Virus record (IMG/VR): IMGVR_UViG_3300032313_001281
Coordinates: 1-64,000 of that record
Source of the DNA: a virus
Reading direction: 5' to 3' (one strand)
Length of the DNA stretch: 64,000 nucleotides
A program made the position numbers and the translations under genes. Below the pieces are notes generated by a model. The model saw only the letters and a list, made by a program, of their open reading frames with translations. It did no database searches and had not been told where the DNA came from. Below, piece after piece: positions 1-64,000 of the stretch; the first letter of the stretch is position 1, and each line of letters opens with the position of its first letter.

Positions 1-1
1 A

Positions 2-166
2 GAAATATTAGGCATGCCTGAATTTTACAAACCTACAATAAGCCACATTGTTGACCTTGAACAGAAACAACAATGGATCTCCAAAGACGATCATCATCCC
101 AATCAAGTCAGTCATGATGAATGGGCCAGCGAGTTGCTTAAATTTTACAATACCTTGTACAAATGA
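2..166 (+). CDS. 3' end of an SGNH-hydrolase-like protein (partial, runs off the window start)
   Basis: Open frame EILGMPEF...SKDDHHPNQVSHDEWASELL...YK*. The DxHP-like motif is typical of SGNH block V. Its TGA overlaps the next ATG (ATGA). Confidence 0.55.
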   Translation, partial: EILGMPEFYKPTISHIVDLEQKQQWISKDDHHPNQVSHDEWASELLKFYNTLYK

Positions 167-1629
167 AGCATCAGTATACCCTGGGACTCAGTGCTGGATT
201 TCATGACGCGGCTGCCACGCTCATACGCAACGACGGTGAAATTGTATTTGCCGGTCACAGCGAACGATATTCAAAAAAGAAGAACGACGCTAATCTTTGT
301 CCAGAACTCATGACAGAATTCTGTGAATACGACATAGATACCATTGCTTACTATGAACGTCCTTGGTTGAAACAAGCCCGCAATTTGGTGTCAGGGCAAG
401 GCATAGACTGGAACAATGTTACTGTCCGACAAGTGTTACGAAATCAATTGGGTTCCTGGTTACAACAGCCGCCCAGACACATCAACACTTACAGTCATCA
501 CCTGTGCCACGCAGCCGCAGGATTTCAAACCAGTTCCTATGAGCGTGCCACTTGTGTGGTCGTAGATGCCATTGGCGAGTTTGACACTGTCTCAATATGG
601 GGAGCAAAATATGATGGATCAGGTTGTGCAACATATAAGAAGCTTTGGAGCCAAACTTATCCCAGAAGCATTGGGCTCTTTTATAGTGCAATTACTCAGC
701 GCATTGGCCTACACCCGTTAGACGAAGAATACATTACCATGGGCATGGCCGCTTGGGGTGAACCTCGGTATGTGGAAGAACTACGTCCCCTGCTCAGTGA
801 AAATCTACACATAGGTATAGATCCAGAATTCCTGTCAGGAGCAAGCAATGAAGATATTGCTGCTAGTGCGCAGATTTTAACAGAACAACTGATATATAAC
901 ATAATACGTTACGCCCGAGAGTTCGGATGGAGTTCTAATCTAGTCTACCAGGGCGGCGTGGCTTTGAACTGTCTTGCTAATAGAAAACTTGGTGAATTTT
1001 TTGAAAACATTTGGATCATGCCTTGCCCTGGCGATGCTGGCAATAGCCTTGGTGCTGCCGCATTGGCCCATGGAAGACGTCTACGCTGGACAGATGCGTA
1101 CCTTGGCCACGAAATCTCAGGAAAATATCCTGTTGATGCCCTCGTTGATAGTTTACTCCGTGATAGAATCTGCGGTGTCGCTAGTGGTCGAGCCGAGTTT
1201 GGACCCAGGGCCCTGGGAAACAGAAGTTTGCTCGCAGACCCAAGAGGACCAGATATAAAGGATCGTGTGAATGAAATCAAACGTCGTCAAAAGTTTAGAC
1301 CGTTTGCGCCGGTTGTTCTAGCAGAGCATGTGGCGGAATTTTTTGATATGCCCAGCGGTTTCGGTAGTAGTCCTTATATGCAGGCAGTTGCACATTGCCG
1401 CAGTCCTGACCTATACCCTGCTATCTGTCATGTGGATGGTACTAGTCGAGTACAGACTGTGGCACGCGACGGCTCGGGCATTAGGCGGCTCTTAGAGGCC
1501 TGGTATGCTCGCACTGGATGTCCTTTACTACTCAACACTAGTCTCAACATTAGGGGCGAGCCTATGGTCAACGATCGTGCCGACGCCGATCGTTTTGAGC
1601 AACTATACCGTGTTAAAGTTTGTTCTTGA
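163..1629 (+). CDS. Carbamoyltransferase, NodU/CmcH family
   Basis: GxSxxxHDAAA, ERYSKKK, HHLCHA, GGVALNC, GDAG, EFGPRALGNRS, KRRQKFRPFAP, HVDGTSRVQTV and LLNTSLN motifs. Confidence 0.93.
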   Translation: MKHQYTLGLSAGFHDAAATLIRNDGEIVFAGHSERYSKKKNDANLCPELMTEFCEYDIDTIAYYERPWLKQARNLVSGQGIDWNNVTVRQVLRNQLGSWLQQPPRHINTYSHHLCHAAAGFQTSSYERATCVVVDAIGEFDTVSIWGAKYDGSGCATYKKLWSQTYPRSIGLFYSAITQRIGLHPLDEEYITMGMAAWGEPRYVEELRPLLSENLHIGIDPEFLSGASNEDIAASAQILTEQLIYNIIRYAREFGWSSNLVYQGGVALNCLANRKLGEFFENIWIMPCPGDAGNSLGAAALAHGRRLRWTDAYLGHEISGKYPVDALVDSLLRDRICGVASGRAEFGPRALGNRSLLADPRGPDIKDRVNEIKRRQKFRPFAPVVLAEHVAEFFDMPSGFGSSPYMQAVAHCRSPDLYPAICHVDGTSRVQTVARDGSGIRRLLEAWYARTGCPLLLNTSLNIRGEPMVNDRADADRFEQLYRVKVCS

Positions 1630-2311
1630 TATTGGTCACAACTAATTCGGCAAATCTTTGGTGAGTATCTAGGAAGTAATGCCCCCATTCGGTTTTCTTG
1701 CACTGGTTACGATTAGCCCAGTCATAGAACGGTTGGTCTACGGCCCAGGTTACATAATCAGGACATTCAATAGGATAAAAACTGTCAATGTTAATTACTG
1801 GAATTGAGCGATGTTGAGCCAGGCTGTTTAATCCCAATATGTTTTTTAATTTGTTTAATTTGCTGGTAACCGGATTAATTTGATAACGAACCCACTGCTC
1901 ACGATAGGCCTGATAGTCCGAATTCATTGAAATTTGTCCGCCTGAGTTTTGCCCAGACAGTGCATACTTACTGTCAACAAGAGGATAAAAAGTATGATGC
2001 CCCTGAGATAGTGGTAACCATTGATGATCAAGATCGTGCCATATTTCCGTACGATCAATACCTGTCCAACAAGCAATTACAATATCGTCTTGGGTCAATT
2101 GATCCAACTGTTCGTTGAAGATTCTAAACATTGCATCATTACTACCACCGGGTATGGCATAATTCAGTGGCCGGTAACCCAACTGTTGAGCTATCAATAC
2201 TGGATAACTATTTTGCCAACCAAAGTTTATTGGATCATCAATGGCAAAAGACGGATCCTTATACATTTCGTCACCGGCGGCATGACTACATCCAAGTATT
2301 AATGCCTTCAT
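1613..2311 (-). CDS. SGNH/GDSL-hydrolase-like protein
   Basis: N-terminal GCSHAAG, NYAIPGGSN and a C-terminal His (GH...HQRFA). Confidence 0.65.
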   Translation of the reverse strand: MKALILGCSHAAGDEMYKDPSFAIDDPINFGWQNSYPVLIAQQLGYRPLNYAIPGGSNDAMFRIFNEQLDQLTQDDIVIACWTGIDRTEIWHDLDHQWLPLSQGHHTFYPLVDSKYALSGQNSGGQISMNSDYQAYREQWVRYQINPVTSKLNKLKNILGLNSLAQHRSIPVINIDSFYPIECPDYVTWAVDQPFYDWANRNQCKKTEWGHYFLDTHQRFAELVVTNIKNKL

Positions 2312-3327
2312 AGGTAGCTTTCCAACCCGCCTCTACGTCTGAGATCCTGTGTGCAACAACTTATACCACCGTCCCAGAAATAGCTGTGCCGTAGTTCGCT
2401 GATAATGGGATTAATTTTGTGGCGGTTGCAAAAATCAAAAACGTCTCGATTGTAGGCGCTGAATATAACATTTTCTTCATCTAAAACTAAACAGTTGACA
2501 TCAAACACAGTTTCGGCTACAAAGCCTGTCCATTTGTTTAGATAGGTGTTTACAAATTGAGTGAACTCTGGAGTAGGCGTCTGTCCCTGCACATACCAGG
2601 CACCTGGATTTGATTCGTATTTAAATTTGCCCACTTCCATGGCGGCCCAGATCGAACTATCCCAAATCTTTAATACTTCCCAACCCGGAAAGTCTCGGGC
2701 TAAATCAAGGTGCATGTCGTGTTTGCTGGAAAGAATTACCCCGGGTTTGAGAATAGCAAAAACAGCATCACCGTGCCCATCTGTGACAGCTTCGTGAATT
2801 CTATATTCGGGCCCTAAACAATTTTCCACTATCCATGCTGTTTGATCTGGACGTAGGAAATCACTATTGTCAAAGAACACATCACGACCCACGCGAACGA
2901 TACAACTGGCTGATGCACCATTCAGTATACAGTCTGGATCCCAGCGACTTGTGTGAGGGTTTACAACTTGACTTTGATAATCATTGCAAATCTCATCCAG
3001 TTCAGACATGTTCAATACTCTTAACAGTTTTTGACCCAGACTGATCTGCCAATCTCTTGGAGTCAATGGAGGCAGTGGTGCACCACCACCTTCAGTTTGG
3101 AACCACACAAATTGATCCTTGTTGGGCAAATTGGGTCTGCGTACTCGGGCACCATACTGTTCTATGGTGCGTTGAAGATTGTCTAAATCTTCTTCAGTTT
3201 CGGCCAGGATCTGTTGCAATTGATTGCGTACTTGGGCATCGTCTATAAAATCAAAGTAGTCGGGACTGTAGGCACGACCCACTATGACTTCTTCAAGTGG
3301 TTGCCAGCTGGTGTAGGAGTTTATCAT
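2308..3327 (-). CDS. Amidinotransferase (glycine/inosamine-phosphate amidinotransferase family)
   Basis: NSYTSWQPLEEVIVG, PRD, GHGD, FDVNCLVLD and C-terminal GGISCCTQDLRR with the catalytic Cys. Confidence 0.85.
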   Translation of the reverse strand: MINSYTSWQPLEEVIVGRAYSPDYFDFIDDAQVRNQLQQILAETEEDLDNLQRTIEQYGARVRRPNLPNKDQFVWFQTEGGGAPLPPLTPRDWQISLGQKLLRVLNMSELDEICNDYQSQVVNPHTSRWDPDCILNGASASCIVRVGRDVFFDNSDFLRPDQTAWIVENCLGPEYRIHEAVTDGHGDAVFAILKPGVILSSKHDMHLDLARDFPGWEVLKIWDSSIWAAMEVGKFKYESNPGAWYVQGQTPTPEFTQFVNTYLNKWTGFVAETVFDVNCLVLDEENVIFSAYNRDVFDFCNRHKINPIISELRHSYFWDGGISCCTQDLRRRGGLESYL

Positions 3328-4483
3328 ATAAGGTATTTAATCTAGACCTTTTTGAGGATAGAAAATGTTGTTGGTTGTACAGCACATCGTCGAGGCATGA
3401 TTTGAACCAAGAATCTGGATCCTGGGCACAAATCTGTTGCATGGAATTCAATATCTTTTGCCAACGGCGGGTGTTGTCAGTTTCAAGATCGTAACTGTTG
3501 TCAATCGCATGATCAAATGTGCGATATCCCAGATCTCTCAGGGCCTGTAAACTTCCAGGAGCACCAACAATCACAAAAGGTTGTCCGTGCTTGATGGGTT
3601 TGAATGTTTTTTCAGTTAGAAAAGCCCCGCCAGATTGGTCGGGATCAAAGTGTGTTTCAATCACAATGTGGCAATAACTCTGTGTGTAATGAGTCGGCAC
3701 ATGCAGGTGATGATCGTTGTGCTGATCTGCTGTGAGTGTGTCGCAGGTATACGGACCTTGATTTACAAATTCTTCTACAGTATTGCGCAGTTCTAAAACG
3801 TCAATTTCTATGGGATTGTCTGCGGGATCGTTGCCCGCAGTGACGTTGGTGTTGTAGCTCCACTGACTAAGTTCCAAGATGCCGGCACGCTGTAAGTCAG
3901 CCATGACTGTGGCACGCCACCATTTGTGTGTGCGATTCAGTATGGTAAATCGCCAGGGCCTGGGATCAACATGAGTGTCACATGCAGGAATATTTTGATT
4001 GCGGTGCCAATACAGCAATTCATGATCGGGAAACCAGGCAAAGTTTTGTATGTGATCAGCACTAGTATTTCCACTGACAAATTGATAACAATTGGTATCT
4101 CGTCCGTGGTCTTGGCACAACTGATCCAGTCGTTGTTTTATACGCAAGGGATTGTCACCTTCATGATAGTAGAACAACACACGGAGCCCACGCTCAAATA
4201 CCTCAGCTGGTATCAGAGCAATGTAGTCAATGTCAAAATCAAAGAATCCCAGGCCAATGGTATAGAAATTTTCAGATCCGGTGCAATTTTTTACTGTGTG
4301 TATGTGGTGCGGAAAGCTGTGTGTGGCACAGTGTTCATGCAGTTCGCAGGGCACAGTGTAAGGCCAATGATAACAAAACTGCCGCCACTCAGTGGTATAA
4401 GGTTGTGCGGGCCACTCAGCCAAGGCCGGATAGGCCTTGCTTCTCAACACAGCATCAGCGGCAAAATTAAACTCGTAGGCCAT
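3293..4483 (-). CDS. Glycosyltransferase-like phage protein ('TEKT' family)
   Basis: IVIETH...FLTEKTFKPIKHGQPFVIVG...LRDLGYRTF...SYD. Resembles the C-terminal domain of GT-B/GT10-like enzymes. Confidence 0.55.
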   Translation of the reverse strand: MAYEFNFAADAVLRSKAYPALAEWPAQPYTTEWRQFCYHWPYTVPCELHEHCATHSFPHHIHTVKNCTGSENFYTIGLGFFDFDIDYIALIPAEVFERGLRVLFYYHEGDNPLRIKQRLDQLCQDHGRDTNCYQFVSGNTSADHIQNFAWFPDHELLYWHRNQNIPACDTHVDPRPWRFTILNRTHKWWRATVMADLQRAGILELSQWSYNTNVTAGNDPADNPIEIDVLELRNTVEEFVNQGPYTCDTLTADQHNDHHLHVPTHYTQSYCHIVIETHFDPDQSGGAFLTEKTFKPIKHGQPFVIVGAPGSLQALRDLGYRTFDHAIDNSYDLETDNTRRWQKILNSMQQICAQDPDSWFKSCLDDVLYNQQHFLSSKRSRLNTLYDKLLHQLATT

Positions 4484-5558
4484 TTAACATGTTGGTCAAT
4501 TCACGCCAAAGCACCTCAGCAAATCCACCACGATAGAAATGATTGTAGTTGTGTTCAACTCGAGGCAAGCAGGCCCGATGTATCTGTTGTCGCTCGCGTA
4601 CCGAAAGATTATTAAGGTCTTTTAATAACTGTACCACACGCTCTACACGACGTATGTCATCAGTTTCTTCATCATAGCTTTCGTCCAAGATACCAGCAAA
4701 GGTTTGGAATCCATATTCACGCATGTAGGCCAAACTACCAGCAGGCGCCACCAACACAAACGGCATTTCAAGAGCAATGGCCTTGAATGTTTTTTCTGTG
4801 ATGTGTGTTCTGCGACCAAAATACACTGTTTCGGTGGACACATACACCAGGCTGTCCTGGGCTTCGGCAAAGTTCCCCAACCAGCAACTGGTCATTTGTT
4901 GTGTTTCTTCGCCGGCAAATAATCTGGGCAACTGGGCCTGATCAAATACCTGGGTAATGTCCTGGTATACATTGTTGTACTTTTGTGCTATACTAGTAAT
5001 ATCTATGTTTTCAACTGGACATATTCTAGGTGCGGTGATATGGTTATTTTGCAAGCCATGTTTGAACACATGGTAAAGAAACAATACACGATGATCTCTT
5101 TTACCGGCCACAATACGATTTGGGCTTACAAATGTTCTTGTAGGTGTTCTATCTTGAGCACGAGGAATTAAAAATGTCTTATCATATCCACGGAACCAAT
5201 CCAGGCAGGCCCAGCCATGGTAAAAATAATAATGGCTGGCCCAGTTATAGCGGTCGCATAGTTGTTGAACCATTTCTCCACGTTCACTTACTACAACATG
5301 TCCTGTAGGATTATCTGAAATATCAAGATTCCTTCTTACTACATCACGGAACAACGGATCATATAAGTCGGCATCTACCGGTTCTTGATCGTGAAAAAAC
5401 ACATAACTGGTTTCTATGACATTGTCGCGGCCTAGATTAAATAAATGCTCTGGACCAGTGTGCCCGGGTGGATCACAAAAAAACATTCTAGTTCCAGGAC
5501 AATGTCGTCCCAACCAAGGCCAAAATGTATGGTTGTAAATCTCGTCTATTCTAATCAT
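4467..5558 (-). CDS. Glycosyltransferase-like phage protein ('TEKT' family)
   Basis: VSTETV...HITEKTFKAIALEMPFVLV...MREYGFQTF..ILDESYD. Paralogue of 3293-4483. Confidence 0.55.
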   Translation of the reverse strand: MIRIDEIYNHTFWPWLGRHCPGTRMFFCDPPGHTGPEHLFNLGRDNVIETSYVFFHDQEPVDADLYDPLFRDVVRRNLDISDNPTGHVVVSERGEMVQQLCDRYNWASHYYFYHGWACLDWFRGYDKTFLIPRAQDRTPTRTFVSPNRIVAGKRDHRVLFLYHVFKHGLQNNHITAPRICPVENIDITSIAQKYNNVYQDITQVFDQAQLPRLFAGEETQQMTSCWLGNFAEAQDSLVYVSTETVYFGRRTHITEKTFKAIALEMPFVLVAPAGSLAYMREYGFQTFAGILDESYDEETDDIRRVERVVQLLKDLNNLSVRERQQIHRACLPRVEHNYNHFYRGGFAEVLWRELTNMLNGLRV

Positions 5559-7545
5559 GTTTGATATATTTTATTCCGGTACTAAACCTAATTTATTTGC
5601 TCACGAGCGTGAAGCTCGCGATATTGAACATGCACGAGAATTAAGCGGTACTAGATACTTCTGGTGGGTAAACTATTTAACTGACTACACGGGGTTTGAT
5701 TTTTTATGGGAACCAGTGCCTTGGCAAGCCAATCAGCGCCATGCATGGCCCAGCCAATGGCAAAAAGACGCTGGGACATATTTGGTTCCTAAGCAAGGCT
5801 ATATAGAAACTAATTATAGATTAGGTACAGAATTACAACGATTACCCCAGGAAACTAACTGGCAAGGAATAGGACTAATAGATATTAGTTGGCACCCAGA
5901 TCCGGCAGAGCCACCAATGGTATATCAATTTGGAACACAATGGCAAAAAACCGGAGGTCCGACGTATGTTGTTCCTGGAGGAGTTGATATAAAGTATGTT
6001 GATTGTCCTAGGGTATATAAAACCACTATAGATAATAATTGGGTAACTCCAGATTCGGTAGATACAACAACATTTGACTTTACTTGGCACCCCGACGATA
6101 CTGACCCGCCTTATATCTATCAATTTGGCACACAACATCAGCGCACCGGCGGCCCACAATACATTGTTCCAGGTGCAACAGATTTAAAGTATATTGATCA
6201 AATAAAAATTTCTACACGTCAAGTAGCTACAGCTATCTATGAAATTGATCACATGGACGGCAACGCTGGAAAAATACCTAACACTACAAAAACAGTTAGA
6301 TATTTTGACAATTACTTAGATACTCTGAAACGAATAGCAAAAAATTGCAACGAAGAGTTTATATGGATTTGCAGCAGTATCTGTGATTATAGTAATTTTG
6401 ATTTTACTTGGCATCCGGAACAATGGCAAGCAACGATGTTACATGCATTTGCCAGTTCCGGCGAAAAGTTTGGAGATACATTCTTTATGCATGTGCCTAC
6501 ATTTAAGTACCGTGCAGACCGTTGCCAATTACTTGATTGGTACGATATAAACTTTATAGGCCCGGGCGTACCACGCAGACCGTTGCCCGTTGTGCAACAC
6601 AATCATGATACACACGTAGAAGCAATAAAGACTATTGAGTGGTCCGGACCACTAGCAGTATTCAGCATGGACAGTCGGCTTGGCGAAATCCCAACAGTTC
6701 CGTTATGGCGCGAAAAGACCAAGACCATTGTGCCACTAAGTGCTGGCGCCAGTCAAGTCATTGTTCCCAAGTCAGCCGTGCCGTACATCAAGACACAAGC
6801 ATACGACTATCCTTATATAGATCGTACACAACGTCACTTACACAACGAGCAATTTCTGGACATTGTGTTTATTGACAATGGTGAACCCAACGCTGACAAT
6901 AACTGGAATACATTATTACAAGTCGCGGCACAAGGTAAGAATATGATCCATCGTAGTAGTGGAATCAACGGACGTGTGGCTGCTTATCAAGCAGCCGCAG
7001 AGTCAAGCACAACTCCGTGGTTCTTTGCGGTGTTTGCCAAGCTAAGAGTCAACAAAGATTTTAACTGGTCTTGGCAACCGGATAGACTACAAGAGCCTAA
7101 GCATTACATCTTTCATGCTTATAATCCTATTAACGGATTGGAATACGGACATCAGGCAATGATTGCTTATAATAAGAAGTTGGTGTTGGACAACCCAGGA
7201 ATAGGGTTGGACTTTACCTTGGATTCGGCTCATGAAGTAGTGCCTATATTAAGTGGCACAGCCGATTATGCTTGTACTCCCTGGATGGCCTGGCGCACGG
7301 CCTTCCGTGAATGTGTCAAACTGCGTGGGCAGACCGACGTGGAAAGTCAATATAGATTACGCAAGTGGCTTGAAATAATTCCTTTGGCCACACCCAATGC
7401 AGAATGGAGCCGCTGGGGTGCCGAAGATGCTGTGGAATACTATGAAAGTGTAGCCGGTAATTCGACAGAACTACGCAAGAGCTACGATTGGAGTTGGTTG
7501 GCTAGTTATGCACTGTTGAGACGCAATCTAATACCTGATCAATAA
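5557..7545 (+). CDS. Repeat-containing protein with a C-terminal GT-A-like glycosyltransferase domain
   Basis: Repeated FDFxWHP units. C-terminal DIVFIDNGEPNA...GINGRVAAYQAAA...AWRTAFRECVKL. Confidence 0.55.
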   Translation: MFDIFYSGTKPNLFAHEREARDIEHARELSGTRYFWWVNYLTDYTGFDFLWEPVPWQANQRHAWPSQWQKDAGTYLVPKQGYIETNYRLGTELQRLPQETNWQGIGLIDISWHPDPAEPPMVYQFGTQWQKTGGPTYVVPGGVDIKYVDCPRVYKTTIDNNWVTPDSVDTTTFDFTWHPDDTDPPYIYQFGTQHQRTGGPQYIVPGATDLKYIDQIKISTRQVATAIYEIDHMDGNAGKIPNTTKTVRYFDNYLDTLKRIAKNCNEEFIWICSSICDYSNFDFTWHPEQWQATMLHAFASSGEKFGDTFFMHVPTFKYRADRCQLLDWYDINFIGPGVPRRPLPVVQHNHDTHVEAIKTIEWSGPLAVFSMDSRLGEIPTVPLWREKTKTIVPLSAGASQVIVPKSAVPYIKTQAYDYPYIDRTQRHLHNEQFLDIVFIDNGEPNADNNWNTLLQVAAQGKNMIHRSSGINGRVAAYQAAAESSTTPWFFAVFAKLRVNKDFNWSWQPDRLQEPKHYIFHAYNPINGLEYGHQAMIAYNKKLVLDNPGIGLDFTLDSAHEVVPILSGTADYACTPWMAWRTAFRECVKLRGQTDVESQYRLRKWLEIIPLATPNAEWSRWGAEDAVEYYESVAGNSTELRKSYDWSWLASYALLRRNLIPDQ

Positions 7546-8596
7546 TGTATTCAACTTCTAAATCAGTCAGTTCAGGATACAAGGGCAAGGTCAAGACTCT
7601 ACGTGCCATGGCCGATGCCGCACTCAGTACGTCGGGTCCTGGCAAATGCTGATAAGCTGGTAGCTCGTGCAAGGGTTCTTGGTAGTGTATCCGAGTCTCT
7701 ATGCCGTGCAGGGCCAGATTACGTTGCAGGATATCACGATTACTAACTTCAATCACAAACTTATGATAGGCATGATGTTGATGATTGCTTTCGTCAATAA
7801 AACTTCTTGCACCGGTGCCCTTGAGACGTTGCATCCAATAGGCACTGATCTTGGCTCTACGAGCCTGCCAGGCATCAATGTGACCTGCCTTGACCAACAT
7901 CTGTGCGCAATCAACCTCACTCATTCGGCTGTTTGATCCGGTGTCCATGTGTGTGGGTTTGCCGTTGTTGCGAGAACTACGGGCATATTCTAACAGGTTA
8001 ACATCATCGGTGACTATGGCACCACCGTTGCCGTAGTTGTTCAAATTCTTCATGGGATCAAAACTTATGGCCGCTGAATTGGCCACACGTCTACAGCCAT
8101 AGCTCAACCAGTGCTGGGCCGCATCTTCAATGATTACAGAGGCATTGTTGTTGAGCCACTCATGCTTGTTGAGTGCATGGCCATATAGGCCCACTGCTAC
8201 CATGGCCTGCACACTCATGTTACGATCTATCTTGCGCAGATCTAGTATACCATAGTAGTCGGTATCTACTATGACCACGTCCCAACCCACACGCATGAAA
8301 GCATTGATGGTAGCCGGATAAGTCATGGCCGGAACCAAGACTCGGGGAGGGCTGGGCCAAAACTTTTGGCTGGCATAGTATTCGGCGATGATTTCCAAAG
8401 CATGTGTGCCTGAATGGCAAGTGGCTGCATACTTGACACCGTTTTTCCGGGCCAACCAGCTTTCAAACTCAGCAGTATAGTTGCCGTCCATGAGTTGTCC
8501 TGACCGTAGAACTACATCGGTCACATCTAGGATTTCTGTGCGTAAGTTGTTATACTGTTTTTTGAGACCAGTAAACGGAATCGTTAAGCCATTCAT
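7502..8596 (-). CDS. DegT/DnrJ/EryC1/StrS PLP-dependent sugar aminotransferase
   Basis: SGTHAL, IIEDAAQ, SFDPMKNL (PLP Lys), GNGGAI, NSRMSE, HYQEPLH, LTLPLYP. Confidence 0.93.
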   Translation of the reverse strand: MNGLTIPFTGLKKQYNNLRTEILDVTDVVLRSGQLMDGNYTAEFESWLARKNGVKYAATCHSGTHALEIIAEYYASQKFWPSPPRVLVPAMTYPATINAFMRVGWDVVIVDTDYYGILDLRKIDRNMSVQAMVAVGLYGHALNKHEWLNNNASVIIEDAAQHWLSYGCRRVANSAAISFDPMKNLNNYGNGGAIVTDDVNLLEYARSSRNNGKPTHMDTGSNSRMSEVDCAQMLVKAGHIDAWQARRAKISAYWMQRLKGTGARSFIDESNHQHHAYHKFVIEVSNRDILQRNLALHGIETRIHYQEPLHELPAYQHLPGPDVLSAASAMARRVLTLPLYPELTDLEVEYIIDQVLDCVSTVHN

Positions 8597-9530
8597 AGTA
8601 GAGACTGAATCCTTGTTCTATGTTCATGCTGGGAGTATACCCAAAGTCTTTCTGGGCTGCTGAGATATTTAACTGACCTCGGCTAGGGAAAGCCGCATCT
8701 GGATCCAGGATCCGTATGGTGCCACGTTGTGCTAGATTTATTGCTGTCTGTGCGGCTTCCAACAAGGTCCTGCTACGGCCACGAGTGATATTGTAGGTTT
8801 TATTTTCAGCGTTGGGACTCTGTGCGGCGGCCACAATACCATCGGCAGTATCACCCACATAGGTAAAATCTAGTAGTTCATCGGCACCACGCACCTGTAT
8901 TTCTTGACCGCGCATGGCTCTAATTAAGAACTTGCTGATCACACGATCCTCCACATCCAAGGGTCCATATACCGCACTGGGCCGCACAATGGTGTGTGGC
9001 ATGCCGGCACGCACAGTGTAGTCTCGCACCAACCATTCACCGGCCAACTTCATGATGCCATACTGACCCAAGGGTCGGCATTCGTGTGATTCATCTATGC
9101 CGTCCTGCCCGGAGTCCTTGAAGTCACCGTAGATCATGCTGCTGCTGGCATACACAAATCTGCTCACTGAGTTGGCCACTGCGGCCTCTAGCAGATTCAG
9201 CAAGCCTTCGCTCATGACACGGCTGCCGGCTGGTGCGTTGGCATTGACCACCTTTTGTCGGGGAAAACTGGCCAGGTGTATGATGCAATCGGGCCGATGA
9301 TGTTGCACCAGCCAATCTATGCCCGTACGATCTGACATGTCTACACCGTAAATTCGATCTGTGCGGATCTTTTTACGGCGTTCTGAAACTAGATACTGTA
9401 TTTCTTCTGGAGCAACTATGCCATAAGTGCTCTGTGTATCGGTGATGACCACATCATGTCCTTGCGCTTCCAAACGCAACACCACATTGTGTCCGATAAA
9501 TCCCAGCCCGCCTGTGATTAAAAATTTCAT
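8550..9530 (-). CDS. NAD-dependent sugar epimerase/dehydratase
   Basis: TGGLGFIG, HLAS, ASSSMIYG, YGIMK, RPSAVYGP, DFTYVGD. Confidence 0.92.
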   Translation of the reverse strand: MKFLITGGLGFIGHNVVLRLEAQGHDVVITDTQSTYGIVAPEEIQYLVSERRKKIRTDRIYGVDMSDRTGIDWLVQHHRPDCIIHLASFPRQKVVNANAPAGSRVMSEGLLNLLEAAVANSVSRFVYASSSMIYGDFKDSGQDGIDESHECRPLGQYGIMKLAGEWLVRDYTVRAGMPHTIVRPSAVYGPLDVEDRVISKFLIRAMRGQEIQVRGADELLDFTYVGDTADGIVAAAQSPNAENKTYNITRGRSRTLLEAAQTAINLAQRGTIRILDPDAAFPSRGQLNISAAQKDFGYTPSMNIEQGFSLYYEWLNDSVYWSQKTV

Positions 9531-9766
9531 TTACCCCACCTTAACAAATACTCTGTTGCCAATTGATCTTCTACTTCTCCGTAGACAATAACTCGATGCC
9601 CCCAATTTTGATCATCGGGTTGTACAATGTACCGTGGGTCGGAACAATGTTCCATGACCCACTGCCCCTGTTCTGTTTGTTGCCACTCATACAATGGTTG
9701 TGCGGCATACAGTTCAGGATCCTCTACATCGCCCATACCAAACGAGTGGAAGTTGATTCGTTGCAC
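9527..9766 (-). CDS. Small hypothetical protein, F/Y-x-L-R-W family
   Basis: Overlaps or abuts neighbours. C-terminal ATEYLLRWG. Confidence 0.7.
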   Translation of the reverse strand: MQRINFHSFGMGDVEDPELYAAQPLYEWQQTEQGQWVMEHCSDPRYIVQPDDQNWGHRVIVYGEVEDQLATEYLLRWGK

Positions 9767-10243
9767 TTATTTTGTTTTGAGTAGTTTAACTGTTTCAGCT
9801 TCTACTACACGCTGGCGTAGTCCAGAACTACTAAAACTATGATCACGAGCATTGAAAATAGGTTGAATGCCACGTATCATTCCTTCGTTCTTGCCTGTGT
9901 ATGCTTTGTCTTGATATTCAACTCCAAGCACACGCACATCCAACGGAAGTATCAACAGCAAGTCTACTAGGTCTTGCTCTGTTTGGTAAACCACTACTTC
10001 ATCAACATAACGACAGGCGGCCAATTGTATTTGACGTTCCACAATACTTTGTACAGGTTTGTTTTTGGTGTCTGGTCGATCAATTGTGGGATCTGTTTGC
10101 AAACCGCAAATCAAATAATCACAGTGATTCCGGGCTTCGGCCAACATGGCAATGTGACCAGCATGCAACATGTCAAAGGTACTGAATGTAATGCCAATCT
10201 TCTTGCCGTCTTCTTTGAGTTTACGAATATGATTGAATATCAT
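9767..10243 (-). CDS. Cytidylyltransferase (TagD/glycerol-3-phosphate cytidylyltransferase-like)
   Basis: FDMLHAGH (HxGH), GLQTD, RYVDEV, RDHSFSSS. Confidence 0.88.
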   Translation of the reverse strand: MIFNHIRKLKEDGKKIGITFSTFDMLHAGHIAMLAEARNHCDYLICGLQTDPTIDRPDTKNKPVQSIVERQIQLAACRYVDEVVVYQTEQDLVDLLLILPLDVRVLGVEYQDKAYTGKNEGMIRGIQPIFNARDHSFSSSGLRQRVVEAETVKLLKTK

Positions 10244-10260
10244 ACCTTATTATAGCAGAT

Positions 10261-10944
10261 CTATTCTGCTTTTGCAACAAATTCTTTGATCATTGGAAAG
10301 ATTGATTGTATAGCGTCAGCACATCCAACTGCTATTTGTCTGTGTTCTTTTTGAGTTTCGGGCCCTGACCGCAATTCAATATAGTGTAGCCAGCTACGTA
10401 GTGTACCTTGCATATACAATCTACTCACAGTGAGACCTTCTGGCAACACAGCTCTAGCTTGTTCTTTGGCAATGCCGTTGGCAATGGCCCAGTCATAAGC
10501 GTATTCGGCATCTTGTATCAGTTGCTCTTGCTTGACCTTCCACTGTTCCATTAGATTTTGTTCTTTAAGGGTCAGTCCACTCAGTGTAATACTGTTCTGA
10601 CGATTTTTGGTATCTTGTAGTCGAGCTTCTTTTAGTTCCCAACCCAGGTCCGCTACAGCATAACGCTGACTGAACTCTTGAAAGGAGAAGCTACGATGAC
10701 GCAGAATTTGACGTGCAATATCTCTAGTAGTTTCTATTTCCAAACACACTGACACCATTTCCAGTGGACTCCAGTGAGCGTGTTTGATAAGATAACGTAT
10801 GAGCTTTTCACTAGTTTCTGTGTTGGTTTGATTTGAAGGATTGCTTACTCGGGCACAGTAAGCCACAAGCTCTTGAGCATCAACAATGCCTTGAGCTTGT
10901 AGTTCTGTACTGGGTTGACTATAGCTTACCAGTGCAATCTTCAT
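10261..10944 (-). CDS. thyX: Flavin-dependent thymidylate synthase
   Basis: HWSPLE, RQILRHRSFSFQEFSQRY (ThyX motif), KEQARAVLP, TQKEHR. Confidence 0.96.
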   Translation of the reverse strand: MKIALVSYSQPSTELQAQGIVDAQELVAYCARVSNPSNQTNTETSEKLIRYLIKHAHWSPLEMVSVCLEIETTRDIARQILRHRSFSFQEFSQRYAVADLGWELKEARLQDTKNRQNSITLSGLTLKEQNLMEQWKVKQEQLIQDAEYAYDWAIANGIAKEQARAVLPEGLTVSRLYMQGTLRSWLHYIELRSGPETQKEHRQIAVGCADAIQSIFPMIKEFVAKAE

Positions 10945-11243
10945 ATCTTGCCCAACAACTTATCGGTTTCGGGCTGAACCAAATTGGCCACCGACGACAC
11001 ATCAACTACAAAATCTACATCGTGAATTTCATGGTCCATGTCACTGAATGTTCTAGTGAGCATGGCTTCCACTTCTTCTAACTCTAAGCCTTGTTTCTTT
11101 AGAGTATGTAGATTGATAGTTTTTTGTCTACCACCTTTTAGTTTGATCACTACTTTTTTAATGCACTCGAGGGGAATATCCGTTTTGTTTACATCTGCAA
11201 TAATGCGTTCCCAACGATCTAAGAAGTCATCATTGTGTTGCAT
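10941..11243 (-). CDS. Hypothetical protein (likely start MQHNDD)
   Basis: Open frame tightly overlapping both neighbours. Confidence 0.65.
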   Translation of the reverse strand: MQHNDDFLDRWERIIADVNKTDIPLECIKKVVIKLKGGRQKTINLHTLKKQGLELEEVEAMLTRTFSDMDHEIHDVDFVVDVSSVANLVQPETDKLLGKI

Positions 11244-11952
11244 CCGCCGCCACCTTGGTCTTTGCAGGACGGCCGCGTTTGCCAGTTTCAGCAATCACGG
11301 GTTGGGGGGCTTCTTTGGCTACAACACCTGGGTCCATACGTTGGGCATCTTTCTTCATTCTAGACGCTTCGGCAATCATAGACTTGGCTTCTTGTTCCAT
11401 CTTCTTGGCCTGGAACACCATGTTGGCAGCTATGTCTCTATCACTCAATGCACCATCCTGTGGTGCTTGGAATTTGGATACAGACTCGGTGGATTGTGTC
11501 CGGCTGGCCTTGTATTCGGCTTCAGCTTTGCGTTTGACTTCCGGTGCCACCATACCGCGGCTGGCATCATTTTGAGCCATTTTCTTAATGGCTTCCTCGC
11601 CCAGTTTCATTTCGTTCAACATCTTGTTCAACTCATCCAAACGAATTTTGCTCTGTGCGTTGGGAGTAATAATAATGTCACTGGTGCGTACTTTCTTTAT
11701 CATGCGCTCTTGGTGCAGAGTTTCGAGTATAGGACGGCCATCTGGCAAGAAGTTGCGATGAAGAGCATCGGCCAGTTCGTCGGCCTGTTGTGCTATGTCA
11801 CTTTCCACAACCTTCTGTATGGCCTGTTGCCAATGTGCCTGCAGGGTTTCTGGATAGACAATCAAGGCCATATGATCTTCACCTGGTACCTGTCGGAACA
11901 GGATGCAGACTTTACGGTCGCCGTGTTTGCCTATGTGTTTCATAAATGCCAT
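11230..11952 (-). CDS. Hypothetical protein with C-terminal coiled coil and basic KRGRP tail
   Basis: 240-aa ORF with upstream GGAG RBS. Confidence 0.75.
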   Translation of the reverse strand: MAFMKHIGKHGDRKVCILFRQVPGEDHMALIVYPETLQAHWQQAIQKVVESDIAQQADELADALHRNFLPDGRPILETLHQERMIKKVRTSDIIITPNAQSKIRLDELNKMLNEMKLGEEAIKKMAQNDASRGMVAPEVKRKAEAEYKASRTQSTESVSKFQAPQDGALSDRDIAANMVFQAKKMEQEAKSMIAEASRMKKDAQRMDPGVVAKEAPQPVIAETGKRGRPAKTKVAADATQ

Positions 11953-11953
11953 G

Positions 11954-12166
11954 TTATTCTCCTTTGAATTCGCTGGTATCGGCTGGTTCTTGAGTTTCTT
12001 GAGCCTGGGCCTGTGCTACTACTGCGGCAAGAAATGCCGTGAGCTTGTCATATACTTCGCCTACTTGTTTCATTTCGGCGGCACGGAAAGCGCCACGTGT
12101 GCTGGCCAAGTCAATGATGTTTTTGATCATATCGAGATCTGCGATTGTGATTTGTGTATCGTCCAT
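11954..12166 (-). CDS. Small hypothetical protein (start MDDTQI)
   Basis: ATG lies 5 nt after a TAAATA motif. The longer ORF-track start would lie inside a terminator. Confidence 0.65.
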   Translation of the reverse strand: MDDTQITIADLDMIKNIIDLASTRGAFRAAEMKQVGEVYDKLTAFLAAVVAQAQAQETQEPADTSEFKGE

Positions 12167-12212
12167 GCAGATATTTACGACTGTCTTTACGGCGTGATTT
12201 ATTTTTGCCAAG

Positions 12213-12240
12213 AAAAAACACCCCAAAGTGGGGTGTTTTG
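12213..12240 (-). terminator. Rho-independent terminator
   Basis: AAAACACCCC-ACTTT-GGGGTGTTTT hairpin running into a U-tract. Confidence 0.85.
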
Positions 12241-12255
12241 GTTAAACTGACGGAC

Positions 12256-12426
12256 TTATTTGTTGCGGAACCAGTAGTTGGCTGCAGCTATAGCCCAACA
12301 AAGTACAGCATTTAACAACTGTCCTTGACCAAAATAGATCAAGCCACTCATGATCATGGCACCAATGACGAACCAAGTGATTTCTGTAGCATTGGCCAAG
12401 TACCAATTTCTAAAACTTTCAAGCAT
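12256..12426 (-). CDS. Small membrane protein, 56 aa (not in ORF track)
   Basis: MLESFRNWYLANATEITWFVIGAMIMSGLIYFGQGQLLNAVLCWAIAAANYWFRNK*. Two hydrophobic segments; overlaps the upstream stop. Confidence 0.65.
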   Translation of the reverse strand: MLESFRNWYLANATEITWFVIGAMIMSGLIYFGQGQLLNAVLCWAIAAANYWFRNK

Positions 12427-13708
12427 GTGCTATTTCCTTTTCATAGTAAGCATGTTGCCCCCAGGGCGGAACCACAGTAGTGTTACCATGTATGATAAAC
12501 ACAGTATCACAATAGTTTTCATCACCCCACGATCCAAATGGATAACCGTCAGTGAACATGATGTGACGCTTGGGTTGTATGTCATTTTCTTTGAAATATT
12601 CAAACACACAATCAAAGTCAGTGCCACCACCACCGTGAATTTCATAATCTACTAGATTGTCCAAGTTCTCTGAATCATAGGTAGCAGGATTGTAAATCCG
12701 GGTATCAAAAGAAACCACATGCAGTTTATAAGCCGGGAAGCTATCCATGATACCTTGAGTTTCAGACAAGATGTCCTTGAGCATGGCTTCGCCCATGGAC
12801 CCAGACGCATCAATGCTGATGGCAATATCAATCATTTCATCGTTTTTCATACCCGGCATGACAGCGTCCATGTGCCAACCTCTACGACTGGCACGCATCC
12901 AGGTAAAGTCACTCTTGATTGTGGACTCCAATTGCATACGCAAAAATTCACGCCAGTTCATCTTGGGTGCAGTTATGTCCTGGATCAAGCGTCGGACACC
13001 TGCGGGCAAGTTGCCAGCACCATCTGACGCCGCGGCAGCTGCCAGGACTGCTTCTTTGATTTCATCACGGATCTTTTGACGATCCTCGGCTGACAGTTTG
13101 GGTTTCTTGCCCCGGCCATCTTTTTCGTCGCCATCATCGTCGTCTCCGCTGTTACCCTCGCCATCCAGGTGATCGTCCAAGAGCTTGTCGATGAGATCCG
13201 ACATGTTGATTTTTTCAGCATTTTCATACAGGTCGTCATAGATTTCTTCTGAACTCTTGCCTTCATACTTGCTGTCATACAAGCAAGGTACCGACGTAAT
13301 AAACTCGCCCACACGGTGTTTTTTCAAGTCGCCGTTGACAGCATAATCATTGGCCACATTGAACAACATGGGGTCACGGTCGCCTCTACGACCAAAGTGG
13401 TCATACACACAATGCAAGACCTCGTGACCAAACAAGAACTCAATCTCTTTGGGCCGGAGCATGTCAATGAATCGGCTATTGTAATAGAAATGACGTCCGT
13501 CTGTGGCCGCGGTGCTGCACCATTCGTCAGCGTTGACTAACTTAAGACGGGTGGCCAAGTTACCAAAGAAACTGGCACGGAGCAGTAAACCCACACGGGC
13601 TGTGATCAGCTTTTCACGCACTTCACGATCCAGTTTGGGATCCATGGGTCCGCATAGATCTTTGAACTTGTCACTTTCTTTTTTGTTTTGTGTGGTTGCT
13701 GTGCTCAT
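12419..13708 (-). CDS. Metallopeptidase-like HExxH domain plus vWA domain (DUF2201-type), MoxR partner
   Basis: TAATDG, HEVLH, acidic linker, DASGSM (MIDAS DxSxS), GGGGTDF, FTDGY. Confidence 0.88.
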   Translation of the reverse strand: MSTATTQNKKESDKFKDLCGPMDPKLDREVREKLITARVGLLLRASFFGNLATRLKLVNADEWCSTAATDGRHFYYNSRFIDMLRPKEIEFLFGHEVLHCVYDHFGRRGDRDPMLFNVANDYAVNGDLKKHRVGEFITSVPCLYDSKYEGKSSEEIYDDLYENAEKINMSDLIDKLLDDHLDGEGNSGDDDDGDEKDGRGKKPKLSAEDRQKIRDEIKEAVLAAAAASDGAGNLPAGVRRLIQDITAPKMNWREFLRMQLESTIKSDFTWMRASRRGWHMDAVMPGMKNDEMIDIAISIDASGSMGEAMLKDILSETQGIMDSFPAYKLHVVSFDTRIYNPATYDSENLDNLVDYEIHGGGGTDFDCVFEYFKENDIQPKRHIMFTDGYPFGSWGDENYCDTVFIIHGNTTVVPPWGQHAYYEKEIAHA

Positions 13709-13737
13709 ACTGCTCCTATTATCTGACTGTATATAAC

Positions 13738-13766
13738 ATTATAGCAAAAACGGATTTATTGGTCAA
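13738..13766 (-). promoter_or_regulatory. sigma70-type promoter for the vWA gene
   Basis: TTGACC-17 nt-TATAAT with extended TG. Confidence 0.8.
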
Positions 13767-14088
13767 CCAGGGCATTATTAAGGTATTTTAGCACAAACCA
13801 AGTCTGTTGGGCTTGATCGTAGAAATCCAGGTGTATTTCCATCTGATGAGTGTAACGATTAGACAAATCTTGACCAATACTGGAAAGAAAAGTGTTTTCA
13901 TCATCCGTATATTTCTCACTCCAGGGCACATAGGTTTTGTGCCTACGTACAGTGAATCCCAACTCTCTCCGACACACATAACTGATCAACACACGGGTTC
14001 CATAATCACATCCAAGACGATATTGTATGGGCTCCCAATCTTTGGGATTGTGGAATACGATCAGGCCGGGTTTGACGGTAATTTTCAT
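13756..14088 (-). CDS. Hypothetical protein, F-x-L-K-Y family
   Basis: C-terminal FYDQAQQTWFVLKY. Confidence 0.7.
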   Translation of the reverse strand: MKITVKPGLIVFHNPKDWEPIQYRLGCDYGTRVLISYVCRRELGFTVRRHKTYVPWSEKYTDDENTFLSSIGQDLSNRYTHQMEIHLDFYDQAQQTWFVLKYLNNALVDQ

Positions 14089-14366
14089 TGGCCAAATTTC
14101 AACAAGAATACTGTGTATTTTTTCTCATCTACAATCACATAGTCCAGATCAATGCCACCCAGCTTGTGATTCATAGCGAGTTTGATTCCGTAGTATTCTC
14201 TTATGTAATCTTCAAAGGTCAGGAAGCCTTGGCCTACGGGCACAGCCGCAGCCAACTGATCCCATTCTCGTTTGGCCTGTTGTAGACGTGCAAAATTTTG
14301 GGTATCCCCTCCAATCAAAGTATCCAGTCGGGCCGCTGTGTCGGCATAATAAGAATCCTTACTCAT
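14085..14366 (-). CDS. Hypothetical protein, F-x-L-K-F family
   Basis: C-terminal IVDEKKYTVFLLKFG; start MSKD. Confidence 0.7.
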   Translation of the reverse strand: MSKDSYYADTAARLDTLIGGDTQNFARLQQAKREWDQLAAAVPVGQGFLTFEDYIREYYGIKLAMNHKLGGIDLDYVIVDEKKYTVFLLKFGQ

Positions 14367-14637
14367 CTTCCCACCATTTAATCGTCTTTGCACGCAGTTT
14401 AATCATGGTAAACTCGTGCGGATCTATGGAGCGACGTATACCCCAGACAGGTTTGACCAAGTAAACACCATTGGCATTTTCCAACCAAACTCTACGGCTG
14501 TTGGACACAAAGTCGTCATGTGTTTTGAAACACATGCGGCCACCTTCTGCTGGCGAGCAGTTGGGCATGCACCAAAGATGCCACTGCTCCAGCGTGGCTT
14601 TCTTTGTGCGCTCGTCTAGTTCGTAATAGTAGTTCAT
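14359..14637 (-). CDS. Hypothetical protein
   Basis: 92-aa ORF overlapping the downstream start. Confidence 0.65.
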   Translation of the reverse strand: MNYYYELDERTKKATLEQWHLWCMPNCSPAEGGRMCFKTHDDFVSNSRRVWLENANGVYLVKPVWGIRRSIDPHEFTMIKLRAKTIKWWEDE

Positions 14638-14640
14638 GAT

Positions 14641-16158
14641 TTATTTGTTACAGTAAGATCTGGCTCTGGCCAATTCAGGAATATAGTCTTCTAACCTACT
14701 GTTTCTTGATTCATCTAGTTTGTCATTGTATTCAAAAAAACTTGTCAGCAATCTTGGATCGTATTCATGATTTTGATGCCTTGAAATCACTTCATCTACA
14801 AGGTTGTTGGTGTTTCTACCATTGTTATGATACACTTTGGTTTCTCTGCATCTATACATGGATTCCAATACTTGTTCCTTTAGAGGATTGTGCCAGGGGC
14901 CAAGATAGTTGTCTACAGTGCTGGCCGGTTGCACCAAAGTATTATGCCCAGGAAATTCACGATCATAAAACTCATAAACCTCATGTATTCTGGTAGCATT
15001 GTACATCATAAACACTGTCTGAAATGCCAGTTGATGTCCTTTTTCAATTATCTGATAGCAATTTTTTCTCACAGATTCAAAATCACTGCCCCACCTGATG
15101 TAATCATTGATTTTTTTATAGCCATCAAAGCTGACACTGAAATTTACCTGAGAAAATTCCTTCAGCAGATCCCATAAGGTGTTGCTGATCTTGTGTCCAT
15201 TGGTTCCAATGGTAAGATAAAAGTTTGTTTGATTTTGCTTGATACATCGTCGCAAAAAAGTATAAAATTCAGGTATAACTGTTGGATCACCACCGGTGTA
15301 ATGTATTCGTTTCACAGTGTCAAAGTTGATTTTGTCCCAGGGAAAATCTTGCATGCGCCATTGGTCAGTTCGAATCGGCCAGCCAATTTTCTTGTATTCT
15401 TTTTCAATAAGATGGCTATGCACGTCATCACACATCCTACACATGATATTGCACTTGTTACTTGGACGTATTTCAATGTATGCTGGATCTCTGACATCTT
15501 TGAGATCAGTTATGTTTTTCAGTCTTAGCTCCATGGCCCATTCTAACGATTCAAATTGTCTGGCAGATTCTCCATCGTGTTGTTCTCTTTCGTAGCATAC
15601 ACCGCAACGTTCGTGCATTTGAATTCCAGCCAACATATTATCTCTTATGACACCAAATGCTGGATCAGTTGACCAGTTGGTAATTTTTTCAATCTTGGTC
15701 ACAGGTGTGGGATTTTTTTGACATTGTACAACGTTGCCATAATCATTGTTTAACCCTATAAAAGGGTAAACGCAGACACTTTTGTTGGTTCTCAATAAGT
15801 CGTACCAATACAGTATGGTCTCATTTCCAAGATTGTTTCTGAACTCGGTAGCAATACCTTTTTTCTCCAACGCAATCATTAGTTTGAAGGTATGGACAAA
15901 TGATTTCCAGTGTGGATAACTGTCAATGTCTTGATCTATCATTACAACCAAATCAAAGTGCTTGGCCAAATTACTGATAATATCGCCAGAAGATATGTCT
16001 GCTATGCTGGTATGGTAGTAACCATTTTTAACAGGAGCAAAATGTTCTGAGGTAATAAGGCCATGATTAATGGCAGAATTTTTTTTGGCCAGTTCGATGA
16101 CCAAGATGTCGGTATTCTCAGTTTCGTTGCCAATACATAGTATTTTTTTATCGGGCAT
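14641..16158 (-). CDS. Radical SAM protein with an N-terminal twitch/SPASM-like Cys cluster
   Basis: CNIMCRMC, TGGDP, TNG, SFDG, YIRWGS; N-terminal CVYPF..C..CGVC. Confidence 0.88.
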   Translation of the reverse strand: MPDKKILCIGNETENTDILVIELAKKNSAINHGLITSEHFAPVKNGYYHTSIADISSGDIISNLAKHFDLVVMIDQDIDSYPHWKSFVHTFKLMIALEKKGIATEFRNNLGNETILYWYDLLRTNKSVCVYPFIGLNNDYGNVVQCQKNPTPVTKIEKITNWSTDPAFGVIRDNMLAGIQMHERCGVCYEREQHDGESARQFESLEWAMELRLKNITDLKDVRDPAYIEIRPSNKCNIMCRMCDDVHSHLIEKEYKKIGWPIRTDQWRMQDFPWDKINFDTVKRIHYTGGDPTVIPEFYTFLRRCIKQNQTNFYLTIGTNGHKISNTLWDLLKEFSQVNFSVSFDGYKKINDYIRWGSDFESVRKNCYQIIEKGHQLAFQTVFMMYNATRIHEVYEFYDREFPGHNTLVQPASTVDNYLGPWHNPLKEQVLESMYRCRETKVYHNNGRNTNNLVDEVISRHQNHEYDPRLLTSFFEYNDKLDESRNSRLEDYIPELARARSYCNK

Positions 16159-16265
16159 GGCTTATTTACGTATTAAATTTTAACCGTCACAAACTCTATC
16201 TAAGAGCATATTCTTGCTTTACAAAAACCAGCACAGACATCATGGTCACAACAACCCTGGGTGCA

Positions 16266-16493
16266 TCATGACCAATGTAATCCAAATACTGTAGCGTCAC
16301 GGGCATCTTCAAATCTAAACGCAAATCCTTCTGTGTTCTTGTATCCATGCAGGTGCCAACGCCCGTGCCCAGGATAACGATAGCACCACTCAGTGATAGC
16401 ATTTGGGGCCCGATCAGCATTGTGCAACATGATCTTCCAGGTAACAACAATCTCGGTCCAGTTGGGTGGTGGCCATAAGTCTAACTTAATCAT
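16266..16493 (-). CDS. Small hypothetical protein, F-x-L-x-W family
   Basis: FRFEDARDATVFGLHWS. Confidence 0.7.
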   Translation of the reverse strand: MIKLDLWPPPNWTEIVVTWKIMLHNADRAPNAITEWCYRYPGHGRWHLHGYKNTEGFAFRFEDARDATVFGLHWS

Positions 16494-16708
16494 TCAAACC
16501 GCATCCTAAAAAAGGTTTCCTGTACTGGGTCACGGAATATAAATCTGACCTCAGGATGTGCATGTAAACTGTCATCGTATCCATCATAGGGATCAGGTCG
16601 ATATTCCCAGGTAAAATCTTCATGTAAGATCAGGCCGGCGGTCAAGACCTGCTCCTTAAATTCCAAGGCTTCCTGTGCGTTTTGAACAAGAACTCGTATC
16701 ACGACCAC
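16490..16708 (-). CDS. Small hypothetical protein, F-x-L-R-W-like family
   Basis: FIFRDPVQETFFRMRFE. Confidence 0.7.
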   Translation of the reverse strand: MVVIRVLVQNAQEALEFKEQVLTAGLILHEDFTWEYRPDPYDGYDDSLHAHPEVRFIFRDPVQETFFRMRFE

Positions 16709-16914
16709 CTCAACCGGAACAGCACAGCATGCCGCTCATCTCGAAACATGTAGGTGCTTTTGTAATCTGTCATCATGCTAGCCATAATATCTTCTCCTAA
16801 CTTGTACCAGTCCAGATCAAATTGACCAATGTTGGCCTCACACCATTGTTGTACTTCGGGATAAGGATGCCTGGTGTAGCACACATAGGGCCACTCGGGA
16901 TCAGGCTGGCGCAT
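16699..16914 (-). CDS. Small hypothetical protein, F-x-L-R-W family
   Basis: QQWCEANIG...YMFRDERHAVLFRLRWS. Confidence 0.7.
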   Translation of the reverse strand: MRQPDPEWPYVCYTRHPYPEVQQWCEANIGQFDLDWYKLGEDIMASMMTDYKSTYMFRDERHAVLFRLRWS

Positions 16915-17245
16915 GCTGTCTCCATCGAAGTTCAAACATGGTCAAGGCTGAATCACTCACATAGATCCTGTATTCTTGATATCTACAACTGTAGGCCCAG
17001 TCAGTGTTGATGTAGCTGAAGTCGTGTACGTCTATGTTCATACGCACCTTGCTTTTGATCATCTCTATACGGGTCTCTACTTCCTGACTCCAACCATAGG
17101 TCGCATTGAACCACTTTCGTGCTTGATCAAAGTCCAGCACACCTGTGCCCTGACCCCACTCACGATTTTTATGGAATTCAATCATGTAGTTGAATTCTTC
17201 CCAGTGGGCGTATCTACGATCCAGGCGAGTAACGGTATAGTTCAT
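16901..17245 (-). CDS. Hypothetical protein, F-x-L-R-W family
   Basis: RKWFNATYG...YVSDSALTMFELRW. Confidence 0.7.
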   Translation of the reverse strand: MNYTVTRLDRRYAHWEEFNYMIEFHKNREWGQGTGVLDFDQARKWFNATYGWSQEVETRIEMIKSKVRMNIDVHDFSYINTDWAYSCRYQEYRIYVSDSALTMFELRWRQHAPA

Positions 17246-17350
17246 AGTTTTTCTAGTAAAATACAAAATATTTTGTTGTTACCTTGTCAGGGTTATTCCT
17301 TACAAACACTCTGGTTAGGCTGGTATAAGTGATTATAATGCTATCAAATT

Positions 17351-18397
17351 TTAACAAATCCGTTGATCTGATATTTTATTATCAATATATTTCCTTAGTT
17401 CACTGGTGTTTTCAAAAAAATTCTTTTTATACATTGGAAATTTTATTTTAAAATAATTTTCACACAGGTATTCCACATACGACTCCTCACTGATGTTAAG
17501 AGTAATAAGAATATCTATATTGTTTTTTACAGCATCAAATACGGTTTCACATAATTGTCTTGAATTTTTATTAGGAACTTTTGATACATAATCATTATGT
17601 ATACTTTCTGAAAAATAATCTAGATCAAAATCCATGCCAAAATAATTTCCAATATCGATCAACTCTTGTTTAAAAAGATTAATGTCGTAAATATTTCTCA
17701 AACTTAAAGAATACATATTAGGAAATTGCGTATTATTACATCTTGTAAAGTCAGGCATTTTAGAAGGTGGAGCCCGATGAAACCAAGACTTAAACATGTG
17801 TCTAATGACCCATCGCGGTGCATTGGTACTGTGTTTATCTAAATAAAATGGTTCAAAACCAAATACATTTACACATTCGTTGATAATATTTTCTGGTAGA
17901 TTCCAAAAATCATCTACCGAATTGATATCGGGCCAACTTGGGTCTTTTATATTGTTATATGGAGTAATGTCAGAGTATCGGTTGATATTATCAATAACTT
18001 CATGTAGCTCAGCTGTTGCTAATTTATTATAGGTATTTTCGGTCAGTAATTCCAGATCAATAGAAATGTTCGGACCCCGTCTTAGAGCAAGTTGTTTCAC
18101 GGTTATATCTTCTGCTGATTCAAAGTTTATTTTTATAAAAAATTCATCCTTTTTAATATGTTTAACTATTGGATCCATGTTATATTCCACTAAAGTTTGC
18201 CAAGGATGCCAACATTCAAAAAATTTATTTTTTCTATAAGTATCAGTTCCTGTTACGTTATGAAAGGTACCGCCCGGATCAATAGGATTGTTCACATATT
18301 TTCTTTTGGTAGCCAGGGTGTTTAATACAAATTCAATATAATGGCCATGGGTTCCTGAGTAAAAAATAATTTTAATTGGTAAATTTGATCTAAACAT
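17351..18397 (-). CDS. AT-rich hypothetical protein carrying a 'DPSWP' module
   Basis: 348-aa ORF, visibly more AT-rich than its flanks; contains YNNIKDPSWPDINSVDDFWNLP. Confidence 0.7.
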   Translation of the reverse strand: MFRSNLPIKIIFYSGTHGHYIEFVLNTLATKRKYVNNPIDPGGTFHNVTGTDTYRKNKFFECWHPWQTLVEYNMDPIVKHIKKDEFFIKINFESAEDITVKQLALRRGPNISIDLELLTENTYNKLATAELHEVIDNINRYSDITPYNNIKDPSWPDINSVDDFWNLPENIINECVNVFGFEPFYLDKHSTNAPRWVIRHMFKSWFHRAPPSKMPDFTRCNNTQFPNMYSLSLRNIYDINLFKQELIDIGNYFGMDFDLDYFSESIHNDYVSKVPNKNSRQLCETVFDAVKNNIDILITLNISEESYVEYLCENYFKIKFPMYKKNFFENTSELRKYIDNKISDQRIC

Positions 18398-18477
18398 TTT
18401 ATTCTTGCCATTATATTAAAAGATTGGAAGGCTGTAGCGACACAGCCTGTGAAATCCACAGCCTTCCGGGCCTATTT

Positions 18478-19563
18478 CTAGGCCGAAGCTTGCAGGATGT
18501 ACTTACCGTAGCGGTTGTGGAACTCATCAAAGTTCTTGAGCTTGGTAGGCTGAAACGGTAAGTTGTAAGTGGTAAGTGCAATTCTGGCACCCATAACAAC
18601 CAACTCGGTCTCAAAGTTCTTCATCATGTAGGCAAAGAAATGATCGGCCATTTCGTGGAACTGCTTGTCAGCAACCTTGCGTTCAATAGCACCTTTGAGC
18701 TCGTAGCACATACTGATCACCAAGCTGTACATGGCTGACACTTCTTTGACATCTAGATCCTTGACCTTGCCCGACAAGATATCTTCGGGTTTGGGCATGC
18801 GTCCAGCAATCTTACGGTGTGCCATGAACTTGACAGCAAGGCCTTCGCCCACAGTACCAGCAATCAAGTTCATGACAGTGTCATCATCACCATCTTCATC
18901 TTCTAAAAGCTGGCTCACAAATGTCCACGATCTTGGTGTTGCAAAGGCACGACTTGCACTTTTAGGATCAAAGTCATAGAGATCTTGTTTGGCAAAACTC
19001 AAATAACCTACCACGTCCTTGTGGATGTTGTTGTTGACTGCCCACTCTTGGTAGCTGGCAAAGTCCACACGCATCTCTTGGTGAATGAAACGATTGGCCA
19101 AGGGCGTGGGCATGCGGTATGTGACACCTTTGTCGCTTTCTCTGTTACCGGCAGCAACCAAGACCACGTTGTCGGGCAAGAAATATTTGCCCACTCTGCG
19201 ATTCAAAATCAATTGATAAGCCGCGGCCTGTACGCTAGGAGCCGCACTATTCATCTCGTCCAAGAACAGCACCACCATCGGATATTGATCAGCAAACTCT
19301 TTGGTAGGAAGATCTACAGGTTCAGCCCAGTCCATTTTACCTGAATCTTTGTTGTAGAAAGGAATACCACGAATGTCTGTGGGCTCCATTTGACCAAGAC
19401 GAAGGTCGATCATGTAACCACCAAGTTCCTGGGCAATATCGGCTACCAGTTCACTTTTACCAATACCAGGAGGACCCCACAGGAATAGCGGGCGTTTTTT
19501 TGCGAATGCTTTGAGCAAGCTCTTGCGAGCCTGCACCGATGTTACGGTTCTTGTGTCTGACAT
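18478..19563 (-). CDS. MoxR-family AAA+ ATPase
   Basis: Walker A GPPGIGKS, Walker B LFLDE, AAGNR, PLANRF, ATPRSW. Confidence 0.92.
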   Translation of the reverse strand: MSDTRTVTSVQARKSLLKAFAKKRPLFLWGPPGIGKSELVADIAQELGGYMIDLRLGQMEPTDIRGIPFYNKDSGKMDWAEPVDLPTKEFADQYPMVVLFLDEMNSAAPSVQAAAYQLILNRRVGKYFLPDNVVLVAAGNRESDKGVTYRMPTPLANRFIHQEMRVDFASYQEWAVNNNIHKDVVGYLSFAKQDLYDFDPKSASRAFATPRSWTFVSQLLEDEDGDDDTVMNLIAGTVGEGLAVKFMAHRKIAGRMPKPEDILSGKVKDLDVKEVSAMYSLVISMCYELKGAIERKVADKQFHEMADHFFAYMMKNFETELVVMGARIALTTYNLPFQPTKLKNFDEFHNRYGKYILQASA

Positions 19564-19616
19564 GGCTGTGTCCTTTTACGTACTTACTACAGGTTGAAAT
19601 TAACTACTATACGACT

Positions 19617-19645
19617 ATTATATAACAAAGGACTTTTGAGGTCAA
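19617..19645 (-). promoter_or_regulatory. sigma70-type promoter for the MoxR gene
   Basis: TTGACC-17 nt-TATAAT. Confidence 0.8.
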
Positions 19646-19680
19646 CCAGGCATTATTTAATGTTAGTGTATACTAACTTG

Positions 19681-20838
19681 TCAGACTGTGCTAGAGATAT
19701 CACTGATTTCGCCAAGATATCTGCCAATGGAAAATTTTGGTTTAACCCCACCAACATACATGTTGTTTTCTCTCATCTCATTGACCGGAACCACCGAGTT
19801 CATATACTGCATGCCTTGACGCCAAATCCTTAAAAAATCAGAATTCTCATCACGATGAAACCAACTATCCCATTCTCTCAGAAAACCATGACTGGATTTT
19901 TCACAATCCCAGTGCGGTAAAAATCTTTTGGGATAAATTACAGATGCTATCCAGTCCTGAATGTTGCGACTGCTCCAATTGATTAAGAGTTTGTCTGCAT
20001 GCGATTTACCATTTTGCATGCGATTTAATGCCGTCAAAACCAGATGACCTTGTTTGCACAGCAGTTCGCCAGCCGAAGGAGCCCAATAAAAATGTTCAAT
20101 AAAATTATAGTTGCTATTGTTGTTGCGCAAGGGATTCTGTCGATTCAAATTTTCATCATCAAATACCAGGTGCAGGCCATTCCCTCGGCGAAAAAATCTG
20201 GGTTTTTCCATGCCTGTGATATGTGCTACAGTCTTGCCTTGATCCACCATCTTGGTGTATCTTTGATCCAAACAATTTGGGGTCGAAAGTACCAACATGC
20301 CAGGATCTAAATTGTTGTATTCTTCAAACCAGGCAGGGTTGTCTCTCATGATATCAACGGCTAATTGTTTGGTTTCTACTACGGTAATTTTTAGATCAGG
20401 TTGATATTGTTCTTTGAAAATTTTTGCAGCAGGAACAGCAGCAATGCCGATTTCGGCATAGGTATTTTTCGCAGATCTAACTGTGGAATCTTGGATGCTG
20501 TCAGAAAAAGGACCACGTGTAACCACTTCATCTAGTTTGATATCATTAACAGCAAAGGTCTGCAATATATTTCCACTGTCATGTCCACCACTGAGATGCA
20601 GGACAAGATAATCGTATTTGTTTCTGATTTCTTGTGCTCGTTGCGTATATAAATCTTGTATGCTAGATTTCGGCTCAACAGACCAATCTATTAGATCAAA
20701 GTAATCGTTGTTAAAACACCATGAAAAATCTAAACCATGCGCCTTACAGTGCAAAATACATTCTAGTTTGTTGTAAAACTTTTTTTTGTCGGATGATAGA
20801 TAGTAACCGTATCTGTCAAAGTCAAATATGCTATACAT
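19681..20838 (-). CDS. PP-loop (adenine nucleotide alpha-hydrolase) family protein
   Basis: LHLSGGHDS, DEVV, GMEKP, FYWAP...LLCKQGH. Confidence 0.7.
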   Translation of the reverse strand: MYSIFDFDRYGYYLSSDKKKFYNKLECILHCKAHGLDFSWCFNNDYFDLIDWSVEPKSSIQDLYTQRAQEIRNKYDYLVLHLSGGHDSGNILQTFAVNDIKLDEVVTRGPFSDSIQDSTVRSAKNTYAEIGIAAVPAAKIFKEQYQPDLKITVVETKQLAVDIMRDNPAWFEEYNNLDPGMLVLSTPNCLDQRYTKMVDQGKTVAHITGMEKPRFFRRGNGLHLVFDDENLNRQNPLRNNNSNYNFIEHFYWAPSAGELLCKQGHLVLTALNRMQNGKSHADKLLINWSSRNIQDWIASVIYPKRFLPHWDCEKSSHGFLREWDSWFHRDENSDFLRIWRQGMQYMNSVVPVNEMRENNMYVGGVKPKFSIGRYLGEISDISSTV

Positions 20839-21776
20839 CAGTTTGGTTCCAAAATCTTCATTTGATCATTTATCATACGCCATTGATGAGCTTGTTTTTT
20901 TACCTGTGTTTCAAAAGTGCCATCTAGCACAGACATCACCGCCATTCCTTGTTCGTGTGCCTGTTTTTGAAAATCTTTTGAAAAAACATGTCGTGAATAT
21001 TTTTTCCTAAGTTCTTGGATTTGTGCTTGGTCTAACTTACTGTTTACTGCCAGTGCTGACCAGTTGTAAAAAACGAATCCATCCAGCCAATCATGCATCA
21101 ACGGATACTGATTGAATCGAGAATCGTTTGGTGCTGATCCCAATGCCATTATGTCAATGTCTTTGCCTATGTTTGCAGCTACAATGCCCAGATTATCTAG
21201 CATGATATCAATGTGTCCACCCAACAGTGCAGCTTTCACATCGCCGCTGCCTTTGAAAGGAACTACAATCAACTCGTGTGCTGTGTATTTTTGCATCCAA
21301 CGTGCAAAAAATTCATGTGCGGTCCCGCCCACACCAATGGTTATACTCAACCTGTTGTTGGTAGGCCCAAATAATTCTTTCATTGTTTTGACCTTGCTGG
21401 TTTTTGTGTTGATTGCCATGACCTCGGGACTGGCCAGAAAGGGAGAAATTATAGTCAAGTCTCGCAAAGGGTCAATTTTTTTGGTGCGCATGGGTTCAAA
21501 CAGTATTATACCTGGCCCCACGCCGATCAAGGAGGTTGCATCCGGTGGCAATGTCAGATAAGCATGGTAGCCTACTAGTCCGCCTGCACCTGCACGATTT
21601 TGGATTATGGTTCGTGTGTTATCGTATTTGTCTGAAAAGTTGGCTAGTTGTCTGGACCACAGGTCAACATTTCCACCCGTAGAAAAGGGAACGATGATTG
21701 TAGTATTGGCTATGGCCATGTTGCCAAACAAGCACAAGATAGCCGTGACCAATACCAAAGTGAGTTTTTTAATCAT
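20838..21776 (-). CDS. Tripartite tricarboxylate transporter substrate-binding protein (Bug/TctC family)
   Basis: Signal peptide, IIVPFSTGGNVD, NRAGAGGLVG, VPFKGSGD..AALLGGHID. Confidence 0.85.
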   Translation of the reverse strand: MIKKLTLVLVTAILCLFGNMAIANTTIIVPFSTGGNVDLWSRQLANFSDKYDNTRTIIQNRAGAGGLVGYHAYLTLPPDATSLIGVGPGIILFEPMRTKKIDPLRDLTIISPFLASPEVMAINTKTSKVKTMKELFGPTNNRLSITIGVGGTAHEFFARWMQKYTAHELIVVPFKGSGDVKAALLGGHIDIMLDNLGIVAANIGKDIDIMALGSAPNDSRFNQYPLMHDWLDGFVFYNWSALAVNSKLDQAQIQELRKKYSRHVFSKDFQKQAHEQGMAVMSVLDGTFETQVKKQAHQWRMINDQMKILEPN

Positions 21777-21808
21777 TTTTTTTCTTCAAATAAAAATTTT
21801 GTTGCGTG

Positions 21809-22093
21809 TTATCGGCCACGTCCAGCACTTCGTGTGGGTGGTTTTTTGCCTGTGGGCGGCGCAGTCTTGACCTTCTTGACTTTAATATCGGTAGCGGCCA
21901 CATCACTGCCGTCCACGTGGGTCTTGCCCTGTTTCTTTTCCAGGGCACGGGCCAGGGTTTCAGACATCTTGCTCATTTCTCTATCCTTTCGTTTTTGATC
22001 TAGCCGATCTAACAAGGCCAGCAATTCTGTTTTAGTAAGTGTTTTGCCCCAGGTGGGCTTGGTCTGTGTAGTTTTGGATTTTTTAGTTGCCAT
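21809..22093 (-). CDS. Small, highly basic hypothetical protein
   Basis: K/R-rich 94-aa ORF directly after tRNA-Thr. Confidence 0.6.
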   Translation of the reverse strand: MATKKSKTTQTKPTWGKTLTKTELLALLDRLDQKRKDREMSKMSETLARALEKKQGKTHVDGSDVAATDIKVKKVKTAPPTGKKPPTRSAGRGR

Positions 22094-22098
22094 ATTTT

Positions 22099-22173
<75 letters not shown>

Positions 22174-22178
22174 CGATA

Positions 22179-22397
22179 CTATTCTGCCACAGTTTCTGCT
22201 ACCGCCGGCGCCCGATAGCTGGAACGACCTTTTAGTTCTGCGATTCTGCGTGTAATTTTTGCCACATGACGTTTGCGAGACGAAGTCAACAGCTTTTCCA
22301 ATTGTGCCACATTGAGTGGTCCCAAGCGTGGGTTACCATTCTTGGTACGCATAGGATCTGCCTTGCGTGATTTTTGTCCTGTTTTGTTGCTGGCCAT
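22179..22397 (-). CDS. Small basic hypothetical protein
   Basis: 72-aa ORF with AAGGAG RBS. Confidence 0.7.
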   Translation of the reverse strand: MASNKTGQKSRKADPMRTKNGNPRLGPLNVAQLEKLLTSSRKRHVAKITRRIAELKGRSSYRAPAVAETVAE

Positions 22398-22454
22398 GTA
22401 TTACTCCTTGTTTTGCATCTGTACTTATTTTGCATGACCACTGATAAAAATATT

Positions 22455-22529
22455 TGGTACACCCTAGGAGAATCGAACTCCTCTTCCGCCCGTGAAAGGG
22501 GCGTGTCCTAACCGATAGACGAAGGGTGC
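22455..22529 (-). tRNA. tRNA-Glu(UUC)
   Basis: GCACCCT/AGGGTGT acceptor, loop CTTTCAC, GTTCGATTC, CCA. Confidence 0.93.
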
Positions 22530-22532
22530 AGG

Positions 22533-22688
22533 TTATTTCATGTGTTGTTGTTGGGCAAACTGCTTTAGTATCAGATGTGTTTGTTTTTTAGCCGCTGCAA
22601 TACTTCTACTGGCGGCCGAACGCTTTTCGGTCTTTGACCACTGTCCAGCGATAGTTCGACTCAATTCACCTGCTGATTGCTTTTTCAT
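22533..22688 (-). CDS. Small basic hypothetical protein, 51 aa (not in ORF track)
   Basis: MKKQSAGELSRTIAGQWSKTEKRS...; AAGGA RBS after the rpoZ stop. Confidence 0.6.
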   Translation of the reverse strand: MKKQSAGELSRTIAGQWSKTEKRSAASRSIAAAKKQTHLILKQFAQQQHMK

Positions 22689-22698
22689 ATGGGTTCCT

Positions 22699-22920
22699 TT
22701 ATTTTACCTTGGCCATGTAATCGATCATGTTTAACTGACCGGCTTGCGCCTCCAGCAATGCATCAATGGGTGTGACATACTGATTGGTTTCGCGAGCACG
22801 GCGTTTCATTTCTCTCAGGCGTTGTGCGGCGGCGATCACAAGATCATAACGACCACCGGCATGTTTAACACAGCGTTCGGTATCAATTTGACCATTACGA
22901 CTTTCGATTCTTACACTCAT
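22699..22920 (-). CDS. rpoZ: RNA polymerase omega subunit homologue
   Basis: ERCVKHAGGRYDLVIAAAQRLRE...TPIDALLEAQAG matches the omega pattern (NRY/F-x-LV-xx-AxxRARQ...ALxEI). Confidence 0.75.
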   Translation of the reverse strand: MSVRIESRNGQIDTERCVKHAGGRYDLVIAAAQRLREMKRRARETNQYVTPIDALLEAQAGQLNMIDYMAKVK

Positions 22921-22941
22921 GATTTCTCCTTGTAAAATACA

Positions 22942-22970
22942 ATTATACTACAAAATTTTTTGTGTGTCAA
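22942..22970 (-). promoter_or_regulatory. Consensus sigma70 promoter for the rpoZ/tRNA-Glu/tRNA-Thr unit
   Basis: TTGACA-17 nt-TATAAT. Confidence 0.88.
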
Positions 22971-23047
22971 TGGTACCCCGGGAAGGATTTGAACCTTCAA
23001 CAGCTCCCTTCTGAGGAGAGTGCGTCTACCAATTGCGCCACCGGGGT
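22971..23047 (-). tRNA. tRNA-Leu(CAG) with a short variable loop
   Basis: ACCCCGG/CCGGGGT acceptor, loop CTCAGAA, GTTCAAATC, CCA; 77 nt. Confidence 0.88.
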
Positions 23048-23093
23048 TTTTACTACATGACCTGTGTGGTATTTATTTCACCCCAGTGATTGG

Positions 23094-24137
23094 CTAACTG
23101 GGATTTTTACGTTTGAACTGGATCTTTTTATTGGTGGCTTTGAATCTTGTCACGGTCATGTTTTCCGGGCAAAGACTGCATTGTGGCACAGGTACGGCAC
23201 TGCGCAGATCATCCACAAATGATTCCAACTGATCGGTTGGCCAATCAACTTCGGCCGGCACATATGATTCTATTAGATGTCGTTGAGCAACTGACATGGT
23301 TACCGGAAACTGCTTGATGAAATCCGGTAGTATGCCCACGGGCCCGCATTTATAAAGTTTGCCCTTGATTATGTGATGGCATTTTTTAAAATAGCATACC
23401 TCCATGGCTCGCACGGGATCACTGTTGTGCAGAAACAGTCCGTGATTCACGGGATCATATGTCACAGTGGAAGTATTGAAACTGTCTGCCATGGCCAATT
23501 CAACCCTGATGCCATTGCGATCAACTATGCGATGGGTGAAGACTTCGCGAGACCAGATTTTGGGACTGAAATGATGTATGTCGTGGCATTCCTTCTGTAT
23601 GTGTATGGGCAAATCAAAAAAGTCATCCAGTGTGGCACAATCCGGCCAGCTGTCGTCGCGGATCCTGTGATAGCAAGAATTCCAAAGATTGAGCATACGT
23701 TGATCAACTAAGACATGTGCTGGATCGACCACGTCATCTAAAAAATCCATGATGTTGCGAGATATTTCAGATTTTGAATCTAGATTATGGCAATTGACTT
23801 CTAACATTATGCGACCGTTGTGTTCCAGCAACACATCGTACAACTGAGGCCAGCGAGCAAACTGTGTGCCATTGGTTATTATCTTGATCTTGCTGTGTGG
23901 CCATAGACTGGCGATGCCCTTGACCCATAACAGGAAATCTGGGTTGGTCATGGGTTCGCCGCCCAGTATTCCAACAGTGTCAAGATCTAGCAACTGGGCC
24001 CATTTCTGATTTTGGCTGACATGATCCTGCCAGCGAGTGTGCCCGGAAAAACTGTAATTGTTGCAGCGATTACAATTTGGACAGTTGAGATTGCACACAT
24101 TGGTTATATAAAATTCAGTATAGTCTAGCTTGAGCAT
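23094..24137 (-). CDS. Radical SAM protein with an inserted 'DxSWP' module
   Basis: CNLNCPNC, LGGEP, ITNG, C-terminal C..C..CSLC. Confidence 0.88.
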   Translation of the reverse strand: MLKLDYTEFYITNVCNLNCPNCNRCNNYSFSGHTRWQDHVSQNQKWAQLLDLDTVGILGGEPMTNPDFLLWVKGIASLWPHSKIKIITNGTQFARWPQLYDVLLEHNGRIMLEVNCHNLDSKSEISRNIMDFLDDVVDPAHVLVDQRMLNLWNSCYHRIRDDSWPDCATLDDFFDLPIHIQKECHDIHHFSPKIWSREVFTHRIVDRNGIRVELAMADSFNTSTVTYDPVNHGLFLHNSDPVRAMEVCYFKKCHHIIKGKLYKCGPVGILPDFIKQFPVTMSVAQRHLIESYVPAEVDWPTDQLESFVDDLRSAVPVPQCSLCPENMTVTRFKATNKKIQFKRKNPS

Positions 24138-24156
24138 TGCTGTATATATACACAAA

Positions 24157-24233
24157 TGGTCTCGGTGGCAACAATCGAACCTTCAACAGCTCCCTTCTGA
24201 GGAGAATACGTCTACCTGTTGCGCCACCGGGGT
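24157..24233 (-). pseudogene. Chimeric pseudo-tRNA (5' tRNA-Leu(CAG), 3' tRNA-Pro-like end)
   Basis: The first 57 nt are 53/57 identical to tRNA-Leu at 22991-23047. The 3' end ...GCCACCGAGACCA cannot rebuild the T-stem or the acceptor stem. Confidence 0.75.
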
Positions 24234-24292
24234 ATAGTGCAGGGATTCCACCTGCGCCCACTTCACTTTAGAGTCTGCGTGTCCAAGACTTG

Positions 24293-24907
24293 TTACATGG
24301 TTACTTGTGTAGTGCCATTTCCGTTTTTAAATCCTACAGTACCACCTTCGGCTTCAATCCTCTTGATAACGTCTTCAAACAGGATAGGCGCAAAGTCAGG
24401 AGTTTGTTCCACGCACACACAGTGATATCTTGTATCGATCTCGTTGCTGTATAGCGTTTCTCCGGTTCTAGCATCTACACCACGGGCACGCATCACACGA
24501 TTTGCATGCGTGTGTCCGTGTATGTTGACACCAAACCGCCCCAGACTGGCTTCGTGTACAGGAATATGGCTGAGAATCATGCCGTTCATCACATGGTAAG
24601 CACGCAGTTCACGGAAGTGTTCACGATAGTCAGTGTCCCGGAAGATGTCGTGGTTACCGCGGATCAGGACCTTGTCACCGTTGAGACGGGCTAGGGTGGC
24701 CAAGGCTCTACGATTGATCACCACATCACCCAAGTGATACACCTTGTCGTTGGGACGCACACGATCATTCCAAGCCGCAATCATGGCTTCGTCCATTTCC
24801 TCTGCCGAATCCCAGGGACGAAGCGGTGTGCAACCATCGCTACGTGTGAAGCGACATACGCCGGCATGGCCAAAGTGTGTGTCGCTGACTAAAAATACTG
24901 CTGGCAT
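24293..24907 (-). CDS. Calcineurin-like metallophosphoesterase
   Basis: SDTHFGH, HLGD, GNHD, LSH, HGHTH; AAGGAGG RBS before MPAVF. Confidence 0.92.
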   Translation of the reverse strand: MPAVFLVSDTHFGHAGVCRFTRSDGCTPLRPWDSAEEMDEAMIAAWNDRVRPNDKVYHLGDVVINRRALATLARLNGDKVLIRGNHDIFRDTDYREHFRELRAYHVMNGMILSHIPVHEASLGRFGVNIHGHTHANRVMRARGVDARTGETLYSNEIDTRYHCVCVEQTPDFAPILFEDVIKRIEAEGGTVGFKNGNGTTQVTM

Positions 24908-24932
24908 ACATGCCTCCTTTCTATGCAAAACA

Positions 24933-25006
24933 TGGCGCCGGCCTAGGGAATTGAACCCCAATTAACGGTTTTGGAGACCGCTGTAATGCCATTATACCAG
25001 ACCGAC
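24933..25006 (-). tRNA. tRNA-Trp(CCA)
   Basis: Loop CTCCAAA, GTTCAATTC, G73 discriminator, CCA. Confidence 0.9.
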
Positions 25007-25007
25007 C

Positions 25008-25085
25008 TGGAAGTGAGGGTCGGATTTGAACCGACGGCTTTAGGGATTTGCAGTCCCTTGCATTGGGCCTCTCTGCCACCTCACT
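25008..25085 (-). tRNA. tRNA-Cys(GCA)
   Basis: AGTGAGG/CCTCACT acceptor, loop CTGCAAA, U73 discriminator, CCA. Confidence 0.92.
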
Positions 25086-25091
25086 GTTGTT

Positions 25092-25165
25092 TGGTTGCGG
25101 GTGATGGAATCGAACCACCAACTGGAGCTTATGAGACTCCCGAGATACCGTTTCTCTAACCCGCG
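25092..25165 (-). tRNA. tRNA-Met(CAU), initiator type
   Basis: CGCGGGT/ACCCGCA acceptor with C1xA72 mismatch, loop CTCATAA, CCA. Confidence 0.88.
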
Positions 25166-25171
25166 TCTGTT

Positions 25172-25345
25172 TCACTGTTCTTGTTGCATTCTACGAAATT
25201 GCTCTTGCGCCCGAATCATTGCGGCCGCACGATCAATCTTGTTTTGAAACAGCCGTTGCTTTTGATCTTCGTTCAAAAAAACCGAAGTATGGTCATACGC
25301 TTGTTTCACAATCTGATCGTTTAATTTTGTATAATCAATCGACAT
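25172..25345 (-). CDS. Small hypothetical protein, 57 aa (not in ORF track)
   Basis: MSIDYTKLNDQIVKQAYDHTSVFLNEDQKQRLFQ...; TAAGGA RBS. Confidence 0.6.
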   Translation of the reverse strand: MSIDYTKLNDQIVKQAYDHTSVFLNEDQKQRLFQNKIDRAAAMIRAQEQFRRMQQEQ

Positions 25346-25358
25346 CTTTTTTTTCCTT

Positions 25359-25394
25359 AAAATAAAAAACCCCGGAGTTGTTAGTTCCAGGGTC
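25359..25394 (-). terminator. Intrinsic terminator in the leader of the tRNA operon (attenuator)
   Basis: GACCCTGGA-ACTAACAAC-TCCGGGGTT followed by TTTTATTTT. Confidence 0.85.
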
Positions 25395-25419
25395 TTTGAA
25401 TATGATATAATATGCTATA

Positions 25420-25521
25420 CTATTCGTTGCCCTGAATTTTTTCTTCACAAATGGACCATAGACCCACACTCCCATTTAAATTGGGTTGTGGTACAAGATG
25501 GGCGACTTTGCGATTCAACAT
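25420..25521 (-). CDS. Putative attenuator leader peptide, 33 aa
   Basis: MLNRKVAHLVPQPNLNGSVGLWSICEEKIQGNE*. ATG is 7 nt downstream of the -10 box; the stop codon lies inside the predicted antiterminator. Confidence 0.6.
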   Translation of the reverse strand: MLNRKVAHLVPQPNLNGSVGLWSICEEKIQGNE

Positions 25522-25527
25522 AGTAGT

Positions 25528-25556
25528 ATTATATATGATTATTTATACCTTGTCAA
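25528..25556 (-). promoter_or_regulatory. Consensus sigma70 promoter (with embedded TATAAATA) for the tRNA operon
   Basis: TTGACA-AGGTATAAATAATCATA-TATAAT. Confidence 0.88.
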
Positions 25557-25580
25557 CCTGGGCTATCCATAAATATTCCT

Positions 25581-26609
25581 ATGCTTGATCTAGCCGATGT
25601 ACGTCAAGTTCAAATTGAACTAACCACCCGTTGCAATGCCCGTTGTCCAATGTGTATGAGAAACTATCGTGGATACGATTACAACAGCGGGTATCCTGAG
25701 ACTGAACTTTCTTTGGAAGATATCAAAAAAATATTACCTGTTGAATTTTTAAAACAGTTGACCAAATGCATCAGCTTCAATGGTAATTTGGGAGATTTTG
25801 GTCTGGCACGCGATGCTCAAGAAATTGTGCATTATTTAACAGACTTGGATGTTCCGGTCCGTATCAACACCAATGGCAGCATGCGCACACCCGATTGGTG
25901 GGCCAATTTGGCCAGACCCGAAGTCACAATTGGTTTTGCACTGGATGGCATTGATCAACCTACGCATGCTCTGTATCGTCAAGACACAAATTGGGATACA
26001 GTTATAAAAAATGCCAAAGCATTTATATCTGCTGGGGGTAAAGCCATTTGGAGATTCATTCCCTTTGATCACAATCGTCATCAAGAATCTGCTTGCCGGC
26101 AAATGGCCCAGGACCTGGGATTTGCCATATTTGAAAACATTGATGAAGGCCGCAATCGTGGTGCTGTGTATACAAGATCGGGAGAATTCAGTCACTGGCT
26201 AGGGGAACCGTGGACTGAACAAGAAAGAATCAATCCTACTCCAGTGAAGCAGTTGCTTGACCATCATGTTACTTGGTTTGATACTAAAACCGTGCTGTCA
26301 GAAAAAGACACTCAACCACTGAATTTAATCTGTCAACACAAACGTCTTGAAGAGATATACATAGCTGCCGACGGCACAGTGTGGCCTTGTTGTTTTTTAG
26401 GGTTTTATCCGGCTACCATGCACCATCCTGGCAACAGTCAGTTGGCACCTCTGGTGGCAGAAAACAATGCCTTGGAATATGATCTAGCTCACTGTATGGC
26501 CTGGTTTAGCAGAGTAGAAGAAACCTGGAGCAAAAACAGCATAGCTGAAGGGCGTCTGTATGGGTGTGTGAACAGTTGCGCAAACAATAAATCAAATTAC
26601 CCTGGGTGA
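25581..26609 (+). CDS. Radical SAM protein with C-terminal SPASM/twitch domain
   Basis: CNARCPMC, GNLGD, TNGS, ALDG, IYIAADGTVWPCCFLG. Confidence 0.9.
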   Translation: MLDLADVRQVQIELTTRCNARCPMCMRNYRGYDYNSGYPETELSLEDIKKILPVEFLKQLTKCISFNGNLGDFGLARDAQEIVHYLTDLDVPVRINTNGSMRTPDWWANLARPEVTIGFALDGIDQPTHALYRQDTNWDTVIKNAKAFISAGGKAIWRFIPFDHNRHQESACRQMAQDLGFAIFENIDEGRNRGAVYTRSGEFSHWLGEPWTEQERINPTPVKQLLDHHVTWFDTKTVLSEKDTQPLNLICQHKRLEEIYIAADGTVWPCCFLGFYPATMHHPGNSQLAPLVAENNALEYDLAHCMAWFSRVEETWSKNSIAEGRLYGCVNSCANNKSNYPG

Positions 26610-26626
26610 TTGATACCACAATAACA

Positions 26627-27442
26627 TTATTGTATGCTGTGGTCCTGAGTTATGCGTCTATGCCAATTTTCAGCTATGAGCTCTTGACTGTAGGGACTGC
26701 CATGATAGCCTGGATCTTGGCCTTCAAAGCTGTTGTTGCCAGTGAGTGGTAACACACTTTCGCGTTCATTGAGCATGATATATTGATCGGGCAACATGCT
26801 AGGAAAGGCTTGACGCCATTGCTTGGTATTGTCGGGATCCCATGGCCATAGCAGACTGGGTTGTACAAAAAATGCCAGGCCATCAAAATACATCTGCAAG
26901 ATGCCTTCCACAATGATCCATTCGTCTTGTTGTTTTTTCCAGTTGCTGTCATACAGCTGGTCAATGTAGTATTTCATTGCTGTTTGAGTTTCTTTGGGAA
27001 TTAGATCCAAGCGATATGGATGCGTTCCGTTGTCGGCCAAAGTAAAAATAGTCTCGCATATCATGTTTGCCGGTTCGTTGCCATAGTTCACATTGCGAAT
27101 GCCGGCCAGGCGATCATACCCGTTGCCTAGCGCACGATTTTGCAAGTGGTTCTGTAGATGATTTTGATCGCGCTGTGTTTGTTTGGGCCATTCAAAGTTG
27201 GCACCACGGGCAGGAATTTCCATCCGGTCCCAGAATGTGGGAGTCACAATGGCAAAGTCCGGACGCTGTCTGCGGATTTCTTCCATTTGGATCCTGATGC
27301 CACCATTGGAGCATCCTTGCCGGGCTAGATTGGTCAGACGCCAGCCCAGGCGGTGGGCCAGACGTTCGCTCCAGCTGGTGCCAGGTAATTTTTGACTGGG
27401 TGCGCTGTAACTGCAACCTGCTACCATTAGGTGTTTTTGCAT
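26627..27442 (-). CDS. SGNH-hydrolase-like protein
   Basis: GCSYS, NLARQGCSN, DPGYH. Confidence 0.65.
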   Translation of the reverse strand: MQKHLMVAGCSYSAPSQKLPGTSWSERLAHRLGWRLTNLARQGCSNGGIRIQMEEIRRQRPDFAIVTPTFWDRMEIPARGANFEWPKQTQRDQNHLQNHLQNRALGNGYDRLAGIRNVNYGNEPANMICETIFTLADNGTHPYRLDLIPKETQTAMKYYIDQLYDSNWKKQQDEWIIVEGILQMYFDGLAFFVQPSLLWPWDPDNTKQWRQAFPSMLPDQYIMLNERESVLPLTGNNSFEGQDPGYHGSPYSQELIAENWHRRITQDHSIQ

Positions 27443-27945
27443 GTGATATACTCGTTGGTATGTGTGTTTGAATGAAATCCAGCAATTACATCTCTATGCA
27501 AGGGCAGTTCTTCTAAGCTGTAACAACCAGGTTCTATAGAGTATTTAACAGTGCCAGATCCGGGTCCTGCAAAAGTCACACGGTGTGGATGCCCTGCTGT
27601 GGCCTGATTCACAAACACATGATGCAGATGTCCATAGTCGCCTTGCTCATTGTGTGTGAGTATCAAATCGTAATTTGAAATGATATCGCCAATTTCTTTG
27701 CGAGCCTGTGCTTCATCAAAGCTGATGCGTTTATTTTCGATGTCGTGCCAGTCATCTCGATAGCCCAAAAATACTGTTGGTATGTTTCTGCGATTCCAAA
27801 ACTGTCGGAATTCTTGTGCCCGTGGTTGCCAATCACAGTAGGTAAGATAACATATGGTCCATTCATGTTCGGGATGATTGTGTATGTAACTGTAGGCAAA
27901 TATCACACAGTCATCCGGGTGCGCCACCATGGCCATGGCTTTCAT
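27427..27945 (-). CDS. PIG-L/LmbE-family N-acetyl-sugar deacetylase
   Basis: VAHPDD and THN..GDYGHLHH motifs. Confidence 0.8.
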   Translation of the reverse strand: MKAMAMVAHPDDCVIFAYSYIHNHPEHEWTICYLTYCDWQPRAQEFRQFWNRRNIPTVFLGYRDDWHDIENKRISFDEAQARKEIGDIISNYDLILTHNEQGDYGHLHHVFVNQATAGHPHRVTFAGPGSGTVKYSIEPGCYSLEELPLHRDVIAGFHSNTHTNEYITCKNT

Positions 27946-28574
27946 GCCAGATAAGTTCCGTTGGTTGTTGATCTAAAAAGATTGTGTAAATCCTGCCAGT
28001 TAGTGATCCAATCTTTGAAGTTGTGGGGACTGGGTCTATTGATTTTGCCCACCTTGTTTCCGTCATAGTAGATGCCCAGGGTGTTGGCTATATGCACCAC
28101 GCCGTGATGCATTATATCTTCATAGTATATGGTGACAACTTTTTTGAAATTATCAAAGTTGCCATTGGGCCATGAACTATAAGACCGCAACACTGACAGA
28201 AATTTTTGTTCCGACACAACAGTGGGCAATGCTGGTTTATCTGTGTAGTCCTTGCCATTCCATTCTTGTGTGATTTCCGCCACCAATAAACTAATGGTCT
28301 GCGCAAATTTGTCTTTTCGATCACTCAAAATCAAAATTGCATGTTCTGGGTCAATTCCCAAGTTTGCGACAGTGAGATTCAAATTGTGTGTGTGTATGAC
28401 AATATTTTGATCTGTATCATAACTTTCGTAAGGCTGGGGATTTTTAGGATGCCAATAACATTGGGCATTGCCCAGCCCTCCTGCTGTGTTGCCCACGCCA
28501 GACATTGCTTCAAGAATGATATGGCTGCCGGTTCTACCGGGAGTATTAATAATGTAAGTTTCTCTGGTATTCAT
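27942..28574 (-). CDS. Sulfotransferase-like P-loop protein
   Basis: PGRTGS, R..FAQTIS, IYYED, WITNW pattern resembling Stf0-type sulfotransferases. Confidence 0.55.
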   Translation of the reverse strand: MNTRETYIINTPGRTGSHIILEAMSGVGNTAGGLGNAQCYWHPKNPQPYESYDTDQNIVIHTHNLNLTVANLGIDPEHAILILSDRKDKFAQTISLLVAEITQEWNGKDYTDKPALPTVVSEQKFLSVLRSYSSWPNGNFDNFKKVVTIYYEDIMHHGVVHIANTLGIYYDGNKVGKINRPSPHNFKDWITNWQDLHNLFRSTTNGTYLA

Positions 28575-29410
28575 ACCAGGTCTTGAGCTGTGGCAAGCCC
28601 ATGAGTCAACAACAGATTCTTGTAATGGTTGCGTTGGTCTTGACTCATCTGTGCCCAGGCATATCTATGCACACTCACAGTCAGATTATCTGGGTCGTGC
28701 ATCAACTTCAATTTTTCATCAATTTGGTGCGTTTGATTGCGACACAAGTTACATACGGTATAAGGATTAGTCAAACTATAGAACTTGTCCATCGACCCGT
28801 GCAACAGCAGATTGAATCCAACATACAACAAATATTCAGTTACCATGCCTTGTTTTTGAAACCAATCGCTGAATTTTTCACCGGTTCGAGAATGAATTTC
28901 ATCTAACATTTTTCTTATAGTTTGACCATGGAAGAAAAATGGAACACCCGATGAGCCACCATTTTTGGTGAGTTTCACATCAAACAAGTGTCCCACAATT
29001 TTGGCGCTGGTGTCAAATACTTCTGGTATTGGCATGGTGCCACCGATAGGTTTGCCCTCAGGTAATACCAAATCCAATGTAACGGGTTTTACTATTATGG
29101 TTTTGGCATCTAGGATCATGATGAATTCATTTTCACTGTGGGCAGCTCCAAGAACCTTTAAGGCTTGTTGGCTTACCCAACCATCATCCACATACCAATC
29201 TGCTAGGGCACTTCTATGCAACACACGCACACAATTTTGTAAAGGTCCCCACCATGTTTTGTCAATCAAATCAACAACTTGGGGATCATCGTTGACCACA
29301 ACAAATATATTCTTTATACCTATGTGCTGGCAATTTTTAGAAATGCTTTCAGCCTGAACCTTTAAAATAGGCAGTTCGGGTTTAAAAACCACAGTCAATG
29401 TGTCAATCAT
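28571..29410 (-). CDS. GT-A-like protein (DUF6492-like)
   Basis: GWVSQQALK, ILDAK, TEYLLY. Start MIDTL follows the upstream terminator. Confidence 0.5.
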   Translation of the reverse strand: MIDTLTVVFKPELPILKVQAESISKNCQHIGIKNIFVVVNDDPQVVDLIDKTWWGPLQNCVRVLHRSALADWYVDDGWVSQQALKVLGAAHSENEFIMILDAKTIIVKPVTLDLVLPEGKPIGGTMPIPEVFDTSAKIVGHLFDVKLTKNGGSSGVPFFFHGQTIRKMLDEIHSRTGEKFSDWFQKQGMVTEYLLYVGFNLLLHGSMDKFYSLTNPYTVCNLCRNQTHQIDEKLKLMHDPDNLTVSVHRYAWAQMSQDQRNHYKNLLLTHGLATAQDLV

Positions 29411-29424
29411 CTTTTTACTTATAC

Positions 29425-29451
29425 AAAAAAAGCCCCCTAAGGAGCTTTTTT
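29425..29451 (-). terminator. Rho-independent terminator after the porin gene
   Basis: AAAAAAGC...GCTTTTTT hairpin with A/U tracts on both sides. Confidence 0.7.
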
Positions 29452-29467
29452 GTATCACTTTTAAAAA

Positions 29468-30208
29468 TCAATTAAAAGTTTTTGTCAACCCAACTACCAC
29501 TGCGTTCTTGTAGAGCTTTTGGCCCGATACAGTGTTGGCAGTTTCAAAGGCGCCGGTTGTGCCAGTATTGGTGAAATACTTGACACTGACGTCATACTCT
29601 CGTGGTAAGCTGTAAACAAACCCAGCATTGATGTCATTGTAATCATATGCTGAACTGTTGGCCACATTGGTACGACCATAGTGAGCAACCACAGCAAGAT
29701 TCTTGATCACAGGAACTGGTAACTTGCCATCAACTTGTGTATAGTTGGTGCCACGAGCATTGGCTGTACCGAAGTAACCGTTGCCCAAGGTTTGGCTATA
29801 CTTGGCAGAAATAATATCTTTGTAACCCAATCCAACATAGCCTTCATAGGTGTCAAAGCCGGAGCCAGTTGAGGCTGATGTGGCGGCACGTGGATAGAAA
29901 TAGTTGTAGCTACCAACGTCAACGCTGATACCTTTAAAAATTTCTTTCTTGTAACCGGCATAGAGGTCGCTTTCTAAGCCTGCACCTGAAGTGTAGACTT
30001 GGCTAGAAACCGAGCTGTTCCAGTTACCAACGTAGAAGCCACTCTTGGTTGCATAGTCAATGCCGCCCTGAACTGCAGGAGCATTTTGGGTTTGGCTAAC
30101 ACCGCGGAAACGGTAGTCGCTGGTCAAACCTAAATTGCCAGTGAGTTGAGCTTGAGCCGAGGCAACAAAGCCAGCGGACAAGGCTAATGCGATTAATAAT
30201 TTTTTCAT
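29468..30208 (-). CDS. TorF-family putative outer-membrane porin
   Basis: Signal peptide; GNLGLTSDYRFRGVSQT..PAVQGGIDY...GFYVGNWNS, E.DLYAGY; C-terminal KTF. Confidence 0.85.
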   Translation of the reverse strand: MKKLLIALALSAGFVASAQAQLTGNLGLTSDYRFRGVSQTQNAPAVQGGIDYATKSGFYVGNWNSSVSSQVYTSGAGLESDLYAGYKKEIFKGISVDVGSYNYFYPRAATSASTGSGFDTYEGYVGLGYKDIISAKYSQTLGNGYFGTANARGTNYTQVDGKLPVPVIKNLAVVAHYGRTNVANSSAYDYNDINAGFVYSLPREYDVSVKYFTNTGTTGAFETANTVSGQKLYKNAVVVGLTKTFN

Positions 30209-30285
30209 GCTTGAGATTTTCCTTTTAGAAGAATGCTGGACGATCGCCCAACAAATTATTTAGTGGTTATCACTGACGGACCAAC

Positions 30286-30312
30286 AAAAAAGCCTGATTT
30301 CTCAGGCTTTTT
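30286..30312. terminator. Bidirectional terminator downstream of tmRNA
   Basis: AAAAAGCCTGA-TTTC-TCAGGCTTTTT. Confidence 0.85.
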
Positions 30313-30645
30313 AGACTAGTTTGGGTGACAAGGCATAGTTGCCCCGGAGATCATGCCGCTAAGGCAAAGACCTCGTTATTAGATGCGTTTGCATTTAATA
30401 GAGTTGCTTGATTTACAGTCATCGCCTACTGTGTAGATCCTGTTCATACTTGTTGCCACGTCGAAACTGTGTATGGCCCATCAAAAGCATATTGTAACGC
30501 GAACAAGAGTGAGTCGTTCCAAGTCGCCAGATCAACAAACACATTTCTGCGTTGTTCTCGCACCTGCAATATGCTTTTGGTGGACCATTCGGGCACTGCC
30601 CCCGAGTCCGCAACACCTTTCTGTCAAGGCATTAAACTACAATTC
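30313..30645 (-). ncRNA. ssrA: Circularly permuted (two-piece) tmRNA; tag (A)ANASNNEVFALAA*
   Basis: Acceptor piece ...GGACTCGGGGGCAGTGCCCGAATGGTCCACCA ends at 30578. A 98-nt intervening segment follows. The coding piece starts GGGCCAT at 30479 (G3.U70 pair) and has TTTCGAC; tag reading frame 30392-30351. Outer ends approximate. Confidence 0.9.
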
Positions 30646-30651
30646 TTTAAT

Positions 30652-30680
30652 ATTATACGACACACCTATTTATGTGTCAA
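30652..30680 (-). promoter_or_regulatory. Consensus sigma70 promoter (with embedded TAAATA) for tmRNA
   Basis: TTGACA-CATAAATAGGTGTGTCG-TATAAT. Confidence 0.88.
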
Positions 30681-30719
30681 CCAGATCCGACCCACCACCA
30701 CGTTTTGAGAACGTGGAAA

Positions 30720-30788
30720 CTATAATACCAACAAGAATACCACAACAACAATGACCACACCAATGGCCCAACTGTAGTCTTGATTCAT
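30720..30788 (-). CDS. Possible 22-aa single-TM peptide
   Basis: MNQDYSWAIGVVIVVVVFLLVL*; ATGA-coupled to the upstream small ORF. Confidence 0.4.
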   Translation of the reverse strand: MNQDYSWAIGVVIVVVVFLLVL

Positions 30789-30869
30789 TCGTTATCCCTC
30801 CATGCCTTCAACTCAATCATGGCATACAACAACAGGGACACTGCAATTATGGAAAACATGATCAACATG

Positions 30870-31043
30870 TTAATTGTAACCTTTGATGTTTTTGCCGTCA
30901 ATCTTAGGATTGCCTCGTACAATCGCGTTTTCAAGTCGACGGTTGCGATCACGTTCGGGCGGTAACGGCCCACAACCTAACCTTGCCCACTCATCATCTG
31001 AGTAGTAGTAGCTTTCCACCGGTAGTTTCTTTTGCTGTCCCAT
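30870..31043 (-). CDS. Small hypothetical protein (start MGQQKK)
   Basis: ATG lies 5 nt after TATAAATA. Confidence 0.6.
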   Translation of the reverse strand: MGQQKKLPVESYYYSDDEWARLGCGPLPPERDRNRRLENAIVRGNPKIDGKNIKGYN

Positions 31044-31055
31044 AAAAATATTTAT

Positions 31056-31082
31056 AAAAAAACCCACCATTGGTGGGTTTTA
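31056..31082 (-). terminator. Rho-independent terminator after the dctP-like gene
   Basis: AAACCCACC-AAT-GGTGGGTTT plus U-tract. Confidence 0.85.
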
Positions 31083-31100
31083 TTTGATGCGTCTAATCGA

Positions 31101-32057
31101 TCAAGCCTTGCGGATACGTTGAATTAGATTGTCAGCAAATGTGCTTTCAAATTCAGCATACACTGACTGCATCTTGTCCTTCATTGATGCTGTTTCTTCT
31201 GCGGTAGGCTCATACACCGTCTTGCCTTCACTGATCAAACGATCACGTGCTTGGATACCATCAACAATTGTGGTTTGACGTTCGTTACGGCCGGCTTGGA
31301 TAGCGGCTGTCTTGATCACTGCTTTGACTTCTGCACTGAGACTGTCCCAGAAACGATCACCAATTATCATTGTGGTCAAGAACAAGCTGTGCTTGCTGTC
31401 AACAACACTTTGGATTACATCGTTCTGGTTCAACGGATAGATGCGGCTATACACTGTGTCATTACCGTTGCAATCGCCACGGGCCACGTGTTCACGTGCT
31501 TCTTCAGTTTCGCAAATGAATGGCTCAACGCCACTCATGGTACGGATCACAGCACGGCCCACTGGGTTACGATTTGAACGTAGTTTTTCACCAGTCAAGT
31601 CGGCCAATGTGCTCACTGGCTTGTTCACGCCCAAGCAACGGAAGCCGCCCGAGTATGTGTAAGCAAGTCCGCGAACATTGCTGTTGTCTGTGAGTTTGGC
31701 TAACAAAGTTTCGCCAACTTCACCTTCAAGCACACGGCTAGCATGGTCATGATCGTTGAAAATGTAAGGCATTTCAAACGCCAAGAAATCGTGTTCATAA
31801 TGTTCAGCCAACCAAGTGGTGTACATCTGACTCATTTCAATTTTGCCCTGTTCCATCAGGTCTAACAAATCGTGCTTAGTGACTACAATGCCATCGTTAT
31901 ACCTGGCACTGTATTCACCCAACGTCATAACTTCAATTTCAATTTTCTCTGCAGATTGCTGTGCATTGATTTCTTTTTCAAAATCTTGTGCTGCACGTAC
32001 AAACAAGCTGAGTGGCTCGTGGGCAATAACCCAACGAATTTTAGTAGTTTTGCTCAT
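31101..32057 (-). CDS. TRAP transporter substrate-binding protein (DctP family), no signal peptide
   Basis: LDLMEQGKIEM, FEMPYIF, YSGGFR, LADLTGEKLR, FWDSLSAEVKAVIKTAA. The N-terminus lacks a hydrophobic stretch. Confidence 0.82.
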   Translation of the reverse strand: MSKTTKIRWVIAHEPLSLFVRAAQDFEKEINAQQSAEKIEIEVMTLGEYSARYNDGIVVTKHDLLDLMEQGKIEMSQMYTTWLAEHYEHDFLAFEMPYIFNDHDHASRVLEGEVGETLLAKLTDNSNVRGLAYTYSGGFRCLGVNKPVSTLADLTGEKLRSNRNPVGRAVIRTMSGVEPFICETEEAREHVARGDCNGNDTVYSRIYPLNQNDVIQSVVDSKHSLFLTTMIIGDRFWDSLSAEVKAVIKTAAIQAGRNERQTTIVDGIQARDRLISEGKTVYEPTAEETASMKDKMQSVYAEFESTFADNLIQRIRKA

Positions 32058-32071
32058 TTAAAATGAACTCC

Positions 32072-32196
32072 TTAATTATTAGTTGCTTACGACAGTGTCG
32101 CATACGGTCGGCGTCCCAGTGTATCACACTGGTAAAAGGGTATCACTACCCTAAGCGTCTTTATTTCCGACGTCAGAAGAACCCGGCGTTGCAATA
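32072..32196 (-). ncRNA. Candidate structured cis-regulatory leader RNA
   Basis: Three hairpins and a closing stem packed into an unusually long, GC-richer intergenic gap that ends at the AAGGAG RBS. Confidence 0.5.
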
Positions 32197-33111
32197 TTAT
32201 TTATCCAATGATACACCTTGTGTCAAACGTTTCCACTGTGCAACCTGTGAATTAAACCAAGCATCAATTTGATTGTCAGGCATCTGGTTATTTGGAACAC
32301 AGTTATCAGCATCATTGGCATTGCGTACACTTTGAGCACGACTGGCTTCCACCAGGATCTTGCGTATTTCACGGAACTTTTCATCTGACAATTTACGTGA
32401 TGCAAAAATCTGCTGTGGAGTACTCATGTCACCGAGGTCTTTATTAAATCCCTGCTTTGACAACAATTCTGTGCCTTTGATACTGGCTTGTCCGGTTTGC
32501 CCAAGCCAATAAACTTTTTTAGCAGATCCAGGAACAGTGTACTGTTCGCTGTCACCGTGGAATCCCACTGAAAAATCTACTGAACCATTGAGAACCCCTA
32601 ACAAAGCTTCGCTGGTGCTTTTAAACGGCACAATGGTTAAATTTGGATAATTTTTGGCAATCTGAATACTGACCAAATGTGTGGTAGTGCCCATGCCGCT
32701 CATGCCAATGGATAGTTTAGCATCACGTGGCACGTCTTGCCAGCTTTTGTATCGGGCGCTGCTGATCACAAAAGGACTCACACACATAGGCAGAATACTG
32801 CGAAAATCTGCCATGCTGTGACTGTCAGCTGGCAACAAATTTGGACGAATAAATCCAGCAGAACTGTTAATCCACAAGGTATTTGAAGGGTTGTTTGTGG
32901 TGTAATTTGCTGCCACGGTACCACCAGCTCCGGGTTTGGTATCAAACAAAAATGTGTATTGCGTCTGTAGTTTGTTGGCTTCTTCGGTTAATGCACGATA
33001 GAAATTTGCTGCCTTGTCGGCAGCTGTCCAACTATAAGCCAGGGTAATAGTTTCTTTTGCTGACACTGTCAACGACAGGGTGGCTAGCAATAATGTTAAT
33101 AATTTCTTCAT
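32197..33111 (-). CDS. Bug/TctC-family substrate-binding protein
   Basis: Signal peptide; KPGAGGTVA, GMGTTTHL, VPFKSTSEALLGVLNGSVD. Confidence 0.82.
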   Translation of the reverse strand: MKKLLTLLLATLSLTVSAKETITLAYSWTAADKAANFYRALTEEANKLQTQYTFLFDTKPGAGGTVAANYTTNNPSNTLWINSSAGFIRPNLLPADSHSMADFRSILPMCVSPFVISSARYKSWQDVPRDAKLSIGMSGMGTTTHLVSIQIAKNYPNLTIVPFKSTSEALLGVLNGSVDFSVGFHGDSEQYTVPGSAKKVYWLGQTGQASIKGTELLSKQGFNKDLGDMSTPQQIFASRKLSDEKFREIRKILVEASRAQSVRNANDADNCVPNNQMPDNQIDAWFNSQVAQWKRLTQGVSLDK

Positions 33112-33120
33112 AATTTTCCT

Positions 33121-34305
33121 TTAAAATTTAAAATGTACATTGGTTCCAGGATCCTCAAAAGATGCTTCGCCAAGATAATAAAACGGACTAATGAACCCTA
33201 CAAATCCAACAGGACGGCCCATTTCATTGTTAAAATATTTTGGATCAATTGAATCGACTAGATACTTTAGGCCACTTTGCCAGGCGCGATATGCATGAGT
33301 TTCTTGAAAGTTGGTGTAAAACCAATGATCCATTTCGTTGTAAAAACTATTGGTGGGTTTTGATGTTTGAAATGTGGTTGGGTCAAATTCGGGATAGATC
33401 AAGGGTTTGATAATGTGTTCATAAGTGGTGCGTTGTGTAAAACTATAGTTGGGCCAACGAACCAGGTGCTGAAGATATTTGTTGCTGTCTAGATTGAACC
33501 AATTTTTTATCATGTGTGCCTGTTTGGCCAGCAGTTCCGGCAAGTCTGGACTCCAGAAAAAATATTCATTGGTAACATTGGTATATCCGGCTGTATCAGG
33601 ATTGGCCGCATTGGCCTGAACATCCATAAAATACAAATACCACTTTTTATCTTTAATGCAAATCTTGGGTTTATCTATGCCCCACAGCACACAAACTCGC
33701 TGGCCTTGATCCAATTTTCTTTTATGGTCATCCACTGCGTCCACTGTGTGTTTAAAAGGATGCCCGGGTTGAAAGTAATCTCTGGTTTTAAAAACCCAAC
33801 TTTCGTCATGTCGACTTCGAAGCATGTCTTCACTGTAATCGTGTATGGTAATTCGTGTTTGTGGACTGTGCGTAGCAATCCAGTCCAACACAGGCATGGC
33901 CGCATAACGAGCTTCACTTAAGGTGTTTTCTGGTTTGGTATTGAAGGGGTCGTCAGTGACATTTTTCTCTCCAGTTTTGGGATAGCGAAACACCACTTCA
34001 TCTAGATGTATGCCGTTGTTGATAAAACTGTAGGCCGCAGTCACTGAATCACCACCGCCTGAAAATTCTAGTCGCACATAGTCATATTTTTCTCTGATCT
34101 GTTGAGCACGTATTCGATAAAGTTCGAGCAGATTAATTTCGGGTTCCTCTAACCAATTCACACTGTCAAACGTTGATCGATTGAAATTCCATTCTGGAAA
34201 TTGGTTGCGTTGGGTACCTTGAATCAACGCCTGAACTTTGTTGTGGAACTTGTCTGGCCCTAATTGATAAAATCCCAGCTTGTCGTTTTTTTCAATGTTT
34301 AACAT
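33121..34305 (-). CDS. PP-loop (adenine nucleotide alpha-hydrolase) family protein
   Basis: FSGGGDS, DEVV, GIDKP, FFWSP...LLAKQAH. Paralogue of 19681-20838. Confidence 0.7.
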   Translation of the reverse strand: MLNIEKNDKLGFYQLGPDKFHNKVQALIQGTQRNQFPEWNFNRSTFDSVNWLEEPEINLLELYRIRAQQIREKYDYVRLEFSGGGDSVTAAYSFINNGIHLDEVVFRYPKTGEKNVTDDPFNTKPENTLSEARYAAMPVLDWIATHSPQTRITIHDYSEDMLRSRHDESWVFKTRDYFQPGHPFKHTVDAVDDHKRKLDQGQRVCVLWGIDKPKICIKDKKWYLYFMDVQANAANPDTAGYTNVTNEYFFWSPDLPELLAKQAHMIKNWFNLDSNKYLQHLVRWPNYSFTQRTTYEHIIKPLIYPEFDPTTFQTSKPTNSFYNEMDHWFYTNFQETHAYRAWQSGLKYLVDSIDPKYFNNEMGRPVGFVGFISPFYYLGEASFEDPGTNVHFKF

Positions 34306-34316
34306 ATATTAGTAGT

Positions 34317-34391
34317 TGGTGGGCCTTCTAAGAATTGAACTTAGACTCCAACGATTATGAGTCGTTTGCTTTACCATTAAGCTAAAGGCCC
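34317..34391 (-). tRNA. tRNA with CAU anticodon, probably tRNA-Ile2 (lysidine type)
   Basis: GGGCCTT/AAGGCCC acceptor typical of Ile2, loop CTCATAA, CCA. Confidence 0.85.
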
Positions 34392-34408
34392 TGATTTACA
34401 GTATAGCA

Positions 34409-34780
34409 TCAGGGCCGGTAATTGTCAAGGAATTGTTTGAGATTTCCATACAGGTTTACCATTACAGCTTCTCGGCTGCCAAAGAACACAATTTTTTTGG
34501 GTATGCCTTTGGTGGCTGAGATATAGTAAGGCATCTGCATTTTTCTATCTAGATCTAAAATGGTCTGTTGATTGAACAGCATGGGATCTGCTATTGCATA
34601 TTCATAGTGCTCGAGATCAAGATCCTTGACAAAGGTCCGATGTCCCGGACCTGTCAGGCGCATGCCTCCATTTTTTCTAAGATTGAACCACCAGGTCTTC
34701 ATGGCTGTGTCAACACTGACAGCTAGATGTTCGGGTAACTGCGATACCAGTTCGGTGGTTAGACGTCGTTTGTCTCGCAC
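34409..34780 (-). CDS. Hypothetical protein
   Basis: 123-aa ORF (WWFNLRKNGGMRLT). Confidence 0.7.
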   Translation of the reverse strand: MRDKRRLTTELVSQLPEHLAVSVDTAMKTWWFNLRKNGGMRLTGPGHRTFVKDLDLEHYEYAIADPMLFNQQTILDLDRKMQMPYYISATKGIPKKIVFFGSREAVMVNLYGNLKQFLDNYRP

Positions 34781-35868
34781 AATTTATGTTGAGTTGTCAG
34801 CGATAAAAGATCGATTCGATCGTACGATTTTTCATAAAACATATTTTTATTATGTAGTAATATACTCATATTATTATCCCAGTGCTTTTTCCATGTATCA
34901 ACGTCTAAATCTAGCAATCTTTTAACTTCTTCCTGGTAACTTTGATACCGCTGTTCATCGTCGACTACTGCATCGTACGAATAGTCTATAAAATTGGGGA
35001 ATTTAAACCCTAGCAAGGTTAAGTGGCTTATAAACCCGCTAGCACTAAACGGCAGTATAAAATGCCCTTTAAATAGCGGATCGTAAGTTTTTTCTGTCAC
35101 AGCAATAGTTGTTCCGTACTCGATAGTTTCGCCGTATATGCTAATAAATGTATTTTTATAATACTCGTTGTGCGGCGGCGAATACCCAAAATAGGATTGC
35201 GACGGACAAACTTGTTTTTCAAGATCTTGGATATTATTAATAAAAGGAAAGTCGCCGTGCGAATATAAAAATTTTGATGGATTATCGTCGCTATTTCCAA
35301 TATAACCTAAATTTTGATATTGGACACTGTCTAATAACTCAACCAACCGTGGCCTAAATTTTATAATCCTGGATCCATAACTTCTATACGTTTTATTTGG
35401 CGCTACAAAAATTTTAGATTTATTATTGGAGTCGGGTAAATTAACATCAACGTAGTTATTTTTATTATAATAATACCATTTTACGGTATTGTCTCTAAAC
35501 GGATAGTTGTTGTAGTATGCTTTGGTGCGATTGAATAAAAAATCATTGTGTATAATTTTGTTAGATGCTTCTGTAGTACTGATTGTGTTTGATATTATAA
35601 AAAAATTATCTGGTAAGTCTTTTAAAGTATCAATACACCTTGAAATTTGATCTTCAAAATTATGAAAAATATCTAACATTATGTAAAGTTTAGCTTTTAC
35701 ATTATTGATTACTACGCCCCCAAAAAAATCGTTAAATTCACAAACTGCGATATCAATAGTTGGGTGAGAAATATCATTAGTAACAGTATAATCATTGGGA
35801 TTATTTAAATCAAAAAACATTTTTAAATCACGGGTAGAAGAACTAGGAATGTATATAGTCAACGGCAT
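34759..35868 (-). CDS. AT-rich 'TEKT' glycosyltransferase-like protein
   Basis: ISIYGET...VTEKTYDPLFKGHFILPF...IDYSYD. Confidence 0.55.
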   Translation of the reverse strand: MPLTIYIPSSSTRDLKMFFDLNNPNDYTVTNDISHPTIDIAVCEFNDFFGGVVINNVKAKLYIMLDIFHNFEDQISRCIDTLKDLPDNFFIISNTISTTEASNKIIHNDFLFNRTKAYYNNYPFRDNTVKWYYYNKNNYVDVNLPDSNNKSKIFVAPNKTYRSYGSRIIKFRPRLVELLDSVQYQNLGYIGNSDDNPSKFLYSHGDFPFINNIQDLEKQVCPSQSYFGYSPPHNEYYKNTFISIYGETIEYGTTIAVTEKTYDPLFKGHFILPFSASGFISHLTLLGFKFPNFIDYSYDAVVDDEQRYQSYQEEVKRLLDLDVDTWKKHWDNNMSILLHNKNMFYEKSYDRIDLLSLTTQHKLCETNDV

Positions 35869-36536
35869 ACACTATTAATCTTTATAGTTGTCAATAGTCT
35901 TTGAACCAAATCGGCATGAGCCTTTGCACCAGGATGGCTGGCGTCTGGGAACAGGGGACTTGTCTTTTTAAGCTTCTGTAAGTAAAGTTCATGGTCCATG
36001 TATTTAAATTCTAGCTCTGGATCATCCATGCTTAGATTTGCAGTTGGGACCTGTAAAATCAAAGAGCTCCAGCTGGGTATGACAAAATCTGGAACAAAGT
36101 ATTCTTTGTGGCAAGGGTGTAGATCTCCATTGCCACCTATCAAGGCAACCTTGCATTGCAGTGAGTCAAAGAATTTTTGAAACTGTTGGTAGGTAAATCT
36201 TGCTACGGTTTGAATCCTATTGATTGAATTTGTGGGCACATTATCAAAATCTCTCAAGAAATCAGTTTGAAACCAGACCACCCAGTCGATATTTTTGATG
36301 TCGGTGGTCATTTGCATTGTCACACCATGCAACCCAGGGTGCAAAATTTCTTCCCCAGCCAAATATTCTTGTGCCCTTTGCAAAGAATAAAGATTACTGC
36401 CACCATTTTTGGCACAGTTTATGACCTTGTGGTCAAACGATTCAAGGAGATATTCTGTATGAGTTTTGGGAGGATCTCCCGGGGCACCATGGTAGTTGGG
36501 AACGCCCCAACTACACCCCATCAACAAAAAGTTCAT
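35859..36536 (-). CDS. SGNH-hydrolase-like protein
   Basis: GCSWG, NCAKNGGSN, DASHPG..AH. Confidence 0.65.
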   Translation of the reverse strand: MNFLLMGCSWGVPNYHGAPGDPPKTHTEYLLESFDHKVINCAKNGGSNLYSLQRAQEYLAGEEILHPGLHGVTMQMTTDIKNIDWVVWFQTDFLRDFDNVPTNSINRIQTVARFTYQQFQKFFDSLQCKVALIGGNGDLHPCHKEYFVPDFVIPSWSSLILQVPTANLSMDDPELEFKYMDHELYLQKLKKTSPLFPDASHPGAKAHADLVQRLLTTIKINSVCR

Positions 36537-36820
36537 GGATATATCTGGTCGCCGGCACGAAGCAACACCACGGTGAACTGATCTGTACGGAACTGTGTAT
36601 TCAGCTTGCGAGCCAGATTTCTGGCATGGCCGGGATTTGAGAATGAAACTTTTTTGTACTTGGGTCCTGGGTACTGCACCAGCATGTTGGATGTTTTGAG
36701 ATTGATAGGTTGGTTGTCATAAAACACGGCCCACACTCCTTCCGACGCCAGGACTTGTTCGGTCTTGTAGGTGGATTTGTTGGTGTGTTCGATCAACACA
36801 CGAGGTTTGGGTCTGCTCAT
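36533..36820 (-). CDS. Hypothetical protein (MSRPKP...)
   Basis: 95-aa ORF; its AGGAG RBS sits in a hairpin. Confidence 0.75.
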   Translation of the reverse strand: MSRPKPRVLIEHTNKSTYKTEQVLASEGVWAVFYDNQPINLKTSNMLVQYPGPKYKKVSFSNPGHARNLARKLNTQFRTDQFTVVLLRAGDQIYP

Positions 36821-36831
36821 AGCATAATACT

Positions 36832-36859
36832 CCTACATTTATTTATGCCAAAATGTAGG
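36832..36859 (-). promoter_or_regulatory. RBS-occluding hairpin containing a late-type promoter motif
   Basis: CCTACATTT-TGGCATAAAT-AAATGTAGG(AG). Confidence 0.65.
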
Positions 36860-36865
36860 TATATT

Positions 36866-37075
36866 TTAGAACTGTCCGCCCTGTATTTCCACTTGAATTA
36901 TGTCTGCAGTGGCAGTTTTAATCTGTTTTTCTTGCAGAGCCTGCAAGGTCAACAACAAACGAGTAATGTCAGCGTGCAAATCTCGTGCTTCGTTCATGGT
37001 CATTACAAGATCTCGGGCACCGCGGGCTTCTTGGCCCCGTACACGGTCAACGAATTTCTGTAGATGTATGGTCAT
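36866..37075 (-). CDS. Small hypothetical protein (start MTIHLQ)
   Basis: Helical 69-aa ORF; the longer ORF-track start overlaps the upstream gene. Confidence 0.65.
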   Translation of the reverse strand: MTIHLQKFVDRVRGQEARGARDLVMTMNEARDLHADITRLLLTLQALQEKQIKTATADIIQVEIQGGQF

Positions 37076-37511
37076 TGGCCTGAGCCTCCGAGTAGAATGG
37101 TCCAGCATGTTCATAGCGTTGTAAAACAATGAGTTTTGGTGCCAGCATGGTGTGCCAGACACGACTTCGTCGCACACAATACCAACCAGCGGCGAACCAA
37201 CTTTTGCTTTTGGCTGTCTTGGTGTATACTGGCAACTGTTGAGACACGTCCCACATGGGATTGTGAATTCGACCGCTGACTGGATATCCATGCACCTGGT
37301 CCATGGCCGACTTGGGTTTGGATAATTTCACCGCAGGTTCAAATTCAATGTTGGCACGCTGGGCCGCCATCTTTATGGTCTTGAATTGTGCCACTTGATT
37401 GTTGAGCCGGACTTGATAACCGCCGGCACAGGCCTCCACATTACCTACCTTGCGATTGTTTTCTTGCAAGATCCAAAACTGTTTGTCTATTACGGGTTTA
37501 GCTACTAGCAT
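37047..37511 (-). CDS. Hypothetical protein
   Basis: 154-aa ORF with overlaps at both ends. Confidence 0.7.
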   Translation of the reverse strand: MLVAKPVIDKQFWILQENNRKVGNVEACAGGYQVRLNNQVAQFKTIKMAAQRANIEFEPAVKLSKPKSAMDQVHGYPVSGRIHNPMWDVSQQLPVYTKTAKSKSWFAAGWYCVRRSRVWHTMLAPKLIVLQRYEHAGPFYSEAQANDHTSTEIR

Positions 37512-38505
37512 TCAATATTCCTTTGTATGTTTCATTCATCCATCGACCAAAACTTTCAGCCGACTCCGAACATTTGTTCAGTTCATACTTGCCACAGAAC
37601 TGCATGAATCGCACACCCACTTGACCCACATCCTTGTGCGAAATCTGTTCACGTATGGCCGCATCCACTGTGGCCTTGATGTCTTCTGGCTGTGCTGTGA
37701 GATCGATCAAGGTTCTGTTGCGTTCATAATCGTCCAACACACGATGTTCTGCACCGTCGGGATCTGACCAGCGTTGCAACATCATGTTGTTCCAGTTGTA
37801 ACCTTTTTTGTCCTTGTCCGCAAACGCTTCCTGAAGCCCAACCTTGTTCTTAGTGCCTTTGGTCCTGACACCCGGGAAGGCGCTAAACACATTGTCGCTA
37901 CTATCTCCCCGCATGCATTTTTCAAACAGAAGCCACGCTGGATCAGGGATTGTTTTAGGTTCTTTAGTTTTCTTATCGATAACCGCTTTGCCTTTGGCAT
38001 CGAAGATTCCTTCCGTGGTGTGCAATTCGTCGGTAATGCCGTTGTATTGTTTGACGTTGGGTGCAAGTAATTGCACAAAATCTGTGTCGCTTGAAATTAC
38101 TACATGTTCATCTTGGGGGTGTAATGCTATCCAGCGAGCTATGATATCGTCGCCTTCTGCGGTTGGGCACCGTATTACGCTACAGTTGGTCCTCTCACTC
38201 AAGTATTTAGTCAAAGCGTCATAGGTTTCCCAGAACATCTTGTCTTCTTCAGCTTCGGCTTCAGTGAGTGCTTGCCGGGCCACAGCACGATTGGCCTTGT
38301 AGGGTTTATAATGATCCTTACGCCACGACCTGCCCTCCAAAGCAAATACCATGTGATCGGCTTCAAAACGCCGGGCCATTTTGTTGGCAGCCATCAAGGT
38401 CACATGCAGGGCAAAACCTACTTTTTCCCAGGTATCACTGGCTCTAAAAGCACCGTGTCGGGCACGGAAGAACATGTTTGCTGTGTCAATCAGCACATAC
38501 CGCAT
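37498..38505 (-). CDS. T4 RNase H-like 5'-3' exonuclease/flap endonuclease
   Basis: LIDTAN, SWRK..Y..YKANR, EGDDII, SSDTDFVQL, GDSSDNV...PGV. Confidence 0.9.
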   Translation of the reverse strand: MRYVLIDTANMFFRARHGAFRASDTWEKVGFALHVTLMAANKMARRFEADHMVFALEGRSWRKDHYKPYKANRAVARQALTEAEAEEDKMFWETYDALTKYLSERTNCSVIRCPTAEGDDIIARWIALHPQDEHVVISSDTDFVQLLAPNVKQYNGITDELHTTEGIFDAKGKAVIDKKTKEPKTIPDPAWLLFEKCMRGDSSDNVFSAFPGVRTKGTKNKVGLQEAFADKDKKGYNWNNMMLQRWSDPDGAEHRVLDDYERNRTLIDLTAQPEDIKATVDAAIREQISHKDVGQVGVRFMQFCGKYELNKCSESAESFGRWMNETYKGILNASS

Positions 38506-38514
38506 AGCACCACC

Positions 38515-39216
38515 TTAGATGAATTTGTTTGCAATAATATATTGTAACATAAAACGGTGAAAATAGCTATGCCCGTCCTTGCCAAAATGCCATGAATTGG
38601 GCGCAACTGTTTCTATACCATGTGTTCTAATGATGGAATCATAGGTTTGTTTGGGATCATACGGACCAATATAATTGGGTCCCCAATCATGATGATCGAT
38701 TAGCTGTGAAAAATCATTATTGCCATTGAAAAAAATATGCTTGATATTTTGTTGTTCTAGCTCAAGATGAAGTTCCCAAATTTCATTGTGAGCCTCTTGG
38801 GTTTTTTGTTTCCAGTTGGTACCAACAATATAATTGCGATATCTTTCTGCGGCTTCTGCAGGCACACTGTCGGTGCCGCTGGCGCCCACTTGATAATACA
38901 CGCCATCGTACAGCCATTCTTCTCTCTCCCAGGTGCTCCACTGAATTATTACCAACCTGTCGTCATATGCCACTTGTTGACGCAACCATTCTCTTGTGGT
39001 GCGCAAGATCCTAGTGTTGGAGCTGGCACTTTCGGCTGCACAATGAAATCCTGCTTTGATCGATTTACTGAGAAGATGCCCCCAACTTACAGCCAAGTTG
39101 GCTGGATGAGGTGTCCTGCCTAGACAGACCAGCGCCGGATCATCTTCGGCAAAGGCGTAAGGGTTAACAGCTTCTGCACCAGCCGTGTGACTATCACCGT
39201 TGACATACAGGATCAT
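38515..39216 (-). CDS. SGNH-hydrolase-like protein
   Basis: NGDSHTAG, SASSN, WHFGKDGH. Confidence 0.65.
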   Translation of the reverse strand: MILYVNGDSHTAGAEAVNPYAFAEDDPALVCLGRTPHPANLAVSWGHLLSKSIKAGFHCAAESASSNTRILRTTREWLRQQVAYDDRLVIIQWSTWEREEWLYDGVYYQVGASGTDSVPAEAAERYRNYIVGTNWKQKTQEAHNEIWELHLELEQQNIKHIFFNGNNDFSQLIDHHDWGPNYIGPYDPKQTYDSIIRTHGIETVAPNSWHFGKDGHSYFHRFMLQYIIANKFI

Positions 39217-39599
39217 GACACTTCACTTCGTCCATCTCCGATGTCTCGACTTTTGACCACACGGTTGGGATTCATGGCCTGTTCCTGCTCCCAAGTTTCC
39301 AGCACAACGTTGCGGCACACAGCCTGGAACCAACGGTCCACAATGTCGTTGTCGGTGTCGTTGGGTTTCATTTGATATCCAGCCCGTACTAGATTGGCCA
39401 CAAACTTTTCATTCCAGTCCAGTTCAAAACTGCCTTGGTGCAGGTTGTTGGGATCTACTTCCATGCTGAGCATGGCCACATAGGGTTCTCCACGTTCGGT
39501 AGCCAAATCTTTTTCTGATTTCTCTTTGGGCTTGGGTGCTTCTTTGACTTTGGGTTTCTTTTTACCAAAAGTATTTTTTAAATTGTCAAAAAATTTCAT
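39213..39599 (-). CDS. Hypothetical protein
   Basis: 128-aa ORF (GEPYV...FELDWN). Confidence 0.72.
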   Translation of the reverse strand: MKFFDNLKNTFGKKKPKVKEAPKPKEKSEKDLATERGEPYVAMLSMEVDPNNLHQGSFELDWNEKFVANLVRAGYQMKPNDTDNDIVDRWFQAVCRNVVLETWEQEQAMNPNRVVKSRDIGDGRSEVS

Positions 39600-39602
39600 T
39601 TG

Positions 39603-39836
39603 TTATTCCTTTAGTTGCCATACAAGATGTTCCTGGCGATCGTGCCAGTGTTCTTCTACCAAGGGTGTGCCCGGTCCGTGCCATACTGCACGTCCACGGT
39701 AAGCCCAGGTTCCAGGCCATAATCTGCGACCTGTGATCTCACAGCATTGGGGCCATATTACTCGGCACAACTGCCAATCAGCTCGTATGTAAAAATGTCC
39801 ATTGGGACGGGCTATGCGTTCTGGAATGGGACTCAT
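39603..39836 (-). CDS. Small Trp-rich hypothetical protein (start MSPIPE)
   Basis: ATGA-coupled to the upstream dehydrogenase. Confidence 0.6.
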   Translation of the reverse strand: MSPIPERIARPNGHFYIRADWQLCRVIWPQCCEITGRRLWPGTWAYRGRAVWHGPGTPLVEEHWHDRQEHLVWQLKE

Positions 39837-41071
39837 AATCTGCGGGTGTTTCCATAGTGCAACACAGTCATACCCGGCATGTCCACAGGCAATTTTCGCC
39901 AAGGATCCACAATCACACTGCCAGGTTTGATGCTGTAATAAAACTTGTCGATATGATCACCGGCCACATAGTCATAGGTCACTGAACGATTGTGGGCCAT
40001 CAACACCACAGCTGGCCGATCAAAGTCAATGATCACATCTTGGGTGTCGTCGGCCAACGGGTCCACATATCTGATCTGATGACCTGCTTGCGTGACATAG
40101 TGGCCAATCAAGGTCGAATAACTGCCAATACAATAGGGCACGTCTGGCTTGTAGGCCTTGCCGTGTATGATGATGGGCAGATTGTGTTTGACAGCTTGTG
40201 CTACTAGAAAATCAGCTAGATTGCGAGCCTGTTGTTCTCGAGCCAGCATGATTGTGTCAAACAGATCATAACCAATGTTGTATTCTTCGGCCAACCAACG
40301 CAGGGCTATGTTGTCTCTGGGATGGCAGGCACCTGCATCACCCATGCCTGCGGTCATGTACTTGGGTCCCATGATGCGCTGGGTACTGTGTGCAAGAGCG
40401 TTGGTTACAACATCCACGTTGATGTTGCCTATGCGCTGGGCAAAGTCTTGTATCATGTTGACCAAACCAACCTTGGCACTGATAAATGTGTTGTAGAATA
40501 TCTTGATAGCTTCACACTCTTCCCAGGTTCCTATTTCAAAACGTGGATTGTTTCGGACCATGGGTCGGTATAGTTCAACCAGTTCTTCGGCCAGTTCAGT
40601 GCGGTTTCCGTATTCAGTGCCAATCATGATCATTTCCGGATTGACCATGTCCCACTTGACACTGCCCATGGCTATGAGATACGGATTGTATAGAAACTGA
40701 TGTTGTTTGTTCAGCAGCCCTGCAAAATGCTGTCTGGTAGTGCCCGGTAACACTGTGCTGATCAACACAACCCGTTTAGAAGTGGTGGCATAGTGATTGA
40801 TCTTGGTCAAACTACTCTGCACAGCTTCATGGATAAAATCTTTGGGAGGCATGTGACTGCTAGGAACACTTCCGTCGTAGCCCTCCAAATGTGGAGTAGG
40901 CACTGCTACAAATATCCAATCGCTGGCTTGCACTACTTCTTGAATGTCACACACTTTTACAGTGTTGCTGGTGCGTGGAACAATGTCATAGCCACGCACT
41001 GTGTAATGTTCGGCAAACACCTCTGCCGCATCCATGCCCAGTTTTCCTAGTCCAACAAATCCAATGTTCAT
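39833..41071 (-). CDS. UDP-glucose/GDP-mannose dehydrogenase family protein
   Basis: GLGKLG, VAVPTP, STVLPGTT, E.IK...N.F, GACHPRD, GKAYKP. Confidence 0.9.
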   Translation of the reverse strand: MNIGFVGLGKLGMDAAEVFAEHYTVRGYDIVPRTSNTVKVCDIQEVVQASDWIFVAVPTPHLEGYDGSVPSSHMPPKDFIHEAVQSSLTKINHYATTSKRVVLISTVLPGTTRQHFAGLLNKQHQFLYNPYLIAMGSVKWDMVNPEMIMIGTEYGNRTELAEELVELYRPMVRNNPRFEIGTWEECEAIKIFYNTFISAKVGLVNMIQDFAQRIGNINVDVVTNALAHSTQRIMGPKYMTAGMGDAGACHPRDNIALRWLAEEYNIGYDLFDTIMLAREQQARNLADFLVAQAVKHNLPIIIHGKAYKPDVPYCIGSYSTLIGHYVTQAGHQIRYVDPLADDTQDVIIDFDRPAVVLMAHNRSVTYDYVAGDHIDKFYYSIKPGSVIVDPWRKLPVDMPGMTVLHYGNTRRL

Positions 41072-41949
41072 TTGCCCCATCCGTTACCCCATAAGTCTAC
41101 ATGCAATCTTGGACTGTAGTTCCATCCATGCTTGACACAGATGTCTGCTATGCGTAACTTGTTTCGATCGTAGGGTTCAACTACTCCACCCTGTGGCATT
41201 AAATAAATTTGTCCTGTAAATCCACCAGCACGGAAAGCATCTGCAGCCTTGATTGCTTCTGTAATATGCTCGTCTGTTTCAACAACAAACTTGAGATATG
41301 TGTGACCAATGTCTTGATAGCTCTTAACAATGTCTGGACAAATTGCATCTTCCCATGACTCACCTGACGCACTTAGCTTTGCACTTACACTAAATGTCAA
41401 ATTGTTATAACCACGTCTTTTGTATTTGGGATTCAGTGTCCAATCCAACATCGTGTGCCTAAAGTCTGCGTGAATCTTTTGTGTGCCGTTGGTCTCAAAT
41501 GTAATATTACGCAGATCCTGCATGCGTTCATGTTGCAACAGTTCTGTATATGCACGTTGCCAGCCCAACAAAGGTTCTCCACCAGTAATCACAAGATGCA
41601 CATCGTTGCCATTGTTCTGCTGCCACATGTTGTTGGGAGTCAGTGCCAACATGCGTTCTACCAGTTCTTCTGTGGTCTGTGACGGGCTCAAGTGTTTGTA
41701 AGCTGGGTGCCACGACGCATAACTATCGCATCCGGTCTCCACTAGGGGTAGATCATTGAATGTAGGATACATATGGACCACTTCGGCCACGTCGTCAGCA
41801 CCGGTGCTTTTTTCGCCTGGCTTACAACCAAATCCTGCACAGGTAAAGTTACAGCCATAGGTGCGTAAGAACACACTAGGCACACCAACAAAGCGACCTT
41901 CGCCTTGTAAACTGTAGAATACTTCTGAAACTTTTATCTTTGCCACCAT
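41068..41949 (-). CDS. queE: 7-carboxy-7-deazaguanine synthase (radical SAM)
   Basis: SEVFYSLQGEG..G.PSVFLR..GCNFTC...GCDS, ITGGEP, ETNGT, SPRLHVDLW. Confidence 0.9.
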   Translation of the reverse strand: MVAKIKVSEVFYSLQGEGRFVGVPSVFLRTYGCNFTCAGFGCKPGEKSTGADDVAEVVHMYPTFNDLPLVETGCDSYASWHPAYKHLSPSQTTEELVERMLALTPNNMWQQNNGNDVHLVITGGEPLLGWQRAYTELLQHERMQDLRNITFETNGTQKIHADFRHTMLDWTLNPKYKRRGYNNLTFSVSAKLSASGESWEDAICPDIVKSYQDIGHTYLKFVVETDEHITEAIKAADAFRAGGFTGQIYLMPQGGVVEPYDRNKLRIADICVKHGWNYSPRLHVDLWGNGWGK

Positions 41950-42437
41950 GCCTCCCAAGGAAATACAATCCACGAATCTTCTTCAGCTTTATTTAGATCA
42001 ACGGCTGAATAACTAATTTTTAATTTGCTCTTACTTGCTTCGTTATCTACCAGCACCGCCACACGTACATTGTTGCCCCATACGTCTTTCCAACGCTTGT
42101 CTTTGGGAAAACACCCACTAGGCCAATCTTCCTTGATCCAATTTAATGTGGCACCCGAGTCGTTGATATCGTCTACAATAAGGATCTGCTTGCCTTCATA
42201 TGCATCTTCGGCCATCCACAAGTTACTTTCGCAAGCATTTTCATCACCGTCACGCAGACTTACCTTTAGTGTTTGCATGGGAACTTCTAGATATTGGCTA
42301 ATAAGGTTGGCCGGAACCAAGCCGCCACGTGTGAGCCCAACCACATAGTCTGGACGCCAGGCATCTGCGTGTAGTTGTCGTAGAATTTCTTGTGTCTGGC
42401 ACTCTACATCTTGCCAGGTATGATAGATTTTTTTCAT
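41934..42437 (-). CDS. Type I phosphoribosyltransferase (Gpt-like purine PRTase)
   Basis: VGLTRGGLVPA, ILIVDDINDSGAT (PRPP motif), WIVFPWE. Confidence 0.9.
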   Translation of the reverse strand: MKKIYHTWQDVECQTQEILRQLHADAWRPDYVVGLTRGGLVPANLISQYLEVPMQTLKVSLRDGDENACESNLWMAEDAYEGKQILIVDDINDSGATLNWIKEDWPSGCFPKDKRWKDVWGNNVRVAVLVDNEASKSKLKISYSAVDLNKAEEDSWIVFPWEAWWQR

Positions 42438-42471
42438 ACTTAATTGTACACTATTTGTGAAAAGATTGCAA

Positions 42472-43374
42472 CTATTTAGATCTCTTGCCAATGATAGATT
42501 TCATTCCTTCGGCAAAATTTCTAGGCCGATATGCAGGCATGATTGAAAGTAATCGGTTGATGTTGGGTCTGCGTGTAGCAGTTGAGCCAGGTAACCCAGA
42601 TTTCAGTGTCCACTTGGCCGATTCATAGCCCATGGCTTTGGCTATGATGTCAGCGGCTTCGGGTATGGTAATTTCCACATCTGTGCCAACGTTGACTACT
42701 TCACGCAACACCGTATTGGCACAGTGTATGGTGGCTTCTACAGCATCTTCAATGTAGCAAAAACTACGAGTTTCGGCACTGCCAGTAACTTCAAACACAC
42801 CAGATTCAATCTTGGCCATTTGGTCAGCAATGAAATGGCCAGCCTTGCTGTCCGCACCGTAGATGTTGAAATATCTAAGTGCTACCCAAGGCAATTCACT
42901 ATTGACCAAATAATTCTCGCTGGTAATTTTGGCCAGTCTATAACTCCAACGAGCATTGTGTATATTTTTGATAGTGATGTCTGTGTGCTCGGGTGTTGGA
43001 CTTACTGGATCATCGGACACCAGTTCACTGCTTGACGCATACACCAACTTGGTCAAGGTATCACATTGTTGAGCAAACTCAAACACATGTATATCTGTGA
43101 TAAAATTGTTGGTCAGCACTTGGTTAGGCCGCTCGTAAAAGTTCTTGGTACCGTTGATGGCTGCATAGTGGTAAATCTGATCAAAGTCACGAGGCAAATT
43201 GTCAAAGTTGCTCTGGTTCATAAGGTCCAGATTGACCCAGACATCACAGGGCGGTATGGTATTGCTACGACTATGGTTGTCCACAGCCCACACTTCGTTG
43301 TCGGCGCTGGATTTTAATTGGCGGCAGATTTCTGTGCCCAATAAACCACTGGCACCTGTGACTAATATTTTCAT
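42472..43374 (-). CDS. NAD-dependent epimerase/dehydratase (UDP-glucuronate decarboxylase-like)
   Basis: TGASGLLG, YASSSE, RWSYRLAK, RYFNIYG, TRSFCYIED. Confidence 0.88.
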   Translation of the reverse strand: MKILVTGASGLLGTEICRQLKSSADNEVWAVDNHSRSNTIPPCDVWVNLDLMNQSNFDNLPRDFDQIYHYAAINGTKNFYERPNQVLTNNFITDIHVFEFAQQCDTLTKLVYASSSELVSDDPVSPTPEHTDITIKNIHNARWSYRLAKITSENYLVNSELPWVALRYFNIYGADSKAGHFIADQMAKIESGVFEVTGSAETRSFCYIEDAVEATIHCANTVLREVVNVGTDVEITIPEAADIIAKAMGYESAKWTLKSGLPGSTATRRPNINRLLSIMPAYRPRNFAEGMKSIIGKRSK

Positions 43375-44144
43375 TGTTTGACTTTCTCGTTGTCTTGTAT
43401 AATGCTTTGGATCATGGTATATGGTAGTCCAAGATTTTGTATGAGATTGTTCCAGGCTGCGGTGTCTTTGGGCAGGCAATGCCCGCCATATCCACGCATG
43501 TTGGGATTGGCCATCAGATAGGCCGGATTGAAACATTCACGACGGGTAATGGCCTTGTAAACATTCATGTAGTTGGCCCCCATTTTATCACACACATCAA
43601 ATGTGATATTGGCAAAGGTCACACTCATGGCATGATGCACATTGTTGAAATATTTGATTATTTCGGCTTCGGTAGGTGTAACTCTGGCCACGTGCTGTGG
43701 AAAGCTGCCATGCAACTCTACAATAATCTCAGCATCTTCCTTGTTGTAACAACCTGCGACCAAAAGATCATGATTGTACACAAAGTCAGCCAGGGCACTC
43801 TTGGCCCTTAAAAACTCTGGAACCATGCAGAGACGCAAGGTAGGATACAGTTGATGTAATCGATCTGTGGTACCAGGAATCACAGTGCTCTTGATTGACA
43901 CTAGACCCGGATAGTTGTTGACGGCCAATTCAGCAACCACGTTGTCAACAATACTGGTATCACAATCTCCATTGGCGGTCTGGTCGGTAGGCACGCTGAT
44001 AAACACCACTTCGGTGTCCAGCACATCGTTCATGGTGCTACCTGCATGCTTGGGATCAAAGAACGTCATGGTGTGTCCAAGATATTCTAAACCTTCAAAT
44101 ACTGCACTGCCCACAGTGCCTCGTCCTATAATTCCTATTTTCAT
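43371..44144 (-). CDS. UDP-glucose 6-dehydrogenase-like protein, short form without the C-terminal domain
   Basis: GRGTVG, SVPT, KSTVIPG, PEFLR, GYGGHCLPKD; 257 aa. Confidence 0.85.
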   Translation of the reverse strand: MKIGIIGRGTVGSAVFEGLEYLGHTMTFFDPKHAGSTMNDVLDTEVVFISVPTDQTANGDCDTSIVDNVVAELAVNNYPGLVSIKSTVIPGTTDRLHQLYPTLRLCMVPEFLRAKSALADFVYNHDLLVAGCYNKEDAEIIVELHGSFPQHVARVTPTEAEIIKYFNNVHHAMSVTFANITFDVCDKMGANYMNVYKAITRRECFNPAYLMANPNMRGYGGHCLPKDTAAWNNLIQNLGLPYTMIQSIIQDNEKVKQ

Positions 44145-44758
44145 GTTGCTTCCTTAAAAGTCATATCTACACATCTACTGGTTTGATTCTCTTTGACCAG
44201 TTTATAAATTTGCTCCGCCACTTGTTCGGGACGCAAATAATCCAATTTGGGATCAATTTCTTTGCCTGCTGTGGCCATCCGGGTCAAGGTTCTTACCGGA
44301 TTGATCAAGTCAATGGTAATGTTTGTGCCTTCTAGAGAGTCTTTGACTCCTTGCCAGAGATTATGCAATGCAGCCTTGCTGGCACTGTAAAGCGGATACA
44401 GTTTTTTTCCGCTGACATAACTGCTGGAACCAATCATGATCAATCGTGTGACATGATTTTGATTTTCTGGATTCATATAGTGTCTGACAATACTCCAGTT
44501 GCTGCCGAAATTCACATTCATGGTTCTTGTGTGATCTTGTTCCCAGCCGTTTTCAAAAACACCTGCACAGTTTATGATCACATCGGGTTGCGCATTGGCC
44601 AATAGGCCACGTATTTCTTGATCCGCTGAAGACTTGTTGAAATCTATAATAGAACTATTGACCGGAATGATCCTGAATCCGTTTTGTAAAAACATTTTTC
44701 TAGTGGCAGATCCAATCCCGCCACGGTCTCCAAAGATAAGAGCTGTTTGTTTTTTCAT
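44141..44758 (-). CDS. Short-chain dehydrogenase/reductase
   Basis: GDRGGIG, NCAG, YSASK. Confidence 0.88.
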   Translation of the reverse strand: MKKQTALIFGDRGGIGSATRKMFLQNGFRIIPVNSSIIDFNKSSADQEIRGLLANAQPDVIINCAGVFENGWEQDHTRTMNVNFGSNWSIVRHYMNPENQNHVTRLIMIGSSSYVSGKKLYPLYSASKAALHNLWQGVKDSLEGTNITIDLINPVRTLTRMATAGKEIDPKLDYLRPEQVAEQIYKLVKENQTSRCVDMTFKEAT

Positions 44759-45162
44759 TATCGTACTATGCTATCAACTCTATAAGTATCACTCTCATAA
44801 TCTTCACCGCCGCGTGGACCTTCGGCAAAGGCTATGAATGTGCATCCATGTTCACCTGTTCGCATGGCATGTATTTCCATGGGTTCGCTGATGATCATGT
44901 CCCCATGTCCGGCCACAAACTTTTGAACTGGCTCCTCTCCATCCACAGCCTTGCTGTAGTAGGTCAACGTGCCATTTAGTACCAAGGTATACTGTGTGGT
45001 CAGTTTGTGATAGTGATTGCCACGTACGGCACCAGGAGCATTGGTTATAATGCAACCATGGTTCATGTTACGGGCATAGAACATGTCAGTGATTGTGCCA
45101 CGATCGTCGGTGTGTTGACCTAGACCTTGTTCGATGTTTTTGTTGATATTGTAGTATTTCAT
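44758..45162 (-). CDS. Cupin, NDP-sugar isomerase/epimerase-like
   Basis: DDRG, VRGNHYH, P.EIHA. Confidence 0.75.
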   Translation of the reverse strand: MKYYNINKNIEQGLGQHTDDRGTITDMFYARNMNHGCIITNAPGAVRGNHYHKLTTQYTLVLNGTLTYYSKAVDGEEPVQKFVAGHGDMIISEPMEIHAMRTGEHGCTFIAFAEGPRGGEDYESDTYRVDSIVR

Positions 45163-46388
45163 TGTTGTAAGAACCTTGTGTTGGGATTTATATTCGATAT
45201 GGCTTGTTTGAGACCTGCACCAATGTTCCAGCTCAAGATCACAGCATACGGCTTGTCATACTGAGCAAAGATTGTGTCGTCAGCAATGGGTATTCTGCTC
45301 AAAGGAGTGTATTTTCCTTGTTTGAATGCGCTGGAATCAGTTATGTATTTCAAGTGTGTTCGGTTGAGACCGTGCCAGGTCAGCCAGGTATTAGCCTTGG
45401 CAGCAGCACCCACTCCTATAAACACAGCTTCTGGTTCGTTCTGTCGTATTTCATAGAACTGACGCAACCATTGATCTCGCTGTTGTTCAAATCTGCGTTG
45501 CACTACCTCATAGAAACGTGTGTCAAATAGACCAATCTGTGTTTCTCTGGCTATGGCATCTTCTATGGCCACGGGCATAGCGGCTCCGGTGTCACGACGA
45601 GCAAACACTCTAAGGCTGCCGCCGTGGTAGTCAACCACATCAAAGTCTGTGATTTCTAGTCCCGCGGTCCTGAGCATATTCCAGGCCATCTTGATAGTAA
45701 AGTATGTAGGATGTTCATGATACACCATGTCAGTGAAACGACCTGACTCAATCATGCTGAGCCAATAAGGCACTTCAAACACAAACACAGCATCATCGGA
45801 CAACAAAGAGGCCACAGCTCTAGCAAATGCAACAGGATCGTTGGCATGATTGAACACATTATTGGCCATTACAACATTGGCACTGCCCACACGTTTAACT
45901 AGATCTTTGGCCACAGATTCGCAGAACATGGCTGGCATGACCTCTACACCACGTTCTTTGGCAACATGACACATGTCCATGCTGGGGTCTATTCCTATGG
46001 CACGCACTCCTTCTCCGCGGAACTGATTGATTAGATAGCCATCGTTACTGCCTATTTCCACAGCAAACTTTATTGCTGGACATCTATTCTTCACAGTGGT
46101 GGCATATTCATTCCAGTGTGCTCGAGCTGTGGCACTGTTGCTGGAAGTATAGCTGTAGCTGTAGAGACTGTACCGATCCTCGGCATGGCTCACATAGCCC
46201 AACTGTATGCTGCCAGAGTCAGCATTGAGATTGACCTGTAGTGGAAACACAGGCTCGCTGAGATTGAGTTGGTTCTCAGCGACGAAAGTGTCTGCATAGG
46301 CATGCTGACCAAAGTCAAGTATTTTTGTCACTGGTTGCTGGCTGATCAAACAATGTGTCACTGCTTGGCTGGTAGTTATATTGGTCAT
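45159..46388 (-). CDS. NDP-hexose C-methyltransferase
   Basis: EIGSNDG, NNVFNH, YHEH, HGGSLR, GAAAKA, KQGKYTP, ILSWN. Confidence 0.88.
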   Translation of the reverse strand: MTNITTSQAVTHCLISQQPVTKILDFGQHAYADTFVAENQLNLSEPVFPLQVNLNADSGSIQLGYVSHAEDRYSLYSYSYTSSNSATARAHWNEYATTVKNRCPAIKFAVEIGSNDGYLINQFRGEGVRAIGIDPSMDMCHVAKERGVEVMPAMFCESVAKDLVKRVGSANVVMANNVFNHANDPVAFARAVASLLSDDAVFVFEVPYWLSMIESGRFTDMVYHEHPTYFTIKMAWNMLRTAGLEITDFDVVDYHGGSLRVFARRDTGAAMPVAIEDAIARETQIGLFDTRFYEVVQRRFEQQRDQWLRQFYEIRQNEPEAVFIGVGAAAKANTWLTWHGLNRTHLKYITDSSAFKQGKYTPLSRIPIADDTIFAQYDKPYAVILSWNIGAGLKQAISNINPNTRFLQQ

Positions 46389-47245
46389 TATTTGTCGAGT
46401 ACCATTTTGATGTGACCATTGGCATCTTTAACTCTTGTAAAAGAACTTATTTGATTATTAGGGTCATTTTCCTTGATGCGTTGTATGGGAGGAATTTTTC
46501 CACTCTTGGTGTCTTCCCACCATTGTGTGCTGAGACCACGAGATTTCATGTAGGCGGCCAAGCGTTCAGCGTCAATGTATCTGTGCTGGACAAAAAACTC
46601 ATTGTGTAGATCTCGAGGATTGTTGGGATTACCCTCGAGATATTCACGTTTTTTGTAGGCTTCGTCCTTGTTGTTGCCAGTAAGGTCAGCACGATCGTGT
46701 GTGACATCTACTTCGATTATTTTCATTATGTCTAACCAATAGGCCATTTGGCTGCCTTCGGCATCTAGCATTTGATGACGGCTGAGTTGTCCCAGAGTTT
46801 CCATCCATTCTTTAGGAAAAATAGGAAATATGCTATAAGGATGTTCGTTGTGTGTGTGCACCTTGAGCAATCGAAACTCGCCGGTGCACTCGCGTATGCG
46901 CTGATCCCAATCTTGTGTTTGCATGACAGCGTCATCACACCATACAAACAACCAATCGGCGTCGGCATCTCGAGCCAGAGTGTTGAAATACTGATTGAGA
47001 CCGGCATAGCCCAATGGTTCAAATCCCAGGGCTTCATAGTCTATGTCCCGTGCATCCAATTCGGGTTGTATGTTATTGGTAAAATAGTCAAGACCTATGC
47101 TATCATTGTTGTCAATGCCCAATCTAAACTGCACAGAGTCTAGATCATGTGCCAGATCGATTAAGCTGAACAGGCTGCGACGCAAGGCATCTGTGCGCTT
47201 GTGTGTGGGCAACAATACAGCTATGTCGTATTGGCGTGATTTCAT
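46388..47245 (-). CDS. GT-A (GT2-like) glycosyltransferase
   Basis: IAVLLPT..R, WLFVWCDD. Confidence 0.7.
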   Translation of the reverse strand: MKSRQYDIAVLLPTHKRTDALRRSLFSLIDLAHDLDSVQFRLGIDNNDSIGLDYFTNNIQPELDARDIDYEALGFEPLGYAGLNQYFNTLARDADADWLFVWCDDAVMQTQDWDQRIRECTGEFRLLKVHTHNEHPYSIFPIFPKEWMETLGQLSRHQMLDAEGSQMAYWLDIMKIIEVDVTHDRADLTGNNKDEAYKKREYLEGNPNNPRDLHNEFFVQHRYIDAERLAAYMKSRGLSTQWWEDTKSGKIPPIQRIKENDPNNQISSFTRVKDANGHIKMVLDK

Positions 47246-47249
47246 AATT

Positions 47250-47885
47250 TTAGTTTTCAATTTGTATTTTTTGCGGAGATATGCCCACACGATCCAATTT
47301 CAATTCAATGGCCAAGGCAATGGTATGAGCCACCTGGGCCGGACCCAGCACAGGACCACGTGCATATTCCTCGGCTATGTCCTGATCCGAGCGGGTGCCT
47401 TGGTAATTTTGTCGCAACATGTTGGTCTGAGTTTTTCCAGGAACAATCTCGGTAAACAAGATTCCCGGATAGTCTCGCTTGACAGCGTTTAGACTTTGGC
47501 GCAGGGCGATCTTGGAACCTACCATGAATATGGTATAGCTGATAGGATCATCTGCGCTGGTACTGGTTAGGTAGATGAATTGTCCTGTGGTTCTTTGTTG
47601 TGTGTATTGTTTGGCCAACAATAACGGCGCTGTGAAATTCACAGCCACATGATTCTGTTGATTCTGCCAAGAATTTTTGTGCCAACCCAAATATGCACCG
47701 CCATTGGCACCTGCACAATTCACTACCACATCGTACTCGGCTAGATCCAGACGATCTATTGAGGCAAAATCACCAAGATCAAATTCTTGTCTTGTGGGGG
47801 CCGTGACCACGTGTCCCTGGCGGCCTAGCAACTGTTTTACGGCTTGCCCAATTCCGCTGTTGCCTCCGGTCAAGAAAATTTTCAT
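47250..47885 (-). CDS. Short-chain dehydrogenase/reductase
   Basis: TGGNSGIG, NCAG, VNF; catalytic YxxxK appears as MVGSK. Confidence 0.8.
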   Translation of the reverse strand: MKIFLTGGNSGIGQAVKQLLGRQGHVVTAPTRQEFDLGDFASIDRLDLAEYDVVVNCAGANGGAYLGWHKNSWQNQQNHVAVNFTAPLLLAKQYTQQRTTGQFIYLTSTSADDPISYTIFMVGSKIALRQSLNAVKRDYPGILFTEIVPGKTQTNMLRQNYQGTRSDQDIAEEYARGPVLGPAQVAHTIALAIELKLDRVGISPQKIQIEN

Positions 47886-47893
47886 ATAGTTGA

Positions 47894-49459
47894 TTAGGAT
47901 TTGCCAGGGGTAATGTTTGTTATGTTGTTGCCGTTGTAGGCTATGTCGAATTGAAACATGTGCTGATTGATGTCATTGGCTTGAAGACGTTCCCATGGAT
48001 CTTGAGTTTTGTTCTTGACACCTTGCCAAAAACTGGTATTCTGCCCTAGGTTTTTCATGTAGGCGCAAAGTTGATCACAGTCTGTATGGCGTTGTTCTAT
48101 GGTTGCTGGATAATGAAAGTCTTGGACATTCTCAGGATGGCCTTCAAATCTGTGCTTGGGTTTGATGACTTCTATGGCGTTCTGGACCAACTCCACTTGA
48201 TTGTGGGTCACATCAATGTCCACAATCTCCATCAGGTCCAACATGTAGGCTATCTGACTGATCTCGGCATCAATCATCTGATGACGGCTCAACTGACCCA
48301 GTTGTTCATACCAGACTGCGGGCATTATAGGAAATATGCTGTAGGGATGCTCGTTGTGAGTGTGTACTTTGAGCACTTTGAATTGACCATTGTAGGCTTT
48401 GACAACCTGATCCCAATCCTGTGTTTCCATCACAGCATCGTCGTTCCAGACAAACAACCAATCAGCTGAAGCCTGTTGTGCTAGATAGTTATAGTAATGA
48501 TTCAGACCTTCGTAGCCCATGCTTTCAAAGGCCTGAGCTTCGTAGGCTATGTCCCGTTCATCCAGCCAAGGCTGTATCACAGATGTAAAATAGTTCAATC
48601 CTGTTTCGTCATCATTGTCAAACCCAAACACCAGTTGTAGGTCGGAAGCATCGTAGGCACGTTCTACAATGCTGGTCACGCTGGCTGTCAACTCGTCGGT
48701 CCGACCTCGACTGGGCAACAACACCGCAATTGAAAATTCACGGCTGGGTTTTTCAAAATAAAATTCGTAATCATCTAGACCCAGCACATTACTGACATCT
48801 ATGCCCGGCAAATAAAATTCTGGACGATCGGTAAAGTCTGTGCAGAGATCGTGCCGTAAAAAAGTAAATTCATAACAGTCACAGCTGCCGTCTGCGCTCA
48901 ATGGAGTGTGGTTGTTGCCGTGCAAATGTACCAACACATATTCAGTCTGTAGTTTTTTTACTGTGTTGACGAATTGTTGTCTGCGATGATTGGCAAAGTG
49001 TATTTCAATTACTATGCCAGGAAAAATCTCTCGATTGGCTAAAATTTCATCAATAAGGGGGAATTCACCACCTTCAATATCCATCTTGAGCAATACTCGT
49101 TTGCTGTCCAAACGTTGGATGGCCGTGGAAAATGCAGTGTATCCTGGACCTATGTTTTCTTCATAGTGTGTGGCCTTGGTTGAAAAAAAATCTTGGTAAG
49201 GAGCACGCAGGTAATCTTTCATGTTGTTGATGTTCACAGTTCCATCATACATGTGTATTTTGGACTGGGGCTTGAGATCTCGCCAGCCTTGATCAAAACT
49301 CCAGTTCTCGCCTAGCCCACAACTGAGCAGGTCATCGCAGTGATCCAACAGCATTTGTGGTATGATATAACCGCCATCGCTGGCACACCCTATACGCACA
49401 GGGTCGGCAATGATCTTGGGTAAACAACATATCAGTTCATTGGGTAATTGTATTTTCAT
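47894..49459 (-). CDS. Fusion of an FkbM-like methyltransferase and a GT2-like glycosyltransferase
   Basis: N-half RIG..SDGGY, LKMDIEGGE, IEIH, HLHGNN. The C-half is paralogous to 46388-47245. Confidence 0.78.
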   Translation of the reverse strand: MKIQLPNELICCLPKIIADPVRIGCASDGGYIIPQMLLDHCDDLLSCGLGENWSFDQGWRDLKPQSKIHMYDGTVNINNMKDYLRAPYQDFFSTKATHYEENIGPGYTAFSTAIQRLDSKRVLLKMDIEGGEFPLIDEILANREIFPGIVIEIHFANHRRQQFVNTVKKLQTEYVLVHLHGNNHTPLSADGSCDCYEFTFLRHDLCTDFTDRPEFYLPGIDVSNVLGLDDYEFYFEKPSREFSIAVLLPSRGRTDELTASVTSIVERAYDASDLQLVFGFDNDDETGLNYFTSVIQPWLDERDIAYEAQAFESMGYEGLNHYYNYLAQQASADWLFVWNDDAVMETQDWDQVVKAYNGQFKVLKVHTHNEHPYSIFPIMPAVWYEQLGQLSRHQMIDAEISQIAYMLDLMEIVDIDVTHNQVELVQNAIEVIKPKHRFEGHPENVQDFHYPATIEQRHTDCDQLCAYMKNLGQNTSFWQGVKNKTQDPWERLQANDINQHMFQFDIAYNGNNITNITPGKS

Positions 49460-49498
49460 CACAATATTTATATACGCCGTTTACTACGAAAACAAATC

Positions 49499-50038
49499 TT
49501 ATCCTTCGTATACTGCTGAGTTTGCATTGTGCTCAAACACTTCAACTGAACGCAACTTAACACCTTGCCCAACAGGATAGCGACACTTGAATTCTTTTAC
49601 AGTATTTCCGTCTTGTGAAACCAGAAACCAAGAGTTACCTGCTTGAAATGCCCGGAGAATATTTTCCATGGTTTTGTAAGCAAGTTCGGCAAACTTTTCG
49701 CAACCTACACCCTCAACAATACGAACATCGCATACTCCACCTTGATCTTGCAACCCTAGTTCGGCCATCTTTTCAAACATAGTACGATGAGGATCATCTT
49801 CGGCAATCACTAACGTGTGATCAAACATATACTCAGACCACTCTTTGAATGCTTTGAGTCCACCAAAGTCCATGACCCAATTACGATCATCCAATGTTTC
49901 ACTTTCAAAAATTAGTTTGATACCAATCGAGTATCCGTGTAGTAATGAGCAATGACTGTGTGTGCTTCGCCATTGTCTAAAACAGCATGAAAGTCCGCGG
50001 TCGTTACCGTAAGTTTTTGTTGAAAGATATTTTGCCAT
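49499..50038 (-). CDS. queD: 6-carboxy-5,6,7,8-tetrahydropterin synthase
   Basis: HCSLLHGY, WVMDFG, FDH, E..A, VFE..NSA.Y. Confidence 0.88.
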   Translation of the reverse strand: MAKYLSTKTYGNDRGLSCCFRQWRSTHSHCSLLHGYSIGIKLIFESETLDDRNWVMDFGGLKAFKEWSEYMFDHTLVIAEDDPHRTMFEKMAELGLQDQGGVCDVRIVEGVGCEKFAELAYKTMENILRAFQAGNSWFLVSQDGNTVKEFKCRYPVGQGVKLRSVEVFEHNANSAVYEG

Positions 50039-50056
50039 TTGTTTCTCCTATGTTAG

Positions 50057-50085
50057 ATTATAGCATAGGTGGCAGAGTTTGTAAA
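50057..50085 (-). promoter_or_regulatory. sigma70-type promoter for queD
   Basis: TTTACA-17 nt-TATAAT with extended TG. Confidence 0.7.
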
Positions 50086-50114
50086 GCGGGGTGACACCAA
50101 AGACCGCTGTAGTG

Positions 50115-50483
50115 CTATTTACGATAGTTTCCTTTGCCCGGAATGGTATTACGGACTCCGCCCACTGGGTCCGCTACATCGCCTGTCCTGCGTGGAATAA
50201 GATGCACATGCGGATACATCACAGTTTGGCCGGCAGCTTCTCCTGAATTGTATCCAATATTAAACCCATCGCACTCGCCTGATACAACCATATGGTTACC
50301 ATCAGCCAGAGCGTGTTCCATAGCCTGCACAATCCAATGAGAATTGTCATCTTTGGGCACATACAATCTATGCCCAGGGGTGCATGGATAGCGGTCTAAA
50401 TACACAGCAACCAACGGACGATCTTCTACAAGATTGTCCCATGGTGCTACGCCCCTCTTTTGTGCTTCTAGTAGTGTTGTCAT
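50115..50483 (-). CDS. HIT-family nucleotide hydrolase
   Basis: D.YP.TPGH, GFNIG.N.G.AAGQTV..PHVHLIPR. Confidence 0.9.
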   Translation of the reverse strand: MTTLLEAQKRGVAPWDNLVEDRPLVAVYLDRYPCTPGHRLYVPKDDNSHWIVQAMEHALADGNHMVVSGECDGFNIGYNSGEAAGQTVMYPHVHLIPRRTGDVADPVGGVRNTIPGKGNYRK

Positions 50484-50484
50484 A

Positions 50485-52929
50485 TTAGTCTATCCAAAAT
50501 TTCAATTCGGTCATTGCACGATACTGTCCTGCTGTGGTGCCCATAGCACTTAATTTTAACTGGGTCTGACGGGTCAGTTGATTGGTGTACAAGGCACGTA
50601 GATATCCAGTGGTCTGATTTTGCACTTGCAATGTTTTGTTAGTATACACTATGTTTCCGCCCGTGTCAACAGCGGTGGGTATCCGGGCTTGCACCGAACC
50701 AGATAACACCACGGGCTTGACTCCGGCATATATGCCCACGTCTCCGGCACGTTGGACGTTGCCAAATCTATATCCGGATTCGGCCCAGGCACCCCACATG
50801 TTATCTACTCTAGTGACCAAGCCCGGTTGTATGTTTGTGGTCACGTGCATGGCACTGGCCTGCGCCGAGAATCCGCCTTTGCGGTAAGTGACCACATTGT
50901 CCATGACGCCCGATCCGGTGATCTCACCCCAGGCACCACCAAAGGCCATCCACGGATTGGAATTCAAATAGGTATATTGTGTGCCCACACTCCAGTTGCC
51001 GTTACTGTACCATCTTGGTACTCCTACTGTGTATTGAGTGGGCTTGTTTAGACCCATACCGTTGGCATCTCTACCAGCAAAGTCAGCACCCACTCGCATG
51101 CCGTTGACAGTGGTTAATGCTCCATTGACCAAGTATTCGGCATGGCTGGTCAGTTCGTATTGATCATTGTGCTGAGTATTATATCCAAAAGCATTCATGG
51201 CCGTGATGTTCATGGGTTTGATATTGGTGGAGAATGCACGACCCAAGCTGTCAGTGACCACGGCTGCTCCGTCACCAATGTTGAGACCTGTGATATAACC
51301 ACGTATGGGTGCTACACCACCGGTGGCCAAGGGCAAGCCAAGACCTCCAATGGGCTGGAATGCTTTTTCTGGATCCAACACATTCATGCCAAACCATGTG
51401 GTCGAACTCTGTGCCAACACTGTGTTGATCTGTCCGTCGCTCATCCAGGGCCATGCCTGTTTGATTGCAGCGGCAGTGGCCTGTGCTGAAGCGGCAGTGG
51501 CGCCCAGTTGGCTGAGATAAATGGCTTTTTGTTGCACACCGCCGCTGACATAACTGACCGCAGTGGCCAGGTACACATTGCCATCTGGGCCCTTTACAAA
51601 CACAATACCGTTAGCGCCGTTTTCAGCACTGGCGTTGATGGCCTTTTCCAAGGCCAAGGACTGTCCAACAAAAGCGTCGATCACTGTGCCGTAACTGGCA
51701 ACATATTTGTGTTCTGAGGTGTGTATCAAGACCTGGGCTCCAGTGGCACTGGTCCAACTGGTTCCGCCCAACACTATGTCAATGAGCCCATCGTTGTTCA
51801 CGTCCATTAGTTTGGGATTGTAGTGTTGTGAAGATGAGGCAGTGTTATATCCAACCAAGGTAGTGTCTGTGACATCAGTAAATGTTCCGCCACCGCGATT
51901 TTTCAAGAACTGTATTTCACTGTAGTCGGGCCAAGTGTATCCGCCGGCACCGTTGGCTTTAACCGGTCGGCTGAATATTACAGCACTAGCAAGGCCCGAG
52001 TTGTCAAAGTCAAATGCTAGAGAGCGATAATCGTGACTACCGCTAAATCCGTATCCATTCCACTTGGGCAGGAGAAATCTTGAATCCGGTAGGACACTGA
52101 TCATAGTCAGGTGAAAATCCAGTGTGGGTCTACCACCGTCGACCATGCTCCAACTATACAGTCTATTGTTGCCTGCTTGCCAGGCATTTTGATCAGTAAG
52201 TATGACGCTACTACCGCCGGTGCCCATAAAGTCCGCTATGGCCACTGAGCCGGCACTACCGCCATAATTTCTATCCCCCGATACTGTGTGTGTAGTAAAA
52301 GTTCGATCTGCATTGCCAAAACTCACACGGCTACCGGTGGTAAAGATATCAGATCGGCCATCTCGGTTGATATCATAGACTGCGCTGTCATGGCCGTGTA
52401 TGCCAAGATTTAAATCAGCACGAGTGAATCTGGTACCGTTGTTGAAAAATACCCAACCTGATCCGGTTGAGCTGGCATCGGTATTGGGTGCCACATACAT
52501 ATCTTTTTTACCATCACCGTCAAAGTCGGCAAACTTAACGCTGGGTTCTGTGCCTAAAATCACATTATCTGTGCCTGAAAACCATTGACTGGTTCGGTTG
52601 ACCAAGGTACCGTTACTCCAACCAAACACATTGAGATTATAGCTGGGATATGATCCTTGGTTGGCCGAGCCGGAACGCCCAGCTGTGATTAGTTCTTCTC
52701 CGGAGCCGCTAAGGCTTTCAGCATACATGGCACTGGAATCAGATTCTCGTGCGGTGCTGTTTATAGGAGTAACTGATCCAACACGAGTCGGGGTTGAGTA
52801 TGGAACTTGTCTAAGTATAGGGCTAGGACTATTGTATGGAGAGCCACCTCCACCACCACCGCCACCACCACAGCCTGTGATGACTACAACTGTGCCAAAA
52901 AGACAAGTCCAAAGCAGTTTGCGACGCAT
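50485..52929 (-). CDS. Large predicted lipoprotein with FG-GAP/VCBS-like Ca-binding repeats
   Basis: Lipobox-like ITGC then poly-Gly; DFDGDGKKD, DINRDGRSD, DVNNDGLID; beta-strand-rich C-terminus. Confidence 0.72.
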   Translation of the reverse strand: MRRKLLWTCLFGTVVVITGCGGGGGGGGGSPYNSPSPILRQVPYSTPTRVGSVTPINSTARESDSSAMYAESLSGSGEELITAGRSGSANQGSYPSYNLNVFGWSNGTLVNRTSQWFSGTDNVILGTEPSVKFADFDGDGKKDMYVAPNTDASSTGSGWVFFNNGTRFTRADLNLGIHGHDSAVYDINRDGRSDIFTTGSRVSFGNADRTFTTHTVSGDRNYGGSAGSVAIADFMGTGGSSVILTDQNAWQAGNNRLYSWSMVDGGRPTLDFHLTMISVLPDSRFLLPKWNGYGFSGSHDYRSLAFDFDNSGLASAVIFSRPVKANGAGGYTWPDYSEIQFLKNRGGGTFTDVTDTTLVGYNTASSSQHYNPKLMDVNNDGLIDIVLGGTSWTSATGAQVLIHTSEHKYVASYGTVIDAFVGQSLALEKAINASAENGANGIVFVKGPDGNVYLATAVSYVSGGVQQKAIYLSQLGATAASAQATAAAIKQAWPWMSDGQINTVLAQSSTTWFGMNVLDPEKAFQPIGGLGLPLATGGVAPIRGYITGLNIGDGAAVVTDSLGRAFSTNIKPMNITAMNAFGYNTQHNDQYELTSHAEYLVNGALTTVNGMRVGADFAGRDANGMGLNKPTQYTVGVPRWYSNGNWSVGTQYTYLNSNPWMAFGGAWGEITGSGVMDNVVTYRKGGFSAQASAMHVTTNIQPGLVTRVDNMWGAWAESGYRFGNVQRAGDVGIYAGVKPVVLSGSVQARIPTAVDTGGNIVYTNKTLQVQNQTTGYLRALYTNQLTRQTQLKLSAMGTTAGQYRAMTELKFWID

Positions 52930-52959
52930 ACTATACCCATAAGAGTTTACAATATTACT

Positions 52960-52988
52960 ATTATAGCAAAACGGGTATTTTGTGTCAA
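52960..52988 (-). promoter_or_regulatory. Consensus sigma70 promoter for the lipoprotein gene
   Basis: TTGACA-17 nt-TATAAT with extended TG. Confidence 0.88.
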
Positions 52989-52994
52989 ACTAGG

Positions 52995-53423
52995 TTAGTG
53001 TACACTAACTTCTTGTTCTAAATAGCGAATCAGCTCTTTGTCTGTGGGTTCTACTGTGTAATTGTTCTTGAAGAAGATTTCATAACTGTCTGATCCGTAT
53101 TTGCCTATACCATACAGTTTGTCGGCTTGGTTGCCATCCCATTCCATAAAATCCAGGGTCATCTGTGTGAGCCTTTCGTAGCGACGATTCACCATGCCCA
53201 GACTCCAAATCACATCACGAACCTCGTCCGGAGTGGCCTGCAGGAATGCATACGGACTAGGCCACTTGTGCCAAAATACAGGTGCAACTGACTTCACAGG
53301 CTTGCGACCAGTTTGATTCAGCATGATCACTGCTACCATGTGTTGCCAGGCCGCATTAACACTCTCCAAGCCATCAGGCAACTGTTGTTGCACCATGAGA
53401 TCATCACGGAGTGGCTGTATCAT
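52995..53423 (-). CDS. HhH-GPD DNA glycosylase, MBD4-like
   Basis: IMLNQT, WPSP, LGM...R, LYGIGKYGSDSY.IF, EPTDKEL. Confidence 0.8.
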   Translation of the reverse strand: MIQPLRDDLMVQQQLPDGLESVNAAWQHMVAVIMLNQTGRKPVKSVAPVFWHKWPSPYAFLQATPDEVRDVIWSLGMVNRRYERLTQMTLDFMEWDGNQADKLYGIGKYGSDSYEIFFKNNYTVEPTDKELIRYLEQEVSVH

Positions 53424-54271
53424 CTTGGAGCAAAGTCCTGTTGTAGTTTGATATTGTCCATGAACTCTTTCTTGGTGCCAGGATCTGTTTGGAACACACC
53501 TTTTAACACTGTAGTCTGTGTTAAACTACTGTGTGCCATTATGCCCCTATTTTCGCAACACCCATGTTGAGCTTGTATGTAAACTCCGACATTCTCTGAG
53601 TCGGTTGCTTTCATTATTTCTCTTGCGATGTCGTTGCACAGTTCTTCTTGTAGCGTACCACGGCGAGCGCACCACTGAGCGATCCTAGTATACTTAGACA
53701 GACCGATAAGTTTGTTAGCGGCGATGATGCCAATATAAGCAACACCACTGACAGGCTGATGGTGATGAGAGCACATGCTTCGTAACTCAGAACGCACCAC
53801 AAGCATGCCTTCATAGCGGTCCGCCGAATCATTTGGAAAAGCTGTTGCATCTGGTGCTGGATCATATCGACCTCCCATAATTTCGTTGTAGTACATTTTA
53901 GCAAGACGACGGGCGGTACCTTGGCTGTTAGGATCATTCTCACGATCAATCAACAAGGTATCTAATACTCGTTCAAACGCTTCTGCGGCTTCATCAATCA
54001 AGCGTTCTTTATCACCCTCGTGTAAATATTCGCTAATGTTATCGCCAGCCCAGAAACGTTTTTTATCACGCTTCATGTTAAACCGGATAGCATCGGCTAG
54101 ATACTTGCCTTCTTCGTAACCTTTATCGCTCATGTGCATTACAGCATCTTCGTAGCCGGGATGGTATGGAGCTTCGGCTACTATGCGGCTTTGCTTCAAA
54201 GCGTCAAATGTTGCTTGGCTGTCATTATTTTTCACTGCGTTCTCTCTATCGTCTGAAGTAAATGTTGTCAT
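53420..54271 (-). CDS. folE: GTP cyclohydrolase I
   Basis: SMCSHH, GLSKY.RI, LQEEL, HGCCENRG. Confidence 0.95.
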   Translation of the reverse strand: MTTFTSDDRENAVKNNDSQATFDALKQSRIVAEAPYHPGYEDAVMHMSDKGYEEGKYLADAIRFNMKRDKKRFWAGDNISEYLHEGDKERLIDEAAEAFERVLDTLLIDRENDPNSQGTARRLAKMYYNEIMGGRYDPAPDATAFPNDSADRYEGMLVVRSELRSMCSHHHQPVSGVAYIGIIAANKLIGLSKYTRIAQWCARRGTLQEELCNDIAREIMKATDSENVGVYIQAQHGCCENRGIMAHSSLTQTTVLKGVFQTDPGTKKEFMDNIKLQQDFAPR

Positions 54272-54296
54272 GGCGTCCTCTTATTATACATGTTAT

Positions 54297-54884
54297 TTAG
54301 ATTTTTGCAAGATCAAATGGAATTTTTCTCAAGTCTGGATACACGGCCGCTTGGCTTTGGGGTGTGATGGCGGGCAATAATTCTAATCCTTTAACACATA
54401 GTTCTAATGTTGGGCAATAATGGTAGCCCAGGATCAAGTCTGTTTCGGTTTCCCATGGTATGTGTAGGTCTCTTCCATCACTGCGCTGGCGACTCATTGT
54501 GCGATATGCTTCTGCATCATCTAGTAAGATAGCTCCTACTTTGCCCAACTGTAGCGGCTTGGTCCATCCAAAACTTAGACACTGCATGGTTCCAGAATTA
54601 TACATGTTGCGCTCTAACCTACGAGCCGAATCCCAAATTCTAGTTCCGTAGAATTGATATTCGCCCGACCATTTTTCAGTGACCATCTCGTACTCAATGC
54701 CCAAGTGATGCATCAGCATGGGAACACTGAGATAGGTATAAGCAGAGAATCGAGTGCGTTTAACTTGATCATACCGCATGCACAATTCAATGGCATGTGT
54801 ACAACCATCGGTTACAACCACATATGGCGCACCGGTATATTCGGCTAGGGCTGATTCAAAATCAAACAGTGCCCGAAAGCTCAT
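54297..54884 (-). CDS. Short DegT-family PLP aminotransferase-like protein
   Basis: FE..LAEY.G, GCTHAI, WDSA, CLSFG.TKPL..G..GAIL; only 195 aa. Confidence 0.75.
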   Translation of the reverse strand: MSFRALFDFESALAEYTGAPYVVVTDGCTHAIELCMRYDQVKRTRFSAYTYLSVPMLMHHLGIEYEMVTEKWSGEYQFYGTRIWDSARRLERNMYNSGTMQCLSFGWTKPLQLGKVGAILLDDAEAYRTMSRQRSDGRDLHIPWETETDLILGYHYCPTLELCVKGLELLPAITPQSQAAVYPDLRKIPFDLAKI

Positions 54885-55834
54885 CTATTGTACCACGCCC
54901 AGGCATGACTAATCATATTTTCAAGCGTGAACTTGGGTTTCCATGTACTCACACCCATGAACTTACCGGCATCAGCTGTGAGCACAGCCGGATCACCTTC
55001 ACGTTTTGGACCATGAACAACTGGTATTGAAGTTTTGGTTATTTGTGCAGCCAACTGTATCACAGCAAGATTGCTGTTGCCGGCGTTTGTACCAAGATTA
55101 TAGATGTCACTTGGAATATCTTTGTCTATAGCAACAATGTGTGCGTTGGCCAGATCTTCTACGTGGATATAATCTCGAACACAAGTGCCATCATCGGTGG
55201 GATAGTTGGTGCCATACAGTGTAAAGTCGGTGCCGTTCTTGACTGATTCTAGTACTCGAGCAATGATATGCGTGGCACCCGGTGCTTGGCCGTGTCTGCC
55301 TTGACTGTCTGCACCACAGGCATTGAAGTAACGGAATGACACAAAGTCTAATCCATAAGCCTGCTTGTAGCTGGTCAGCATCCAGTCCGTCATCAGCTTG
55401 CTTTGACCGTATGGACTGATGGGCTCGGTAGGATCAACTTCTTGCACCGGCGTCATGACGGGATTGCCGTAGGTTGCGGCACTGCTACTGAAAATGAATC
55501 TAACTTGTTTGTCATGATTCTTGACCAGGTAGTCTAGTAGGATCTTGGTTTTAACAAAGTTATTATCGTAGTATTCTTGCGGATTTGATACACTGGGGCC
55601 AACAAGACTAGTGCCAGCACAGTGTATGATGGCATCTGGGCAAAATCTTTTAATTGCATCCAATCCCAACTCAGCTGAAAAATCACCGGTGTGCCACTGA
55701 CATGGAACCGGAATCAGATGCCCGGGTGGCATTGCTCGATCAATGGCCAACACGTCGTGGCCAGCGTCTACTAACTTGATTAAGGTTTCTCCGCCAATAA
55801 ATCCAGCTGCTCCAGTAACTACAACTTTAGTCAT
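54881..55834 (-). CDS. galE: UDP-glucose 4-epimerase
   Basis: TGAAGFIG, FSSSAATYG, YGQSK, RYFNACGA, DGTCVRDYIHVEDLA, REGDP. Confidence 0.9.
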   Translation of the reverse strand: MTKVVVTGAAGFIGGETLIKLVDAGHDVLAIDRAMPPGHLIPVPCQWHTGDFSAELGLDAIKRFCPDAIIHCAGTSLVGPSVSNPQEYYDNNFVKTKILLDYLVKNHDKQVRFIFSSSAATYGNPVMTPVQEVDPTEPISPYGQSKLMTDWMLTSYKQAYGLDFVSFRYFNACGADSQGRHGQAPGATHIIARVLESVKNGTDFTLYGTNYPTDDGTCVRDYIHVEDLANAHIVAIDKDIPSDIYNLGTNAGNSNLAVIQLAAQITKTSIPVVHGPKREGDPAVLTADAGKFMGVSTWKPKFTLENMISHAWAWYNR

Positions 55835-57036
55835 CTTTCAATTTTCCTTACATGGTATTTGGCTTGACTAACATGATCTCTATACCGATTGCCGGCACGA
55901 TTCCAAGATTCGCCTTTACCTTCTAGGATGTCTACAACACGATCTACTGTGCCATCAGTCCAATCCGAGATCAATCCCATGTTGTGATGTGGCTTGTTCA
56001 ATAGCAATTCTAACTTGTGATAAGCGTCGTCGATACTCCAAGGAACATATAAACGATTAGGATCATCAGCAAAAGTCTCGGGAAAACTTCTATAAGCAGG
56101 ATAAAGAACATTGCAACCCAAAGTATCAGCTTCTGAAACGGTGTTAGAAACCCAGTCTTGTAATGCACAATTAAACAATACACGAGTATCATTAAGCAAA
56201 TTATAGTAATCATTTTTCTTTAAGTTTTCATAAATTACAAGTTTACCTTCCGCCTCTAGTTGTCTAGCACGATCGATGTACCTGGGATTATTGCTACGCA
56301 AAGGGCCGCCTTGAAATATAGTAAACTCTACATTCTTATGCCGACCTTGATTGTGATACATTTCGATCAGGTCCATGTAAAAGTCTGGTTGTTTCTCTTG
56401 GTCAAATCTGGCAGCAAAGCCCACACGCATTTTTCTTTGGTCAAAGGATTTTATATTCTGTGCACCGCCTATGCGTTCTAACACTTCCGCTTTGCCAAAG
56501 GCCAGCCCTGAGATATTGTAGATAGGAGCAGTCCAGCCGGCAATACGCATGTGTGCAACCATTTCTTCGTTGGTAGCCAATACACCTGTTACAAATTCGT
56601 TAACCATCTTTTCATACAGGTCCATCCACTTCGCCATGCCCCACACATGTACAAAATCGTCAGGGTCAATGGCCTGTGCAAGGCAACGAACAAATACACG
56701 AGGCCGCTGATTACTAGGTATTTGATCCATAATATAAGGGAGACTTTCGATACCAGGTTGAAACATGTCTTCAAAGTAGATAACATCTTCATTGGTAACC
56801 TTTCCATTACGCATCATTTGTACCAGATTCATCATTTGACTCATACCAAAGTAACTGCGGCCGTGGGCATCCAAGACTTGACCCACGCTGATGCTCTGGG
56901 TGTTGTCAATAGTCTGTCCAGGCACGATCACATAGTTGATGCCGCGCTGTTCAAACACACGAGTATTCCACTCAGTGAGTTGCAAGGTATATCTGGCTTC
57001 ATAACTCTCTAAGCCCATGTAGAATAGTTTTCTCAT
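55831..57036 (-). CDS. GT-B glycosyltransferase, possibly DNA-modifying
   Basis: RFDQEKQP...EADTLGC.VLYP.YRSFPE (GT-B donor-binding region); lies within the deazaguanine gene run. Confidence 0.65.
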   Translation of the reverse strand: MRKLFYMGLESYEARYTLQLTEWNTRVFEQRGINYVIVPGQTIDNTQSISVGQVLDAHGRSYFGMSQMMNLVQMMRNGKVTNEDVIYFEDMFQPGIESLPYIMDQIPSNQRPRVFVRCLAQAIDPDDFVHVWGMAKWMDLYEKMVNEFVTGVLATNEEMVAHMRIAGWTAPIYNISGLAFGKAEVLERIGGAQNIKSFDQRKMRVGFAARFDQEKQPDFYMDLIEMYHNQGRHKNVEFTIFQGGPLRSNNPRYIDRARQLEAEGKLVIYENLKKNDYYNLLNDTRVLFNCALQDWVSNTVSEADTLGCNVLYPAYRSFPETFADDPNRLYVPWSIDDAYHKLELLLNKPHHNMGLISDWTDGTVDRVVDILEGKGESWNRAGNRYRDHVSQAKYHVRKIER

Positions 57037-57608
57037 AAAGTCCTCTGTTTATACAATTTTACTTGATCCTTCACAAATTTAGCAACCAGTTGGTTGCCAG
57101 TTTCATCCAAGTGGTTGATTGTGCCAGGATGATTGTTCCAGATATGGTGTAGAATTTTTATATCTGCAATGTAGCCAATTTCAAAAAAACTTACGTGTAA
57201 CACTGGTTTATGTGCTACTAGTGCTTTGATTTTGTCACACAGTAGCTCATGTGTGTGTTTGGCCTGCTCCAGATCAAACACGTTTTCAAACCACCAAGTT
57301 ACATGTCCCGCAAAACTGTCAGGCAATTTTGAACGCATGTCTTCATAGATTAAGTCACAGTTGTGATGAGTCTGGCTTTGTTGATAATACGGATTTTTTT
57401 CTACATAAATCCTGTTGGGACTTGTGTGTCCCACTACCACAAAATCAAATCCGTCAAGATTTGTTTGTGTGACAGTTCGAAACAATCTGTATTGACTGGC
57501 ACCGTTAGAAGCAAGATTTGTGACTTCATAATCATTGCCAAGTTGACAAGTCCAACCCTGAGGATGGTGCGCCGCAAAACTGTCTCCAATTATAAGAATT
57601 CTTGACAA
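57033..57608 (-). CDS. SGNH-hydrolase-like protein
   Basis: IGDSF, NLASNGAS, NHLDETGN. Confidence 0.65.
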   Translation of the reverse strand: MSRILIIGDSFAAHHPQGWTCQLGNDYEVTNLASNGASQYRLFRTVTQTNLDGFDFVVVGHTSPNRIYVEKNPYYQQSQTHHNCDLIYEDMRSKLPDSFAGHVTWWFENVFDLEQAKHTHELLCDKIKALVAHKPVLHVSFFEIGYIADIKILHHIWNNHPGTINHLDETGNQLVAKFVKDQVKLYKQRTL

Positions 57609-57617
57609 TTTTGACTC

Positions 57618-57839
57618 TTAGAGGTTGCGTCCCAGGCGTCGACCGTCTTCTACCCACATGTTCTTGGCATTCTTGCCTTGGCTGAACTTGTTGTACTGTT
57701 GCCAGGCATAGGCTTTGAAGTTGTATAGGTCTTCTTCACGGAATCTGTAACCGTACTCCTGGCAGAATTCCAAGAAGTTGCTCAAGTCTTCCAATGCCTG
57801 AATGGCTCTGGGGTTTACACGATGTTGGGGCTTGCCCAT
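57618..57839 (-). CDS. Small hypothetical protein
   Basis: 73-aa ORF with AAGGA RBS. Confidence 0.7.
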   Translation of the reverse strand: MGKPQHRVNPRAIQALEDLSNFLEFCQEYGYRFREEDLYNFKAYAWQQYNKFSQGKNAKNMWVEDGRRLGRNL

Positions 57840-57849
57840 GATAGTTCCT

Positions 57850-58299
57850 TTAAATTACAATTGATTGAGTTGGACGAGTAAGGTTATAACTAATAGAGCA
57901 TCCGTTCTCGCCGTCTTCGGACACTTCAATTACTACAGCACGACCCGGATAACGATCTGCTATCTGTACATACAAGTCATCCGCGATCATTTCACAACTT
58001 TTCCAGTCTAGTTCTAAAACGGTATTCGAACCGTTATACAACGACTCGAGCCATCGCTTGAATTGGATGAACTCGATGTCCCGGTCATTGTGGAACACAT
58101 CGATTGACACCCGGAAATGAAATATATGGCGATGAGGATTAGCAAGGAACGAAACATCATATTCTCCTGCTGTATTTAACCGGGGATCTGTCGCGGCCGC
58201 TGGATAGCAATGGATGCCTTCCTTGCGGAATGTAACCCAAATTTTACGTTCTGCGGCATCCATAATGCGTGTTACGGTTTCTCTTTGTTCCTGTATCAT
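57850..58299 (-). CDS. QueD-paralogous T-fold protein, DpdL-like (candidate CDG decarboxylase)
   Basis: EGIH.YP, LANPHRHIF (LxxxHRHxF), DRDIEF, SCEMIA, VSEDGENG. Confidence 0.7.
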   Translation of the reverse strand: MIQEQRETVTRIMDAAERKIWVTFRKEGIHCYPAAATDPRLNTAGEYDVSFLANPHRHIFHFRVSIDVFHNDRDIEFIQFKRWLESLYNGSNTVLELDWKSCEMIADDLYVQIADRYPGRAVVIEVSEDGENGCSISYNLTRPTQSIVI

Positions 58300-58523
58300 A
58301 GTGCGCTCCTCATCTCACGGAGCCACTCATCCACACGAGTCTCGGCTTCGGCCTGGCTCATGGCCGGCACAGTGATACGGTATGGTGTGCCAGGTCTGTG
58401 ACGGATGTCATAGCGTATGGTTCCGTTAAGGATCATGTCGTTTTCGTCACGCAACACTGTGAACTCTTGCAAGTTCTGAGCACGATAAATGGCTCGTTCT
58501 GCTAGTACTCTAACATCATTCAT
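58296..58523 (-). CDS. Small hypothetical protein
   Basis: ATGA-coupled on both sides. Confidence 0.65.
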   Translation of the reverse strand: MNDVRVLAERAIYRAQNLQEFTVLRDENDMILNGTIRYDIRHRPGTPYRITVPAMSQAEAETRVDEWLREMRSAL

Positions 58524-59038
58524 TTTAACACCTCATCTTGTGTATATTTAGACCAGTCGGTGAACTGACTGCGTTTTTGTAAATCATGTAGGCTGTGACA
58601 CCACACTCCGGCATTGGTAGCACGAAAGTCTCGGTCATCCAGTTTGAGTGTAGCATTGTAGCCAAACTGACGGATATAAGGTAGTTTAACACTGATCATA
58701 GGAATAAAGTTATGGAACTCTACCAACGAGGATTCTAGTAGTCCTTCCGCTTGTGCATGATCTAGATCAAGGGTGCAATAGTTGGGGCGTTGTTCTAAAC
58801 AAGGCTGAATCATTGTTTCCCAATGACGCCAGCCAAAATTATCGTTAATGTCTAATGGTGGAAAACTTTGGTTGGCCCCAAAGTAGATATGCTCACAATT
58901 GTTGTTGTCAAACTCTTGCAGAACAATCTGCGGATCCTGCCGACCCACCACAAACAAGGTGCGTAGGCCAAATGCAGGTGTGTGTTCTACTTCGTTTCCA
59001 ACAAAGAAACTTACTGCTTCATGTCCGTCTCGGTTCAT
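58520..59038 (-). CDS. Hypothetical protein coupled to the TGT-like gene
   Basis: EVEHTPAFG..TLFVVG, HIYFGANQSF, GVWCH; start overlaps the upstream stop. Confidence 0.7.
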   Translation of the reverse strand: MNRDGHEAVSFFVGNEVEHTPAFGLRTLFVVGRQDPQIVLQEFDNNNCEHIYFGANQSFPPLDINDNFGWRHWETMIQPCLEQRPNYCTLDLDHAQAEGLLESSLVEFHNFIPMISVKLPYIRQFGYNATLKLDDRDFRATNAGVWCHSLHDLQKRSQFTDWSKYTQDEVLK

Positions 59039-60627
59039 TATGCTTGATCATGTTCGAGTTGATCTAATCGGGCCAGTTGGTCCGGGCTAAAGTCTTCTTC
59101 TAATTGTACACTATCTTCGTCTGCATCGTCAACAGTTTTGAACAAAGCATTGAACTGGCTGTGTGCGTTTTTGGCCTTCTTGCCTTTGAATCCACGTGTG
59201 CCCACAATGTCCATCCAATAACGGTCATAGTGCTCGATAATGGCTTCGGCTTCGGCACGGTCTGGTGTGGCAAATATGGCATCCACAATGTCCTTGAATC
59301 GAGCATGGTCACCATTTTGATTCCACATCATGGCCGGCCATGAACCCGAATCATATTCACGATTGGCACGTTGCACTGCTTCAATATGCATCCAAACATT
59401 GTGACCCATTAATAGAGCATAGCTGAAACTATCCCACGACGTCTTGCCTTCCTTGCCAATCTTGTTGAGATCGCCGGGCTTGTAGATACAGACATCTTTC
59501 ATCTGTAGTTGCTGGCTGATTGGGCTTTCATCAAAGTGATTGATCAAGCCATCAGCAATCACAGCAGGTCCAAACTGGCGTGTATCCGTGGCATACTTTT
59601 TGTCATCCACAATAGGGCTCATCCTGTAGCACCATTTGTCATTGTGTGGTAAATCAATGTGATGATATACTTGACCGTTGGCAGTTGCTAAAAACGGACT
59701 GGCACAGTCAAAGCTGATGGTAAAACTTGGATTCACATACTTACGCACAGCACGTTGGATATCTGTGAGCAATACTGCCCACTCTAACTTACTTGTGCCC
59801 AAGAAGTGCATCCAATCATGAACACCTTCTTGCAATAGATTATCATGACGCAAGGCCACCAGTCGCTTCAACACTAGATGCACATCACACATGTTCTGAC
59901 CGCCCATACTCCAGCCATCAAAGTGAGTGTCAGGATATACTTTGGGATCACAATAGTGCTTCATGATGTCATACCACCGATCTGCATCAGCATGATTGGC
60001 ACCCTGCAACACATTCAAGAACTTGGCACCGCCATTCTTGACACCTTTACGGTGTCGCATGAAGTAGTCGTTATTGAACTTGGTGGCATCTACAGCTTCT
60101 TCTAGTGTGGTGATCTGACAGGCCGCTGATGCTTTTTTGTCGTGTATGACCCAGGTCGGAATATCAAGAATCATACCATAGTCAGCAATACTATCCAACC
60201 AGGTCAACACTGCCGCACGCTTCTTTTGTGCTTTGGGACAACCTGAGTTGGCCTTCCAGTCGCCTTCCCACAAGCCTTTGGCTATTTGGAATCCACCCGA
60301 GTCACCTAACATTAGTGTACCAGGTTCACGATTGCGAACCATGTCCTCTGACCAATCCTGTTTGTTCAAATCCAAGTTGGCGTGTCCACCTGAATATAAA
60401 CTCCACTTGTAAGGAAACAGACCTTTAGAACTGTTGAGCCAGTTCATCTGTTCCATGTCCGGAATACCCGCAGGCATCCTGGCCGGATCTACATAAGGAC
60501 CTGCCGCAGGATCACGTTGCTTGCCTACGAATGTGGCATAGAATCCTGAAATGGCCGGCAAGAACACAGCATACTGGCTACGTCCATCTGGGCCAAGTTG
60601 CTTGGCAGTTAGATTGTCTTGGATCAC
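59038..60627 (-). CDS. tRNA/DNA-guanine transglycosylase-like enzyme (DpdA-like)
   Basis: DSGGFQ, LDIP, LNVLQG, GWSMGG, HFLG, SFDCASP: the TGT catalytic motifs. Confidence 0.82.
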   Translation of the reverse strand: MIQDNLTAKQLGPDGRSQYAVFLPAISGFYATFVGKQRDPAAGPYVDPARMPAGIPDMEQMNWLNSSKGLFPYKWSLYSGGHANLDLNKQDWSEDMVRNREPGTLMLGDSGGFQIAKGLWEGDWKANSGCPKAQKKRAAVLTWLDSIADYGMILDIPTWVIHDKKASAACQITTLEEAVDATKFNNDYFMRHRKGVKNGGAKFLNVLQGANHADADRWYDIMKHYCDPKVYPDTHFDGWSMGGQNMCDVHLVLKRLVALRHDNLLQEGVHDWMHFLGTSKLEWAVLLTDIQRAVRKYVNPSFTISFDCASPFLATANGQVYHHIDLPHNDKWCYRMSPIVDDKKYATDTRQFGPAVIADGLINHFDESPISQQLQMKDVCIYKPGDLNKIGKEGKTSWDSFSYALLMGHNVWMHIEAVQRANREYDSGSWPAMMWNQNGDHARFKDIVDAIFATPDRAEAEAIIEHYDRYWMDIVGTRGFKGKKAKNAHSQFNALFKTVDDADEDSVQLEEDFSPDQLARLDQLEHDQA

Positions 60628-61346
60628 TTGCTTTGTGCTGGAAGAATATAGTTATAAACAGCAAGTCCAGAATCCACAGTGATCATTGCAGCACCATCAT
60701 CACTGATCTTGAATGTCTTGTCACCGGTTAGATCAAGAATACTGATTACTGTTTTGATGGGCCAAGACCATGCACGTTTGAGTGTGCCGGTCACACCTGG
60801 ATGAAACACAAAGTTTCCTGCATGGGTGCTATGGTCACCAAAGAAAAACTTTAAATCGCCGTTTTCAGTCTTGGCCTGGAAGTTGACTTCTTCAGCATTG
60901 GCCTGTGCCTGCATTTTAAGGCGTTGGATTGCGGCCACAGTAGGAGTAAACTCAATGTGCCAGTTCACACCTTTGAACTTGACAGTTTTTAACTTTTCAT
61001 TCACAATTTCACTGGCCATGAATCTGTAGTTGTTTTTAAAGTCTCCGGTGGCATTCACAAAGTTGATGCCGTCGGGTGCACCAGTGTCTTTCCTTGTTAA
61101 ACTTAATTGAGCATTTTCTCGATACTCTTGCAAGTTCAAAAGAATCTTTAACTTGCTCAAGTTTGGCATGCCAAAGTTTCCAATAAAATCTGCATGTGGT
61201 CCTGCAAATGTGCCTTCCACTACCACACTACGATCTTCTGCTAGTCCATTGATCACTGTGCTTTTGTCGTCGCCAGTGATTTTGACCAAGTCGATTACGC
61301 CCAGGTCATGTGTGTGTTCTACTAAGTCTAATAAGTGATCTCTCAT
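60624..61346 (-). CDS. Hypothetical protein, possibly a DNA sliding clamp
   Basis: 240 aa, alternating beta/alpha pattern, near polB, ends YNYILPA. The function is inference only. Confidence 0.4.
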   Translation of the reverse strand: MRDHLLDLVEHTHDLGVIDLVKITGDDKSTVINGLAEDRSVVVEGTFAGPHADFIGNFGMPNLSKLKILLNLQEYRENAQLSLTRKDTGAPDGINFVNATGDFKNNYRFMASEIVNEKLKTVKFKGVNWHIEFTPTVAAIQRLKMQAQANAEEVNFQAKTENGDLKFFFGDHSTHAGNFVFHPGVTGTLKRAWSWPIKTVISILDLTGDKTFKISDDGAAMITVDSGLAVYNYILPAQSK

Positions 61347-61367
61347 TGATAATTCTCCTTGTGTTTG

Positions 61368-61396
61368 ATTATACGGGATTTATTTAGATTCTGCAA
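61368..61396 (-). promoter_or_regulatory. sigma70-like promoter with embedded TAAATA
   Basis: TTGCAG-AATCTAAATAAATCCCG-TATAAT. Confidence 0.6.
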
Positions 61397-62336
61397 CGGG
61401 TTTGGGTATTATTTTTGCCAAAGCCTGTCCGCCACGCAGGCTATGCTGTTCACCGGGCTTGCGCAGTTCCAACCAGGTGCTAGGACCTTGGTCAGTCCAA
61501 CTGAAGGCTATTTCATAGCCCAGAGTCTGGGCCAGTTCGCGCACCAGATAACCGGGGGTATAACAACAATAGTGTTGTTCTACCAACATGACTGCCTTGG
61601 CACGATCACAATCATTGAATGTCATGACCAACATGCCACCGGGTCTCAGTTTTTGATATATTTCTGTGAGATACTGTCGTAGTACTTCAAAAGGTCTGAA
61701 GTTAAAAAAGTTGTAGGCAAATACCAGTCCAAACTGACTTTTAGGCAACTGTCCTAATATGGCCTCGCCCGATCGTTCCTGGATGGTATAGGGTCGCAGG
61801 CGTTGCTGATACTGTTCGTTGAACTGAGTCATGGCCGGTTGCAGGAGATCATGGCTTTCATCCACCAAGTACAACGGATCTGAAGCCAACAGGTCATTGA
61901 TAAATGTTTCTCGTCCGGGACGTATGATCATGGCAGCATGGTGCCAACTATTGTAGCGTGTCAGGCGAGTGCGATAGAACTGTTCAGTGTTGGCAGAAAT
62001 TTCAGGACGGCGATCCAAGATGTATTCAGCGGTTTCATGCAACATCTCTTGCTCGTAGAGCCTGTAGCTTTCAGCAAACCAGGGCTTTTCGGTGACGGTA
62101 ATCAGCTCACGCAAGGTCTGTTTTAATGCGTCCAGATCAGACTGATATTGTCTCAAGGAGTCGGCTACCTCAGTTTGCCTCCGGGCCAGCACAGCGCTGA
62201 ACTGTTCCAATTGTATAGCAGAGGTTGATACCACATGCGTGATCTTGGACAAATTTTGATCAGTTTGCTGTGCTGTGTTGACCGCAGACATTACATCCAG
62301 CTGGTTCATGTAGTTTACGAGTTCACTGAGCTTCAT
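61380..62336 (-). CDS. Class I SAM-dependent methyltransferase-like protein with N-terminal coiled coil
   Basis: IRPG, YLVD, FGLVFAYNFF, LRPGG.LV.TF. Confidence 0.7.
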   Translation of the reverse strand: MKLSELVNYMNQLDVMSAVNTAQQTDQNLSKITHVVSTSAIQLEQFSAVLARRQTEVADSLRQYQSDLDALKQTLRELITVTEKPWFAESYRLYEQEMLHETAEYILDRRPEISANTEQFYRTRLTRYNSWHHAAMIIRPGRETFINDLLASDPLYLVDESHDLLQPAMTQFNEQYQQRLRPYTIQERSGEAILGQLPKSQFGLVFAYNFFNFRPFEVLRQYLTEIYQKLRPGGMLVMTFNDCDRAKAVMLVEQHYCCYTPGYLVRELAQTLGYEIAFSWTDQGPSTWLELRKPGEQHSLRGGQALAKIIPKPVAESK

Positions 62337-62337
62337 A

Positions 62338-64000
62338 TCACCACTCAAACAAAGTTTGGAAAGTGTTTTCTGTATTGGTGGCCGACACCAGGTCCCAGTC
62401 CAACACACCTAGTAGATTATCCAATTTCTGATCCACTACTGTGGCTTCCATTTCGCTGTCGTCAAATGGTAGTTCTTTGAACCAAGTTGGCAAATGAATC
62501 TCATCGGTGGGATACCCTATGCTGGTCCAGCCCAGGGGATTGGATTTCAACTTGCACACAATGGTCTTCATGCCATCAACAATCTGCATTGAATACTTGT
62601 CCGAGTTCATTCTGCGTAAGTTATTCCAATTGATAGCCGCACGCACATGGCCTGGCATGTTGGCTTTGCCCAGGCGTTCCTCTTCCTTGGCATACTTGGT
62701 CAAGTTATTCACACGCTTGGGACTGCCCTTCTCCCAACCTGGACGTTCTTTGAACTTGTATTTGAACTCGCGAATCTTTTCAATGATCTGCTCACGACCG
62801 GTGCCAACCAGAACCTCGTCGAGAATTTCGCTTAAAAACTCCTGGATGACCTTAGGAGTGTCACTGCGTTTGAGATCAAGCCCCATGGCTTTTACTTTGC
62901 CAGGACTACCGTGGGTATCCACACGCTTATTTTCTTTGTCGTAATACATAACAGCATAACGTTTTTTAGTAATAAACAAGCCTTTGCTTGCAACAATTTC
63001 GCGTCCACCTCGTATTACATCGCCCATTTCACGCGGCACATGGAATGCCTGTTCCATAAATCCAGGAAAGCTATCGTTGACTTGATCGGCAATTGAATTG
63101 TACAGTTGTACAGCAATCTCACGACTCCAGGTCATGTTGCCGGCTTCAATTTCTTTTTGTAACACAGGATAAGCAGTAAAGTAACAGGAGTCTGTATCAC
63201 CATAGATGATACTTTCGCCTACGTGGTCATACTTGCCAGTGATACATTCGTTTACATACGCATCCATATGTTTAGCAATTGCACGTCCAGTAAGAGTTGT
63301 AGACTGGCCAATACGCTTGTCAAAGAATCTGCAACCAGGATTAAGAATAGCACCATACAGACTGTTGAGGTTAATCTTTTTAACAAGTTGACGCTTGTCC
63401 CAATACTCCTCATCTTCTGCATTTTTACATTCTTTTAGTTTGGCCTGCATTTCTTTACGCTCGGCATACCAGCGTTTTAGCAAGCCAGGAATAACTGCTT
63501 CTTTCTCATAGGTAAAGATAGTGCCATTGGCTGTGATCATCCAGGGACGGTTGCTATCAAAAATTATTTTCCATACATCAGCGGCACTGTGTACACTTTC
63601 TTCGCCATCTTTCCAATCAATGGTAATTTCTGTGCCGACTTCGGTATTCATAACAGCCGTGTATTCTAAACTACCAAACAGACCCTCCCATGCGCCAGCA
63701 AAACTCGAGCCACTGCGCATTTTATCACCGATATATCGTTCGGTCATTACAGGACGCAACTGCCCAATGATGGTTTCTGGTCCCATGTTGAGCGCACGAA
63801 TAGCACTGGGATACAAACTGTTGATGTCTATGCTTCCTACATACTCGTGGATGCCTTTCTTTGGAAATGCAACATAAGCCCCAGCGGCCTGCGTGTCTTC
63901 ATCACTGTAACGTTCCTTGCGATTGGGCACAACCATGCCACGCTCGTGTGCTTCGTTGATAATGGCCTGTTCTGTCACAGCTACAGCACCCATTGTGGTT
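62338..64000 (-). CDS. Family B DNA polymerase, C-terminal part (runs off the window end)
   Basis: DINSLYPS, K..LNSLYG, YGDTDS, KKRYA, GLD..RSD. Confidence 0.97.
   Translation of the reverse strand, partial: TTMGAVAVTEQAIINEAHERGMVVPNRKERYSDEDTQAAGAYVAFPKKGIHEYVGSIDINSLYPSAIRALNMGPETIIGQLRPVMTERYIGDKMRSGSSFAGAWEGLFGSLEYTAVMNTEVGTEITIDWKDGEESVHSAADVWKIIFDSNRPWMITANGTIFTYEKEAVIPGLLKRWYAERKEMQAKLKECKNAEDEEYWDKRQLVKKINLNSLYGAILNPGCRFFDKRIGQSTTLTGRAIAKHMDAYVNECITGKYDHVGESIIYGDTDSCYFTAYPVLQKEIEAGNMTWSREIAVQLYNSIADQVNDSFPGFMEQAFHVPREMGDVIRGGREIVASKGLFITKKRYAVMYYDKENKRVDTHGSPGKVKAMGLDLKRSDTPKVIQEFLSEILDEVLVGTGREQIIEKIREFKYKFKERPGWEKGSPKRVNNLTKYAKEEERLGKANMPGHVRAAINWNNLRRMNSDKYSMQIVDGMKTIVCKLKSNPLGWTSIGYPTDEIHLPTWFKELPFDDSEMEATVVDQKLDNLLGVLDWDLVSATNTENTFQTLFEW

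Follow-up and report, generated by a model that had tools for sequence, protein, structure and literature searches.

The locus and its phage family

The window analysed here is a stretch of viral DNA of 64,000 nt (positions 1 to 64,000 of the IMG/VR virus record IMGVR_UViG_3300032313_001281); the whole record is 76.8 kb long and has a CheckV completeness of 22%. On the minus strand of the window, a promoter is followed by a short leader ORF, an intrinsic terminator, a small ORF of 57 codons, three tRNA genes and a metallophosphoesterase gene, and two radical SAM genes lie nearby (Table 1). The relatives of this phage include contigs of 337-374 kb, several of them 96-100% complete and some bearing terminal repeats. 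Judging by these sizes and completeness ratings, the window belongs to a family of giant phages, for which the sample names suggest a lake (freshwater) habitat. One marine metatranscriptome that we compared with the window contained 5% of the sampled words, in contigs that were short and mostly less than 95% identical.

Table 1. Positions of genes and RNA elements at the tRNA locus, in window coordinates
Feature	Position	Strand	Remarks
Radical SAM gene	25581-26609	opposite strand	weak SPASM match; divergent, upstream of the leader promoter
Sigma-70 promoter	25556-25528	minus	-35 at 25556-25551, -10 at 25533-25528, 17-nt spacer
Leader ORF	25521-25420	minus	33 codons and stop; ATG 6 nt past the -10 hexamer; stop at 25422-25420
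5' domain, long-range closing stem	25513-25445	minus	25513-25507 paired with 25451-25445
Leader Trp codon	25458-25456	minus	UGG
Leader Cys codon	25449-25447	minus	UGU
Arm 2 (outer 5' strand of the antiterminator)	25436-25430	minus	within the last leader codons; pairs with 25392-25386
Inner antiterminator hairpin	25425-25398	minus	5' strand holds the leader stop codon
Arm 3 (shared strand)	25392-25386	minus	pairs with arm 2 (antiterminator) or arm 4 (terminator)
Arm 4 (terminator)	25376-25370	minus	U tract at 25369-25359
57-codon ORF	25345-25172	minus	first gene past the terminator; own ribosome-binding site
tRNA-Met, tRNA-Cys, tRNA-Trp	25165-24933	minus	begin 6 nt past the 57-codon ORF
Metallophosphoesterase gene	24907-24293	minus	directly 3' of tRNA-Trp; PHROG 547 at 1.5e-48 and Pfam Metallophos_2
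Second radical SAM gene	24155-23094

The 57-codon ORF is 68-93% identical across nine relatives, and its matches in PHROGs and Pfam all stay below threshold (PHROG 18290 at E 0.005; FIVAR under the cut-off). Neither of the two alternative first ORFs gave anything above threshold in Pfam or PHROGs. The tRNA-Met has a non-standard first pair, a C1/A72 mismatch. The metallophosphoesterase gene probably shares a transcript with the tRNAs; its relatives number at least 600 IMG/VR loci, of which the best 80 are 82-88% identical. Between 25359 and 24933, the minus strand has no listed site that resembles a promoter or a terminator, and the simplest reading is therefore that the leader, the 57-codon ORF and the three tRNAs form one transcript. 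A preliminary description of this DNA, made from the sequence alone, had named Met, Cys and Trp as the next tRNAs downstream of the leader, where they are indeed found, and had proposed that transcription reads through into them. The lack of an intervening promoter-like site agrees with this proposal, but the first gene to be reached is the 57-codon ORF, which the description did not mention.

Promoter and leader ORF

The preliminary description had also proposed a consensus promoter, a 33-codon ORF with its ATG at the predicted transcription start, a terminator and an alternative hairpin that excludes the latter. All of these elements are present on the minus strand, and the arrangement recurs in relatives with covariation. 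The promoter matches the sigma-70 consensus at 12 out of 12 positions and is kept in all 42 close variants that we collected. Sites of the form TTGAC-N18-TATAAT occur six times in the window, all on the minus strand, against a chance expectation of 0.06. The gap between the -10 hexamer and the ATG is 6 nt in most of the 42 variants and 9 nt in a few of them, and we predict from this geometry that the leader mRNA is leaderless, with transcription starting at the AUG or next to it. Although the ATG does lie where the preliminary description put it, a leaderless start seems inessential to the element, because one subfamily (referred to below as subfamily B) has a 5' UTR of ~58 nt instead. A consensus promoter placed directly before the ATG of an ordinary gene is common in this phage family, an example found by eye being a putative IF1 gene. 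A leaderless leader ORF is therefore plausible, yet not peculiar to the element.

The leader ORF is probably translated. Summed over the ORF, the entropy at the three codon positions is 11.8, 9.7 and 19.5 in the main family of close variants, that is, the third position is in excess, and the pairwise dN/dS is 0.30 in frame as opposed to 1.4 in a shifted frame. Two variants (L131 and L136) carry an insertion of one codon that keeps the frame. The stop codon falls within the 5' strand of the antiterminator in 41 of the 42 close variants and in all distant ones, the single exception being L133, in which the leader frame continues through the terminator. In one class of variants, an additional nucleotide before arm 2 alters the peptide from there on, and an overlapping stop is used 4 nt upstream of the usual one. 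What is kept over arm 2 is thus the nucleotides and the place of the stop, not the amino acids. The leader peptide has no match in Pfam or PHROGs and no relative in the collection of bacterial and archaeal genomes.

Distribution among relatives

The 42 distinct leaders come from IMG/VR and metagenome contigs and were collected by searches in which the 57-codon ORF, the leader peptide and a spaced DNA pattern served as queries. Every one of them keeps the promoter, the ATG, an ORF of ~33 codons and the terminator. When a covariance model was derived from these 42 sequences, it retrieved diverged homologues at E values of 1e-13 to 6e-10 and, in addition, homologues in two near-complete genomes; complete phage genomes of 344-356 kb are among those with distant homologues. 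Another match of this model (L213) turned out to be a false positive inside a coding region. Further distant homologues were found through the promoter geometry (L177), through an alternative first ORF and by the pattern scan. Altogether, the arrangement extends to at least five distant subfamilies of freshwater phages of about 340-370 kb, in which the leader peptides are 31-49 codons long and largely unalignable with that of the window. The conservation of both the leader ORF with its stop position and the antiterminator among relatives speaks in favour of the preliminary description. In all cases the element heads a tRNA cluster, and often it lies just 3' of the phage tmRNA.

Within the GenBank phage collection we found no copy of the leader element, only matches to the tRNA stretches. 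Two complete related genomes (G002 and G005) have no match to the covariance model or to the 57-codon ORF, and one of them, G002, has no tRNA genes after its tmRNA. Consequently, the element is either not universal in these phages or has diverged past detection in some of them.

Two mutually exclusive RNA structures

The RNA spanning 25521-25350 has a folding z-score of -2.4 against dinucleotide shuffles, and in its minimum-energy structure the intrinsic terminator anticipated by the preliminary description appears at 25397-25359 as a 12-bp stem followed by a U tract. Its loop is 9 nt; strong terminators typically have smaller ones. The alternative hairpin at 25436-25386 likewise exists as it had been drawn, and it has the strand 25392-25386 (arm 3) in common with the terminator.

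Both structures are supported by covariation. In the alignment of the 42 sequences, 91.6% of the cells of the antiterminator are paired and seven of its pairs have changed on both sides; its covariation score was reached by none of 500 shuffles, and controls in which the partner strand was slid along were paired at only 22-46%. Compensatory changes between arms 2 and 3 include one pair that is AU in 28 sequences, GC in 9 and GU in 3, and another that is GC in 35 and AU in 7. The inner helices of the antiterminator (helices 2-4) are 86-99% paired, three pairs having changed on both sides. The terminator reaches 98.5% by the same measure of pairing, and in three of its pairs both sides have changed. 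The mutual exclusion of the two structures, as claimed by the preliminary description, is reflected in the shared strand, which covaries with both of its partners: alignment column 150 in arm 3 covaries with column 94 in arm 2 and with column 168 in arm 4 in the same seven sequences, the arm 2 side being GC in 35 and AU in 7 sequences and the arm 4 side CG in 34 and UA in 7. A comparison of L143 and L144, whose first 80 nt are nearly identical but which have different versions of all three arms, indicates that the arms change as one set. Moreover, the nucleotides of arm 2 are retained even where the reading frame over them differs.

Upstream of these structures, the outer stem of the 5' domain is paired in 92% of the cells, with one pair varying between GC, GU and AU, and does not involve arm 2. 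It is possibly a pause or organising hairpin. We rejected a conserved inner structure for this domain, as its pairs break without compensation. Nor did we find a conserved upstream segment that pairs with arm 2 (a 1:2 pairing); L217 alone folds into a structure resembling it.

Folding with and without a ribosome

Folding with and without the constraint of a ribosome footprint, a check proposed by the preliminary description, gave the predicted outcomes in all sequences considered. When arm 4 is left out, as in a nascent RNA, the minimum-energy fold contains the antiterminator in all 73 cases (42 close variants, eight distant ones and 23 from subfamily B). With a ribosome footprint placed at the stop codon, the terminator forms in the same 42, 8 and 23 sequences. 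The free full-length RNA favours the terminator in 38 of 42 close variants, in 5 of 8 distant ones and in 2 of 23 sequences of subfamily B. For the window itself the preference for the terminator is about 6 kcal/mol.

These results have different consequences in the two groups. Since the free RNA of the main family mostly prefers the terminator, read-through would hinge on folding kinetics there. For the trp attenuator, such a kinetic action of the antiterminator is the accepted view as well. In subfamily B, by contrast, the terminator is rarely preferred by the free RNA, yet it is conserved, so termination needs arm 2 to be blocked. According to these folds, arm 2 would be blocked by something, most simply by a terminating ribosome, and in this respect subfamily B provides the strongest structural argument for such a block. 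Because we found no conserved segment that pairs with arm 2, an absence of translation should result in read-through, unlike in the trp system.

Tryptophan and cysteine codons of the leader

All leaders examined, namely the 42 close variants, 17 from subfamily B and representatives of the other subfamilies, have at least one Trp and at least one Cys codon, and both residues are present in each of nine subfamily representatives. For comparison, the proteins of the phage contain 1.95% Trp and 1.23% Cys. The window leader has a single UGG and a single UGU, and its relatives have one or two of each. Subfamily B is the most informative in this regard. Among its 17 distinct peptides, Trp occupies the same position throughout (24, or 23 in a peptide that is one residue shorter), and there is exactly one Cys in each, at position 4, 10, 22 or 29 (21 in the shorter peptide), so that a Cys at one site excludes Cys at the others. 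Variation at the three codon positions in this subfamily is 9.0, 10.8 and 11.4, without an excess at the third. A Cys that moves but is never lost from an otherwise unconstrained peptide implies a required codon instead of a structural residue. As far as sequence comparison can tell, this points to the sensing of codons rather than to a peptide that is itself functional.

In the window, the Cys codon lies 11 nt upstream of arm 2. Given the usual size of the ribosome footprint, this is about the last site at which a ribosome starved of Cys-tRNA would leave arm 2 free.

The relationship between these codons and the downstream tRNAs is less straightforward. The preliminary description had linked the Trp and Cys codons of the leader to the tRNAs that follow. 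The link holds in that both codons are present in every leader examined, but the ORF as a whole does not mirror the tRNA set: at ten loci, leader codons matched the downstream tRNAs no more often than expected from phage codon usage (P 0.06-0.57). We therefore dropped the idea that the ORF is written in the codons of the downstream tRNAs. Post hoc, the matches between leader codons and tRNAs are seen to cluster at Trp, Cys and Glu only. With few exceptions, main-family loci carry the genes for tRNA-Cys and tRNA-Trp side by side. In subfamily B, the arrays headed by the element comprise over 20 tRNAs and serve most amino acids, and several of these arrays have no Trp or Cys tRNA within the first 22 tRNA genes.

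Proposed mechanism

We consider it likely that the element is a ribosome-dependent (leader-peptide) transcription attenuator heading a phage tRNA cluster. The parts described above are in place, together with their conservation, covariation, coding signature and folding outcomes. In the mechanism that we propose, a host-type consensus promoter would start the RNA at the AUG of the 33-codon ORF or adjoining it, and the last leader codons with the stop would make up the 5' strand of the antiterminator hairpin, whose 3' strand doubles as the 5' half of the terminator stem. A ribosome that arrives promptly at the stop would cover arm 2, leaving the shared strand to pair downstream, and transcription would end after ~158 nt. 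If the ribosome is absent or is delayed earlier in the ORF, the antiterminator would form first and RNA polymerase would read through into the 57-codon ORF, tRNA-Met, tRNA-Cys, tRNA-Trp and the genes behind them. We infer the transcription start, the translation of the leader and the change in read-through. In other words, the phage tRNAs would probably be transcribed mainly when ribosomes decode slowly or are absent. The attenuator interpretation of the preliminary description thus finds support in the comparative and folding tests, with the reservations that the ORF as a whole does not mirror the tRNAs, that a leaderless start is inessential and that the first gene is not a tRNA gene. Among the observations that stand against the attenuator is the purifying selection seen in the main-family peptide (dN/dS 0.30), for which codon sensing alone would not account; this signal is absent in subfamily B. 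The others are the single Trp and Cys codons in place of tandem runs, the preference of the free main-family RNA for the terminator, the frame of L133, the lack of codon mirroring, the subfamily-B arrays without an early Trp or Cys tRNA, the large terminator loop and the two complete relatives without a match.

Provided that the attenuator is real, there is about an even chance that sensing takes place at the single Trp and Cys codons, in which case the device would gauge how fast these rare codons are decoded. We do not put this higher because of the lack of codon mirroring and because of the subfamily-B arrays without Trp or Cys tRNA. The main alternative under the same proviso, a sensor of translation speed or ribosome availability in general, is possible but would be our less favoured guess. 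A more far-reaching and rather doubtful suggestion is that the element acts as a decoding gauge making the phage tRNA supply inducible, in which the speed at UGG and UGY codons, or any translation at all, is tested and the array is opened upon a shortage of host tRNA. Anticodon nucleases, toxins directed specifically at tRNA-Cys or tRNA-Trp, and host shut-off are conceivable causes of such a shortage, and counter-defence would then be sensed rather than constitutive. An anti-defence purpose of the element is speculation.

Alternative explanations

Considered on its own, a general sensor of translation status, for which any delay or failure on the leader (few ribosomes, lack of initiator tRNA, a slow codon) would do and Trp and Cys would be nothing special, appears unlikely, but it is the most serious of the rivals. 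It is a variant of the attenuator reading and uses the same device. The absence of codon mirroring would fit it, as would the breadth of the subfamily-B arrays and our failure to find a conserved pairing with arm 2 that could prevent the antiterminator, so that any upstream stall, or no ribosome at all, should give read-through. It does not account for why Trp is never lost and a single Cys is kept, though moving, in peptides that diverge freely, or why the Cys codon of the main family is placed as far downstream as it can be if a ribosome stalled there is to leave arm 2 free. A stand-alone small gene or RNA, whose peptide or short transcript is the product and whose read-through is incidental and unregulated, is improbable. 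A strong promoter followed by a terminator would indeed yield a discrete RNA of ~158 nt, purifying selection acts on the peptide of the main family, and for Sinorhizobium independent functions of attenuator RNAs and leader peptides are described in the available parts of two reports (PMC7968998; bioRxiv 10.1101/606483). Nonetheless, this explanation leaves aside the covariation between arm 2 and the 5' strand of the terminator, the retention of the arm 2 nucleotides across changes of frame, and the fixed position of the stop relative to the hairpin. Furthermore, in subfamily B the peptide lacks coding-type constraint while the switch persists and the free RNA rarely favours the terminator, the movable Cys speaks against a folded functional peptide, and no peptide match exists in Pfam and PHROGs.

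Two further possibilities concern the peptide itself. In arrest leaders of the TnaC, SpeFL or Erm type, a small molecule prompts the nascent peptide to stall the ribosome from within the exit tunnel. The spacing of the key residues in TnaC resembles the placement of Trp and Cys in two of the subfamilies, which have them about 12 and 8 residues ahead of the final one, and residues of the main-family peptide other than Trp and Cys are conserved through synonymous codons (Leu9 is encoded by four different codons). However, subfamilies differ in the distance between Trp and the stop (12 to 25 codons), the Cys may be anywhere from codon 4 to codon 31, and the subfamily-B peptides show no third-position excess. 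With spacing this variable and a Cys this mobile, we regard an arrest peptide as quite improbable, even slightly more so than a stand-alone gene. The proximity of the radical SAM genes, one of them divergent from the leader and with a weak SPASM match, could alternatively mean that the ORF encodes a RiPP precursor matured by the adjoining radical SAM/SPASM enzyme. This idea we reject as extremely improbable, because the enzyme and the leader do not co-occur. Among the nine loci found via the 57-codon ORF, a radical SAM gene stands beside the leader only in the window, L083 and L088; conversely, the leader is present at just two of 80 loci of the radical SAM protein, and these are on the same contigs as L083 and L088. 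The element travels instead with the tRNA cluster.

Comparison with known systems

The arrangement of a trp/his-type attenuator, to which the preliminary description had likened the locus, is recovered in most respects: the leader ORF, the terminator, the exclusive antiterminator and the masking at the stop are all found, but the run of sensing codons is absent. As in the enterobacterial trpL, hisL, leuL, thrL and pheL attenuators (RF00513, RF00514 and relatives), a short leader ORF and a terminator precede the regulated genes, the antiterminator and the terminator share a strand, and termination would occur when the ribosome is at the leader stop and read-through when it is held up earlier. 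The terminator of the trp attenuator is also thermodynamically stronger than its antiterminator, as in the main family of the phage element. The phage element differs in that the genes under its proposed control are those of tRNAs and small phage ORFs instead of genes for biosynthetic enzymes, in that it has single Trp and Cys codons where the classical leaders have tandem runs, and in that it is located in a phage, with a predicted leaderless start. Nor did we find a conserved 1:2 pairing in it, which means that the absence of translation should switch it on rather than off. Rfam models of such leaders, run on positions 24000-27000, remained well below their cut-offs (21 bits against 49 for His_leader and 16.7 against 55 for Thr_leader), and only the tRNAs matched; a permissive Rfam scan of the same region gave no T-box.

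Partial parallels exist in cellular organisms. In mycobacteria, leaderless polycysteine sORFs control a downstream operon when pausing at Cys codons unmasks a ribosome-binding site, according to the available part of the report by Canestrari et al. (bioRxiv 10.1101/834739). As far as that text goes, the two systems have in common a leaderless short first ORF and pausing at Cys codons (the latter being proposed in the phage), with the qualification that subfamily B is not leaderless. Cys codons number only one or two in the phage leaders, whose switch involves an intrinsic terminator, and we see no homology with what is described there. The trn tRNA operon of Anabaena PCC 7120 is silent and becomes induced by translational stress (PMC8421152), under the control of the ribbon-helix-helix repressor TrcR (PMC10272220). 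The proposed logic is the same, an extra tRNA array being kept low until translation is impaired, but it is implemented by a repressor protein on a cellular megaplasmid there and by an attenuator in a phage here; the terms 'attenuat', 'leader peptide' and 'terminator' do not occur in the text of PMC8421152. In the Sinorhizobium trp attenuator, the available text describes a trans-acting RNA (rnTrpL) and a peptide (peTrpL) (PMC7968998). A comparable function of the terminated RNA or of the peptide could explain the purifying selection in the main family, although the downstream genes described for Sinorhizobium are different. Finally, a toxin of M. tuberculosis is described, in the accessible part of its report, as cleaving only tRNA-Cys and stalling ribosomes at Cys codons (PMC13096801), which suggests that a trigger of the proposed type exists in nature, though not that it acts here. 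A full-text literature search found no attenuator of tRNA genes, in agreement with the preliminary description, which knew of no described example; such control was found described for amino-acid genes.

Implications

The purpose and timing of phage tRNA genes are still debated, the explanations ranging from codon bias and supply late in infection to escape from tRNA-cleaving defences. If our interpretation is true, these phages would measure the decoding capacity of the cell and make tRNAs on demand. The movable single Cys codon would be an unusually clean evolutionary signature of a sensing codon, and the element, being only about 200 nt long and driven by a consensus promoter, is small enough to serve as a convenient test case. 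Ribosome-mediated attenuation, the textbook mechanism of amino-acid operons, would then extend to RNA genes and to viruses.

Variation among leaders

Comparison of two relatives' leaders, L143 and L144, suggests that recombination exchanges the 3' module of the leader: the first 80 nt are nearly identical, whereas all three switch strands (arm 2, arm 3, which is common to the antiterminator and the terminator, and arm 4) differ, each version being internally compatible. In the metagenome leader variant L133, a +1 frame coincides with loss of the overlapping stop, located 4 nt upstream of the usual leader stop, and the leader ORF continues through the terminator. Natural mutation, recombination or faulty assembly could each account for this variant.

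Genes around the leader and within the tRNA region

In most relatives, a tmRNA gene of the permuted, two-piece type lies immediately before the leader, together with a tRNA-Met gene; the tmRNA tags are short in some cases and have about 29 residues in the others. The window has a divergent radical SAM gene at this place, and ARAGORN detected no tmRNA across its 64 kb. The tRNA-Met of the window carries the C1/A72 mismatch of initiator type, and its anticodon stem is without the three consecutive G-C pairs that bacterial initiator tRNAs normally carry.

Coordinates of the features discussed (L numbers, loci of relatives from IMG/VR and metagenome contigs)
Feature	Position	Strand	Remark
tRNA-Met	25092-25165	-	C1/A72 mismatch
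Metallophosphoesterase gene	24293-24907	-	after tRNA-Trp
Promoter of omega-like ORF	22970-22942	-	
Omega-like ORF	22699-22920	-	73 codons; Pfam RNA_pol_Rpb6, E 1e-4, under curated cut-off
Omega-like ORF, relative	L104:5315-5578		example
Permuted tmRNA + tRNA-Met	L082:2524-2936; L084:2156-2598; L092:1102-1473; L249:1026-1412; others		before leader
Leader variant	L133:2149-2314		

The metallophosphoesterase is very widespread, with relatives in at least 600 IMG/VR loci, the best 80 of which are 82-88% identical. Its gene usually lies within or adjoining tRNA arrays, and a part in RNA-end healing is possible. The product of the omega-like ORF, which relatives keep, resembles the RNA polymerase omega subunit, judging by a sub-threshold match; a phage-encoded protein of this kind within a tRNA region is unusual.

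Predicted leaderless mRNAs

At many loci (L169-L242), consensus promoters place the predicted +1 at the first base of ordinary protein genes (L174:1343, L227:1183, L230:123), including a gene that by eye is IF1-like and a family encoding 66-79-residue proteins. Leaderless mRNAs therefore seem to be common across the phage family of the window.
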